This document shows positions 1 to 64,000 of a stretch of DNA of 64,000 nucleotides, in pieces. This stretch comes from Euprymna scolopes. Taxonomy: Eukaryota. Numbering within the stretch: the first letter of the stretch is position 1; every line of letters begins with the position of its first letter. Both the position numbers and the translations under genes were made by a program. The stretch is from the NCBI GenBank assembly GCA_053919585.1, contig CM132786.1, one strand, 5' to 3'. The notes under the pieces were generated by a model. It was not told the DNA's origin and did no database searches. It worked only from the letters and a program-made list of their open reading frames with translations.

Positions 1-2574
1 TAAGCATTGTTTAAACTTCATTGATTATTTTCCCTGAGAAAAGTATTAACTGTAATCATAAGAATTGTAGTAACAGTTCATATATAGAGAGAAAATTGCT
101 ACTTGAGTAATGCCACCTTTTACACATTTGTCCAGCTGGAAAGAAGAATTGCTATAAAATAAAACAGTTTTATGATAGCGTATATATGTTTATGCATTCC
201 ATTGAAATCTTGTAAATGTTTGTGTGCACATCATGATGTGTCTAAGATATATTCTTAATAAAAATGCATTAACCAACGCAATTTCTGTAAAAAAAACTAT
301 CAGCAATAAACATCAAAATCCGAAAAAAAAACTATTACATATTAACATCCTTTAAGATGTTCGTATGAAAACCATGGCATTAACATAAATATTTTTTAAC
401 GGTTGATGTAAATATGTAAGGTATGGCACATCACACCCACGTTAAAATTATTAGCAGAAAACGGAAACATACTCTGCCTAAGTGAATTGGATTATACTAA
501 CACATGCCGTAGATATTTTAGATATAAATAGGGTTATTCAAACGTTAAGACTTTCTGATTAATATCGTCGGTGTTTGTTCTGCTTTTTTTTATAACAAAG
601 TATTATTATATTACATAAGTTTAGCATCATCCGTTTTCTTAATAAATATATCATTCAATAAAATTCAGTTTGCGTCATGACTGATTTGTGATATTTTCGT
701 TTTAATAAGTGTTAATAGACAATGCTAACGTATTCATAGTCATGCATGTCTAAGTGATTATACGAATATTTAATAATCGTTGATAAATTGACAATGCAAT
801 AGTATAGTAATGGTTATGCATTTCAACGTGGTTATAGGAAGAATATATTCAGAATTAATTTCAATGAATATGTAAAAGTAGGTGTGCTGGTATATATTTT
901 AACTAAATGATGATACGGAATAAAAAATGATTTATGAAACGATTTGTGGGAATTGATATTTTTTATAGTGGTTCTTTATTGAATGCATCAAATTGGAAGC
1001 AATCCTTGTAATTAATAGAACATTTAAAACAGTAAAAAAATCGTATTTCAAAAGTCTTAATTACTGTATTTGGTTTCATACTATTCCCTAATATTCACAT
1101 TCTTCTACATTCGTTATTTTTATTAAGTCATTACGTGTCATGATATATGGTAAAAATAAATATCTACTTTTCTTCTATATTCATATCGAAATATCTTGAA
1201 AAAATGAATACGAGGAGGCCATAAATTGTAACTTACATATAAAACTAAGTTCAATCATAAAAGTCTCTGAATCATCTCTAATTAACGCAGAACATTAATT
1301 AAGATGCTGACATCTTTGTGTAAATATTCAACTCATTAAGTTTGGGTAATTATATCAGATTCGAACCTTCACCTTTTGCACCATAAAATACCGGAAAATG
1401 TGTGACCGATAATATCGTATGTTTCCAAGGTTATTCTAATGAGGGACGTGTTCGTGTTAGGGAAGTTCATAATGTTGTTGTTAATTATGAATCACGCGGT
1501 CGCTTCGACACTCCGATTCCAATTAGAAAAGAAGAAAAGGCGTATTCATAACTACTCTACTGTTCTCATTCACCTCGCTGGACATCAAATAAACATGCCC
1601 AATTTCGCCAGAGCCTCTAATGAACACACGGAATCAAAGAAATATTCAAGAAACTAATGCATAATAACTTGATCCGGATACAAATCCATTTATATCCACA
1701 GATGTCAGTGATACACCATTAATCTCTTAATGCGATTAATGGTAATTTGTGTGATATATCCATATTAATTAAAATACAATCGTGTGAAATATTGTATACA
1801 GTATCACATGAAGTGTGAACCACATACAGTTATACAATTTATAGATTCAGAACACTACGTCTCGTAGTATCTCGAGGAAAATAAAGTGTAAATAATAAAT
1901 ATAAATGAAAATAATGCAAATTGAATGCATGTTCTGAAATTATATTAAAACATAGCACGTTGTATATTAAGTCCTTCCGATTGGATGTGAGGGTATTGCA
2001 TATAGAATTATTATAATTAGTGAACTTTTACATTCAGGATCTAAAATTTACATTCTGTCTCTTTCAGATATTTACATTGTAAGACATTGAGACAGAAATC
2101 CTTGCATGTTCTTCCGTCAGTAGAAAATACTCCTCGTCGAATTTCTTAAAAATCATTTAAAATGGATGTGGCGGTACACAAAATGTATTTCTGGCGCACA
2201 AAACGTTAGTCGTGTAAATTTTACTGATCATATCTACTTAAATATAACGCTTGCAGTTTATAACAAATAAGTCGCTTTACTTTTTGAGCGATCTTTGCAT
2301 GGAAATGTTCGCTCTAGGCGAATATGCACAAAGTTCATCGCTTGCGAAACTGAATAGAGAATGCAAGTAAAAATGTACAAAAAAATGATGCTGAAGCAAA
2401 AATACGGGGTCGTTTCATGGTAATACTCAGGTTATTGTAGTGCAAACTTTAAAACAAAATATGTAGCTTTTCATTTGGGACGACCTTCGTAGATACATAC
2501 ATACTCATCATTGAAAAAATAAATATATGAATTTTTGTTTAAGTGTGGCTATAAACAAAATATCTAACCTGTAG

Positions 2575-3500
2575 TTGCACCCTATTTGAAGACACTTATT
2601 TTGAATAGAAATTTGACAATTTTGAAAACTTTAAGTGTCACGAACATGATAAAATCATGTTTTGTTCTTTTGTTAGTGTTGTAAGTCCGTAGTCAGTTGT
2701 AAGTCAGTCCGTAGGTATTTTTCTACATTTTGTTGTTATAGAGGAAGTAAGTCCTGGAGAAGAAATTTAAAAGTACGAGCTGTACATTTTTGACGTGTAC
2801 ATTCGCCCCAGTTTCGAGCAGAAATATAAAATGAGAAAATTGTTGCAGACTATTTGTAAAACTTATTTTGAATAGAAATTTGAACATTTTGAAAACTTTA
2901 GGTGACAGGAAAATGATAAAATCATTTTTATGTCCTTTTGTTAGGGTTTTAAGTCAAATATTTCGCTAAAAATAGCCTCATAAGGATATTAAGTCCGTAG
3001 GTTTTTTTTAAATTCTCTTTATTTTGTTATTATACAGGAAGTAAGTCCTGGAGAAGAAATTTACATATACGAGCTGTACATTTTCCCGTGTGCGTTCACC
3101 CCTGTTTCGAGCAGCTATATAAATTAAAACAAAATTAGGTCCTTTTGTTGGTGTTGTAACTGATTTTATTATTTTCCTGTCACTTAGAGTTTTCAACATT
3201 TTCAAATTTCTATTAAAATAAGTGTTTTCAAATAGTGTGAAACCATTTTCTTATTTCATATTCCTGCTCGAAACTCGGGTGAACGCACACGTCAAAAATG
3301 TACAGATCGTACTGATAAATTTCTTCTCCAAGACTTAGTTCCTCTATAACAACAACATGAAGAAAATAACTACGGACTAACTACCCCGAGGGGCTATTTT
3401 TAGCGAAATATTGGACTTACAACCCCAACAAAAGAACATAAAAGTTATTTTATCACTTTCTCTGACATGACACTTGTAGTTTTCAAAATTTTCAATTTTT
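2575..3500. repeat. ~270-bp satellite-like unit: two direct copies followed by an inverted copy (fold-back)
   Basis: acttattttgaatagaaatttga...ggaagtaagtcctggagaagaaattt...tttcgagcag occurs at ~2593-2820 and ~2861-3112; its reverse complement (ctgctcgaaac...aaatttcttctcc...) runs ~3160-3500. Confidence 0.85.
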
Positions 3501-3942
3501 TTATAGAAAATTAAACAAACTATACACAAGATGAATACACAAATGTGGAAATAATCGATGTTCATCCTGTATCAGAAATATGTAACATTATTTTATCATA
3601 CTCTTGTACTACATTAGTTGTCACAATATCTAATTACCCCCAATTCTCTGCTAGTTAAAAGCAAATTTTCATAGGGGATTTTTAGTCAGGTACATATAAA
3701 TATATACTACACTTAATTTTATTATCTCTGCGAAATATCCAAGAAACTATGAACCTGATAGGCTTTCTACTGGTCTGATGAACATATTTACTCACAGAAA
3801 AACAAGATATAGATATGAGTAAGACGAAGGATGTAAAAGAGTGTTACAGAAAATAACGGTAAAAACAAGATAGAAAGAGGCATTTCATTTTGTATATAAA
3901 TATGTTACTCGCACGATTAGAATTGCATTAATTTCATATGGT

Positions 3943-3970
3943 GCCGAACAACGCCCGGACCGTCTGCTAG
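3943..3970 (+). mobile_element. Helitron-like 3' terminus (GC hairpin remnant + CTAG)
   Basis: gccgaacaacgcccggaccgtctgCTAGt has the same ccc.g.caacgccggg...gCTRR pattern as the termini at 20464, 23223 and 31335. Confidence 0.5.
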
Positions 3971-5929
3971 TACATAAGAAATTAGTATGATTTAGCTTTT
4001 ACTCTGATGCCAATTATGGATTTTTTTCATGCCTAGATGGGCCATTCCCTATACCTGTTGAAGTAAATAAGCGTATCTCTCTTTCGTTTAAGTGTTATAT
4101 CATATTTCGCATACACTTCTTAACAAGCTATGGAGAGAATTCTGAGAGTCAGGCAAACTACTATTTAATCACGAAAAAATCTTTACGATTTTGTTAATAT
4201 AATTTTACGCCAACTCAAGTTTATGTAACGGACATAAATAGTTTAAAAAACAGAATGGGTGGGATCCTAGTTAACTCATGTTTTACGTGATCTATTTTCC
4301 AAATCAACGTTGTAAGTCAAGCGCAAAAATTACGTTAATTACTAATACATTTAAAGATTCGCATGTGAAACTCTTTATGATAGATGCAATACAGGGAAAC
4401 ATTTCTGAATGAACTAAGCTGTGTGTGTTTTACCTCGTCATTCATTCTACAGTGGACACTATTTACACAGTTTTGCCTGCATCATTATTCTGAAATTATA
4501 ATATACACAACTCCAATAGAAATCAACCAGTGCTAATTCAAACATGATGTCTTAACACACGTCTTAAACTTATTACAATTTTTTTTTAAATTTTAATTCA
4601 TCTCCTTTTGTAAAGATATATTTAATACAAAAACTCTATAACTTTCGAGTATCTTTACATAGGGAACTAACGCGTACATTGGCGTGTAGCCCATGAATGG
4701 TTTATTTACGTTTAATTTAAAAGCCGCTTTGCATTAGACAATTATAGATACAAACAAATCAATTTCAAACTATTGATTTGTTTTATTGCAATTTGTTCTT
4801 TTTATTATCCATANNNNNNNNNNNNNNNNNNNNNNNNNNNNNNNNNNNNNNNNNNNNNNNNNNNNNNNNNNNNNNNNNNNNNNNNNNNNNNNNNNNNNNN
4901 NNNNNNNNNNNNNNNNNNNNNNNNNNNNNNNNNNNNNNNNNNNNNNNNNNNNNNNNNNNNNNNNNNNNNNNNNNNNNNNNNNTGGTAACACTAATAAATT
5001 TTTAGTAGTAGATGTTAGAATTAAACTTGATATTGTTACCGGAGTATATAATTTTATTCCATAAATATTATACATCTGTTTGATGTCGGCCGTTGCTTTG
5101 TCGCACAAAATGCTACAACATGATTTTTATTTTAAAGTTACGCCTATATCTTATGTATTGTTATAGAATTGTCCCTCTTTTGAATATTAAATATAACGAG
5201 GAATAATTTTCCAAGTAGGGTAATTCGCAAAGAAAAAAATGCAAACAATTTAAAAAATAATGATAATATAGCTCATCAAATTCTGTCTGTGTTTGTTTAC
5301 AATATAACGTAAGAATATATATGGGATTGGCGATGGCTGCCCTGGAACCGCCAGGTCTGATTAATATTTGATTTTATAGATATATTCCAACGAAGAAATG
5401 GTGGGTGGCGATTTTTAAATGCACCCTCTTTTTTATCATAAATTAAACTCATTAATGAAAAACATTGAAACATGGGATCGTTCATATGAAGTGGAATACT
5501 ATAATACTAAGCTTTTTATCCATTATACAAAAAAATCCTTTTTTTAAGGAGTAATCATTTACTACGATTTTATTATCAACCTTGCATGGGTAACGTATAG
5601 ATAGTCACCTGTATTTTTTCTCTTTTATTTAGAAAAAAATATCGTTACTTTTAGTATCGGTTTTTTTTTCCTCGATTTTAGATACTTATCGGATGATTAG
5701 CAGTACTAAAAATATCTTAGTAACCGACAGACATATAAATTACCTTTTCTTGAAATTGACAAAAGATAAGCGCAACCGTTTCGAAACGTATTATAAAATT
5801 AATTTTCATAAATAATGTCTCCAATTCATGTTTATTATTAAACACTCAAGTAATATGGTCCAATTGTAATTCAAACAAAACTATTCATTTTTAACCTGCT
5901 TCTATAATAACAACTAACTTACTGTATAG

Positions 5930-5983
<54 letters not shown>

Positions 5984-7339
5984 AATATATGTTCTTGTTT
6001 GGTAAGAAAACTTCACAAATTATCTTGTGCTGCTTGGCTGTGTGAAGTATTACTTTTGGTCAAAATCGCCTGTTATTCTTTCATTGGATTATTCAAATTA
6101 GCGATTATCGATACGTATTCTATGACATTTCGATATATAAAATATCTGAAACCATTACCAGACACATGAATTACATTTGTGTTAAATTTTATAAAATTCG
6201 GCCAAGAGCTTTTCCAGTTCATAGGGAACTCGATCGGTCACACACACACGCACACACATACACACCCACACCCACGCATTAATTCCTCAATATAATAGTT
6301 GAGTTTTAGATGTAACGGGCAATACTGAAAAAAGTCATTGCACTAAGTTTACAACAGTACGACCACAATCGTACCATAGTGTAAAGCAAAAAGGATACAA
6401 AACTTGAAAACAAACTCGATAATGTTTATTGTCCTTTCATATTAGTTTCTGTTCAAACAAATTATCTAGAATTACTTTCGCATGTGTAAATTTTGTATAT
6501 TCCCAATAAAAGCAATTTTCTTAATGAGGAACAACATGATTTAATCCAGGAAAATCTTGAGTGAACGGATTCTACTATCATATAAGGTGCATTAATCTTG
6601 CGAAGGGGTTCGCTCAAAAGAAATTACTCTTGACATATCATATGCATTGGAGAGTGTTCGACATAAACGTTCATAATTCGAGATTTCAAGCTATAGATTA
6701 CCGAAATATATCTACACCATCAATTATTTTAGGTCTAATATTATTTTAAAAATTAGTCTCCGATGGGCAGAATCCGACACGATTCCTCATTTTTATCAAG
6801 TATCTCTCGAGTTGCATTCTGATCCCTGCTGTCGACGACGAATGTTATAAAGGAAAACACGTCAAAACCCCACAATCAAATAGATATGCTGATTCGCGCT
6901 AATTGTACTTGGCTTATTAATTTAAACGCATCAACACCAAAATTAAATGTTTCTCCCAGAAAGTGCTCGATCGTGGATGTGAGAGCTGGAATGTGTANNN
7001 NNNNNNNNNNNNNNNNNNNNNNNNNNNNNNNNNNNNNNNNNNNNNNNNNNNNNNNNNNNNNNNNNNNNNNNNNNNNNNNNNNNNNNNNNNNNNNNNNNNN
7101 NNNNNNNNNNNNNNNNNNNNNNNNNNNNNNNNNNNNNNNNNNNNNNNNNNNNNNNNNNNNNNNNNNNNNNNNNNNNNNNNNNNNNNNNNNNNNNNNNNNN
7201 NNNNNNNNNNNNNNNNNNNNNNNNNNNNNNNNNNNNNNNNNNNNNNNNNNNNNNNNNNNNNNNNNNNNNNNNNNNNNNNNNNNNNNNNNNNNNNTCCATG
7301 TTTTACTACCTTTTTCTTTTTACCCTTGCGTTATGCTTT

Positions 7340-7740
7340 AAAAAGACGACCTACATATAAGTCGTTGCTAAATATGACGAAACATCGTAGGCTCATTCTA
7401 CCGCTTCAAAATATCTTACTAACGCCGCAACCCTCTTCATGTTCAAGAACCAGTTATGTCTCAAAATAGAGCAGTGTGGCAGAAGGTTTTGGAAAGAGGT
7501 TATTTGTTATTGAGAATCTATCATATATGCTCTTAATTCTAGTGGGTCATGTACTTTTTTTTTCATTTAAATGTTTTCAATCCGAACGATATTGCGAAGC
7601 TGTCTTTGCTCCGTCCTTACTCTAATGGTAAGCTATTGTCTGTGTTTTGTTCATTTTTGCAAAACCTGCACCGTAAGCGTCGGTATATACACACACTATT
7701 TACAATAACTCATAATCATTATTCGTGCATAAATCTAAAC
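7340..7740 (+). mobile_element. CR1/L2-group LINE 3' ORF2 remnant
   Basis: Degenerate translation resembling GSFYR..KYLT.AA.LF.FKNQLC.KIE and NDIAKLSLLRPYSNGK (cf. the RRNVASLSLFYRYFHGKCS-type C-terminus); similar to the fragments at 10.5 kb and 14.6-16.4 kb. Confidence 0.5.
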
Positions 7741-8908
7741 ACACATCCATAAACAAACTAGTCCTGTTCGTCTGGGGGACTTTGATGCACACTCCTGTTT
7801 TCCGGCTGACTACAACATGGTTTACTTCAAGTCTAGCGTAAAAAAATGTTTTCTTTGAGAAATCTCGTTAAATAAGTAAACCATACAAATCCTGCACAAC
7901 TAATGTTTACTACATTGTTGTATCATTGAACACATTACGTGCTTACCATCTAGTGGGCTTCAGAAATTGATAAGTGCCGATTCATTAAGGGATATACCAC
8001 TTTAAAATGCCATTATTCCGATTAAATCATTAGTTTTAATTCGCCAACTTATCGTTTCTTTCATCAGAAAATATCCTACTAGATTGAATCATCAGGCTTA
8101 TAATACAGCCATTTTGAATGCTAGGACCGTCACTTTTTCAATCTTTGTAGACTCCTACTTTTATGTATTGAGGTTTTATGCCTAGAAATTCATTTGAAAT
8201 TGTACATGTAATTCCGACCGATACCTTATTTTTCTATTAGTATTAGCACTATTTCAAACAAATCGAATAATATGTTTTTACAATAACATAACATATATTA
8301 TATCCAGGGTGCAACAATAATTAATATAATGGCATATTTCTCGTTTTATTGAATAGTTCTGATCCGTCGAGAGTGCAATACCATTCTACAGCGTTTGAAT
8401 AACACAGCAACTTTTCTAGTGACATTCTATTTCAGGCCAGATGATTCGTTTAAGCTTTCCAAACAGGGTGATATTTTAGGCGATGATCATAGATATTAGT
8501 TGTGAGCATAGTATTTAGGTTGAAAGTATAACATCCTTATTTGTATACGGTAAAACTTAGCATCCAGTTTTTGTTTAATCGCCACATGTGTGATCAGAGA
8601 ATAGAGACTCAAATATACTTGGGCATTGCTCTCATTTGAAGTGTTGCACCATTGTACTGTTTTCTTCGTCTATGCCTACCAAAGCACTTAGAATGTGATT
8701 TGTATCAGCGTTAATGGAAATGTTATTTTAAGCATGATCATCGGTAGTAGTAGTAGCAGTAGTAATATTTCTATTACAAAACGATGTGGAATGAGTTTTA
8801 TACAGAATATATAACGATAATTCTTAATATCTGAAACAATAGACGTCGATAACATCGTTGATTGAAATATAGGAACATTATCGAAGTATAAATCCATTCT
8901 AAAAACAG

Positions 8909-8982
<74 letters not shown>

Positions 8983-9682
8983 GGGGTCTAGATATATATT
9001 TAGGATCCATACCGTTTTGGAATTANNNNNNNNNNNNNNNNNNNNNNNNNNNNNNNNNNNNNNNNNNNNNNNNNNNNNNNNNNNNNNNNNNNNNNNNNNN
9101 NNNNNNNNNNNNNNNNNNNNNNNNNNNNNNNNNNNNNNNNNNNNNNNNNNNNNNNNNNNNNNNNNNNNNNNNNNNNNNNNNNNNNTTATGCGTCCTCAGA
9201 AGGTTTTTGTTTGCATTCGCTCTCATATATGTCAGCATGCAGTAGGTTCTATTAACAATAAACTATCTTAACGAGAGTTTTTATGGATTTTTTCGAGAGT
9301 GTAAGCAAACTTAATGTCTTATATTATTTTAAAAATGAGCATGGCGAAATGTTTCAGCTCTCTCTCTAAGATAATCATATGCATATCTATGTAATAATAA
9401 GTTGGAAATGTTGAAACGCAATAATTTTATTGTCCAAAATTGGAAATATTTTGATTTTTGGAATTGTTCAAGTGTTTTCAAATGCGGTGAACAATATATT
9501 ATTTCATAATTTTACACTTCTTTCTACGAAGCAAACTGTTCTAAAACATAAGGCATAACATTACTTTTAACCGTATTGTTTGCATATAACAAATATATAC
9601 TGAAAATATGAATGTATATATGAGGTGAATAAAATCAAATAATACAATAAGTAAAAATTATTGGCAATACTAAACGTATTGC

Positions 9683-9737
<55 letters not shown>

Positions 9738-10504
9738 GTGATGTACAAATCACCCCTATTTTAGAACTAAGTTGAATCAAGCAGTCCTATGAATACATCT
9801 ATTTCTTCATATGCAATTCTGTTCGCGATAATTTTATTCTGAGCAAGTTTTTATTGTTCCCCTCGTAGTTTGATAATTTTCCTATGTTATATCGAATTGC
9901 ACACATGCTTTATTTATTAGATTATGAAAGTTATTAAAATAAACAATAGGAGTTCATGAAAAGTTTCATTTTCGAAATATGTTTTGCATTATATTGTAAT
10001 TTTGGGACTTTTAGTAGTCATATGTGTAAATAAATCGGTAAGTAACGCACTTTAATTGTGCAAAATACCCGAGCATTAAATCTATTTTCTTTTCCGACAT
10101 ATACATAAAACGCAATGTAACAACAATCTAGAGGCTGAAATTGTCGCTGGCAGGAGAAGCACTATGAAAATTATAGTACATCTATTAAATCATAATTCTG
10201 GAAAAGTTTACGTATTATAGAAATTATTTCAACGCGAGTTATCATTATGCAACTTTCACAGCAAAGATTAAGTCTGGTTTACTTGGCAAATGACGTATCT
10301 ACAACGCAACTATATATTTCTCAAAACGCCTTTTCCCTCTAAGCGTACGATATCGCTATCAACATAAAAAGAAGCAACATTATGACCTATCGACTAACGT
10401 ATTCTCTATTCGTATATTTCTTCATTCGACAACAGTTTAATCCCTTCCATTTACGCTGCCTCATTAACTGTAAAAACTTTAAAATATTAAATGTAATATA
10501 AACA

Positions 10505-11120
10505 AATATATCTAAACATGCCAAAGGCCTTTCATAATGTATGACAAGAAATGTCTACTGCTGAAAATGTATTATCAATAAGTAAACCATTTCTGTCTGA
10601 GAGGTGCATATGAGTAGTGGTTGATGGGCAGAAAGTAAAAGCTCTCAATATTTATGCTGAGCCCGTTTGATGTTCATCCTGCGTCCAATTCTTGTCTAAT
10701 CTACATCAATGATCTTCCATAGTATATCGAAGATTATTGGTAGGCATTTTCACTTACAAAATTACGGTCTATTGCAAACCGTCAAAAGCCTTAAATGACA
10801 CACTTCTCCCTGATTCTCTCTTCTTTGATATTAACCGGAGATAGAATTGGTAAAAAGGCGCCTGATTACTTTTACGGCATCTAAAACAAAGCTTCATTAT
10901 TTACATCATGAACGATCTGATTCCCATCTGGTATCCATTAAAACAAAGATGAAGCTCCATGTTTTTACAAACTTCGGGCCTCATCATAAATGTAGCACAT
11001 ACGTCAAATCAATTGCCAAAGTCGCTGGAAAAATGGGCGGATGCTTCTACCATTCAATAAAATATTCTATTGCTGATGCAGTGGTCTACCTATATAAAAG
11101 CAACCCACATCCATGAACAG
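10505..11120 (+). mobile_element. CR1/L2-group LINE reverse transcriptase remnant
   Basis: Decayed RT motifs L.MPKAF, FLSERCI*VVVDGQ and LIYINDLP; ORF 10847-11116 reads STYVKSIAKVAGKMGGCFYHSIKY...VYLYKS. Confidence 0.7.
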
Positions 11121-11679
11121 AGTTTATTTTTTAGAAGTGGACGCATGTAAAACACTATTTCGTTTATTATGCCTCCCAGCTGACTACAAATAAGTAATCT
11201 TAAAGTTCAACAAAAACAATTCTTGATGACCAGTCCCCTTAAGTAATGTAATGTACTAAATTTCTTCTACTAAGGATTACTACGTTATCGTCCTATTGGC
11301 TTCTGAACACTCATTAACCTATATCCTCGAGTGGCCTCCGAAACTTGACAACTGGTGAAACCTGCTGTTACAGTTCAAATAATTCCTCTCTATTTAACTA
11401 CTGCAATATATTCGTTTCGATGTAGAAATAAAAACAAATTAGCCTTCAACTTGTTCATACAAATAATATATAAATTGTTTTGTCATAAATCCATAAGGCA
11501 CACGTTTAAGTTTATGTAACAAAGACATTTTTAAGGTGAATTCTGCATGCATATAGCTCTCGGAATAGGAAAAAAGTTCCTTTATATAAACAATGTGTAA
11601 ACCTCTGCTGTGTAATCGTGGGGATGATTTACTGTTTTTTTTTTATATATGCATATATATATTTATATGTATATATATA

Positions 11680-11854
11680 ATCGTCGAACTTTTACCCTTA
11701 ATCGGAAAATTTCTGTCCGAAAACCAATCAGATCGATTTTTCCACGTCTCAGTGCCCTGTATATCAAATATCGAATATGTAGGCTTAAAATTGACGGAGT
11801 GTCCGCGGAGGGGAATGTACCCAGACGCACAGATACATACACAGACACTTTCAC

Positions 11855-11860
<6 letters not shown>
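11680..11860 (-). mobile_element. 5' fragment of a Helitron-like non-autonomous family (same as 22332-23223)
   Basis: Reverse complement gtgtctgtgtatgtatctgtgcg...aattttaagcctacatattcgatatttgatatacagggcactgagacgtggaaaa...ttttcggacagaaat aligns to 22345-22520. Confidence 0.65.
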
Positions 11861-11921
<61 letters not shown>

Positions 11922-11939
11922 TATATATATATATATATT

Positions 11940-12190
11940 GTTATTTTCGACTACCAAAAGAACGAGGCAGCCCACAAAAACCACGCCGGCCAAGAAGCGA
12001 CAGTCTAAGACTCGAGTTTCACCCTTATTCGGCCTCATCAGTCTGACATATGCGCACCCGGGATATGAAGCCCGAGCCCCTGCATGCGAGGCAAGCACGT
12101 TACCCACTGAGTAAACGCCCCGCACACAAGAGATTCTATTAATCAACAGAGTATAAAAGAGCAACCCCAACCAACGAACCGGAAGTCTAA
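11940..12190 (-). mobile_element. tRNA-Ala-headed hammerhead retroelement (SM-alpha/retrozyme-like), copy 1
   Basis: Minus strand reads ggggcgtttactcagtgggtaacgtgcttgc-ct-CGC-at-gcagggg-ctcggg-cttcatat-cccggg (tRNA-Ala-like, 12121->12056), then a hammerhead core and a tail homologous to the plus-strand copy at 12417-12600. Confidence 0.8.
12003..12047 (-). ncRNA. Type I hammerhead ribozyme, slightly decayed
   Basis: Minus strand gtcaga-CTGATGA-ggcc-gaataa-gggt-GAAA-ctcga-GTC/ttagac. The core is intact, stem III is the palindrome ACTCGAGT, and stems I and II each carry one mismatch. Predicted cut between 12009 and 12008. Confidence 0.8.
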
Positions 12191-12617
12191 GGCGTGCTTT
12201 GGGTAATGGAAATAATTATATATAATCTCTCACATCCGTTAGCTCTGCTGGATTGTCTCGTTATTTCGAGTTAAACATCCCTACTTTGGAGCATCGGCTC
12301 GGGGATCAGCTGGTTGGATAGCCACGCCCCTTGTCGAGATGAATTAAGTCAATTCCACAGGTTGATCTCGTCGCGGTTAGCTTGAACTGTGTTGGTTTAT
12401 ATAATTTCTTGTGTGCGGGGGATTTGCTCAGTTGGAAGAGTGGTTGCTTCGCATGCAGGATGCTCGGGTTCCAAATCCCGGGTGTAGATATGTTTGACTG
12501 ATTAGCCAAATGAACACGAAACTCGATTCTTACTTTCGATTCGTTGGCTGGCGTGGCTCGTGTGGGATGTGGCGTCCTTTGAGTAGTGGAAATAATTATA
12601 TATAATCTCTCACATTC
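12191..12617 (+). mobile_element. tRNA-Ala-headed hammerhead retroelement, copy 2 (380-bp unit plus terminal repeat; ribozyme probably inactive)
   Basis: ggcgtgctttgggtaatggaaataattatatataatctctcacat at 12191 recurs as ggcgtcctttgagtagtggaaataattatatataatctctcacat at 12571 (period 380). tRNA-Ala-like head starts at 12417 (anticodon CGC, ggttccaaatcc B-box-like). Core reads CTGATTA...GAAActcgattc, a G8->T change. Confidence 0.75.
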
Positions 12618-13077
12618 TGAATATATATGTACATATTATATATATATATATATATAATATGTATATTTATATTTTTATTTATGTAGACAAATATTACATA
12701 GTCGCTATAAAAACATGATAATGTTTCGTAAAATCCGTTTGAAAGTAACTAAAAGTCATTCGCCAGGCGACCTAATACACCTTATTTGCTAACTTAACCA
12801 TCCAGGTCTCCAAATGAAACAAAAAAACAGTTTTTTTTTTAGTTTTTTTTTTTTTTTTTTTGAGAACCAGATACATTTGGTGGAGGAGAAATATCGCGTC
12901 GCGGGAACAGTAACATTTGGTTTCTTGCAAAGCAATTGTACTAAACATAACATGTTTAGTGTTTAAGATTTCTCTATATGAATGATTATATTTTGCTATG
13001 TTTTATTTAGCATTCTTAATAATCTTGTTTAAATTCATGATTTTTATCTCCTAAATACATTGAACCACCTTTATCCT

Positions 13078-13152
<75 letters not shown>

Positions 13153-13180
13153 GTGTGTGGGGGGGTGCATGCACATCTCG

Positions 13181-13214
<34 letters not shown>

Positions 13215-14599
13215 CATATTAATGCATATATTTCTGTATGTATAGGTTTATGTATGTTTATANNNNNNNNNNNNNNNNNNNNNNNNNNNNNNNNNNNNNN
13301 NNNNNNNNNNNNNNNNNNNNNNNNNNNNNNNNNNNNNNNNNNNNNNNNNNNNNNNNNNNNNNNNNNNNNNNNNNNNNNNNNNNNNNNNNNNNNNNNNNNN
13401 NNNNNNNNNNNNNNNNNNNNNNNNNNNNNNNNNNNNNNNNNNNNNNNNNNCACTTATCTAAAATATATTGGAGTATTCCCTTTGGCCGCAAATATATTTT
13501 ATGATTCCCTCGTTAAATTAACTGCCGGCAATGTGTTGCATGCAATCTCTTATCAGTCACGAGCATAGCTTTTATATNNNNNNNNNNNNNNNNNNNNNNN
13601 NNNNNNNNNNNNNNNNNNNNNNNNNNNNNNNNNNNNNNNNNNNNNNNNNNNNNNNNNNNNNNNNNNNNNNNNNNNNNNNNNNNNNNNNNNNNNNNNNNNN
13701 NNNNNNNNNNNNNNNNNNNNNNNNNNNNNNNNNNNNNNNNNNNNNNNNNNNNNNNNNNNNNNNNNNNNNNNNNNNNNNNNNNNNNNNNNNNNNNNNNNNN
13801 NNNNNCACAACACACACATATGTACATATATATATATATATTAATTTATATATATATATATATATCTTTATGAAATTATGTGTACTGCATGAAACCGTAT
13901 ATGCCTTCAAGACACTCATAAATTTATCTTTGTGAAGTATATTGCAACATATGATAGGCATGATTCAAAGATCCTTTCTCCTGATATTTTTAATCTTATC
14001 CAAACATTTCTACTAGATTTTATTATGTGTGGTTTATTTTAGTGCTAATTTCTCCTGTTTAGCAAGACAATACTCATTTAAAACTGTTGAATTATTTTTT
14101 TATAAATNNNNNNNNNNNNNNNNNNNNNNNNNNNNNNNNNNNNNNNNNNNNNNNNNNNNNNNNNNNNNNNNNNNNNNNNNNNNNNNNNNNNNNNNNNNNN
14201 NNNNNNNNNNNNNNNNNNNNNNNNNNNNNNNNNNNTTCTCCGCAATAGGATTGTTTATACTCGGGTAGTTACTTGGTACTGCTGCAAATGAATTTATTTT
14301 AATTAACTACTTCATTTTTATTTGAGGTATTACTGTAATTATTCTTAGATTAATTTATTAGCAGAGGAAATTGGTTTTATGATGCTAAGTTCTAACGAGT
14401 CACCAATTATTAAGGCCCGGATGCCACCTGATAATAAGGGTTTATATGTGTACATTGCTCACAGCGAACATGCCCGTCATCGATAGTAGTTGAAATTTTA
14501 TAAATTGGATTATTTAAGGGGATAGCTAATCACGGATTTGTTCACTTTGGACTTGAAAATAACCACACTGAAACTAGTTGGAAAGATTGAAACCAGAGT

Positions 14600-16440
14600 A
14601 GGATTCAACAGTTTTTAGAATGAAGGTTTGTTCATGGTATTTACATTTGGGCTATGGCATAGATAAAGAGTGAGGTTCATTACTGTCTGTATTTTCCACA
14701 AACCGAGTGTTTTCCGTGAAAGTCCTCCCAAGGTGGACTATGGATTTGAGCAGTGAGGAACACTTACCATGAAAATAAATATGAAGCAGACATAGGCTCA
14801 CGATGCCTAATCTGTTGGAAAGAGATTCCAGAGACGAGAAAATGACCTTCACGCTAGGTTCCGAAATCTTTTTTGAAATCTGTTTATGCAGAATAAACGG
14901 TTGGCCAGATGTGGACACCAGTCCCCCATTCTTGGGCGCACTTGGATCTAATACATGTATAGAATTACCTCAGCAATTAGATATTTTCTGTAACTGAAAA
15001 ACGACTCCACTATCTTCCCTGCAGCCCTGGCAACTTTTTAAATGTAAGTGCTCAATCTCAGATTAGGAATAAAGGCCAAACTAACAAATTTGTAAAAACA
15101 TGGAACCTACTTAAGATAAGCCATTCATTTCAATTAATACCAAACGAGGATAAGAGCGTGAATAGTAGAAATGTATACATCTTTCGTCTTAGAGGCATGA
15201 AAATTACCCAGACACTTCTTTCCCCACTGCACCGCCTGCTCAAATCAGCTGACAGAGAATAGAGAGAGCATGGTCGTTTACGTGTGGTATTGTCTACAAA
15301 TTAACTTAGAATGTGATTTGAATTACCATCATGTAGATTACCTCGACAGTTGGGCCCAAAATGAATTCATGTCCGACGCTAGCATTAATGCTGTGAGCTT
15401 TTGCCAATCAGCCACTATTCTTATAAAACTCTCAGAGAGAAATATTTAATAATTGAAATGACGTATCCAGCTATACTGTAGCTGGAGATTTATTTCAGTA
15501 GACCTTTATACAACACCCTATCAAAAGCATAAGATATGTCAAGGGGAGTTAACTGTGACAAAAAACCTCCATTCGTTTACCCTATGGGTAATAACTGTTA
15601 ATATACCAGCTGTATATCGAGCAGAACGGGAACCATACGGCATATCAGGAAGGAGGTCATTTTTACTGAGGTATTTGACTACTAATCTGTTTGACACGTA
15701 TTCTAGCAATTTACTCATAGCGCACAGGGGACTGGTTGTTCTGTAATAAGGAGATGAGTGATCATCTGCATTTTAAAATACGGCGTATACAGATGAGGAT
15801 TTCCAGGGTGTTGGGAAGCAACCTTACTTACCACAACGCTTGAATAGCTTTGTAATTATGGGAACTAGTTCTCGTGGAAGCTTTTTGAGCAATATAATAA
15901 GACGTGCGTCGGGACAATTGCTTTACTGGAATCAAGTTTTTTTTATTAGCTTGGAAGCATCACTTATAGATATTTGTATGTTGTATAGTTGTCAGACCAA
16001 GGAGGAAATACGAGGGGTTGGTGGGCCTGACCGCGTAAAGGATAATTAGCTGCACAGTTTTTGGCAAAGACTGTGGCTTTATCTGACAGTGACGAGATTA
16101 CTTCAGGTCCATTGAAGATAGATGGGATAGAACACACAATTCTATTCAGGCCCCTGTTTGTTATCAGCAAAAAATGGTTGAAACCAAGACGCTGCTCATC
16201 TACTTTGGACCGAACGGAATAGGAATACAACTCTCGTGCGTTCTTTATTACTCTATTACAGGGGTTGCTGGCAGTCCTGAAAGTGGCTTTAGTCTCAATA
16301 AATTTATTACATTTGAAGACATGCACATAGTGATTTCTGTGCGAAATGACAGCAGTACATTCTTGAGAGAACTACGTCTGGCTGTAAGGATTTTGTGGAG
16401 ATTTTTGGAGTGTATATATCGGGCTCTACCTAAAATTAAC
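14600..16440 (-). mobile_element. CR1/L2-group LINE ORF2 remnant
   Basis: IFNGPEVISSLSDKATVFAKN (ORF 15964-16326), DISYAFDRV near 15510-15540, and LESLSNRLGIVSLCLLHIYFHGKCSS (ORF 14652-14918); many stops and frameshifts. Confidence 0.85.
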
Positions 16441-17067
16441 CATTAAGTAAGGTATGATACTATGGAGGCAACATTCTTTGTAAACTTTGTTTGTTTTTAT
16501 TAAAGGGTATTTTATAAATGCAACATTTTATATTTTAGATTACTTATAAATTCAAATGGGGAATGCATTTTTCTGTCTGTGATATTAAAACAATTTTTTG
16601 CTGCTAAAGTCTTACAAAATACATGTATGTTTGGACTTAGTTGAGGATTCACTTTACATATAATTTTAAGCAGGGATATATGCCAAACGTCATTTTTGCG
16701 ATAGTAGAAATATAAATAAATTGTTGAAGTAATCTCTTTATATAGTAGTTTTTCTGGGTATCACCTCCATTCTTCTATTTGAAATAGAAAATAAAACGGC
16801 GAAATATTTTCTAAATGCTCTAATTAAGAATCAACTCATATCTTACTTGTAGTTTTGTTCCACATTGCTCAGGGCATATGTACGGTNNNNNNNNNNNNNN
16901 NNNNNNNNNNNNNNNNNNNNNNNNNNNNNNNNNNNNNNNNNNNNNNNNNNNNNNNNNNNNNNNNNNNNNNNNNNNNNNNNNNNNNNNNNNNNNNNNNNNN
17001 NNNNNNNNNNNNNNNNNNNNNNNNNNNNNNNNNNNNNNNNNNNNNNNNNNNNNNNNNNNNNNNNNNN

Positions 17068-17645
17068 NGTGTATATATCTAGGTAACCTACACCTAAAAT
17101 TTATAGCGTTTGGACGCAAAATTTTCGGAGGAATTTAGTAGACTCTGCTAAGTTTAACTCTTCAAACATTGACTTTCTGGCAGCAACATGTTCACCGAAA
17201 ACTGATTCAAAATCTAGCTGCATGTCGGAATGCGTTTTATCTAAAATTTAAAATGCTTAGACAAAGAATTGGCTGAGTACTTTGGTAGAGACTGCAGAAG
17301 TCATTTTATAAAACTAATTTTTACCCCTAAACATTTAGTGTTTTGGGTTCTTATGATATTAAAACATTTAATCCATTTCTAAGTAACCTACATCTAAAAT
17401 TCCAAGTGTTTAGATTTAAAATTTGCGGAGGAGTTAGGAAGAGCTTTAACAAGGTAAATCATGTAACATGAACAACTTGACAGCCAAATCTCTGGCCGAA
17501 AACCAAGTAAAAAGTGTTCCAAATCTCTATACCCTTTTCGTAAAATCCTGAGTCTGTAAACTGACAATTGAAGAGTAGTTCGATAGCAAAATGTACGCGC
17601 ACAGGCACATACACAGACAATTTTACTTTTATAGATATATAGATA
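17068..17645 (-). mobile_element. Helitron-like family fragment with internal duplication
   Basis: Minus strand starts tctatatatctataaaagtaaaattgtctgtgtatgtg and is homologous to 22332-22760; taacctacacctaaaat/taacctacatctaaaat is duplicated at ~17084 and ~17384. Confidence 0.6.
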
Positions 17646-19019
17646 TAATTAATCACACCGTTTTTCTTCAATTGAAACTTGCATCTTCTTGATGAAGGAC
17701 ATGTTGTTATTTTTCTATTTCTTTATATGTTTATTCGTGTTAAAATGAAACTCATGATACACATTATTAAAATCCAATGAACCTTTAGCTCAACACGTCG
17801 CGTGTACGAAAGGCTTCACAATTAATTTAATTAAAATACAAATAAACATGACCCAAGCATTCATTATGAATAATTCTATGGTGGCGATCGACATGAAAAC
17901 AGACAGATTGCGTCATTAAAGGGGAACAATATGCGGATCAACAAGAGATTCAATATGCCATTATCATTAAATTTAAAAGAAAAATAGTTATAACAATGGT
18001 AAAAAAACATTATTCCTTTTAACCAACGACGTTCAATATTACAGTTGTTGGCCAAATATGCAACCAAGAAAAATCACGGACTCAAATATTGGTTGGAAAA
18101 ATAAAATAAATTGGGGTAAAAAAGAGTTTACAAAAATACAAAAGTCGCTATTTTGCATAGATGTCCTACTTCCAAGTACATAGAGGTCACTAGATAGCTG
18201 TACTGCCCGGTCTATAGTTACGGTTCAGGAAATTGTATTGTACTTGCACGGGTGAATCCCCCAAACATTTATGCTTATGTTTTTTGTCTTTACAAAAGCT
18301 TGTAAAATCATTATTTCTAATATTGTGTAAAAAAACTCAGTGCTCGTTTATTATACTTTCTCCTGAATGTCATTGTTCCGTTTGGGATTAGTCGATGTCG
18401 AATGTTTGGAAAATAAGGTCGATCAGCGATTTTGTATTTGTAATGTACATCTAGTGTAATCTGAGTATTTTTTTTTTTATTTAGTGTCGGTTGCGTTTAT
18501 GAGCATTTTTGCTCTTAGTATTTTACAAGAGATATCGACATTCTCATAAAATTTTGATTAGGTCTGCGTTCCCTTAGTAGTAGCATTTATAAATGTGTGT
18601 ATTACATCGCAGTTCTATTGCGCAAGTTTTGTTAATTTGCTATTTCCTTATATTGTGCTGGAGAACCTGGTATTATCTAGCCATATGTGTATTTGCCGCT
18701 CCTACTCCTGCACTGTTGTGATTGTGTATTGATTTTCCTTGAAAGTTTAACAAAATTTTTTCTGCCTTACTACGATACTGTACACTCATAAACCCTTACC
18801 CTCGAGTGACGTCTTGGCCTTGATGGGTGGTGACTTCTTTTGTTAAAAAAAATGTCACCCACCTTTGTCGTTCCTCCCCATTCTATATTTACCAAAGAAA
18901 GAAACCAGTAGAACGTTGCATAACATAGGAAACATTCGAAAGAACAGGGCAAAAACGGTAATTGTTTCCCAAGAGATGCTGGACTAAAGGAGTAAATTAA
19001 AAATGGTATCTTACAATGC

Positions 19020-19293
19020 GGGTCATGTATATGACCTTAAACTATATCCGATGGTGAGGCCTCAGTTTGCGGGCTTTGGGGAGTGTGGAGTCACCCATGC
19101 AATTGCTCCCTGTTTCACTCTGATTTGGAGTGGCAGTACCTGTTAGGGTACCAACTGTGGATTAAATAGAAACCGACGTGAAATGAAAACAAATATATTT
19201 CTAATAAAAAAAACTTTCTTCAAAATAACTTGATCTGGAATTAAATAACCTTAAAAGTCTTGATATGCCGTAAAACAAAAACAACCAACCAAC
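19020..19293 (+). mobile_element. SINE-like repeat body and tail, copy 1
   Basis: tatgaccttaaactatat...gtgaggc...gagtgtggag...cactctga...ggagtggcagtacctgttaggg...ttaaataga...gatatgccgtaaaacaaaaacaaccaaccaac is homologous to 23690-23952 and ends in an (AACC)n tail. Confidence 0.7.
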
Positions 19294-19774
19294 TTACAAG
19301 GTGATTTTATTATTTGTATTGAACTGTGTAACACAATATTACTTTTTTGAGTATTTATTAGTACTTAATTTATCTCATTTAGGTCAGTTCTATATTTAAA
19401 ATGCAACGAAAACTATTTCCATAGCAATAAACTCATGTTTGTTATGTGTTATTAGTTTTTCTGTATAAAAAAAAAAACTCCATTTTTGAGTTCTTCAGAA
19501 AAATATCAGCTTTATAAAAATGTGTTTCTCGCCCGTGGAATTTCCACACGTCCTGCTAGTTTACAGAAGTTTTGGTGCATGATTTTTGGAAAGAAATGAT
19601 TAAAGATTGTAACTCACGTTGTGATTTTATTTTTATTGAACTATGTAGCACAAAATAATCTTTTTAATATGATATACTCACAAAGGGTTTAGTTTATATA
19701 TTATTCCTTAATTGGAATTCATTTTTGAGATGAACATTATATATATGTATATATATACATATATATATATATAG

Positions 19775-20464
19775 GAACTCTACAAAACTCCTCCGATAAT
19801 TTTGAGTATAAACGCTTGAATTTTGAAATATTGTTTTTTTGTACATGGATCTAATTTAATAACTGCATTCGAGCCTAAAAAAACAAATGTTCAGAAGTCA
19901 TAATAGGGGCCAAGTTAAAACAAATTTAGCCGCTTCAGTCCCTACCAAATTACTCAGACAATTTTTGGTCTAAACATTTGAAATTTTACATAGAGTGTAT
20001 TCAGGGATAGAGCAAGCTTTTTAATTGGTTTGAGTCGAAAATTTCAGTTACCAATATATAAATGTAGGTATTTATGTACGTATGTTTGCATGTCTGCTTA
20101 AAAATTTCGACATAGGCGATGGATTTTTACTAGATTAATATGGTTTTTAGGTGGATTTTTCAGACCGCAAATATCGAAAAATTGTCTAAAACCACTAATA
20201 CCTTCACATTCAACTGGCCACTTTTCTACCGAGGGGTCGCTATTTTCGCCGATGTTTTCGAAAGTCATCCTCTCTTTTCGATTGCCTAACCTTAATTAAA
20301 ACCGACGTCATTTTCGGTTAGGCGGTGGTCGTAAAAGCAAAGACGTCACGTTTTTCCCCGTTCTTTTCCTCCATTGCAGTACGGGTTCGGGCCTGCCTTC
20401 CTACTACCACTTTTTCCCTAAACACACACCTCCAGACCCGCGCAACGTCTGGCTTAAATGCGAG
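19775..20464 (+). mobile_element. Helitron-like non-autonomous element, 3' part
   Basis: Aligns over ~690 bp with 22535-23223; ends acccgcgcaacgtctgg...gCGAGt (decayed hairpin + CTAG). Confidence 0.7.
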
Positions 20465-20559
20465 TAATAAATAGTTATTGATTTTCATTTACTTGCAATA
20501 TTAAAACCAATTGATCACTCTCCATAAGTGTAATTTGAAGTTTACAAAATAGATGCATA

Positions 20560-20686
20560 TTAAATATATATGTTAGGAAAATCTAAGAAAATAACAATTG
20601 TATAGTTAAATAATTACAGATTTATCAAGAATCGGAATCAGTAATTGTATCGGAATCGGGAAAATATTCGAATCGTCCCATCACTA
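20560..20686. mobile_element. hAT-like terminal fragment (TAGTGATGGG terminus)
   Basis: Ends ...gaatcgtcccatcacta; related sequence at ~28440-28500 and at 48295 (tagtgattagacgattc), with short (cgatt/aatcg) subterminal repeats. Confidence 0.45.
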
Positions 20687-20699
20687 TATATATATATAT

Positions 20700-20761
<62 letters not shown>

Positions 20762-20845
20762 CCAGAATTTGTTAAGATTAAAATTATTCTATTTCAATTT
20801 TTCTAATGTTCTTTTTTTGTTAAAATTAAAAAACAATCATGTTTA

Positions 20846-22193
20846 CAATGTGACCCAAAAAACGGGACCCGTATACACTTTATGTGATATCTCAATTATT
20901 TATACACTTACTGCCCTTATTTTATAGGACTTGACAGAATCAACGGCTGTGAGTACACCGAGATCCCAGTGGAAGCTGGGACAAAGAATACACTGTGTTA
21001 AATATTACTATAAGACAGGCTCGTTTAAAAAAGACACAGGAAAGTGTCATTCGTCACTTTGAATGTGAAAAGGCTCTATATAAAAGCAGAATTGAGAATT
21101 GAGTTGACCACTTCCATAAGTATGGGACCGTGGAGAACCTCCGCGCTGCATGAGAGAGAACCGGCCAAGCCATTCGGAACGTCCCAAGAAGGGAACAGCC
21201 GAGTTGGTTGAAATAAATAGAGAGTCTCTCCAGCATAGTTCGAACAGCTCTGTTCGTAAATGAAGTCAGTCCTTCTGTATATCCCTTGAGACTTGCAGCA
21301 GAGTGCTGGTGAACGATATCAGGGCTTACCCATACAGAATACAGACGCTGCAGACCCTTACAGCCTCAGACTAGAAACAGAGGAGGGCTATGGCAGTGAA
21401 GATGCTCAAGAAGATCGAGGAGACACATAGTTTCCTTAACTTCCTTTCGACCTAAGATGAAGCCCACTTCCATTTTGATGGAAAGGCGAACTTCAAAACA
21501 AATGTATTCTGGGCGTCCTCCAGACCCAATGAAGTACCCACCAAGTCCCTGCACTATCCTAAGTGCACGATGTTCGTTGCAATCTCGGCCAGACGCATCA
21601 TCGGGCCAATCTTCATCGAATAATCTGGCGCAGCTGTGACAGTCATATAGGAGCGGTATGTAGAGGACCTCACAACCTTCCAGAGTGAGCTCCAGATCAT
21701 CTACCCGTTGCTCATGAGCAAGTTCTGTTCATAGCAGGACTGAGCAAATTCTCACATTTAAAACCTGCCCCGAGATTGGCTGAAAGAGAACTTCGGAGGC
21801 CAAATGATCAGTCTGAAGACAAATTTTGAGTGGACATCTCATAGCCCTACCTAAGCCCCCCAGAATTTATTCTTTGAGGCTATCTTAAAGACAGAGTTTA
21901 CGCAGGGAAACCCAGAACCATCACGAAATTCAAGGAGGCCATCCAAGAGGAGATGAGAGTCATTACCAATTAGGTATGTAAGAACGTCATGGACAACTTC
22001 GTGCTGCGTCTCAAGAAATGCAGGGACAGCTAAATGGAGGCCATCTAGAACATATGCTGTTGAACGGATAAAAAAAGGCCAAAAACCTTATTTTTTTGAT
22101 GTGATGTTTTGAATATAATAAACAGGTTGTGGCAAAGTTTCATTTCATTCGGACAAAACACTAAGTAACGGAGCGTTGTTTTGGGTCATTCTA
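20846..22193 (+). mobile_element. Decayed Tc1/mariner-superfamily element, DD41D (rosa-like) type
   Basis: TA-flanked degenerate TIRs (caatgtgacccaaaa / ttttgggtcattcta). Motifs DEAHFHFDG, QD.ANSH and EWTSHSP.LSPPEF.LWGYLKDRVY; about 41 residues between the 2nd and 3rd catalytic positions. Confidence 0.85.
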
Positions 22194-22331
22194 TATTCTA
22201 TATGTACCACGCAGGTTTCGATTATTGCTGAATCATCTCAAAGTGACAGAAATTAATAAACAAGACTATTTGTTTTTGTGAGTTGAAGATGATTTGATTA
22301 AGAATCAGAAACGGTCCAGATAAATAATTAA

Positions 22332-22763
22332 ACTATAATATAGTGAACGTGTATATGTATCTGTGTGTCTGTGTATATGTGTGTATATTTTCCTGCGCAA
22401 TAACTGCTAATTTTAAGTCTACATACTCGAAATTTGATATACACAGTACTGAGATTTGGAAAATTTCATAATCTGTTTTCGGCCAGAAATCTTGCTGTTA
22501 AGAGGTACAAAGTTCAACGATTTGACTTTTGAGAACTCTACCAAAATCCTTCATCAATGTTCAGTCTAAACACTTGAAATTTTAGATTGTATGTTCATTG
22601 GACATGGATATAAATTAATAAATTGATTTGGGCCCAAAACAATAAATGTTAAGGGATCATAATAGGGGTAAAATTTAAACAAAGTTGGCCGCCTCGGTCC
22701 CTACCAAATTACTCAGACAGTTTCTGGCCTAAACATTTGAAATTTTACATAGAGGGTACTCAA

Positions 22764-22830
<67 letters not shown>

Positions 22831-23219
22831 CGTATGTTGGCATGTCTGCCTAAAACGTTCGGCAGGGGAGATAGATTTTTATTAGGTCAGTATGTTTTTT
22901 AGGTCGACATTTCAGACGACCAATATCCAAAAACTGTAAAAAAAACACTAATATATTCACCTTCAACTGACCACTTTTCTACCGAGGGATCGCTTTTTTC
23001 GCCGATATTTTCGAAAGTCATCCACTCTTTTCGATTGTCTAGCCTTAATTAAAACCGACATAATTTCCGGTAAGGCAATGGTCGTAAAAGCAAAATCGCC
23101 ACGTTTTTCCCACTTCTTTACCTCCTTTGCGCTACGGGTTCGGGCCTGCCGTCCTACTATCAATTTTTTTATTGCTCGGCACACACCTCCAACCACCTGG
23201 GAAACGCCGGGCTTTAATG

Positions 23220-23223
<4 letters not shown>
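22332..23223 (+). mobile_element. Helitron-like non-autonomous element, near full length
   Basis: 5' end ctataatatagtgaacgtgtatatgtatctgtgtgtctg; 3' hairpin cctgggaaacgccggg followed by gCTAAt; internal (TA)n; three other partial copies in the window. Confidence 0.7.
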
Positions 23224-23301
<78 letters not shown>

Positions 23302-23689
23302 AACTTCAAGATTATGTTTCAATAGGGTCTACAAGTAATTAAAGCTAGTTCTGTAAATTCTAACAAAATATTATTGGAAAGTGTTATTTTTTATTTGATC
23401 AATATAAAAGATGAAATTACTTTAAGCGATAAAGACAAAGAGAATGAGTGCTGACGGACAAAATATGGATATGATATTTGGTATCCAAATAAACATTACT
23501 CCCTGAAATAAGTAGAATGGTATTATAAAGTTTCATGTTGGTTGGAGATTGGTTGCACAGAGGCAAAATTTCTCTAGTAGGCCATCAACAATAGCATGCA
23601 ATAATCATGTGCAAATAGAGTTAATCAGTTTGATTTAAGCTAATATAAAACACGCACTAGTATGTGATTTTGCATACATTAATCAGTTT

Positions 23690-23952
23690 CTGGATATGAC
23701 CTTAAACTATATCAAGTCGTGAGGCTCAAGCTTGCAGGCTTAGAGGAGTATGGAACCACCTTTTAATTGCCGTTGCTCCCAGGTCCACTCTGACTAGGAG
23801 TGGTAGTATATGTTCCCGTACCAACTATAGGTTAAATAGAAGCCGACTTGAAACAAAAATATATTAAACAAATTTTCTTCCGAATCTTTTGTTTCGGCAT
23901 TAAATAACCTGGAAAGAGTGTATATGCCGTAAAACAAAAACAACCAACCAAC
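23690..23952 (+). mobile_element. SINE-like repeat body and tail, copy 2
   Basis: Homologous to 19020-19293, including ttgctcccaggtccactctgac and tatgccgtaaaacaaaaacaaccaaccaac. Confidence 0.7.
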
Positions 23953-24147
23953 TACATTAAAATCCAAATAATCAACATGACAGTTCAATTTAGTTTTAGG
24001 TCCAAATAAAATATAGTTGTTATATTTTTTTTATAATTTGGATTTTGTTTACATAAAACGTTGGGTATTTTAAAAACTATACGGCCAAGCGGTGAACTTA
24101 AAAACAACGCTTAAGCACTCATAATATACCTTAATGAATCGAACAAT

Positions 24148-24199
<52 letters not shown>

Positions 24200-24233
<34 letters not shown>

Positions 24234-26400
24234 TGTTATGTGTAGAACTTTGTCTGTCGAAAAGCCGAGGACCAGCTGATCATTCATTGGGTGTGGTGGG
24301 GTTTTCATCATCGGTGAATGGTGACAGATGTCGAGGGTTTCAAAATATTCCTATTCCTGCATTTGCTTCTCTGTAGATAATTTTTAATTACACACATATT
24401 TGTTGACAATGCTATGGACAGTAGCCTGCCACTTAGCTTTTTGTAAAGATGTCTGCTTCCATAACGACGAATCAACTAGCCATGTTGGAGCTTAGCAAAC
24501 AGAAGCTACTTGGGCAGATTGTTGTCTGGCATGCAGACTACATAACAAGTCCATCAAAGTTGAACTTTCATCAGGATAGTGGGGATGCTCTGGAGTCCAG
24601 GACGAGTTAGGGATTCTGTCTTTGTTAACCTTTTCTGCTAGCCTATGTAAAGCACACTCCTCACTCCGGTGTTGCGGAATGATTTAATTTCTATGCGGTC
24701 CATTGGTAGATAGCCCACAAATCACACGCAGAGCCTAAAGTAGTGGGTATGACAGGTTTATAATCTTTGATATTTGTCATGCCTCTTCTGTCCCATAAAT
24801 TCTTATGGTGGCTTTCTTAAACGAGTCTGGTGTTGATTTCGTCGTCAGTCACCACATTGTGCAGGAGCGTACTTCCAAAGTATAGGAACATGTCACCTGT
24901 ATTGAGTCTTTGGTAGCCGAGGTGAATGTTGTATTCGTAATCTTGTTTTTTTTTTCGGGCAATACTGATGCAGTAGTGCAGTCTTCTTGGCATGAATAGT
25001 GAGAACAAATATTTTATAATACTGTGAGGATATTTTTGCACTGTATTGCATGCCTGCCGCAGATGGAGCGTTAAAGACCCAATCATCAGTAAAGAGAAAG
25101 CCAATTACGGCATCTGCTTGTAGCCTACTAAGGTTGAAAACTGATCCATCACATCTGTACCTGATTCTTATGCCAGTATCTTTTAAGTAATCCGTCAGCA
25201 TCGCAGGGAACATGAGGCTATACAAGGGTGGAACCAAAAGAATCCCCTTTTTATATTCTACTTGTGACTCTAAAATGGTCAGAGTTCACCCCCTCGGTCT
25301 TGTACTCTGACCATCATCTAATCATCTCATCATGGGACTTACATATGATCACAATGAATTTTCCAGGATACTCATATTTTGCGATTCTTCTCCGGAGGCC
25401 TTCTTTGCTTACACTGTCAAAAGCTTCTTTTTTTTTTAGATCACCAGAGGTGAAGTATACGTCTATATTTTGTTCTTGGCAAACTCCATATTATTAGTAC
25501 CACTTGTCGTTACGAAATCCACATCGGCTCTCCGACAAGATACTTTTTTTTTCTAATGAACTATAAGCCATCATAATTATGGACAGTATTTTGCCTGAAG
25601 CGAATAGCAAGGATATTTGCCGGTGGACTTCTCAAAGCTGGTGGTTACATGTATGCTTGTACAGATATATGATGGAAACGTCTTTGAAGTCTTGGAGAAG
25701 ATCCTACTGTCAGATTATGTGGAAAATCTGATAGAGGTTTTTAGTCAGAGTATTGCCGTCTTCTTCGTGTATCTACGTTGGGATAGAACATGTGCCAAGC
25801 GTTCCTCCGGCGTACAAAAGACGGATTGTTTTCTCACTGTCTTCGGGAGTTGGGAGTGTATCTCTTTCCTTGTTTACGGGAATTTGGGGGAGACAGTAAA
25901 TAGCCTTATCATTTATGAAATAAGAAACGGTTTCATTCACTTTTACATTCTCCGCTTATCTTATCAGGATAACGGCTCTCTCAGTAAGAATAGTAGATAT
26001 TTCCACGCTTAGGGGAGGTTATAGTTTTAATAGGCAGACGATAAATAATCTTGGAGACCCTCGAAGATATTTTCATGTGGTTCTATCTGCCTATATTCTA
26101 ATTTCTTATGTTTTCTTGCTAGCCCATAAATAATGCATCCATATGAACATCGATGAAACGTAGCTACATAAACACCTCCAGGTGTTTGTCTTTTGTTTGG
26201 AGGATAGATATTCTATATGGGAATATGTCTATCCAAAATGCTGATCAACTACCAATAGGGTAATATCAAAGCAACTCTCATCAAACCCATTATTTTGTTT
26301 CTTGAACTGGGCAAAGGCACTCCATGATTGTACATTGTGATGTGCACTGTCTTGCACATGCCACCCATGATGTTTTAACAATCTCAGTTATATATTCAAG
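24200..26400 (-). mobile_element. RTE (BovB-like) LINE remnant with microsatellite tail
   Basis: ORF 24893-25237 reads LYSLMFPAMLTDYLKDTGIRIRYRCDGSVFNLSRLQA...FLFTDDW (cf. the GIRYRTDG.LFNLRRLQA...LFADDC RTE motif). EAFDSVSKEGL and ISLLFASGKIL lie upstream; the 3' end runs into (CA)n/(TA)n. Confidence 0.85.
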
Positions 26401-26714
26401 AAGGTTCAAAGCCTCCTGACAAGGTTTTAGATTAAGAAATCTGGGCACTTGTTATTTTCAACATGTTGATATAAATTTGGTCAGGTACTGCCGTTTCCTG
26501 GGGTATTTTCTTTGCATAAATATGCAGATTAAGCTCAGCCACTATGAGAAAATGGTTTCAGCACTCGTTATATGTATGTTGCNNNNNNNNNNNNNNNNNN
26601 NNNNNNNNNNNNNNNNNNNNNNNNNNNNNNNNNNNNNNNNNNNNNNNNNNNNNNNNNNNNNNNNNNNNNNNNNNNNNNNNNNNNNNNNNNNNNNNNNNNN
26701 NNNNNNNNNNNNNN

Positions 26715-28314
26715 TTTATTGGCACGGTAAAATAAAAGTTACATTTTGTCTAATAAATTCTAAAAAAAGGATTACATTAAAGAAAATAACAAAGTATATT
26801 ATGTATTTTTAACTGGCCTTTCCGATGCAGCAATCGGATTTTAGAAAAAATAAATAACAAAGGAACAACAAACATAATTGCAAAAAACCCTTGTTCAAAA
26901 TTATTGGCACGGCTTTGTTTTTCTTTTAGTATCAGTATAATATCAATCAATTTCCGGTTTACGTGCTTTCTGAACTTTTTTATAGCCATATTTTGCTTGG
27001 TTAACGCTAATTCAGTGAATAATTTTTTTCAGATAATTTTTAGATAGCGATTTATTCAAACTATTATAAGTGACTAAATTATAATTTTCAATCGCCATGG
27101 TTAAAACTAAGGAACACAGCGAAGACGTCAGGAAGCTTGTTGTAGCATGCCATACCAATGGGGAGGGCTATGATAAGATTTCAGAGAAGCTAAACCTTCC
27201 CAAATCCACTGTTAGAGCCATAATAAACAAGTTCAAATCGCAAGGCCACGTTATGAGTTTAGAGGGTAGAGGGAGAAAAAGGATTCTTTCCCCAAGAGAT
27301 GAACGGAAAATTGTTCGACAAGTAAAACAATACCCAAGGATCTCTTTTGGGGAGATTGTTGATGAACAGAGCACCTCTGGAGTGAATGTATCTCGACATA
27401 CAGTTGGTAGAGTTTTGAAGAGAGCTGGTTTAAAAGCATGTCGTCCGAGAAAGGCTCCCTTATTGAAGCCTATGCACCTGAAAGCAAGGCTAGCCTTTGC
27501 AAAACGTCATGTTGATAAAGATGTTGCATTCTGGAAACGTGTTCTATGGACTGACGAAACGAAAATAGAGTTATTTGGCCATAATAAAGTGTCTTATATT
27601 TACAGAAAATCTGGCGAAGCTTTCCTGCCTAAGAACACCATACCCACAGTGAAGCACGGTGGAGGCAGTTTGATGTTTTGGGGATTCTTTGCTGCCTCTG
27701 GACCAGGGCGACTTGTTAAGGTCACAGGTAGCATAAAAAAGGAAGATTATGTTAAAATATTGGATGACAACCTGAAAGACTCTGCTAAAGAGCTCTCACT
27801 TGGTCGTCGTTGGTGGTTCATGCAAGATAATGACCCAAAGCATTCGGCTAAACTGACTAAGAAATGGCTTGAGGACAATCATATTAATGTTTTTCGAGTG
27901 GGCATCACAAAGCCCAGACCTTAATCCAATTGAAAATTTATGGAGAACATTAAAATTGAGGGTAATGCAAAGGAAGCCTAAGAATCTTATTCAATTGGAG
28001 AATTATTGTCAGGAAGAGTGGGCTAAAATTACTACTGAAGAGTGCAACAACTTGGTTGTAAACTATGAAAAGCGACTGAGGAAGGTAATCAAGGCCAAAG
28101 GCTATACAATTGATTATTAAATAAATCGTGCCAATAATTTTGAACAAGGGTTTTTTGCAATTATGTTTGTTGATCCTTTGTTATTTATTTTTTCTAAAAT
28201 CCGATTGCTGCATCGGAAATGCCAGTTATTTTCTTTAATTTAATCCTTTTTTTAGAATTTATTTGACAAAATTTAACTTTTATTTTTCCGTGCCAATAAA
28301 TATGATCATCACTG
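26715..28314 (+). mobile_element. Tc1 transposon, IR-DR type, nearly intact
   Basis: ~190-200-bp TIRs (26715-26912, start hidden in N gap; 28127-28314), each with two ttattggcacg direct repeats. Right end is ...tatgatcatCACTG followed by TA. Confidence 0.97.
27097..28120 (+). pseudogene. Tc1 DD34E transposase (~340 aa) split by a single +1 frameshift in a T5 run at 27890-27894
   Basis: Paired-like HTH N-terminus, GRGRK, WTDETKIELFG, TVKHGGGS and QDNDPKH in ORF 27097-27924; [16 protein letters not shown] in ORF 27869-28120. Removing one T gives D-34aa-E spacing. Confidence 0.93.
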
Positions 28315-28349
28315 TATATATATGTATATATACGTATATTTATATATAC

Positions 28350-28394
<45 letters not shown>

Positions 28395-29289
28395 CATACA
28401 TAAAAATATTCTCCTATACAATCACTTAATCAGTACTAAGTTTCCGATCTCGATACAATTACCGATTTCGATTTCGATTCTTTATAAATCTGTTATTATT
28501 TACCCACAAAAGCGATATCTTATCCTGATTACCGTAAAACACATCTTAACTGTGCCTATATTTTCTCAAACGTAAGAAACACATTTCGACGGGGTAATCT
28601 GATGGTTGAAATCAATACACATTTATTAATTTATTATTACTACAAGCAGTGGAAAATGTTTATTAATCCAAAATACAATAAACAAAAAATAATTTGAGGA
28701 ATCGATTTTGACATCAGAGAAATTGTCACACATTTATGATATCCTGATACCAATTTAGATGCCCTCAAAAGATCTGATGTCTCCAATTCTGATTCNNNNN
28801 NNNNNNNNNNNNNNNNNNNNNNNNNNNNNNNNNNNNNNNNNNNNNNNNNNNNNNNNNNNNNNNNNNNNNNNNNNNNNNNNNNNNNNNNNNNNNNNNNNNN
28901 NNNNNNNNNNNNNNNNNNNNNNNNNNNNNNNNNNNNNNNNNNNNNNNNNNNNNNNNNNNNNNNNNNNNNNNNNNNNNNNNNNNNNNNNNNNNNNNNNNNN
29001 NNNNNNNNNNTCAGAACAAACATTTATTCTGTAAAAATGAACAATTAATCAAAATGAGCCTTGCACAGCTATATTTTCTTTCATCGATCTACACGATTAT
29101 TTGCTTCTCGTAGATAAGAAGTTATTGACTGGGCTGCAACAAAACATGTGACAGCTGAGTCCACCTCTCCTGGGGACCGGAACGTTTTACTATAAAACAA
29201 AAAACTGGACTTCAAAAATTGTAATCAACAGGCGAAATGTGTGGCAATATGAAAGATCTAGTAAAGTCTTATCTCACAAGTCTGTGCGT

Positions 29290-30049
29290 TTCTGTAGAGT
29301 GAAGCTTGCGTCATGGACCACGTCGATTCACCAAACCAGGCCTTTTTTCCAAGGAAACATGAATTTTTTTAAGTTGATTGCAATAGATATCTGCAATAAT
29401 ACTATGATTTGCTGTGACACTTGTTGTAGAGAAGTAACTATCAAGCCACTGACCCGATCGTTTACGATTTTTATAAAGCGTCCACTTTTTGTCAAGAATG
29501 ATATCATTGCTGTTACACATATAAAACATTGGGCAGACTTCAAATCTCCTAAGATTTTGATTCTCATTGATCTCATTTGGGATCCATTTATCGTGTTTTT
29601 CACCTTTCCAATGCTCTGTAAATTGTTTACAAATGTTACAGTACTGACGCCAAATGTCTGAGAAATTTTTCTGACACTTTGGCGAGGATTTTTCTCAACA
29701 ACTGCTTGCAATTGTCTACCTTTTTTATCTTTAAGGCTCTCGTCGAATTTTTAGAACCACCGTCGAATTGTCTACTCAATTATGGACCGCTCCTCTCATG
29801 TTCCGTTGAGATTGGCTTAAGTTTCGTAGGCATTGTGCCTAAGTTTGGACTCATGAAACATAAGAAGGTGAAGGTCACGTGTAGAATTATCAAACGGTGA
29901 TGACGCTATGTGCATCCAAAAATTGCCTCCAAATAAATAAATTTGAAAATATGAATTAGTATATAACTTAAAAATAAACTACAAATTATGTTATAAACTG
30001 AATTAATAAAACATCATTTTAGAAGGTCATTATTTTTGTAACAACCTAA
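29290..30049 (-). mobile_element. Decayed mariner element
   Basis: Minus-strand TA-TTAGGTTGttacaaaaataatgacc mariner-like TIR at 30049; QAVVEKNPRQSVRKISQTFGVS, DKKWTLYKNRKRSGQWLD and ADIYCNQL...RPGLVNRRGP motifs. Confidence 0.85.
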
Positions 30050-30633
30050 TATATCGGGGACGAAATTTTCAGCAGATAAACCTTATTATATTATTTTAGT
30101 GTCTGTCTATCTATGTGTGTGACACGGTTTATCTCAGTCTACAGGCAACCCCCCCCCCAAGCTAGTTAGGTACCAAAATTAAGCTTATGATCTAGCGGAT
30201 TTTGTAATCATATTTATATCCATGTTTGGTGTATTAAAATGCAAAAAAATGCAAATAAGAAAAATAACGATTTACTAAACAATATTCCATTTACTGTATA
30301 TTTTCCCGGTACAAGGACTCAATATTCCCCAGTTGGGCAAACCTGGGTACTTGTCCTTAAAAGAATTCTTAAAAACGCATACTAATAAATTCTTTATTAG
30401 CGTCCTAATATGTGACAACCTGATTTACAAATATAGGTTTCACAGGCAGAACCTGCACCATGGTATTTTCCAAAAGAATCAAAAATGAAAAAAATGATTA
30501 GAGATGTCAGCATGTTTGAAGGATAGTGAAAATAGTACTTTCGATTATTTGTGCTATACACTGGCTCTATATCCCTAATACTTAAAGGTACAACCATGGG
30601 GACGTAACTAGGCGTTCAAAAATAATCATAATC

Positions 30634-30699
<66 letters not shown>

Positions 30700-30701
<2 letters not shown>

Positions 30702-31335
30702 AGCGAAATGGGTGTATGTATGTTCGCTTTTTGTGTATACCCATGATAGACTTTTTTTCAGAGAAGCGTTCAGTCGGCTCACAACTTTTTAAAACTTTTT
30801 ATATCACATATAAAGTTTAATATCTCCGAGTTAAGAACGGATCTCGCCTGTCTATTTTATTTGCTCGCCTTCGGTAAGATAAATATTCAACAGTTTTCGT
30901 CGCCGCATGTGGATTATGCTTTTTTTCTACTAATAAAAGCGACATTAATGCTGGCGGTATTCTTCAATTTTGATCAAAGTGGAAATATTCCTTATATCAG
31001 ACAATTGCTATTCAAATTGAACAAGGGTGGCTGCCACCAACACATTGGGGAAATAAAAATAAAAACTCCGCAGTCAAAGTTGACCTCATCAGGATATTAA
31101 AACGCGCATCTGCAAATTCTAAGTAATTAAATAAATTCAAACGTGTTTCAGTTGGTATGTCGTGGTGGACCAAATGTTAACGTCGCACGGTTTTCTTTAA
31201 TTTCTAACTTTGCCTCATGGGTTCTGGTTCGATCCTCAAACACACATTCCAAAACTTTTTTATTATTTTAACACCCCCCTGAATTTTGATTTACCTCCAA
31301 ACACCCGAACAACGCCGGGTACCCCCCCCTGCTAA
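30700..31335 (+). mobile_element. Helitron-like non-autonomous element, second family
   Basis: Starts after (TA)n with tataagcgaaatgggtgtatgtatgttcg; ends acccgaacaacgccgggt (hairpin) ...gCTAAt. Confidence 0.55.
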
Positions 31336-31971
31336 TGTTTATAAAAACACAAAATCAAATTAGAATGTAGCAATCTATAACGGTGAAAGGGCCACAAAAT
31401 TGGAATTACAAAGAAGCAAAATGCCTTTTGCGTCAGCAAATTAATGTTAAATTTATATCTGCTTAAAGAAATTAATGACTGGAAAATGTCTATACCACAA
31501 AGAATCCTTACAATTTTCAGTCCATGTAATCAAAAGAGAATACAGTCGATTAGAAGAGGAGTGCACTCTTTCATTAAGGAGAAGGCGAAAAATGGAATAT
31601 AACCGTACACGACACACTGGGCAATATCAAACAACGGTAAGAATTGAAGTGTGATTCATATCAATCGAAAGCGTCGTGAATTCCTTGTAACAGTATAAAA
31701 ACGGATTCCATATAAAAGAGAACTATCTCTGTCTACAATATGCTGTTGAATATATTTCAATTTATTTGGTCAACAGCTAATGACTCCAGAGTAAACACAC
31801 ATTATAAATTCTCCCTGCTGAAAGAAATTCTCCCTGTTCAATACACTGCGCGGTTGAAAAAACACGCTTGAGGCGCTAGGACTAGTAGTATAGTGTTGAG
31901 CAACAGAAACTGTATTATAACCTGTTGCTTGAAAATAAAGGCAGTATGTCACACCTACTTTCACTGGTTTA

Positions 31972-32046
<75 letters not shown>

Positions 32047-32049
<3 letters not shown>

Positions 32050-33050
32050 TGCTGTACCCTGCCACGCGTTTCTGTGACTAAATTTTGTGTAATGGAAAAT
32101 TACAATAAAAAGAGAAAATGCATGTTTCTTATATTCTTAGTACAGCACCCCACTCTAAAAAAAATTGAAAAAAAAATGGTACTCTTGCAGAATTGGATCC
32201 TGATCCTAAGGATTACCGTCAATCATTGCTTGGGCTCGACCAACAATCAGTGGATTAAACTAACGTTGAAACGCTAAATGTTGTTTTTTTGTATACAAAA
32301 ATATGAGTTAGTAATTAATATTTGAGTGATGGGGGTTTACTATACACAGATTCGAAAAAGTTGTCCAAAAACAAATGAAAGCAAAGGTAAGGTAAGTTAC
32401 ATTTCTACCTAACTGGATAATTGCTTAGTGTTTTTATGTAAGGTAAAATGTTTAATCGGCTGGAAAAACAGAAATAGTTGCAGACTGTTGACTTCGTTAA
32501 GTTTAGGAAATTAAGTTGAAAACTAAAAACTATACAATACAGTGTCAAAAACCCACCGAATATGTTACCATGACATAGGCTGACATAATCGGTGGGTTTG
32601 TGACAGTATTTTGTATAGTTTTTTTTAGTTTTTACTTACTTTCTCAAACTTAACATAATCAACAGTGTCCGCCACTATTTCTATCTTTCAAATACACCGA
32701 TAAACACTGTTTTTCGAGCTGACTAAACGTTACATTAAATGAAAAGGGTCTGTATTAACAGATACAAAGAAGTTGTCAAAAAATGAATATATAACAAATA
32801 AATGTTATCAAAGGCAAGAAAAGCAAATGTTCTACCTTACTGTATAAGATTGTCTTGTGTGTATGTAATGTATAATGTGTAATCAGTTCAAAAACATGCA
32901 GTGTTTATCGGTATATTTGAAACATACAAATGGCGGCAGACTGTATCGAACACGTTAAGTTTGGGGAAATGTTGGGGCGATACAAAATACTGTAAGGAAC
33001 TCACTCAATATATGTTACTGTGATGTAGGCTGACATATAATCAGTGGTGT
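32047..33050. repeat. Helitron-like end followed by a palindrome-containing tandem duplication
   Basis: actgctgtaccctgccacgcgtttctgtg at 32048 resembles a minus-strand Helitron 3' end. Inverted arms ~32470-32557 and ~32581-32690 (aaacccaccgaatatgt / acataatcggtgggtttg); the left arm recurs at ~32900-33045. Confidence 0.6.
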
Positions 33051-33171
33051 TAAATTTTTATCGATACAGGTAACGACTTTTAAGAGTCCCTTTTAGTGAT
33101 TACCTGGTTTGAGGATATTATACAACTAAATGGCAAATCTGCCCCAAAAATCCGGTATTATTTTACTTTAA

Positions 33172-33678
33172 GGTGCGTCTCATTTTCGTATAGGACGACA
33201 TATTTTATTGTAGATTTCAGTGTACTAAAAACGAATCTGCAAACCGTTTCCGTCGCAAAAAGAAAGTTTTCATGATATGAAGAAATTACTTTCTCGAAAA
33301 GTGGGTGATCACTTTTCAATTTAAATTTAACTTAGAATGAGCACCTACTTTCTGGCCACCTGAGAGAGGGGCATATTTCTGTGTGTGTGGGGGGGGCGTA
33401 CCCCCCGCCTCCCCAACCAATTTAAGCAGGTAATTTTAAAGGATTTTCCAAGGGTAGAAAGAAAGCCCCAACCCCAAATATCGTGGCCACAAAGTGGGTG
33501 ATCATTTTACATTAAATTTTATGGAAAAGTGATCCTTCACTTTTTTAAACTAACATTTCTTCATATCTCGGAAACTACTCGTTTGCCTTAATTATAAAGG
33601 TTATTTTTGTCAAGGAGACGGTTTTTACTAATATTATTATCAAATCCATATATAATTATGTTTATTCAAGTGCACGCC
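33172..33678. mobile_element. Palindromic MITE flanked by TTAA (Kolobok-like)
   Basis: TTAA-ggtgcg ... cacgcc-TTAA, with long imperfect inverted arms (gatatgaagaaat / atttcttcatatc; gatcacttttc / gaaaagtgatc; actttctggccac / gtggccacaaagt). Confidence 0.55.
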
Positions 33679-35341
33679 TTAAAAAATCATCTATATGATT
33701 TATTATTACGCTCATTACGGCATACTTATAGAGAGTATATACTGGATCGGAAACTACAAAATTACACCCGTCAATAGAATTATTTTAAACTTTTTCATGT
33801 GTTATTTACCTGAAGTGAATTATTAATTAATTGACATTTTATGAGACCACCTTTTCTTTTATAATATCCTCTATTGAACGTAGTGTAGAAAAATGTATGG
33901 CAGTTTTTTCTTTGAGTTGTTTAATATACTTTTGTTACTCTCAGTAGACCTAACACCCTCCTTCGCATTTCAATTTGTGGCACTGCAATACCTCTACCCT
34001 GTTATAATATATTTTATAAACATGTTTTGTTAGTTTTTTTATTCTATACAAATCAATATTATGTAATAAGTCATATTTCTCTCCNNNNNNNNNNNNNNNN
34101 NNNNNNNNNNNNNNNNNNNNNNNNNNNNNNNNNNNNNNNNNNNNNNNNNNNNNNNNNNNNNNNNNNNNNNNNNNNNNNNNNNNNNNNNNNNNNNNNNNNN
34201 NNNNNNNNNNNNNNNNNNNNNNNNNNNNNNNNNNNNNNNNNNNNNNNNNNNNNNNNNNNNNNNNNNNNNNNNNNNNNNNNNNNNNNNNNNNNNNNNNNAT
34301 GCGAAAAAAACCTGCAAAAAATCAGATAAATGCCATTTTCATGCTGGAAAATTACACATTATCTACTTCCAGCTATAAAATATGCACAAAACAAATAAAA
34401 ATAGTATATAAGAAATAATATGATACGAAAAACACGTTTTTGATTTTTCGCCAATTCAATGTTGCCGAAAAACTAATGATACCTCTTATTTTTATCCAAA
34501 ATATTAACGGAACATATTTTCAAGCTGTTTGCCAACTTTAAGTGTCTGAAAATGTTCCTGACAAACGTGATGACTCCAGGGAGAAAAAAAAAGGTCGAAG
34601 AAATCTATTTCAACTAGCACATCCAAATCACACGACTTTAGCACGTGCGCTGATATGATGCATACATCTTTCATCTTAATTCAGAAAAGAGAAGAGAACT
34701 GTCATGTGAGATAAATTTGGATGACTGCCCGACCTTTGTCATACACAATAAAATAGCATCATAAAATGAAAAAATAATCTTATTCCCTTCTCTAAGCTTC
34801 TTATCCGACGGAAACGATTGAACTATTTTGTAATTTTTTTTTTTATCATAGATGTTATGTACGTATTCCTGTGACCGAATCTATAAGGCGAGCACCCTTA
34901 ATTGTTTACAGTAAAATTAACACCGTCAGTTGAAACAAGAGGATAAGTGTGGGTGCACGCTCGTTTGGAATGTGTTCCATTAGTAGAATAATTATTGCTT
35001 ATTTAGATATTGAGAAAACATTAAGATATGTTAAAATAACTGATTAAAATTTATGCTGTTTGTCTATATATCGAATTATTTTCTAAAACTGAATAAACAC
35101 ACTAGTATTAATATATGGAAGCACAGAAGACAGAGGACATAATTGTTTCCAATAAGTATAACAGTCATGTTTTGTAAGGGTTTTTTCTGCGTTTTTCTAT
35201 TATATTACTATCTGAAATAGATACTAAATATTTATAACATTTAATGGATTATATTTTTAAATATTGTTGCGTATTGTGACTCACACTTTTATGCTCTGTT
35301 TTATTTGATGTCTTCAAGTAATTTTGGCATGAATAACAAAC

Positions 35342-35426
35342 ATTATTTGGATCATACTTATGGTCTTCAAAATTATTTGGATCATACTTATGGTCTGTAA
35401 AATTATTTGGATCATACTTATGGTCT
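35342..35426 (+). repeat. 30-bp tandem repeat, 3 copies
   Basis: attatttggatcatacttatggtct starts at 35342, 35372 and 35402. Confidence 0.95.
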
Positions 35427-36292
35427 GGTGATCATTAATTTTTTCCCGGGTAACATGTGCTTCTTGTTCAGTTTTCGTGATAGGTATTTAAATGGATTTG
35501 TTCCCATTTTCATGATTTTTTTTTTAATTCTCAAACCTAGTACATTAATTGGTGGTGTTTATTTTTCTTTAGAATGAAACTGAATTGATAAAAATCGGCG
35601 CAATTTTATCACGAATTTCCTAGTCAATATATTAGCTTACATTTCAAATATATCCGTTGTATATACAGCATAAATACTATTGCATTACTTATATATTGCG
35701 TATATGTTTCTATTAAATGAAAGTGTCTGTATTTACTTCTTATGTGACGTACCTAACCTATGTTACCTATTAACAGACATTTCGAATCTCAATAGGTACC
35801 AGAAGACTCGGCGGTTAGAGGTCAATTGATATTCGGTGAACCAAGCTAGGTCGATCGTTGGCTACGAGGAAAATGCACCAAGTTTCTACTTTGCAATACG
35901 TGTTGAAACTTAATTCTGCAATTATGTGTGTCTTTCACAGGACGATAACAGTGACCTATTCGCATTTCGAACTCCCCAATAGGGCACTCAAATTAAAAAT
36001 ACCTGCAGCATTCAAAGGAACTCATGTCGGAAAGCCGAATAAACAAACAAAAATGTGTTTAGAAATCATTGCTGAAAGGATAAAAACGGGAACTTATGAA
36101 AAACAAATACGTGATTAGACATAACATTAGAATGGGAAACTCGTGGAAAGTAGCATTATTTTGACAATTTCTTTCCCTATGTCTTGGTACTGTAACAACA
36201 TCTTCGCGACCGCATAAATACGAAAGAAAAAGAAATATGATTAATGCGTGTTTTTATCGCGTTATTAAATAAGTGTGTCAGCAAAATCTTTT

Positions 36293-36469
36293 TGGTGAAT
36301 ATTCCTTTAAAGAAAATGTATTTCATATCACAGAAATGTTGAACGAACATAAACACCTGAAATTGTATTATTGTTTTTATTAAAAAAACAATAATACAAG
36401 TTCAGGTTTTTATGTCCGGTCAATATTTCTGTCATATGAAATACATTTTCTTTAAAGGGATATTAACCA
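36293..36469. repeat. ~177-bp near-perfect palindrome (hairpin or MITE-like)
   Basis: tggtgaatattcctttaaagaaaatgtatttcatat...ttgtattattgttttt / aaaaacaataatacaa...atatgaaatacattttctttaaagggatattaacca. Confidence 0.9.
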
Positions 36470-37033
36470 TATTTCGCAAGGTATATATTTCTCTCCTTTG
36501 AGAAAATACATTCGTTTGGAATTTAAAATTAGGGTCAACGATCATCTACAAAGTGAGTGAAAGATTGTTGTTCCTTTTCAGTCAGTTGTTCTAAACAAAA
36601 TTAAATTGAGGTAATCTGAGCACTGTGTAGCTAATTTCTCTAAATTCAGTATTTTTGTCATTAGACAAAAATGGACGCGTAGCAAACTACATAAAAACAA
36701 TTATTTCAACTGCAAATTGAACAATAACGCCATTGACAAAATTATTTAAACAACAAAAGTGCTCATATGAACGACAATAAACATAACTAATTGGGTTCAG
36801 ATCCAGTAACATGGAGATTAACAGCACATGAAGGACTCGATTACGAAAATACTAAAGTAGTATGTGTACCAATAATGATACGTCGTCTTCACGGAATTCA
36901 ATATGAGATTCGATTGAAAATTTCTGCTACAGACTTCTACAAGGTGAATCATTTGAAGCGTATTTTTGTCGATAAAAGATTGCTTAGCATCGACTGCAAA
37001 CGGTGGTTGGACCAGAATAAATTTCATTTACTA

Positions 37034-38588
37034 CACTACGTATCAAATTATTAAGGAGTTAACATTTTTTTTAATATTTAAGGAACGAGCGAATAAAAAT
37101 CCATGAAACTTTAAAAAGTGCTTACAATAATATTCAGCTACTCCAGTCAGAATATAAAAGTATGTAAAGCAGTATTAGCGAAACTATTGTAGAAGATAGA
37201 AATATATGTTTATTTAAGTGGGTCAAGTTATACCAGAGGTTGAGAATAAACACATAACTTGTTTATTGAAATAGTTTTCAAACATTAAATGAACTAGGAA
37301 AAATCCTTAGAACACAACAACTACATCGCAATTTCTACGTTGACAAAATTAGTAGGGGTATGTGATCCCTTTTTTATGAATGACTTGTAACAGACGATGG
37401 TTTACAGAATTAGTCAAATTTGTGATTTCGTCAACAGTTATTCGTCGCGATACCTCATGGAGAACATCCCATAACTCATCTTTGTTCTCAAATCAGCGTC
37501 CACTTGCATAGAAGCGTCGTTTCTGATAATGCAAAGGTTCTCATTTCGGTTGAAATCTGGTGAATTTGAAGGCCACTCCATCTCCGTCGCCCAGAGTACC
37601 TCCGTTGTACCAAATACTCTGTGCTTTTGTTTGCAGCATATGAGGGAGCAGTATCCTGCATAAGAAATAATGGCTCTTCTGAAAGTCAAAGTTTGCCTCT
37701 TCAGCCAAGGTTACAAAGTCCTCCTTCAGAAAAGCTATGTAAGATTTTTACGTCATATTTACACATTCTGTGACTCTCCATGTGCTAACTAAAGTACTTC
37801 CGAAAATCGCATACCAAATCATTATCCTACCACCACCTTCTTGGCGCCGTAATCGTTGATCACGATATTGTCCATCAAGGACCCATCTCTTGCTCCAGCC
37901 ATCTGGGCCATCAAAAGTGGCACGCACTTCATCCGTGAACAAAACTTTGGAAAAATCCGTGTTCATGGTGTCCTTTACCCATTTCAATCGGCTTAGTTTG
38001 TGGTGTTGCTTTAATGGAGCCATGTCAGAGGCTTAATAGACTTTGCGACTTCTTTCAAAAGGCGACATCAAGGGCTTCTTTTAAGACATTCTTCCATCTG
38101 GCTTGCTCAAAGACTTCTCGACTTGTCTGCCCATGGATATAAACAACTACACGTTTAATTTGGAGTAGAGAACAGCGTGACACAACTGTAGATTTATCTT
38201 TGCCAGTTCTTTTACGTATTTTGTTGGGCCCTTGACAATGTTTCTCAGAGTTTGATGGTACCTTTCTATCATTTTTGGATATTTCGAGGATAGTTTTATA
38301 TTTTACTAGCTGTCCTGTAATATTACTCTTTTCAGAACTACTAAATCCTCTTTTACGACCCATTTTATCTACGAAACAAACTGCCTTGTTAATAATTTGA
38401 CCCACCTAAAATAACATGGATTCACAATTACGATTGCAAGTTGTTTACATGGCGCGGAAGAGTACAAATATTTCACAGTACGCACAACTAAGCATTGCAC
38501 ACGTTTCCGAACCTTTTGATATGAAACTACCGGTAATTTTCTGAAACTAGAAAAAAATGTTATCTCCTTCAGAATTGTACACGCAGTG
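37034..38588 (-). mobile_element. Decayed Tc1 element with long TIRs
   Basis: TA-cactacgtatcaaattattaaggagttaacatttt at the left matches gttatctccttcagaattgtacacgcagtg-TA at the right; inner repeats gtgggtcaa / ttgacccac. ORF pieces MGRKR, VLFTDEVRATFDGPDGW, RQEGGGRIMIW and EWPSNSPDFNRNENL. Confidence 0.9.
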
Positions 38589-39774
38589 TATTAGAGAAAC
38601 TGGAGACGGCCATGTTTGTTGATTTTTTTTACCATGTTGGAAAGATCGTTCTCTAGAACAGTTAAACTACTCAGAGTAATATTTATCTGAAAAATCTCTT
38701 TATTAAATAAGCGTTGTTTTTTATCTGAACTTGGAGAAAGGTGTTTCGCAACATACGAAGGCAGTGTAAATAAATGTTGTGACAAATTCAAACTTGCAAG
38801 TTGCAATGCACACGGTTTTACATGTTCAGTATGACGCGAGAATTGACTTCTGGTCTAGATACTGAGATTACCAGTTGTGTCAAAACAAATTAAGAAAATG
38901 AACCGAACCTAACATTACATAGTTTACGAAAGTCTTACAAAAATAGAAATAATAAAAAAAGATTCAATTAATATCGAAGCCGGAGACTCACAGATAAAGC
39001 AGTAGATTTAATTCTGATGCATGCGCATTTTTTTAAGTTAGGGAGAATGATGTGCACATCAGCACATAGCTACGAACACATTTTTAGAAAGAGAACGCTA
39101 GCCTCCGTGTAATCGCTGTGGTAGTTGCATTGTATTTAGGTGTGTCTTAATTTTTAAAGAAAATGTGTAATGTGTAAAAATAGGGCACTTGTTTCTTATT
39201 CAACTTAATACAAAAACTAGTGTGTGTGACGGAGAGGATAAATAACGGGAGAAGTTGCAAAAATATTTGACTATAAAAATTCAAAATAACGAAATAAAAC
39301 TACAACTTCGATTGGATTTCAGACTTTTCGATAGTACATTTAAACACCCCCCCCCAAAAATTGTATAAACGCACAATGCTGAGAAATCATGAAACATGCC
39401 ATTAACAGTCTTCAAATAAACTTCGAAGTCGAATTTTGAGCGAACGAACATTATTGGGAAAGACGGAAAAATTAAAATCTCATATATTAAGGAACACCAC
39501 TAACCGACTGGACTGGACCACGATTCGTGTATGAAAATTATTACACCATCCAATCTACTATTTTTTGTAAAACAAAAATAAAAAAAATACAACATACTCT
39601 CATGCCTTGAGAAACAAATTAAAAACAAACTTTTCTTAATCTAAGGACCATAAAACCAAACAGAACTAAAAGAATATTGTTGTAGAACGAAAAAATATTG
39701 CTTTCCCTTAAGAGAACGTCTGCCCACAAACAAATAAAACAAAATCAGACAGGGTTTTTTTATCACTAGTCGTA

Positions 39775-40430
39775 AGGTGACGACACTCGCCAATCGACCC
39801 AATTTACCCGATTTTTAACTGAATACACACTTTCAGCAACATCGGGAAAACAGCAGTTGGAAACCACATTATTGAGACATTATTTACCGAGAATCAAAGA
39901 TATTATTGACAACAAAATAATAGCAAACACAGTTTTTCAACAATACGGAACACCTGCCGGATCTTTTTACCCGCCCTCGTTTCAAGATTCACCTTTGGTC
40001 AAGTTAACTAATCTAGTGAGAATCTCATTGAAAATATCGCTCGTTGTCTGATGGATTAGTATAATTTGGGTCCTTGGTGAAGTTTATTGACCCTTAATTA
40101 CTTTATACTACGGGCATTCCTACGCGAGTAATCAATTGTTTTATTCAATTACCGCGATAAATGCGGGATAAATATCAATAGAACGTCTTGTTACTGGTCG
40201 AAAGAACATTTTTCGCTGTGAACAATAAATGCCCAACGAAGTAAAGGTTTTTAAAACTTCTACGACAGTTTTATAATTAAATATCTCCAAATAATAAGAA
40301 AACCACAACGCTCGGACGGGCAAATTAAAAATTACCGAACCATTCATTGTTCACACAAAAAGAAAATATAGACGATACACTGTCCGGATTTTTCAGTTTA
40401 CAAGGCACTGTTGTGGCGAGAGTCACCTAT
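39775..40430 (+). mobile_element. Highly decayed Tc1/mariner-type remnant
   Basis: Inverted ends aggtgacgacactcgcca / tggcgagagtcacct; internal VFQQYGTPA (cf. FQQDGAPA). Confidence 0.45.
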
Positions 40431-41211
40431 TCTGCCATACTAATAGACTGTTCTACTCTCACTTAATACCGAAGGACTAAGCAGTAAGGCGTCAGTCGAT
40501 ATCTGGTGCACAAACTTAGGCCGTTCGTCGTCGACGAGACACAATTAACCTATTGTATATTTTGCAATGCAAACAACTTTATTTTGTCGTTTAGTTTTTC
40601 GTTGAACATTTAGCAGGCTTACAAAAATTTATTTATCGAAATATTTACAGCCCATCAGCATAAACGATTTATGTTTGCATTTGTGGGTGCCCTAGAAAAT
40701 TAAAATAAATACCAACTATACTGTTTCGATTGAATAGCCGGAGTAAATTACAAAATATTGCCGAATATAAAAGTGCATTCTATATATTATGGAGTGTTGG
40801 CAATCTCGTAAGCCATTTAATTTCCAATATTTTTTGAAAGAAATGTTATATATCTATTAAATCTAGATAAAATTTTTGTTTAAAAGTACTTAATCTTGTT
40901 TAAGGATTCTCTTCAAATGAATGAATATCTGAAGATAAATTCTCGAAGCGTATTACATCACTGTTTTGGTTTAATTTTTATTTACTTACATAACCTCAGT
41001 GGCTTTCCAAATATTTCCGTTTTACAGGAGTTTAGAGATTTACCTTTAATATGTGTTAGATTGTATTAAAAGATCGATATATTTTCTATTTATAGATATA
41101 TATTTCCCCATGTAAACCGGTGCAGAAATAAGGTGTCTACATTTTCGTAAATTTACATCATAATAGGAATTGCATACTATATATGTATATATGTATGTAT
41201 ATATATACATA

Positions 41212-41248
<37 letters not shown>

Positions 41249-41899
41249 GGTACTTATTTTATGTAAATCTAGGGGTTATTGTTATAGAAATAAGTTTATA
41301 TCTATACGAATAGAGGGCATTAAATGGTGGGCAATTATTTTAATGAAGGCTAAACATGTGTATGAAGATTAGCACATAAAGTGGATGTTACCATTATTAA
41401 GAGAATGTCTACAATTTGAAAACTAATCTGACTGCGGTGCACACAATCCTCATATTATCAACAACCCTGATATTATTTCCTACTGTTATGCTGTTTGCCT
41501 CCCTCATTTTAAATTTTGAACCATACACATCTGTTAATCTATCTTTCCCTATTTTCATTAGCCATAGGTCAAACCACATTTCGTGTATTCATGCTTCCAT
41601 CTCTTCTGTTCGAATGAGAAATGGTGCTATTTCAGGTCTCATGTAATAAGATGATTAAACCGTTTTCTCATCAATGTCCACTCGTTATTCAAACTTATAA
41701 TATGTGGCTATACATCCGTATATACGTTGTATCGTCAATAATTCTAGGATATAATTAAGCGCTAGCATGCACGCCGAGATTCTCATATCCTGATTAGATT
41801 TCATTTTAAGATTCTTACATATTGATAAGTCTCTTTGAATATGTGTCAATATTTTCTTTGATCACTATATTATCTGGTAAAGGCATAGGCTGAAGTTTA

Positions 41900-42830
41900 T
41901 TTTACCTATAGCGATATATCAAAGAGCAAATATATACCCATTTTGGATGGATAAAAATTGTAAACCCTCTTTTCAATAATGCTAATCTCTCTAAACTAAT
42001 GCCCGCAATTAATAACTTCAACCTACATGTAAACACATGCGAACATGATTTAACTCAGAGATAATACAAAACCCTTACTCCTTTGATTCCCGCACCCGAA
42101 ATGGGTTCGACAACCTCTTCTGTGCTCCTTTACTGAACATTTGATCGTAAGAAAATAACTATGAAATATTTGCCGCCTAGCAATTTAAATTAAAGTCAAT
42201 ATCATCCACTCTTTCCAACAAGCATTAGTAAATGATCTGATCATCCGTGTCCAAACGATTACTTTTTAAGAATATCGTAAAATATTCAAGCGTAATATTT
42301 AAAAATCTATATATGATTTCGCTAAGAAGAGAAAAATAATATCGGAATCAATTTTGGCAACTGCCAACACGAACATCTATCAAATGAAAATTGATCTAAT
42401 AGACTAACTCCACAAGGAATTTAACAAATAATTTAAAACTCCAGGCAGAATGCCTATACAATTTAATAGACGCATACTTAAACCACAATTAAATAAAATT
42501 ATCTAACACACACCAATTTTAACATAAAATAGTACGGCCTATCGTACTACGCGAGGCACATATCGTATGGCATAAAACTAGCAGCTTACTGACGTAAAAC
42601 TCAAAGTAATTAAGAGAGTAACAGATTTATTAGGATTATATATCCTGAAATACTTAATATCCGAATTTAAGGATACGAGTAAGACGAGATGCCTATATAG
42701 AGACGATGACTTGTTGACGACAGGACATACCTAAACTGCACAGTAAATCCATCATTTAATTGGGAGCTCTTTTTGAAGATGTCTGGCTGTACTATAACTG
42801 AAGACAACGATAAAAGATATCAAACATATA
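41900..42830 (+). mobile_element. Possible highly decayed Penelope-like element
   Basis: Weak by-eye similarity only: INNFNLHVNTCE (cf. LNS..P.IQFT.E), LKPQLNK (cf. the GIY-YIG C-terminal KP.LN) and a downstream tgaaga...gaa hammerhead-like remnant near 42774. Confidence 0.3.
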
Positions 42831-43240
42831 AATGTATATCAAACACTGCCAGATGTCACTTATAGCCGCTACTATACACCTAGGCTGCCCGCTTTTGCTA
42901 TAAAGATGCGTATATCTACTAACTTATAATTCATATTAAATAATACTTCTAAAGAAAAAACCCGCTTTAACAATTCTCAAAAGAAATTGATGACGCTGAA
43001 TCNNNNNNNNNNNNNNNNNNNNNNNNNNNNNNNNNNNNNNNNNNNNNNNNNNNNNNNNNNNNNNNNNNNNNNNNNNNNNNNNNNNNNNNNNNNNNNNNNN
43101 NNNNNNNNNNNNNNNNNNNNNNNNNNNNNNNNNNNNNNNNNNNNNNNNNNNNNNNNNNNNNNNNNNNNNNNNNNNNNNNNNNNNNNNNNNNNNNNNNNNN
43201 NNNNNNNNNNNNNNNNNNNNNNNNNNNNNNNNNNNNNGTG

Positions 43241-43301
43241 TTAGTCTAGCGGCACTGATGAGTTGTGAAACAACGAAACAGGTCTGTATGTCGATGACTA
43301 A
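43241..43301 (+). ncRNA. Type I hammerhead ribozyme 1
   Basis: ttagtc-tag-cggca-CTGATGA-gttg-tgaaa-caac-GAAA-cag-gt-ct-GTA/tgtcg-at-gactaa: all three stems pair and the core is intact; predicted cut after A43288. Confidence 0.93.
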
Positions 43302-43484
43302 AATATATTTTATAAAGCTCCCCTCTTTGGTAGAGCACTCTCGTAAATTATCTTACTCGCTACTTAATTTAGCTGAAATAATGCGAAGCTCGCGATTTGT
43401 TTACAAACAAACGTTTGAGCCCTCTACGAGTAGCGGACGGATGTTTATTTAAATAATCGTTCGGACAGGTTAATTTCGGCCACC

Positions 43485-43556
43485 GATTCCGTAGTCAAGG
43501 GGTAGGACTGCCGACTGTCATCACGACGGTTCTAGGTTCGATCCTCGGCTTGGGAG
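43485..43556 (+). promoter_or_regulatory. tRNA-Asp-derived head with Pol III A/B boxes (not a functional tRNA)
   Basis: A box tagtcaagggg 43492-43502, ct-GTC-a anticodon-loop remnant 43515-43520, B box ggttcgatcc 43535-43544, and a gggag end like tRNA-Asp; acceptor and anticodon stems pair poorly. Confidence 0.75.
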
Positions 43557-43561
43557 AGGTG

Positions 43562-43622
43562 TTAGTCTAGCGGTACTGATGAGTTGTGAAACAACGAAAC
43601 AGGTCTGTATGTCGATGACTAA
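43562..43622 (+). ncRNA. Type I hammerhead ribozyme 2
   Basis: Same as copy 1 except cggTa, which turns a C-G pair into a U-G wobble; predicted cut after A43609. Confidence 0.93.
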
Positions 43623-43805
43623 AATATATTTTATACAGCTCCCCTCTTTGGTAGAGCACTCTCGTAAATTATCTTACTCGCTACTTAATTTAGCTGAAAT
43701 AATGCGAAGCTCGCGATTTGTTTACAAACAAACGTTTGAGCCCTCTACGAGTAGCGGACGGATGTTTATTTAAATAATCGTTCGGACACGTTAATTTCGG
43801 CCACC

Positions 43806-43877
43806 GATTCCGTAGTCAAGGGGTAGGACTGCCGACTGTCATCACGACGGTTCTAGGTTCGATCCTAGGCTTGGGAG
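43806..43877 (+). promoter_or_regulatory. tRNA-Asp-derived head with Pol III A/B boxes, second copy
   Basis: +321 copy of 43485-43556; ctagg-ttcgat-cctag forms a perfect T-arm-like stem here. Confidence 0.75.
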
Positions 43878-43882
43878 AGGTG

Positions 43883-43943
43883 TTAGTCTAGCGGCACTGA
43901 TGAGTTGTGAAACAACGAAACAGGTCTGTATGTCGATGACTAA
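43883..43943 (+). ncRNA. Type I hammerhead ribozyme 3
   Basis: Identical to copy 1; predicted cut after A43930; the array ends about 10 nt after stem I. Confidence 0.93.
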
Positions 43944-43951
43944 AATATATT

Positions 43952-43987
<36 letters not shown>

Positions 43988-44117
43988 CACGTTTAAAAAT
44001 CACATTGAATAATTGTAAAACATGCATGTGTAATAGAATACTTTTAAATATACACCTGTATACACACACATGCACAATAATGTACATACGAACTCAATCA
44101 CCCATATATATGCATAT

Positions 44118-44164
<47 letters not shown>

Positions 44165-46447
44165 TGTATATTACATCTTTTCTTCATAGCTATCATTCAT
44201 TGAATCATAATGTTATTGCAGAAGATATAAAATCATATGAGAGAAGTATATATGTAAACTTTCAGCATGTTTACTGTTAAAATGTATTATTGAAAGCACG
44301 TTTATGTTCACAATAGATGGCAGCTCTTGGTAGCACACAATCCTGTTATTGCACCGCACTTGAAAGAATAATTTATAAGATGTTCAACATCAGGTAATTT
44401 AGAATATAGACTTCGGGTTTATATATTTTTTTGTGGGGGAATCACCCTCCAAATGGACTGGTATACCCGTTATATAAACCTAGACCTTCTGATCACAGGT
44501 ATGGATTAAACACCAGAGCGACCCTCGCCTGCTCGGTGACGTTTACTACTCTTTTCAGTTGTAACCTTTTTACATTATTGTTCCAGTAATACATTGTTAA
44601 AACTCTATTCCGTTGTTCTGATTCTTTGTGGCTTATTGCAACCGTACAAAGTTATATGCTTTGTGATTGCATGCAGCTTCATAAATAAATAATTGGTAAA
44701 TAAAAGGTTTAATANNNNNNNNNNNNNNNNNNNNNNNNNNNNNNNNNNNNNNNNNNNNNNNNNNNNNNNNNNNNNNNNNNNNNNNNNNNNNNNNNNNNNN
44801 NNNNNNNNNNNNNNNNNNNNNNNNNNNNNNNNNNNNNNNNNNNNNNNNNNNNNNNNNNNNNNNNNNNNNNNNNNNNNNNNNNNNNNNNNNNNNNNNNNNN
44901 NNNNNNNNNNNNNNNNNNNNNNNNNNNNNNNNNNNNNNNNNNNNNNNNNNNNNNNNNNNNNNNNNNNNNNNTTAAAGGTATTCTTATACGCAGGGTTAAC
45001 AATGCACTTAATATTTCGAGCAATCACTGAACTGCATTCTTGAACTTATCTGCAACAATTATCTTCATGTACACTCTCATCAAATAATACTAAATAAGGT
45101 TTGAAATTAAAATCTAAGGTACTAAAATACATTACATTCATTCAGTTTAGAAAAGTTCTTACGATTTTTCCTGTCCGCCTTTTTATTGCTGATTTTATTC
45201 CAGCTTAATATTCAATCTTTTTATATTTGATTTTTTTTTAATTTGCATGTAATTGCTTTCCTCTTTCCTCTACAATGTTTATTAATTTCTCTTTTCTATC
45301 CGTTGTTTTGTTCCCGATGCTTATTTATTTCTATTCATAATTTATTTTTAAAATATCTTAAATATTTATAGTCTTGTCTTTTATGTTATATTTATTTCAG
45401 TTTATATTATTCCGTGATCTTTGTCATACTGTATTCCTATTTAATCAAATATATTTATATTATATTGCAATTTTATTTCACTATTGTGTAATATAATTTT
45501 CAATTATCAGCTTAATACCACGTCTTCTATGCTCTCTATATCATGTCAAATATGACCCATCATAGTTGGGGACATATTCATGATCTATTTCTACTAATAT
45601 AATTACCCCATACTTATATAGCTCCACCACTTTGCTTTATAAGGCACAATGTTTATTGTTCCGTGTTCGACCTAACGATTATAAGCTCCTACCAAGCTGC
45701 AGGTATATCCGTTAAAATACCAAATGGAATGAGGGCAATGCTCATCCTCCAGTATATTAGCAAACACATAGAACAATCCCCTATACTCATGAGTCCCTTT
45801 ACTCCTTATTTTTTTAGATCGTTAACACTTCATCTTCTTGTTTATTGGAAGTTGCTGCTGAAGCCAAATATATGACATAACTATATTTTCACTTTAAAGC
45901 TTCGAAGTACCTATTTATGAAAACTGTCTATAAGCTTTCTCATTTATATCCTGTTATTATTTATAATGATAAATTATATAGTATACCAAATAATATATAG
46001 ATATATACATATATATATATATGTATATATATATGCATATATAATACTAGTATAATACTGGTAACCTGTTTTAGCCTTTCCTCCTACATTGCGCCGGATG
46101 TCTATTCCTTTTTATGTTTGTTCATTATAACATTTCCCTAATANNNNNNNNNNNNNNNNNNNNNNNNNNNNNNNNNNNNNNNNNNNNNNNNNNNNNNNNN
46201 NNNNNNNNNNNNNNNNNNNNNNNNNNNNNNNNNNNNNNNNNNNNNNNNNNNNNNNNNNNNNNNNNNNNNNNNNNNNNNNNNNNNNNNNNNNNNNNNNNNN
46301 NNNNNNNNNNNNNNNNNNNNNNNNNNNACGTAATTTGTATATATATATATATATATATGCATGTATATATGTTTATATATATATATGTATATATATGCAT
46401 ATATATGTATATGTACAGAAATCAATTAAAACAATTCGGATGTAATA

Positions 46448-46483
<36 letters not shown>

Positions 46484-48211
46484 GGTGCGTGTGTGTATAT
46501 ATTCTTTTATGCCATGATAGTATACATCAGTTATTGATGTAGATAAAGTGGGGGCTGGTCTCTTTATATCCTTGTTTCAATTAAATGTTCATATATCCTT
46601 CCTGAGAGTGTAAGCAAAAATTAGCTTACATATATAAAAATCCCGTAACAGATAGGCTATACACCATCTTGCATTGTTCAATAAAAGCGATAATCTTCGT
46701 ATATGACAGAAATCAAATTAGTTTCTCAAAAATGAACATGCTGTTTCTATTCTCATGTTAATATCACTAGACATATCTCTATTATGTTAACAAGCATTTC
46801 TCTCCTTTCTGATGATAATCATTAGGTTTCAATATACGATGCTATGCAGAATCTCTACTTAACATACACCCCTAGGTTATGTATATTCTTTTTGAATAAC
46901 TAAATAAATACAAATATTAGATGTAGTTTCATATTGCCATTTTCAGTTTTTGTGTATTTCTATAGAAGCTCCAAGTCAATGTGTTGAGCTTTGCGTCATC
47001 TCTTTAAAAAATTGGTTTACAAATCGATCTTATTCCGTACATTAACTTCTTTATATATACATCTATATATGTATCTATCTACTTATCTATCTATCTATCA
47101 TTCTATCTATCTATTTACGTATCTATCTATCTATCTTTATGTATGTGTGCCTGTGTTTAATTTTTAACGACTGATTTAAAATGAAAAGTTTGAATGAAGA
47201 AAGTGGTGTATTAATATAAAGTATTCTTTGTTCCCCATAATATAATTTTTTAAATGTTTGTACATATGATATAATTTTCAGTGTAGTGTTTACTAATGCA
47301 GTTTGTGAAAGTCATATGATTAGTTTGAGACTGCAGTCTTTGTTGCTGCATTAAGAGTGATAAATACCTTATTTTCACTGTGGTGTTACCTAGTGCATCG
47401 GCTTCAAAAAAGTTCAACAGGCGCCCGTGAATGTTAATCCACAATGTGTTGTCGTATGTATAAACGCATTTACATATCTCTTCTGTTCAGTTACGCCCGT
47501 TCCAATTTTCTCTTGCGAACACACTCACAGTTGGAATAGATATGCAGAAGTTTTGCTGAAGCGTGTTTAATTTCAGACATCATAGCTATGTACACAAATT
47601 CCTTCTGATAAAGTTATGCCGATTAAAATATTGGGAATTATTTTAAGCAATCCAATTCTATACTTGTTTATTAAGATATTCTATGTGTGCCTTGTTGTTG
47701 TGTAGTCAATTTAATTAAGACAGCAAAAATATTTGGAAAGAAAAGGAATTTATTACACTGCTATTATCTCCGACGCAACGTTGTCATCTCAATCAATAGA
47801 ACAAAGTAAAACAAACGGTGTGTTTTTTTTTAAATTCTAATCAATATGAGAATATTAAAAACAGTTGTCGAAAAATACGATTTCAAGGAAAGTTGTGTTT
47901 TCCTCCGTTGTCTTAAAGTGGTTACTATTTCATTATCGTTTACATTAATAGAAGAAATAGGTTAAAGTATTTGCATTCCTAAGATTATCAATGGAAATCC
48001 TAGAAACAAAATGCACTGGCATGAATGTCGAATATAAAACAATTATTTGTTCGTAATCCCTCATTGAGCATCTTCCTTTTCAAAATATTATCTCTATTAA
48101 GCTATGTTTCCTTAAATAACATATACATCCTGGCGATATATAATAGATTTATTCGGGGTTTGAACGTTTCATGAGGTTAATCTATTGCTTCCGAGATGGC
48201 CTGTGTGATTT

Positions 48212-48297
<86 letters not shown>

Positions 48298-48599
48298 TGA
48301 TTAGACGATTCCATTAAAATTTCCGTTTCCGAAAAAATTCCAGATTCCTGCTTCGATTTTTTAAAATTTATAAGTTTGCCTGTTTCGAAATGAGTATTAT
48401 CTGCCCTACATAAACTAAACACTTCGGAATATTTTTATCAAAAGCTTATTTTCTGATACATTGGTATCTATCTTATGCTAATGAATCACATATATATTTT
48501 GTTTTATGAAACAATAATATTTTCATTAATTTATTATATAAATGTTTAACTGTAAATACTTTATTTTTAAATACCCATCGTAAACTTCTTTCTACTGTT

Positions 48600-49980
48600 G
48601 TAATGTTTCACACCTCTATAAGTTTGACATACCGCAGGTATCTGTGCCACACTCGCCTGAACCGGGAAAAATGGTACCCTTCTAGAATTCACAATAGTCA
48701 TCACTCCTATTTTCTCATTTTTTATATATTCTTACATTTAATTCTACTCCACCATTATCGTATTATTCATAAGAAAATAACTCATCTAACACACTATTTT
48801 GTGAGGGAACTAATTTATGAATATCAGGAATAATAAAGGGCCAAGGATCTATTCTTGAGTAACACCTGTATAATATCTTACATACGACTATCGAGGTAAA
48901 ACTTCGTTGTCTGTTATTTAGAAAAGAGATGGGTATATTAAGTATGCGTCAAGTAATACCATAAAATCGGATTTTGATGAGAAGACCATCATGTCATACC
49001 TTGTCAAAAGCCGCAGATATATCAAGACGGCTGTACTTCTTTCCCTGCCTCAGAGATTACAGATCAAATATCTGCAGCAGAAGGGCTTGCCTAAATCTAT
49101 ATTGATGGTCGGACAGAAGTTAAGTGGCTGTGAGTTTGTCGAATAAAGCTTGATTAATGATGGGCTAATCTATTAAAAATGGAGAACTCAAATGGGTAAT
49201 AATTTAATGGGTCAGTTCTATCGCCAATTCCTGTAAACTGATACCCCAGAATCAGTTTTGCAGCAGTCTGGAAAGCATGATTCGTTAAGGCATTTGTTGA
49301 AAAGTTTGGACGGAATAAAAGCAAGATGAACAGAGCATTTTTAATAGTACAGACATGATTAGATAAGGTCTACCTGCCATTGAGTTAACTGTTTTTTTTA
49401 ATCATATTATGTATTTGCGATAGATTGATTTTCAGATCTTTTATTGTGGTTTCTGTCAACAAAGGAAAGTAAGAAAAGGAGTGATTTTCTGGGTCAAATG
49501 TGGAAATTAAAACAATTTAACAGGATAGCATGTTATCCCTCTCGGTTGCCGTGCAAACTATCTCATGATTGATAAATAATGGGCGGATTGTTGATTGCCC
49601 ATTATTTATTACTCTGTTGTAAATTTTCAGAATTGACGAGTTCCCAATTTTTGAGCTCCGATGCGTTTTCTAGCTGTTTCGCTCTATTCTCTTTTAGCTG
49701 TTGCTGCCTGATTCTTACAATTTTGCCTGTTTGTAGTGGAATTATGTCTGATGAATCCGATGTATGTATGCTGCCTCTCAGAAAGGGCAGCTGCATAATG
49801 TGAAGTAAACCCATGTGGAGAGTCAATTTTGCTACAAACCTTCCGGATGGGACACATCTACTTTAATTGTTGTTTACAATAATTCAATGGTCTCATTGAG
49901 ACACCGTTCCGCAGAAAGAGAAATATATTTCCCTACTGCACATCTCTGAGCTGATCTTTAATGGAATCCCTGCCAGCCTT
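48600..49980 (-). mobile_element. CR1/L2-group LINE ORF2 remnant
   Basis: Minus-strand motifs LFNKCLNESCFPD, DISAAFDKV*HDGLL and GVTQE*ILGPLLFLIFIN. Confidence 0.8.
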
Positions 49981-49989
49981 ATTGTAGTA

Positions 49990-50600
49990 CTTTGTCTAAT
50001 CAGTAATCACGCGAGGGCATATAAAATAAAGACAGAAAAGAGACGGAAAGACATCCAAGAAAACCACTAACAAAATATTAGACGAATGAAAAAACTAAGC
50101 TTTAAAATAAAATAAATAACTTACATGATCCTATTAAGAGGACAACACTTTGGTATGTGTGCAAACCATTGCATCTTAAACATGAGATTTAATAGTACAA
50201 CTATAAACCGACAGTATTAACTGAAATCAGAAATTAAAAAAATATCCTATGGGAAGTACAATTAATTAAACCGTCCAAGCACGAGAACCGGATGTTATCA
50301 TTATTAACACATAGGTAAAGTCATGCAAGTTTAATTTAAGGTGTTCCAGCAAATCAGAATGTAAATAGCTAGGTGACATAAGTTGAATAATTATACAGAT
50401 CTGGTTTGAGAGATGAGAGTAATGTAAAAAACACGTCAAGATAACAACAATAATAGTGCGAGCCATGAGAAACTCCTCAAAATTCATTCAATAAAGACGA
50501 GAACTGGTCATATCAATAGGAATGGTTGAACAGATTCAACAGATGTAACTAATGAATACAGCTGATTATTAAGAAATAACCTTGAACGCTGAAACAAATA
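49990..50600 (+). mobile_element. R4/Dong-like (restriction-like endonuclease) LINE C-terminal remnant
   Basis: Decayed WYVCK, NILWE and QAR.PDVIIIN motifs (cf. ARRPDLVIIN of REL domains). Confidence 0.55.
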
Positions 50601-50969
50601 AATGTGATTTGTATGAGGAAAACCTGCTGCAGAATTGATATAAACAGAAAGCGCACTGAATCGCGAAAACTCGAAGTTTATAATTGTAAGTAACCCACGT
50701 ATATACACAAGTGTCTGCATCAACTGGAATTTAAGCAATAATTGTGTAAGGTCGAAGGGTTAGAAAGATTAAAATTGAACAGCAATAACCACACATCAAA
50801 TGAATCAATGCGAATAGAATAGTGGCATTGGGGGGCTTATTATCAGCAAATTTCCAGTGATGATAATTGGTTGCAGTCACTTTGAAATGAATGGCAAATC
50901 CTGTTTCAATAAAAAGGGGGGTCAGTATTGATAAACCTGACATAACTAGATAACTAGTTTCGATGTACA

Positions 50970-51056
<87 letters not shown>

Positions 51057-51899
51057 GCTGGGCTGGTAATCTACTCCTTCTGCATGTGTATCTGTGAGGT
51101 CCCACCGTTTTACGTTTTGCTGTTTAGAATCAGTGGAGATGAAATTCTGGTAGTGTGTTCTCTTGCATACTGTATTTGTCTTGGCGTAATTATAACTTTA
51201 TATTATGTGCATTTAGTATGCCTTCTTGAGATCCACATGGCATCATTTTAGTATTTCTTATATTAACATTAGATCTACCTCATCAAACTTTCCTGGGGTT
51301 TAGTATTTGCCTTTGAAAAAATATCCTCGAAATCGTGTTATTTGTTTGGCAAATTATGTTCTTATATCGATGGAAATTATCAACATGTTAAGTGTTATTT
51401 GATTTGTTCCGCGGAGACTATTCAACGCATTACATTCTCCTGCTAATTATTTGCAAGCATCTCTCACGTTTCGTCTCGTGAATATCATTGATACCGCGTT
51501 TTGTTTTTCAAGTGTTTTTTTTGTTGTATGAAATTCACTTCCTACCTTTCCCTGTGGAAGAGGGAATTCCCTGGTGTTTATGTTGTTTATCTAGCTGTAT
51601 TGATGACTGCATAACATTTACATCCATAGAGTTATCTCCTTATCTCCGCTGACTTAAATACTTATAATTCTTACTGATCTGTTCAATATAAAGACACATG
51701 TCTTGTTGGTGTAATGTGCGCTTACTTTTCTCTCTCATCGTTGTCACAAATTGTAATTTGCTAAAAAAGTTTTCATAATAAAACCTCCAACAACCATATA
51801 TAGTTTTCTTGTTTCTCACTTTCGTAACTGAATCACATTCTATTACTTATTCGCCTTCACTTGGGTTCTTCTGAGCAGGTAGTTGTGGATATTGAAACA

Positions 51900-53400
51900 C
51901 TTTTCGTTTAAGTTTTTAATTTATTATACTTACCATACAAAGATGTGTAATTAGACCACATTTGCTTTAGATAGTTTACTAATTTCCTATTTGTCGTTCT
52001 ATAAGGGGGGTATCTATGGTATATCTCCGATTGCTTCTGCTAAATATGTTATTATCTTTCTTCTTAAAGTTAGCGCTCCAATGTCGCATCGTCCTATCAA
52101 ACTAATCCATTCTATTTGACTGTTTTTGTATGTCTGTGCTTCTGCCATTTGCCATTCATTGGTTGAATCAGAATCATCAAAAATGAGTCTGCAACAGAGC
52201 AATTTATGAGAGAGAAATTAGCTATTCTCAAAGTATCCATTATTCTATCTCATCTAGAAATTTATGTTGGAGAATTTATAGTGTCGTAAATACTGACCAG
52301 TATTTTCCCCCAGCTATGTATAAGCTCCAAGGTTATTTCAGCCCTTAAAAGTAAGATTGATCTCGCTACTGTGTTTTTTAAAGAATCTTAGCTCGATGAT
52401 CATGGGGTTTTTTATTCGAGTGTTTACTTGAAAATCACATCAGACTCTTGACACTGTAATTATCGCATCAAAGATTGTTACTAAAAGTTTTGCTGATTTT
52501 AAATCTAAGTTTTTGTACTGGTATTATTATCGTTGATCTTTAAACGTTGTGTGCGCCAAAATTTTCTATTATCCTAAATATATTATTTTTTTTGCTTGTC
52601 TCTGCCTTATTTTTGTACTTCTTAGAAAAAAAAAGTCTGATGTTTCTATTTTTAAATTTTCTGCCGATTTATCTAATCCAAGTAAATTTCGTCCTGTTAG
52701 TATTCCCCATGTCATAATCACTTTTTTACGTTGGCCAACCGACATCTTGCTTATTCATTGAATAATCTTGACTAATTTAGTGAGGGTTTATGATGTACTC
52801 ATTGTATTTGTTAAACAGCTGATTTATTAATTGCTTTAACTGAACGGATTTTCGGTTAATGGATAATTTCGCCAGGTGTAGAGCCCTTGCGGTTTATATT
52901 TCAATGGCGTTCGTCTGAGTGTCTTGTCGTGTTTTCCTAAGTGGACATCAAAATTATGGTATTTATGGTAACGGTCCTAACAAAATAGTTATTTTTTTCA
53001 TTCTGACCGAAAATTGCGAGCATCGCTTGCGAGAGTATCTTAATGTTTTCCCATAAATATCCATACTTCCCACGGCTCTTTTCTCGCTCCAAAACTGTTT
53101 CTGCTTTAAAAATTGAATTTCCAGAGAATATTATTCAGGAAAGTTACGTTTATGCTGATGGAACCGACCATTATTATAGTATTTGTTTTTTTTTATTTAT
53201 TAAACCTGTCAAAATATCGAGTTCTCATAGAAGTTGACTTCGGTTGCAATCTGAATTGTGCTAAAAGTAAAAACCTGTTTCGTTTACCCAGTAAAGTCTC
53301 AGAAATGTTCCTTCAATCGCAAGCATATCACAGCCTTCCCGAAATTCTCATGCATTACTCTACTTTCAATAAGGAAATCAGCTTTAAAAATGTTGGGTAT
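51900..53400 (-). mobile_element. Possible L1/Tx1-like LINE remnant
   Basis: Weak minus-strand similarity to LD.EKAFDRVEW.YLW.TL (~53040-53100) and IKYLG (~52570); very decayed. Confidence 0.3.
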
Positions 53401-54237
53401 CTTCTCGTCAGTTTTTCTTAGCTTATGTGCATTAATCGGTTTTACATTTCTGCTTTTCTTAAGTCGGTTAACTCTATCGCTATAAAAACTTTCTTATACC
53501 TGATCACATTCCCTATCTTTACACTTTTAATATTCGACAATACATGGAGTATTATTGTTAAAATTTGGGCATGTAAGTCTGTGTTGCATTTACAGGCTAG
53601 TGATAAACTGCAAGAACATATCTGCACTTTCTTCTCCACTGCATCTATTATCACACATTTGTGATGCTGCTAGTCTGTCTTCTCTACTAACATTATAATG
53701 ATGTGTTTCAAAACACTCCGATCTATTCCCTGCTATAGTCGGTCTTACTCATTTAAAATCGATGGTCTAGGTTGCGCCGTTAATTTGCTGTTTTAATACC
53801 TGATTGTAATACATATTCCTGGTTCAGTGGCTTTTTCCTAAGAATGCGATAAGATTGCCCTTTCTTCTAGCTCAAGGTTATTTTCTACCCGCATCCTCGA
53901 TTTTTAAAGACTAATGTCAATAGGCATTTTATGAAAATAATCATCTATCGTAATTTTAAGCTTCTTATATCATGGGCTCATGCCTTACCTCGAGCGGATT
54001 CTATTAAAAAAAGTAAAATTGTATAAAAATGATAGAGTGTACTCACACTCCACGAAGCTCTTCAAATTTTACTCGATTGGAAATATTTGATACTGACATG
54101 CCNNNNNNNNNNNNNNNNNNNNNNNNNNNNNNNNNNNNNNNNNNNNNNNNNNNNNNNNNNNNNNNNNNNNNNNNNNNNNNNNNNNNNNNNNNNNNNNNNN
54201 NNNNNNNNNNNNNNNNNNNNNNNNNNNNNNNNNNNNN

Positions 54238-55094
54238 CAAACTAGCCAACGTAGAATACAAGAAGAAGCACAACCAAGTATGGGAGTTATGCAAGCAACT
54301 GCGTGCCGAACGCACAGACAAATGGTGCAAGCGTTAGCCAGTTACTGTACTTGAAAGAGAGGATCACAAACCCCTATGCGGCATGGACATACACACGGAT
54401 AAACATACCAAAGCAAAAACACCGTAGACTTAGCTATTCCAGCTAGCGAAAGACTTAATATCAAAGTAAAGGAAAACATAGCAAATACACACAGCAAAGA
54501 AATACTGATGACAAAAAAAGAAGACGTCTAATGGTAGGAGCAACGATAAACTTTGAAAAAGGAATAATGAAAATTCAAATCAGATGAATGGATGCAAAGA
54601 TACAGGGAATACCACTAATGTAAACAGCTTAAATGCTTAAAAAAATTTGAATGCAGAGATTAATACATATGAGCCACATGCGTAGACAAGACAAACTACT
54701 GCAAAACATGGAGAAGCGTTACATGGGAGTAAGAACATGTGAGCTGCTTATCTACAGATTTTCTATCTCCTCACACATAACGTTCCCTTCCCCTACCATC
54801 GCCCCTGCCCCAAAGTTAAATGCCAAATAGCCGAGGAGAGTCAAAAAGGATAGAAAGAGCAAACCTCGGCTGGACATTGCCGCTCAAATTCCAGTGGGGA
54901 CCAATAGCCGCTTGCAGCAAGCAATCAATCCTGAGCCGCTGTTACACATTCGCAAATTTATTTGCAAATGTTATCGAAAGAGTAGGAGAGTACTGGAAAA
55001 ATAACGGACTTGTTGCTACCCAGCTTTTAAGGAACTCTATAGACTGTTTCAAGGAAAGGCCTTTGATTGGGTGTGTGAAAGCTTGTTGCGAGCC

Positions 55095-55150
<56 letters not shown>
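54238..55150 (+). mobile_element. R4/Dong-like REL LINE 3' end with 3' UTR and (AAT)n tail
   Basis: KLANVEYKKKHNQVWELCKQL...DKW (cf. KLAQKEYK.RHD..HWELCKK); the putative 3' UTR is homologous to 57200-57360; (AAT)n at ~55096-55150. Confidence 0.75.
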
Positions 55151-55152
<2 letters not shown>

Positions 55153-55505
55153 TATTTACCTGATATCAAAAGTAATAAATGTTCAGTAACATGCACGCCC
55201 AAAGAATCGACAAAGAGAGAGACGTATAAAAGTATGTTTCCTACAGAATAAACTCATATTAGAAAAAGCAGAAATAGCATACGCCTCAAACGCGTGCGCG
55301 TGATGCATAATTTATTTACAAAGCCGTATGTTTATCGCTGTTATTTTCCTTGTACGTTACAATTTTAAAACCTTTTTTTTTCTAAATCATCTTTACTACA
55401 AACTAACGAATAATTAAAACTCGAAGACAATATAAGCTTGTATTATGACAATGACTTTTATTACCGTCGATGTTACTCTTGGCGAAAAAATAAAGCAGTT
55501 ATATA

Positions 55506-55972
55506 CAGGGTGGTCAAAAAGTCAGGTAACATGTTAAAGGTAGAAAAAACAATATGATCCATTATAATCTCTATTCGTTTAATATTATTTCTTGGATGAA
55601 ATGTTTCCACAACGATGGATCGGTCGCCGTGGCCCAGTTGAATGGCCAGCCAGATCTCCGGATCTTACCCCTCCTGATTTCTGGCTTTGGGGCTATGTAA
55701 AGGATAGCGTTTATGGCAAGAAGCCTGATACAATAGCGTATTTAAAGTTATTTATTGAAGAGGAGATTGCGAGGATATCAGCTGACATGATTACACGTGT
55801 TACACAATCAGTGGTTAATCGCTCCCAGCGATTGATAGAGAGAAATGGACGACAATTAACAAAATAAACATATTTCATGTTTGTTTCATTTAATATTTCA
55901 ATGTATGGTACTTAAATATACTTGTATTGCGTGTTTTTCTTTAAAATTTTACCTGACTTTTTGACCACCGTG
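55506..55972 (+). mobile_element. Internally deleted DD41D (rosa-like) transposon, 467 bp
   Basis: TA-flanked 24-bp TIRs cagggtggtcaaaaagtcaggtaa with 1 mismatch; intact C-terminal coding piece FPQRWIGRRGPVEWPARSPDLTPPDFWLWGYVKDSVY (55592-55867). Confidence 0.93.
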
Positions 55973-57112
55973 TAGAAGAAAGTATTTTCTTATCAATGAA
56001 GATTCGCAAGGTAGCGTCCGTTGATCCCCAAAGAGATTAATCTGCGTATGCATAAAAAGGAGAAGATTATTCTGATAGAATCACAAGGAACTAACATGTA
56101 AATATTGTGCCGGACAAAAAATAAAAAATACAATAAAAATAAAAAAAAATAAAAAACAATAAACATAACGCCTACATAGAAAGTACAGTACTGAATAACA
56201 TTAAACTTCACCCCGCAAAATAATGAACCTCGTAATATAACTCTCAAATGAAAATGATCGGTTTAGTATGGTTTACGATCGAGTGTGGCAATGTTGCTCG
56301 TATATTACAATTACAATAACTATATCTCCTTACTTGGCCCTCCATCTTTTAAAGGAAACCCATCGTGTTTTTGGCAATGTAGACGGCTACATTGCACACT
56401 ATTAAAAACACAATTTAACAAGAGAAGCGATTATCTGTAATAAATTTAAACTTAGAATGATTTCTTGTGAACGAAGAGCCGATAATATGTACCCACTTCA
56501 TTAAACTACTTGATTAATTTGATATACCTAGATCCTCTAATCATAATCCCAAAAACAAACTTACAAATACATATAACAGAATATGAATTGAAACTTAAAA
56601 AATATAAACATAGAATTTAATGAGAAAAAAATCTTCAGACATATTTTTTCAGAGGAAAGCGCTCGAATAGTTGTGTGTTGATTGATTTGGACTAAGTCAT
56701 GTAACAGATCGTTGTCACATTCGATGGCCGACGATTATGGTGATCACCTTCATGACACTCGTGTCTACGACGAAATTCCTTAAAGAACTATTGTTCTGTG
56801 CGTTAAGTCCTGGTCCCTGACCAAAGGTTTCATTTGTATACCGAGCTGTTTCAGTAACTTTTCGGCCAAGCTTTAATTGAAACAAGAAACTTGTGCGAAT
56901 TTACTTTTTTCCTCTTTTGTATGTTACGGTTTCAAAAAGGGCATAATTGTATTAAAGAGAGTGTAATGTAAACAAAAAGAGAACACGCTCTTTAGAATTA
57001 TATATAAAATAAACAACTGTTTTGAAACCCATCATTTAAATTCAAAAAAAAAACATTCTTATAAACTTTCATCATTTTTTTTAAATTCGCTTGCATCTGT
57101 TTACAATAAAAT

Positions 57113-58690
57113 GCTGTTGTTGTTGTTGTTGTTGTTGTTGTTCTGCTTCACATAGGTATCAAACATCATTCATCGACAATAAGTTGTGGTGTTCCCTGGA
57201 AGCTGAGTTAAAAAAAGAGTCTCTCCGGGTTTCCCGTACTCTCAATTTTTTTCAGTAAAATTTGCAAATGAATTTGCGTCATCGTGAAAGCCGTTTACCA
57301 TTGATTTCTCGCTGGAAGCGACATTGATTTGCACTCCAATTTGAGTCGCAATATGCCTCTCTAGGTTTCAGTTCTCTTCGCGCTTGTCAAGCGCTCATTT
57401 GCTCAACTGCCCCTCATTTTTTACCCTTTTCGGCTGTTTGGTTTCATTTTGGTAGGGGAAGATTGGGCAATATAAGAAGGTAGGATAGCGAACTCAAAGG
57501 CATGCAGCTTTAATGTTCCGGTTTAATTTTACGGTTCTTTATGTTTTTGCTGTATAGTAGGTTATCTGGCCCGTTCATCTTACTCGTGTGTATTATTCTC
57601 TACATTCAATATTTTCCTTAAAATTTTAGCTGTTTTCATTATTGTAATTCTATGCATCTTTCCATGCATTCCTATCATCCCAATTTCTGTCTTTCTTTTT
57701 TCAAAGCTTTTGGAATGATTGCAAGCTTTTCTACTATTACAAGTATGAGCCTGATTTTATTCATCATCCCTTTCAGCTCTCTTGCTAGCTCTGTGTATTT
57801 TCTCCGTTGTTACATTTCTTCTATATTAGTTTGTCAGCTGGAACAGCAAAGTCTACGATTTGACAGGATGTTTCCCTCTTGTTAATTATTACGCCACAGA
57901 ATCTTCTTGCTTGGATCGGTTTGTCTGTTTCTATGCCCCTGTTTCATAGGATTTGCTGATTCTTGTTTTCAATTACTGTTGCCGGCTTACACTTGTACCA
58001 TTTTATTGTGTGTTCGAGATGCAGTTGTTTGTATAATTCGCAGTGAACTACCGTCTACATTTTGTCGTGCCTGTTTTTGCAAACCTTTGGACCAGTTTAT
58101 TGCATTCGCTTACTATATAGTTTATCGTTTCGTCTTTTTGGCTACAGAAATTGTATTTGTTTTTTTCCTGTGTTTTGTCGATCTTTGCTTTCAGGTGGTT
58201 GGTTCTCATCACGTTATCTTGAGCTGCAGTTATTAAGGATTCGGTCACTAGGTTTAATGTCCAAGTGTTTTCGTTATTCTAATCTTTAATCATCTTTATG
58301 AATCTTCAGTGTAGTTGTTTCCCCATGTTTTTCGCGTTATATCCTTTGTCTCTTTTCTGTTTTCTATGTTTTTAACGGTCGATCGTTATCGCGGTGATCC
58401 TTTCAGTGTTTTGCATTATCGATTTTTCTAATTCTTTGTCGTCATTCGACCAGTTTCTATAAAAATACCCCCTTTCCCGCCTCGTTTTCCTTCGTTCTTT
58501 GGGTTTAGTGCATAGTCATGACTTTGCGTGTCTACTGATTAAGCGTTTTCACTTCGTATTAATCAATCCTATGAATGGGTCAGTGTGTCTTAATAGTTAT
58601 AGTGACAATGTATTTATATCTTTTATTAATTTTCCACTATATAATTTAGAACCTAAACTGATATGGTTCTCCTGAGGTATTCTTTCAATT
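57113..58690 (-). mobile_element. R4/Dong-like REL LINE 3' portion with (AAC)n tail
   Basis: ORF 58048-58248 reads TESLITAAQDNVMRTNHLKAKIDKTQEKNKYNFCSQKDETINYIVSECNKL (CCHC knuckle region); UTR homologous to 54880-55010; (TGT)n at 57113-57141. Confidence 0.85.
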
Positions 58691-60885
58691 ACTTCTTCTA
58701 TTTCTGTTTATTATTAGTAGTACTACTACTAGTATTACGAGTAGTATAAATAGTACTAGTAGTAGTAATTAAAGAAGTAGTAGGAGGAGGATGAAAGGAG
58801 GGGAAAAAGAGGAGAGGGGGTGTTTATATTAATGGGTTAAAAGTGAGTTTAATATACTGATCAACGATAAAATTTAGCAGGTTGTAATTAACAAGGGCAG
58901 GTTTTAAGTTAGAAAATGCCTCCTAGAATAGTTCATTCGTCGAAGAACTACGTTTGTTTGGTAGATGAGATTATTCACTTTGGCCATTTTATATCTATCG
59001 CGGCATTCACTTTGAAAAAAATTATCCTTTACTGGCAGATGTTTTGTATAAGTAAGTAATAAATCTGTCGGTGTCGGCTTTAATATCTATACTGTTATTA
59101 ATCTATTTTTTATTGAAATATATTGTCGTCGTACTTAACATAGATGGATTGTTCAGGAAAGATATTGAAAACATGTTCTTTACAATTTGGCAATATAAAA
59201 TTAGAAAACACAACACGCCTTGAGATAAGCCTTATAAACTTCATTATCCTGAATATATAGGTTGCCATATGGTTCATAGAAAAAGTCCTCTGTGGTTGAG
59301 GAGATAGTAAATTTACTTAGTGTGTATGGATTGGGTTTAAATGCGGAGAAAGTTAGAGTAGCATATATATTATTGATTCTTTTTACAGTTGTATGAACAC
59401 GGACATTTGTTAGAGACCTTTCACATCAAATTAAGCTAGACGTTTATTTTTCGGATGTACTGATAAGTATATTTATTACACGTTCCGCGGAATTAACTCA
59501 ATATATATGGGGAGAAGGGAGCGAATAATTATCATATGATAACCTCCCAACAGGCAAAAGTGGTATTGCCCAGAATGCGCGCCCCTTAAAAACGACGGGG
59601 GATACCTAGCCTGCTGCCTGCTTGATTGATATCTGGACTGATCAACTACTGCTATATTGTACTAACAGTTGTTTTTTTGATTAAGTATTTTGGTGGTCTG
59701 CCATTTTTATGTGACTTTTTACTTTTTCTTTTCTCTCTTCTACCTTTTGTTTTTTTTTCTCGCTTTTGTCGGGAGTGTGTGAGAAAATAAAAATAAAAAA
59801 AGAAGATTGCTTATTTGGTGGCGCCGGCCTCGAGGGCGGAATTCTAATCTGAGTGATTGAGAGGACGAATCTCTTATAGACTTGGAGGAGTAGGGGGAGG
59901 CACAATTCTTCTGTTATAAAAGAATTGTGTCTCTGACTAGTGCCAGTTCTGTTAATGACTTACTGGTGAACGGTTGGCACAACTTAGTTACTCGCTGCTC
60001 GCCGTACTACAATACTTGTTACTCGACCCAGTAGGGGGGTCGCATAGGACATCCTTTGCAAACCCTCGGAGCTTACGCTATCACCGGGTAATCTACTTTA
60101 CCCTCTAAATAGTTTTTTTTTCCACAAATTCAAGTTATAAGTTTCATTGTTTTTAATATTAATTGAAAAAAGAGAATAGCACACACATTTCTCGATATTT
60201 TCCATTCTCATGTGTATATCTTAAGAATGTGTTCCCCAACAAATATTTTAAACAATTAAAGCTAAGCTACCGGCAGATTTATTTTCCGATTTTTACTTTT
60301 TTAAGATGACACATGGCAGTGTATTTATATCCACATATTATATGGTAAAATCTTGCTCACAATAATTAATCCAACAGCTAAACTAGATAAAAGTGTAACT
60401 ACGCGCGTCCTTCATTATGAATGGGGAAGCATCTCTACCTACATCAAAAAGATGTGGGTCATATCCTCGATAGAAAATTTATTATTAAGATTTCAGATTA
60501 TGAACTGACTTTTAGTTACTACCTTCGACTGGCTATAATTAACATGATGTACTATGAATTATATAATATAAATAATTAGAACTACCGTTTGTTCCAAAAC
60601 GCAAATTACAGCTGAAATGTTACCTCGAAATCTTGACGATCTACGACTTTGAAATAGAGCAATATACTACATTCAACGCATGCATACTTATGTAAAAGCA
60701 GTTGACATATAAACGATGGTAACAAAGTGCGACTCGACGATTATTCTTATAATCGCCATTATTCCGTTAGAACTTCCAATTAAATAAAAAATAATTTCCT
60801 TCGATAATATATATATATATATATATTATATATATGTAGTATATATATTATATATATGTAGTATATATATTATATATATATTATA

Positions 60886-60936
<51 letters not shown>

Positions 60937-61824
60937 CACCAATAGATGAATGAGTTTTTAAATTGTTCCAAAAAAGTAAGATAAGACAAATATGCACATT
61001 TTAAACATGATTTCTAAACTGAAAAACACCTTCTTAACATTGCTATTTTTATTGAAGTAATCTATTTTTGAAACGCCCTAGTTTATTAAATATTTGCTTT
61101 ATAATCAAATATTTAAAATCTCCTATTGAGCCATGAAATACATAATTAAATAATACGATGATTTATCCTCGTCTAAACTAGATTAAGACGTGCAATTTTT
61201 TAAAACTTGTAATTTATTACTAGTGTAAATATATAACGACTGTATTTCACTTCAAAAATGTTTCTCGTGGCTTTGAACTTGTTTAGTTGTAGTCTTATGT
61301 TTATTTTACGATGGTATCGCATTACTTGAAGTATAAGTTTAGTTTCACCCTACTTTAAAAAAGGCAATATAATAAACCGTGGATAATATAAGTGTAATAA
61401 AATATAATGAAAACTTGGCTTCTACACAGACGATCCTAGCATAAAAAAGATTCACAAACGAAAATATAACCTCGGTAATTGAGTTCACTCCTATATTAAG
61501 TTTTGCTACAATTATTGCGATTTTATGGACTCAGATTTGATGAGTTCGTATTTCATACACTCACTTGGAATAAATTGAAGTTGAACAAAAACGATAACAC
61601 TATTACTTTTGTTTTCACTGCAAATCGATCAGAAGTACTTAGAATTAAAAAAATGGAAATACAATTATAGGCCTTTTAAAGCTGAGACACAAGTATAATA
61701 ATAAAAGTTTTAGTGTGTAATACAACAAAGATGATCATGTTTATATCTGTATTCTTCTATAGATGATTATTGATCCGCATTATATGGATTCATCAAAACA
61801 TAATTCACATCCTCAGTGATATTT

Positions 61825-61868
61825 TCCCAACATTTTGAGCGATGTAACCTCCGATCTTCTCTAGGTGT
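61825..61868 (-). ncRNA. Possible decayed minimal (Penelope-type) hammerhead remnant
   Basis: Minus strand cac-CTAGAGA-a-gatcg-gaggttacat-cgctc-AAAA-tgtt-ggg can be derived from cac-CTGAAGA...GAAAcgtt-gtg by CpG-type changes. Confidence 0.3.
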
Positions 61869-62849
61869 ATCTTGTCGAACTCTGGCGTAATTTCGAGTGG
61901 AACCTTAACGGGTATAGGATGCTCTCAATCTATGTCAACGATTATTATAAAGGCTATATAATATATGCGATAATAAAAACAACAAGATGCATATATGATT
62001 AACGGTATTATATTCAGTAATATATAGTGATAAAAATAATATATAGTGATATATAATATTAGATATAAAATAAGTGTTTGACGTCAACTGTTCGTATTAT
62101 AACTGTTTTCGAGGTACAGTAGTTATAGTGCTTAAAAACGTCCACTGTAAATGTGAATGATGATTTACTTCGAAGTGTGAACAAAAGAAAAATACAATCG
62201 CGAATTACTTAGGACCTCAATCCAGTAATACTAGTAGAAAGACAGCAGAAAGAGGGCATGCATCGTCTGTGAAGTAAAAAAAGAAATGGTTCCGTTCGAA
62301 AGCTTGTCCAAATTTCAGAGAGCGATTGAAACATTCAGGAATTCGACAACTTTTACCTCAGGAATTTTCCGATATTATATAGAACGAAACATTACTGATA
62401 TTACGCTAAATATACGAATAGTAGCATATACATACATGCATACATACACGCATACATATATATATACATATTTATTTATATCTTTACTTATATATATATA
62501 TATTTATATATATATACACACATTGTCAATCGATTTATTGTAGATTAGCAAAATACTTATAGTTTGCTAAATATACATCACAACAATTAGAATATTATCA
62601 CAAAACGACTGCTTTAAGGTTACTTATTTCACTAATAATTATTACAATTCATGCGATATTCACAAAGTCAAGCGATTCTGTTTTTATCGAGGAATTTCTA
62701 CTGCCCATTGCTTTGTTGCAGGTCTCTTAAAATCCTGTTTTATGGCAAAAATGCAATGTCTTATCTTGCGAACATTATTTTTTATTAGATTTTCCCGTCA
62801 AAAAATAATACACACAAGCAATCTTAGGTATAATCGTCGTATAAATTAA

Positions 62850-63830
62850 TAATTTATTGACACATTCACCATTTTTTAAATTCATTAGAACAACATTTTG
62901 TCCTCTGAAGATATCAATTGTTTGATCTTAAAAGGAGTTAACGCGCCAGCAATGCCATCCATGTACCTCCACTTGCATCCTTTGAAGTCAATTGTTCTCC
63001 TCCCTCATACATTTCTTTTTTTTATAATATTGACCAGATATATTCAATAGGATAATTTTCTGGAAAACACGGTTGTCATCTCATGAGCGTTTTCCCAAAG
63101 AATCAGATAAATTCCAGGGAGGCAGCCTTCGCCCCAAGCAGAATGGGATAGTATATAGTCATGTATAAAAAAAGCATCTGAAAGCGACGTTACAATAGTA
63201 GCTCATATAGTCATCTCGACAATAGTTATCCACAAAGGCCGTGTACGCATTGCGGGTAAGCGTTACACTCTCTGACACTCGGCATGGCTTAAACAACTTT
63301 TCCCCAATGATGTCCGCCAAAAACACGATGCCTGTACCTCCTTGTTGGCGATGAACTTTGTAAGGGTCGGCGTTCCGTTCGGGTTTCAAACATATGGCCC
63401 CCTAGCCGAACCGTCAATTTTCATATAATTCTGTGTGCAAGCAATTCGTTTATCCCTATGTTGTTTGCTTAGTCGGCGTTTTGAAGGAGGTTTGATGTTC
63501 CTTGCAGTCTCATCTAACATATTCTTTCCAGTCAGCCTGGATCTTGAGCGATTCCAGTTTTATTTTATTTATTTTTTTTCCAAAATACAATGACTGGTTC
63601 TGTTTGTATTTCTGTTGACTTTCTTACGAATTTTCCGAATATCACAATCGGAAAGGTTTCTCCTGGTTCCCTTACTTTTTCTGGATTAGTGTTGGGCTTT
63701 TTGAAGAATGAAAATGTTCTTGGATTCGTTTTCCAACTCCCTGGTTAACTCCTTGATGGACACTCCTTCTGTGATTTCAGCAAATATACTTTGTTTTCTA
63801 TAACGGTTAATCGCTTGATTTTTTTCATTT
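62850..63830 (-). mobile_element. Decayed Tc1-like transposase remnant
   Basis: HRQQGGTGIVFLADIIG...CRVSESVTLT (ORF 63159-63389) and PIEYIWSI near 63030-63050; related to the 37.0-38.6 kb element. Confidence 0.75.
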
Positions 63831-64000
63831 TAAGAGATCTTCAATAAAGCGATAGACAGTGCAATTTCATTATAATAAATAAAATGCAATTACTTCGTGG
63901 TTATAGCCTGAAATTTAATATATTTTTGAGCAATGATTACCTTAAAGCAGCCTATCGATGGGACGATATTTTTGCGACGTATAATTAGTGAAATATTGAT

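What the first reader, a model, noticed from the sequence alone, without database searches (positions are those of the whole stretch)
43238..43952. Young 321-bp tandem array fusing a tRNA-Asp-derived Pol III head to an intact type I hammerhead ribozyme (candidate circular-RNA retrozyme)
Seen in sequence: three hammerheads exactly 321 bp apart. Each has the CUGAUGA/GAAA core, stem II gttg/caac with loop UGAAA, stem III acag/ctgt, a GUA cleavage triplet, and an extended stem I (cggca/tgtcg plus ttagtc/gactaa) around an internal loop. An A/B-box tRNA-Asp-like head sits directly upstream of ribozymes 2 and 3, and the units differ at only about 4 sites. Established knowledge: tandem type I hammerhead repeats (Schistosoma SM-alpha, newt satellite 2, metazoan non-LTR retrozymes) self-cleave into unit-length RNAs that can circularise and are thought to be mobilised by Penelope-like elements. 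Inference: a read-through transcript would release 321-nt monomers (43289-43609, 43610-43930), making this a recently amplified, probably undescribed family. The adjacent N gap may hide more copies.
Basis: partly seen in the sequence, partly recalled or inferred. Interest (0 to 1): 0.9.

Follow-up and report, generated by a model that had tools for sequence, protein, structure and literature searches.

The report
Tandem hammerhead-ribozyme repeat with tRNA-like promoter
Each 321-base unit of this short tandem repeat carries a complete self-cutting hammerhead RNA motif just downstream of a tRNA-like promoter, the layout long known from schistosome Smα elements and animal 'retrozymes', so it is a credible new family member and not a new kind of element.

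Summary
A 321-bp tandem array (43238-43952, + strand, 2.2 copies, 4 differences between the full units) carries three complete type I hammerhead motifs exactly 321 bp apart. A motif this good never arose in 1,500 simulated windows.

- Helix III is 3 bp plus a GGUC tetraloop, not 4 bp.
- The 'tRNA-Asp' label is unsupported. The Rfam tRNA model and default ARAGORN see nothing, and relaxed ARAGORN reads the anticodon as CAT. An exact B box with an A-box-like motif at tRNA spacing is, however, non-random (about 0.002 per window).
- A TTTT run 20 nt past each cleavage site could stop Pol III before a full unit is made.
- Rfam does not reach its threshold for any hammerhead family (19.7 bits against 48.5).

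A promoter directly 5' of the hammerhead, in tandem units, is the published architecture of schistosome Smα/Sjα SINE-like elements. Size, G+C content and lack of coding capacity fit metazoan non-LTR retrozymes. No reverse transcriptase lies in the window. No other copy was found in the window or in any collection I could scan, so conservation, transcription, cleavage and circles remain untested.

Verdict: a real, probably functional, new member of a known kind. Moderate interest.

The parts
43238..43952 (+). Tandem array, period 321 bp, 2.2 copies. Left end hidden by the N run 43003-43237; right end inside a T-run that passes into (TA)n.
43241..43301 (+). Hammerhead 1 (type I): distal stem I 43241-46/43296-301, inner stem I 43250-54/43289-93, core CUGAUGA 43255-61, stem-loop II 43262-74, GAA 43275-77, helix III 43278-87, cleavage after A43288
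43562..43622 (+). Hammerhead 2: same anatomy, with position 2.2 C>U (43574) turning a G-C pair into G-U. Cleavage after A43609.
43883..43943 (+). Hammerhead 3: identical to hammerhead 1. Cleavage after A43930.
43488..43556 (+). tRNA-like module of unit A: A-box-like 43492-43502, B box 43535-43545. The T-stem has a U-C mismatch (C at 43546), and ARAGORN does not call it even at relaxed threshold.
43809..43877 (+). tRNA-like module of unit B: A-box-like 43813-43823, B box 43856-43866. ARAGORN finds a cloverleaf only at <=85% threshold, with anticodon read as CAT. It ends 5 nt before hammerhead 3.
43289..43609 (+). Predicted unit-length RNA 1 (321 nt, 43.6% G+C) released by cleavage at hammerheads 1 and 2. 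The tRNA-like module lies in its 3' part.
43610..43930 (+). Predicted unit-length RNA 2 (321 nt, 43.9% G+C)
43308..43311 (+). TTTT run 20 nt 3' of cleavage site 1: the only T>=4 run in the unit and a possible Pol III terminator
43629..43632 (+). TTTT run 20 nt 3' of cleavage site 2. The equivalent position in copy C (43950-43952) is where the array ends.
43003..43237 (.). N run abutting the array. It hides the left junction, and sequence to its left is unrelated to the unit.
43945..43987 (.). (TA)n microsatellite at the right junction

Best explanation
This is a small, recently duplicated array of a non-autonomous, hammerhead-bearing retroelement of the Smα / metazoan non-LTR-retrozyme kind.

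Each 321-bp unit has three parts: about 170 nt of non-coding body, a degenerate tRNA-derived module with A- and B-box-like Pol III promoter elements, and a complete type I hammerhead 5 nt further on.

Proposed mechanism:
1. Transcription runs across more than one unit, either from the internal Pol III-type promoter of an upstream unit or by read-through from outside.
2. Each hammerhead cleaves after its GUA (after A43288, A43609 and A43930). Because helix III is marginal, two ribozymes may pair through helix III as a 'double hammerhead'.
3. [quoted passage not shown] The promoter module sits near the 3' end of each.
4. These RNAs can be circularised by the host RtcB-type ligase and/or copied by a reverse transcriptase supplied in trans. 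Penelope-like elements are the usual suspect.
5. Reinsertion occurs as tandem units. Tandem copies are needed because a single cleaved copy has its promoter on the wrong side of the ribozyme.

Shown here: the array, the ribozyme anatomy, the promoter-like motifs, the lack of coding capacity, and the single polarity of the ribozyme. Inferred from the known families: transcription, cleavage, circularisation, reverse transcription and the identity of the partner.
For: - Array with period 321, 98% identity.
- Exactly three complete type I hammerheads, + strand only. A motif this good occurred 0 times in 1,500 simulated windows.
- The one substitution inside a ribozyme keeps the pair (G-C to G-U at 43574).
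- An exact B box plus an A-box-like motif lie 43 nt apart (44 in a tRNA), directly 5' of the ribozyme. Such a pair is expected 0.0017 times per window.
- A D-arm/T-arm cloverleaf is recoverable at relaxed threshold.
- Unit size 321 bp and G+C 44% fall within the published ranges for metazoan retrozymes: 150-450 bp, <50% G+C, dimers and trimers upward (PMC7229834).
- No protein family hit for the window's ORFs near the array, and no homologue of the repeat's 64-aa frame.
- Smα is tRNA-derived (PMC2770079).
- The helix III hairpin has no predicted stability on its own, while two helix III segments form a 10-bp duplex of -9.4 kcal/mol. This fits the weak-helix-III, dimer-active type I ribozymes described in PMC7761336 and PMC7229834.
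- The array's right end falls inside the T-run, as expected for the 3' end of a Pol III transcript.
Against: - Rfam gives no hammerhead hit at gathering score. The best is 19.7 bits against 48.5, carried by the core and stem II only.
- The active fold is 5-10 kcal/mol above the MFE. This is usual for hammerheads but is not positive evidence.
- The tRNA-like module fails the Rfam tRNA model and default ARAGORN. The relaxed hit has a 3% false-positive rate and covers only one of the two heads. The A-box pattern was defined after seeing the sequence.
- A TTTT run lies between each ribozyme and the next unit, and T-runs are not depleted, so Pol III may not produce multimers.
- The circular monomer is not significantly more structured than shuffles.
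- Only 2.2 copies were seen. No other copy is in the window, none in the collections scanned, and no RT/PLE is in the window. Family-level conservation and covariation are therefore untested.
Confidence: 0.68

Rival explanations
1. A short Pol III gene, not a retrozyme. Transcription starts at the tRNA-like module, runs through the hammerhead and stops at the TTTT 20 nt past the cleavage site. The result is a transcript of about 150 nt that cuts itself into pieces of about 128 nt and 22 nt. No 321-nt monomers or circles are made, and the tandem array is an ordinary duplication.
For: The only T>=4 run of the unit lies 20 nt 3' of the cleavage site. The promoter-like module is immediately 5' of the ribozyme. 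The array ends at that T-run. From my own knowledge: T4 is a sufficient, though context-dependent, Pol III terminator in many animals.
Against: The 170-nt 'body' would then be an untranscribed spacer, yet it is as well conserved between units as the rest (2 of the 4 differences fall in it). With units this young, that says little. Smα-type elements are reported to yield multimeric transcripts despite being Pol III-driven (PMC6765202).
Confidence: 0.15
2. A silent relic: a once-active hammerhead retroelement insertion, or a small satellite derived from one, that is no longer transcribed or mobilised. The ribozyme looks intact only because the copies are young.
For: Only 2.2 copies, in an AT-rich, microsatellite-rich, apparently gene-poor stretch. 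No partner RT in the window. One head has a T-stem mismatch. No relatives in any collection scanned.
Against: 1.2% divergence between units argues for a recent origin. All core positions are intact in all three ribozymes, and the only ribozyme substitution preserves pairing.
Confidence: 0.12
3. A fragment of a Penelope-like element: tandem pseudo-LTRs, which carry hammerheads, left after loss of the RT-endonuclease ORF.
For: PLE pLTRs always contain hammerheads, and retrozymes are proposed to derive from them (PMC6765202; preprint 10.64898/2026.07.22.740005).
Against: No RT or GIY-YIG domain in any ORF >=85 aa of the window. The 235-nt N run is too short to hide one. PLE hammerheads are described as minimal variants without the loop-loop architecture (PMC7229834), whereas this one has an extended stem I with an internal loop.
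Confidence: 0.04
4. A chance hammerhead-like motif inside an ordinary SINE-derived tandem duplication.
For: Rfam does not reach its threshold. The three copies are one evolutionary event, not three.
Against: 0 of 1,500 simulated windows (about 96 Mb, both strands) gave a motif as good. It also sits in a repeat of retrozyme-like period, next to a promoter-like module.
Confidence: 0.02

Closest known systems
Schistosome Smα / Sjα SINE-like retroposons (Ferbeyre et al. 1998; Laha et al. 2000; as summarised in PMC6765202 and PMC2770079)
   Same: A Pol III promoter module of tRNA origin followed directly by a type I hammerhead. Unit about 320-335 bp. [quoted passage not shown] After cleavage the promoter lies at the 3' end of the monomer.
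   Different: Smα's head is recognised by tRNAscan-SE as tRNA-Gln-TTG (PMC2770079). This head is missed by the Rfam tRNA model and default ARAGORN, and its anticodon reading is ambiguous between CAT and GTC. The ribozyme fails the Rfam hammerhead models. No Smα sequence was available from a tool, so sequence homology was not tested. The host is unresolved, and the window's transposase has its closest relatives in Tara Oceans marine metagenomes.
Metazoan non-LTR retrozymes (Cervera & de la Peña 2020, PMC7229834; review PMC7761336)
   Same: A type I hammerhead in every unit of a short tandem repeat (150-450 bp). G+C <50%. No LTR, PBS, PPT or ORF. Arrays from dimers and trimers upward. A short helix III.
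   Different: The published description says the repeats show no conserved motif besides the ribozyme, and leaves the polymerase open (Pol II or III read-through). Here a tRNA-like A/B-box module is part of the unit. Circular RNA, abundance and PLE co-occurrence are untested. Predicted self-pairing is unremarkable.
Newt satellite 2 and cave-cricket pDo500 hammerhead satellites
   Same: Tandem units of about 330-500 bp with a type I hammerhead whose weak helix III favours cleavage as a dimer (PMC7229834).
   Different: Those are large satellite arrays. Newt transcripts are attributed to Pol II (PMC6765202). No tRNA-like module is reported for them in the papers I read.
Penelope-like element pLTR hammerheads
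   Same: Type I topology, a weak helix III, tandem context, and a proposed evolutionary link to retrozymes.
   Different: PLEs encode RT plus GIY-YIG, and none is in the window. Their ribozymes are minimal, lacking the extended stem I and internal loop seen here.
Plant LTR retrozymes (PMC4918200)
   Same: Non-autonomous, and ribozyme-delimited RNA that circularises.
   Different: Type III hammerheads inside LTRs, a PBS and PPT, about 700-nt circles, high G+C. None of these apply here.

Membership tests
Hammerhead ribozyme, type I | Conserved core: C3-U4-G5-A6-N7-G8-A9, G12-A13-A14, A15.1-U16.1, H17 not G | tested here: met
   All three copies conform, with GUA at the cleavage site.
Hammerhead ribozyme, type I | Three helices around the core, with helix I open and helices II and III closed by loops | tested here: met
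   Stem I is 5 bp, then an internal loop, then 6 bp. Stem II is 4-5 bp. Helix III is 3 bp plus a tetraloop. 0 of 1,500 simulated windows gave a motif as good.
Hammerhead ribozyme, type I | Match to the curated Rfam covariance model at gathering score | tested here: not met
   No hit at gathering. The best clan member is Hammerhead_3 at 19.7 bits against 48.5, aligned on the core and stem II only.
Hammerhead ribozyme, type I | Loop/bulge tertiary contact between stem I and loop II | tested here: inconclusive
   An internal loop lies 5 bp from the core in stem I, and a pentaloop sits on a 4-bp stem II. I could not check the specific contact nucleotides against a tool-derived reference.
Hammerhead ribozyme, type I | Self-cleavage | not testable with these tools
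   Needs in vitro transcription. The energy model puts the active fold 5-10 kcal/mol above the MFE, and helix III alone at 0 kcal/mol.
Metazoan non-LTR retrozyme | Type I hammerhead in each unit of a 150-450 bp tandem repeat, G+C <50% | tested here: met
   Period 321, a hammerhead in each of the three unit starts, G+C 43.6-43.9%.
Metazoan non-LTR retrozyme | Non-coding; no LTR, PBS or PPT | tested here: met
   Only a 64-aa frame per unit, with no homologue among 5.8 billion proteins. The units are simple head-to-tail copies.
Metazoan non-LTR retrozyme | Expressed as abundant unit-length linear and circular RNA | not testable with these tools
   No transcriptome was available.
Metazoan non-LTR retrozyme | Highly self-paired circular RNA | tested here: inconclusive
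   Circular MFE is -85 to -86 kcal/mol with 60-64% of bases paired, but z is only -1.5 to -1.7 against dinucleotide shuffles.
Metazoan non-LTR retrozyme | Multi-copy family co-occurring with Penelope-like elements in the genome | tested here: inconclusive
   No other copy and no RT/GIY-YIG in this 64-kb window. The rest of the genome was not available.
Smα/Sjα-type SINE-like hammerhead element | Internal Pol III promoter (A and B boxes) immediately 5' of the hammerhead, in tandem units | tested here: met
   At motif level only. The exact B box and the A-box-like motif (9 of 11) are 43 nt apart, and the module ends 5 nt before the ribozyme. Such a pair is expected 0.0017 times per window.
Smα/Sjα-type SINE-like hammerhead element | Head recognisable as a specific tRNA (Smα: tRNA-Gln-TTG by tRNAscan-SE) | tested here: not met
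   No Rfam tRNA hit at E<=10. Default ARAGORN finds none. At 85% threshold ARAGORN calls one of two heads, as Met(CAT), with 3% false positives.
Smα/Sjα-type SINE-like hammerhead element | Sequence homology to Smα/Sjα; schistosome host | not tested
   No Smα sequence or repeat library was reachable with these tools. The host is unresolved.
Penelope-like element | RT plus GIY-YIG endonuclease ORF flanked by hammerhead-bearing pLTRs | tested here: not met
   No such domains in 28 of the window's ORFs scanned: those of >=120 aa with a start codon, and the clustered ones among the stop-to-stop ORFs of >=85 aa.

The most novel reading that the evidence does not exclude
The Smα design (a tRNA-derived Pol III promoter placed just 5' of a type I hammerhead, so that only tandem copies are self-propagating) exists outside flatworms, in a probably marine animal. 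That would reflect either independent capture of a SINE head by a retrozyme or an old, widespread lineage. It would give metazoan retrozymes, whose transcription is still attributed vaguely to 'Pol II or III read-through', a concrete internal promoter. The tRNA-like domain might also help recruit tRNA-processing and RtcB ligation machinery for circularisation.
Probability: 0.2. Interest if true: 0.55.

Novelty: new member of a known kind. Interest (0 to 1): 0.35.

Why it matters
How animal retrozymes are transcribed and which enzyme copies them are still open questions. The 2020 review says the repeats show no conserved motif that points to a partner, and invokes Pol II or III read-through (PMC7761336). 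A retrozyme-sized unit with a recognisable A/B-box module next to the ribozyme would be a convenient test case for Pol III-driven production of self-cleaving, possibly circular RNAs. If the host is not a flatworm, it would also show that the Smα architecture is more widespread than the schistosome literature suggests. On present evidence it is one small locus of a well-known class, so its value is as a lead rather than a discovery.

Tried and rejected
1. Rfam at gathering score over the whole window gave nothing. Sensitive mode on the array gave only sub-threshold Hammerhead_3 hits. Sensitive mode on the head alone gave no tRNA hit. Sensitive mode on the whole window gave only microsatellite-driven miRNA false positives.
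2. Default ARAGORN found no tRNA in the window.
3. I looked for further copies in several ways:
- blastn of the unit against the window found none.
- An exact 25-mer of the ribozyme in the metagenome, GTDB-genome and IMG/VR collections gave 0 hits.
- The head-ribozyme junction in genome contigs gave 0 hits.
- A looser core-plus-helix-III pattern in metagenomes gave one chance match (L001) and one unrelated single hammerhead (L002).
- The repeat's 64-aa frame used as a handle in the 5.8-billion-protein database gave no candidate.
4. I sought the host lineage through the Tc1-like ORF. Named relatives are fish or frog transposases at only 45-57% identity. The closest (92%) comes from Tara Oceans marine metagenome contigs of <2 kb. 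This is a hint, not an identification.
5. I looked for an autonomous partner by scanning 28 ORFs against Pfam, and found only a Tc1/mariner remnant.
6. A literature search for the ribozyme sequence string, and a search of the supplement of PMC7229834, gave no occurrence. Ferbeyre 1998 (PMC108972) and de la Peña 2010 (PMC2941103) are not held.
7. I rejected 'tRNA-Asp'. The GTC reading gives a canonical U33/A37 loop but no anticodon stem. ARAGORN's stem-forming register reads CAT. The amino-acid identity is undetermined.
Full report
**1. What is in the sequence**

The region 43238-43952 is a head-to-tail array with a 321-bp period, 2.2 copies and 98% matches without indels. In register, unit A is 43238-43558, unit B is 43559-43879, and the partial unit C is 43880-43952.

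A and B differ at four positions: 43253/43574, 43315/43636, 43468/43789 and 43546/43867. C is identical to A over its 73 bases.

The array begins flush against an N run (43003-43237). The sequence to the left of that run is unrelated to the unit, so the left junction is hidden. I did not try to recover it.

On the right, the last base shared with the other units is 43952, inside the unit's T-run. After that the sequence becomes a (TA)n microsatellite. No other copy of the unit exists in the 64 kb.

**2. The ribozyme**

I wrote a strict type I hammerhead descriptor. It required:
- CUGANGA
- a closed stem II of at least 3 bp
- GAA
- a closed helix III beginning A15.1-U16.1
- H17 not G
- at least 4 bp of stem I

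It hits exactly three places in the window, all on the + strand. C3 lies at 43255, 43576 and 43897, and the cleavage-site A lies at 43288, 43609 and 43930.

Each motif also has a 6-bp distal stem I (ttagtc/gactaa) beyond an internal loop. In 1,500 Markov-simulated windows, the loose motif arose 0.019 times per window. A motif as good as the one observed never arose. The three copies are one evolutionary event, but chance is not a reasonable explanation.

The realistic helix III is ACA/UGU closed by GGUC.

The only substitution inside any ribozyme (43574, position 2.2) changes a G-C pair to G-U.

Against this, Rfam reports nothing at gathering score. In sensitive mode it gives only Hammerhead_3 at 18.6-19.7 bits against a threshold of 48.5, and the alignment rests on the core and stem II. 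I regard that as inconclusive rather than negative, because a motif with so few fixed positions and family-specific stems can easily fall short of a curated cut-off.

The nearest-neighbour energy model puts the active fold at -5.7 kcal/mol (copy B) or -10.6 kcal/mol (copies A and C), against an MFE of about -15.6. The helix III hairpin alone has no predicted stability. Two helix III segments can form a 10-bp duplex of -9.4 kcal/mol.

This is the situation described for type I ribozymes with a weak helix III, which cleave poorly as monomers and well as dimers (PMC7229834, PMC7761336). Whether this one needs a dimer is an inference.

**3. The 'tRNA-Asp head'**

Directly 5' of ribozymes 2 and 3, ending 5 nt before them, lies a segment with an exact B box (GGTTCGATCC at 43535 and 43856). 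An A-box-like motif (TAGTCAAGGGG, 9 of 11 to the consensus as I know it) sits 43 nt upstream, against 44 nt in a tRNA.

In 3,000 simulated windows, such a pair at tRNA spacing arose 0.0017 times per window. I defined the A-box pattern after seeing the sequence, so this figure is somewhat generous.

Dedicated tRNA tools do not recognise the segment:
- Default ARAGORN finds nothing.
- The Rfam tRNA model gives no hit even at E<=10 on a 101-nt slice.
- At 85% of its threshold, ARAGORN draws a cloverleaf for 43809-43877 only. That is the head with A at 43867; the other head has a T-stem mismatch. It reads the anticodon as CAT, not GTC. Of 1,000 shuffled units, 3% also score.

My reading is that this is a degenerate tRNA-derived, SINE-head-like module that retains Pol III promoter-like boxes. 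Its parent tRNA cannot be named.

A second B-box locus at about 31.2 kb shares only the 18-nt T-arm string.

**4. What the unit would make**

Cleavage at consecutive ribozymes gives 321-nt RNAs (43289-43609 and 43610-43930). Each carries the promoter-like module in its 3' part.

Each unit contains one TTTT run (43308-43311 and 43629-43632), 20 nt past the cleavage site. T-runs are not depleted relative to shuffles.

From general knowledge, T4 is a minimal, context-dependent Pol III terminator. A transcript started at a head may therefore stop after about 150 nt instead of reading into the next unit. This is the main weakness of a pure Pol III read-through model, and it is the basis of my first rival explanation.

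The array ends inside that T-run. That is what one expects if the inserted copy derived from a Pol III transcript that terminated there. It is a single observation, and the adjacent microsatellite could equally explain the breakpoint.

The circular monomer folds to about -86 kcal/mol with 60-64% of bases paired. This is only 1.5-1.7 SD below dinucleotide shuffles, so the 'highly self-paired' hallmark is not demonstrated.

The minus strand has no hammerhead.

**5. Surroundings**

The window is AT-rich (26-39% G+C), full of (TA)n and similar microsatellites, and interrupted by 14 N runs.

It has no tRNA or other Rfam family at threshold. The only recognisable protein domains are those of a Tc1/mariner transposase remnant at 27085-28117. 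Twenty-eight ORFs were scanned against Pfam without any reverse transcriptase or GIY-YIG hit.

The transposase's closest relative (92% identity) occurs on short contigs from Tara Oceans marine metagenomes. Named relatives are fish and frog elements at 45-57% identity. The host is therefore a eukaryote, plausibly a marine animal, but it is unresolved.

**6. Comparative data**

None could be obtained for this family:
- Exact and relaxed DNA patterns in the metagenome, GTDB-genome and IMG/VR collections gave no family member.
- The repeat's 64-aa frame has no relatives among called proteins.
- The ribozyme string does not occur in the searchable literature or in the supplement of the main retrozyme paper.

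**7. Comparison with what is known**

[quoted passage not shown] They are transcribed apparently by Pol III and found in tandem. After cleavage the promoter sits at the 3' end of the monomer, so a single copy cannot propagate (PMC6765202, section 11). The schistosome ncRNA survey shows that Smα is tRNA-Gln-TTG-derived (PMC2770079). That is the layout found here.

Metazoan non-LTR retrozymes are defined as type I hammerheads in tandem repeats of 150-450 bp with <50% G+C, without LTR, PBS or PPT. They range from dimers and trimers upward, yield circular RNAs of 170-400 nt, and are probably mobilised by Penelope-like elements (PMC7229834, PMC7761336, preprint 10.64898/2026.07.22.740005). The sequence-level criteria are met here. 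The expression-level criteria cannot be tested.

The element is therefore best filed as a new member of a known kind. It works like Smα or a retrozyme. Membership of the Smα family in the narrow sense (sequence homology) is untested, and one Smα feature, a head that tRNA finders recognise, is not met.

**8. Verdict**

- Right: the array, the ribozyme, the promoter-like module and the retrozyme analogy.
- Wrong or unsupported: the tRNA-Asp assignment and the 4-bp stem III.
- Too optimistic: Pol III read-through, circles and novelty.

The design has been known since 1998, and retrozymes are abundant in many animal genomes, so I score interest at 0.35. The most novel reading still open is that this shows the Smα promoter-ribozyme design in a non-flatworm marine animal, which would give retrozymes a defined internal Pol III promoter. 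I give that about 0.2 probability.

Noticed in passing
window 27085-28117 (+): Tc1/mariner (Sleeping Beauty-type HTH plus the end of a DDE_3 domain) transposase remnant split over two frames. Its closest relative (P0001, 92% identity, intact 340 aa) sits on short contigs from Tara Oceans marine metagenomes (PRJEB4352). This hints at a marine planktonic host or a horizontally mobile element.
   Followed up: partly
window 31150-31240 (+): A second B-box locus. It shares the 18-nt string GGTTCT(A)GGTTCGATCCT with the repeat's head (0 of 500 shuffles reach the score). It may be the T-arm of another degenerate tRNA-derived SINE head. A third B-box match lies at 1367 (-).
   Followed up: partly
L002 (OMLO01007068.1) 306-350 (-): A complete single-copy type I hammerhead in an AT-rich (37% G+C) 9.4-kb metagenome contig. 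It has the same helix III and GUA site as the window's ribozyme but quite different, still fully paired, stems I (6 bp) and II (4 bp). It is not in a repeat. Two tRNA-model hits (about 30 bits) lie at 3703-3770 and 5669-5741.
   Followed up: partly
window 43950-43952 / 43629-43632: The array's right end falls inside the unit's only T>=4 run, the putative Pol III terminator, and then runs into (TA)n. This could mark the 3' end of the transcript that was copied, or simply microsatellite expansion from the unit's own ATATAT stretch.
   Followed up: partly
window 43258-43452, 43579-43773, 43900-44280 (+): An ATG inside the CUGAUGAG core opens a 64-aa frame in each unit. It has no homologue in the 5.8-billion-protein database, and I take it as spurious.
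   Followed up: yes
window 36324-36438 (both strands): A roughly 115-nt segment scores sub-threshold against miRNA-precursor models on both strands (MIR1444 at 38 and 35 bits, mir-87 at 27 bits). This suggests a long near-perfect palindromic hairpin, perhaps a MITE or inverted repeat.
   Followed up: no
window, 14 N runs (e.g. 4814-4982, 6998-7294, 13263-13450, 43003-43237, 44715-44971): N runs of 128-297 nt occur every few kb. One abuts the array, and another lies 760 nt to its right.
   Followed up: no
window 41178-41245, 44103-44176, 46336-46480 and others: Dense (TA)n/(CATA)n microsatellites flank the array. They produce repeated false sub-threshold hits to mir-297, mir-1277 and mir-3149 in sensitive Rfam mode.
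   Followed up: yes
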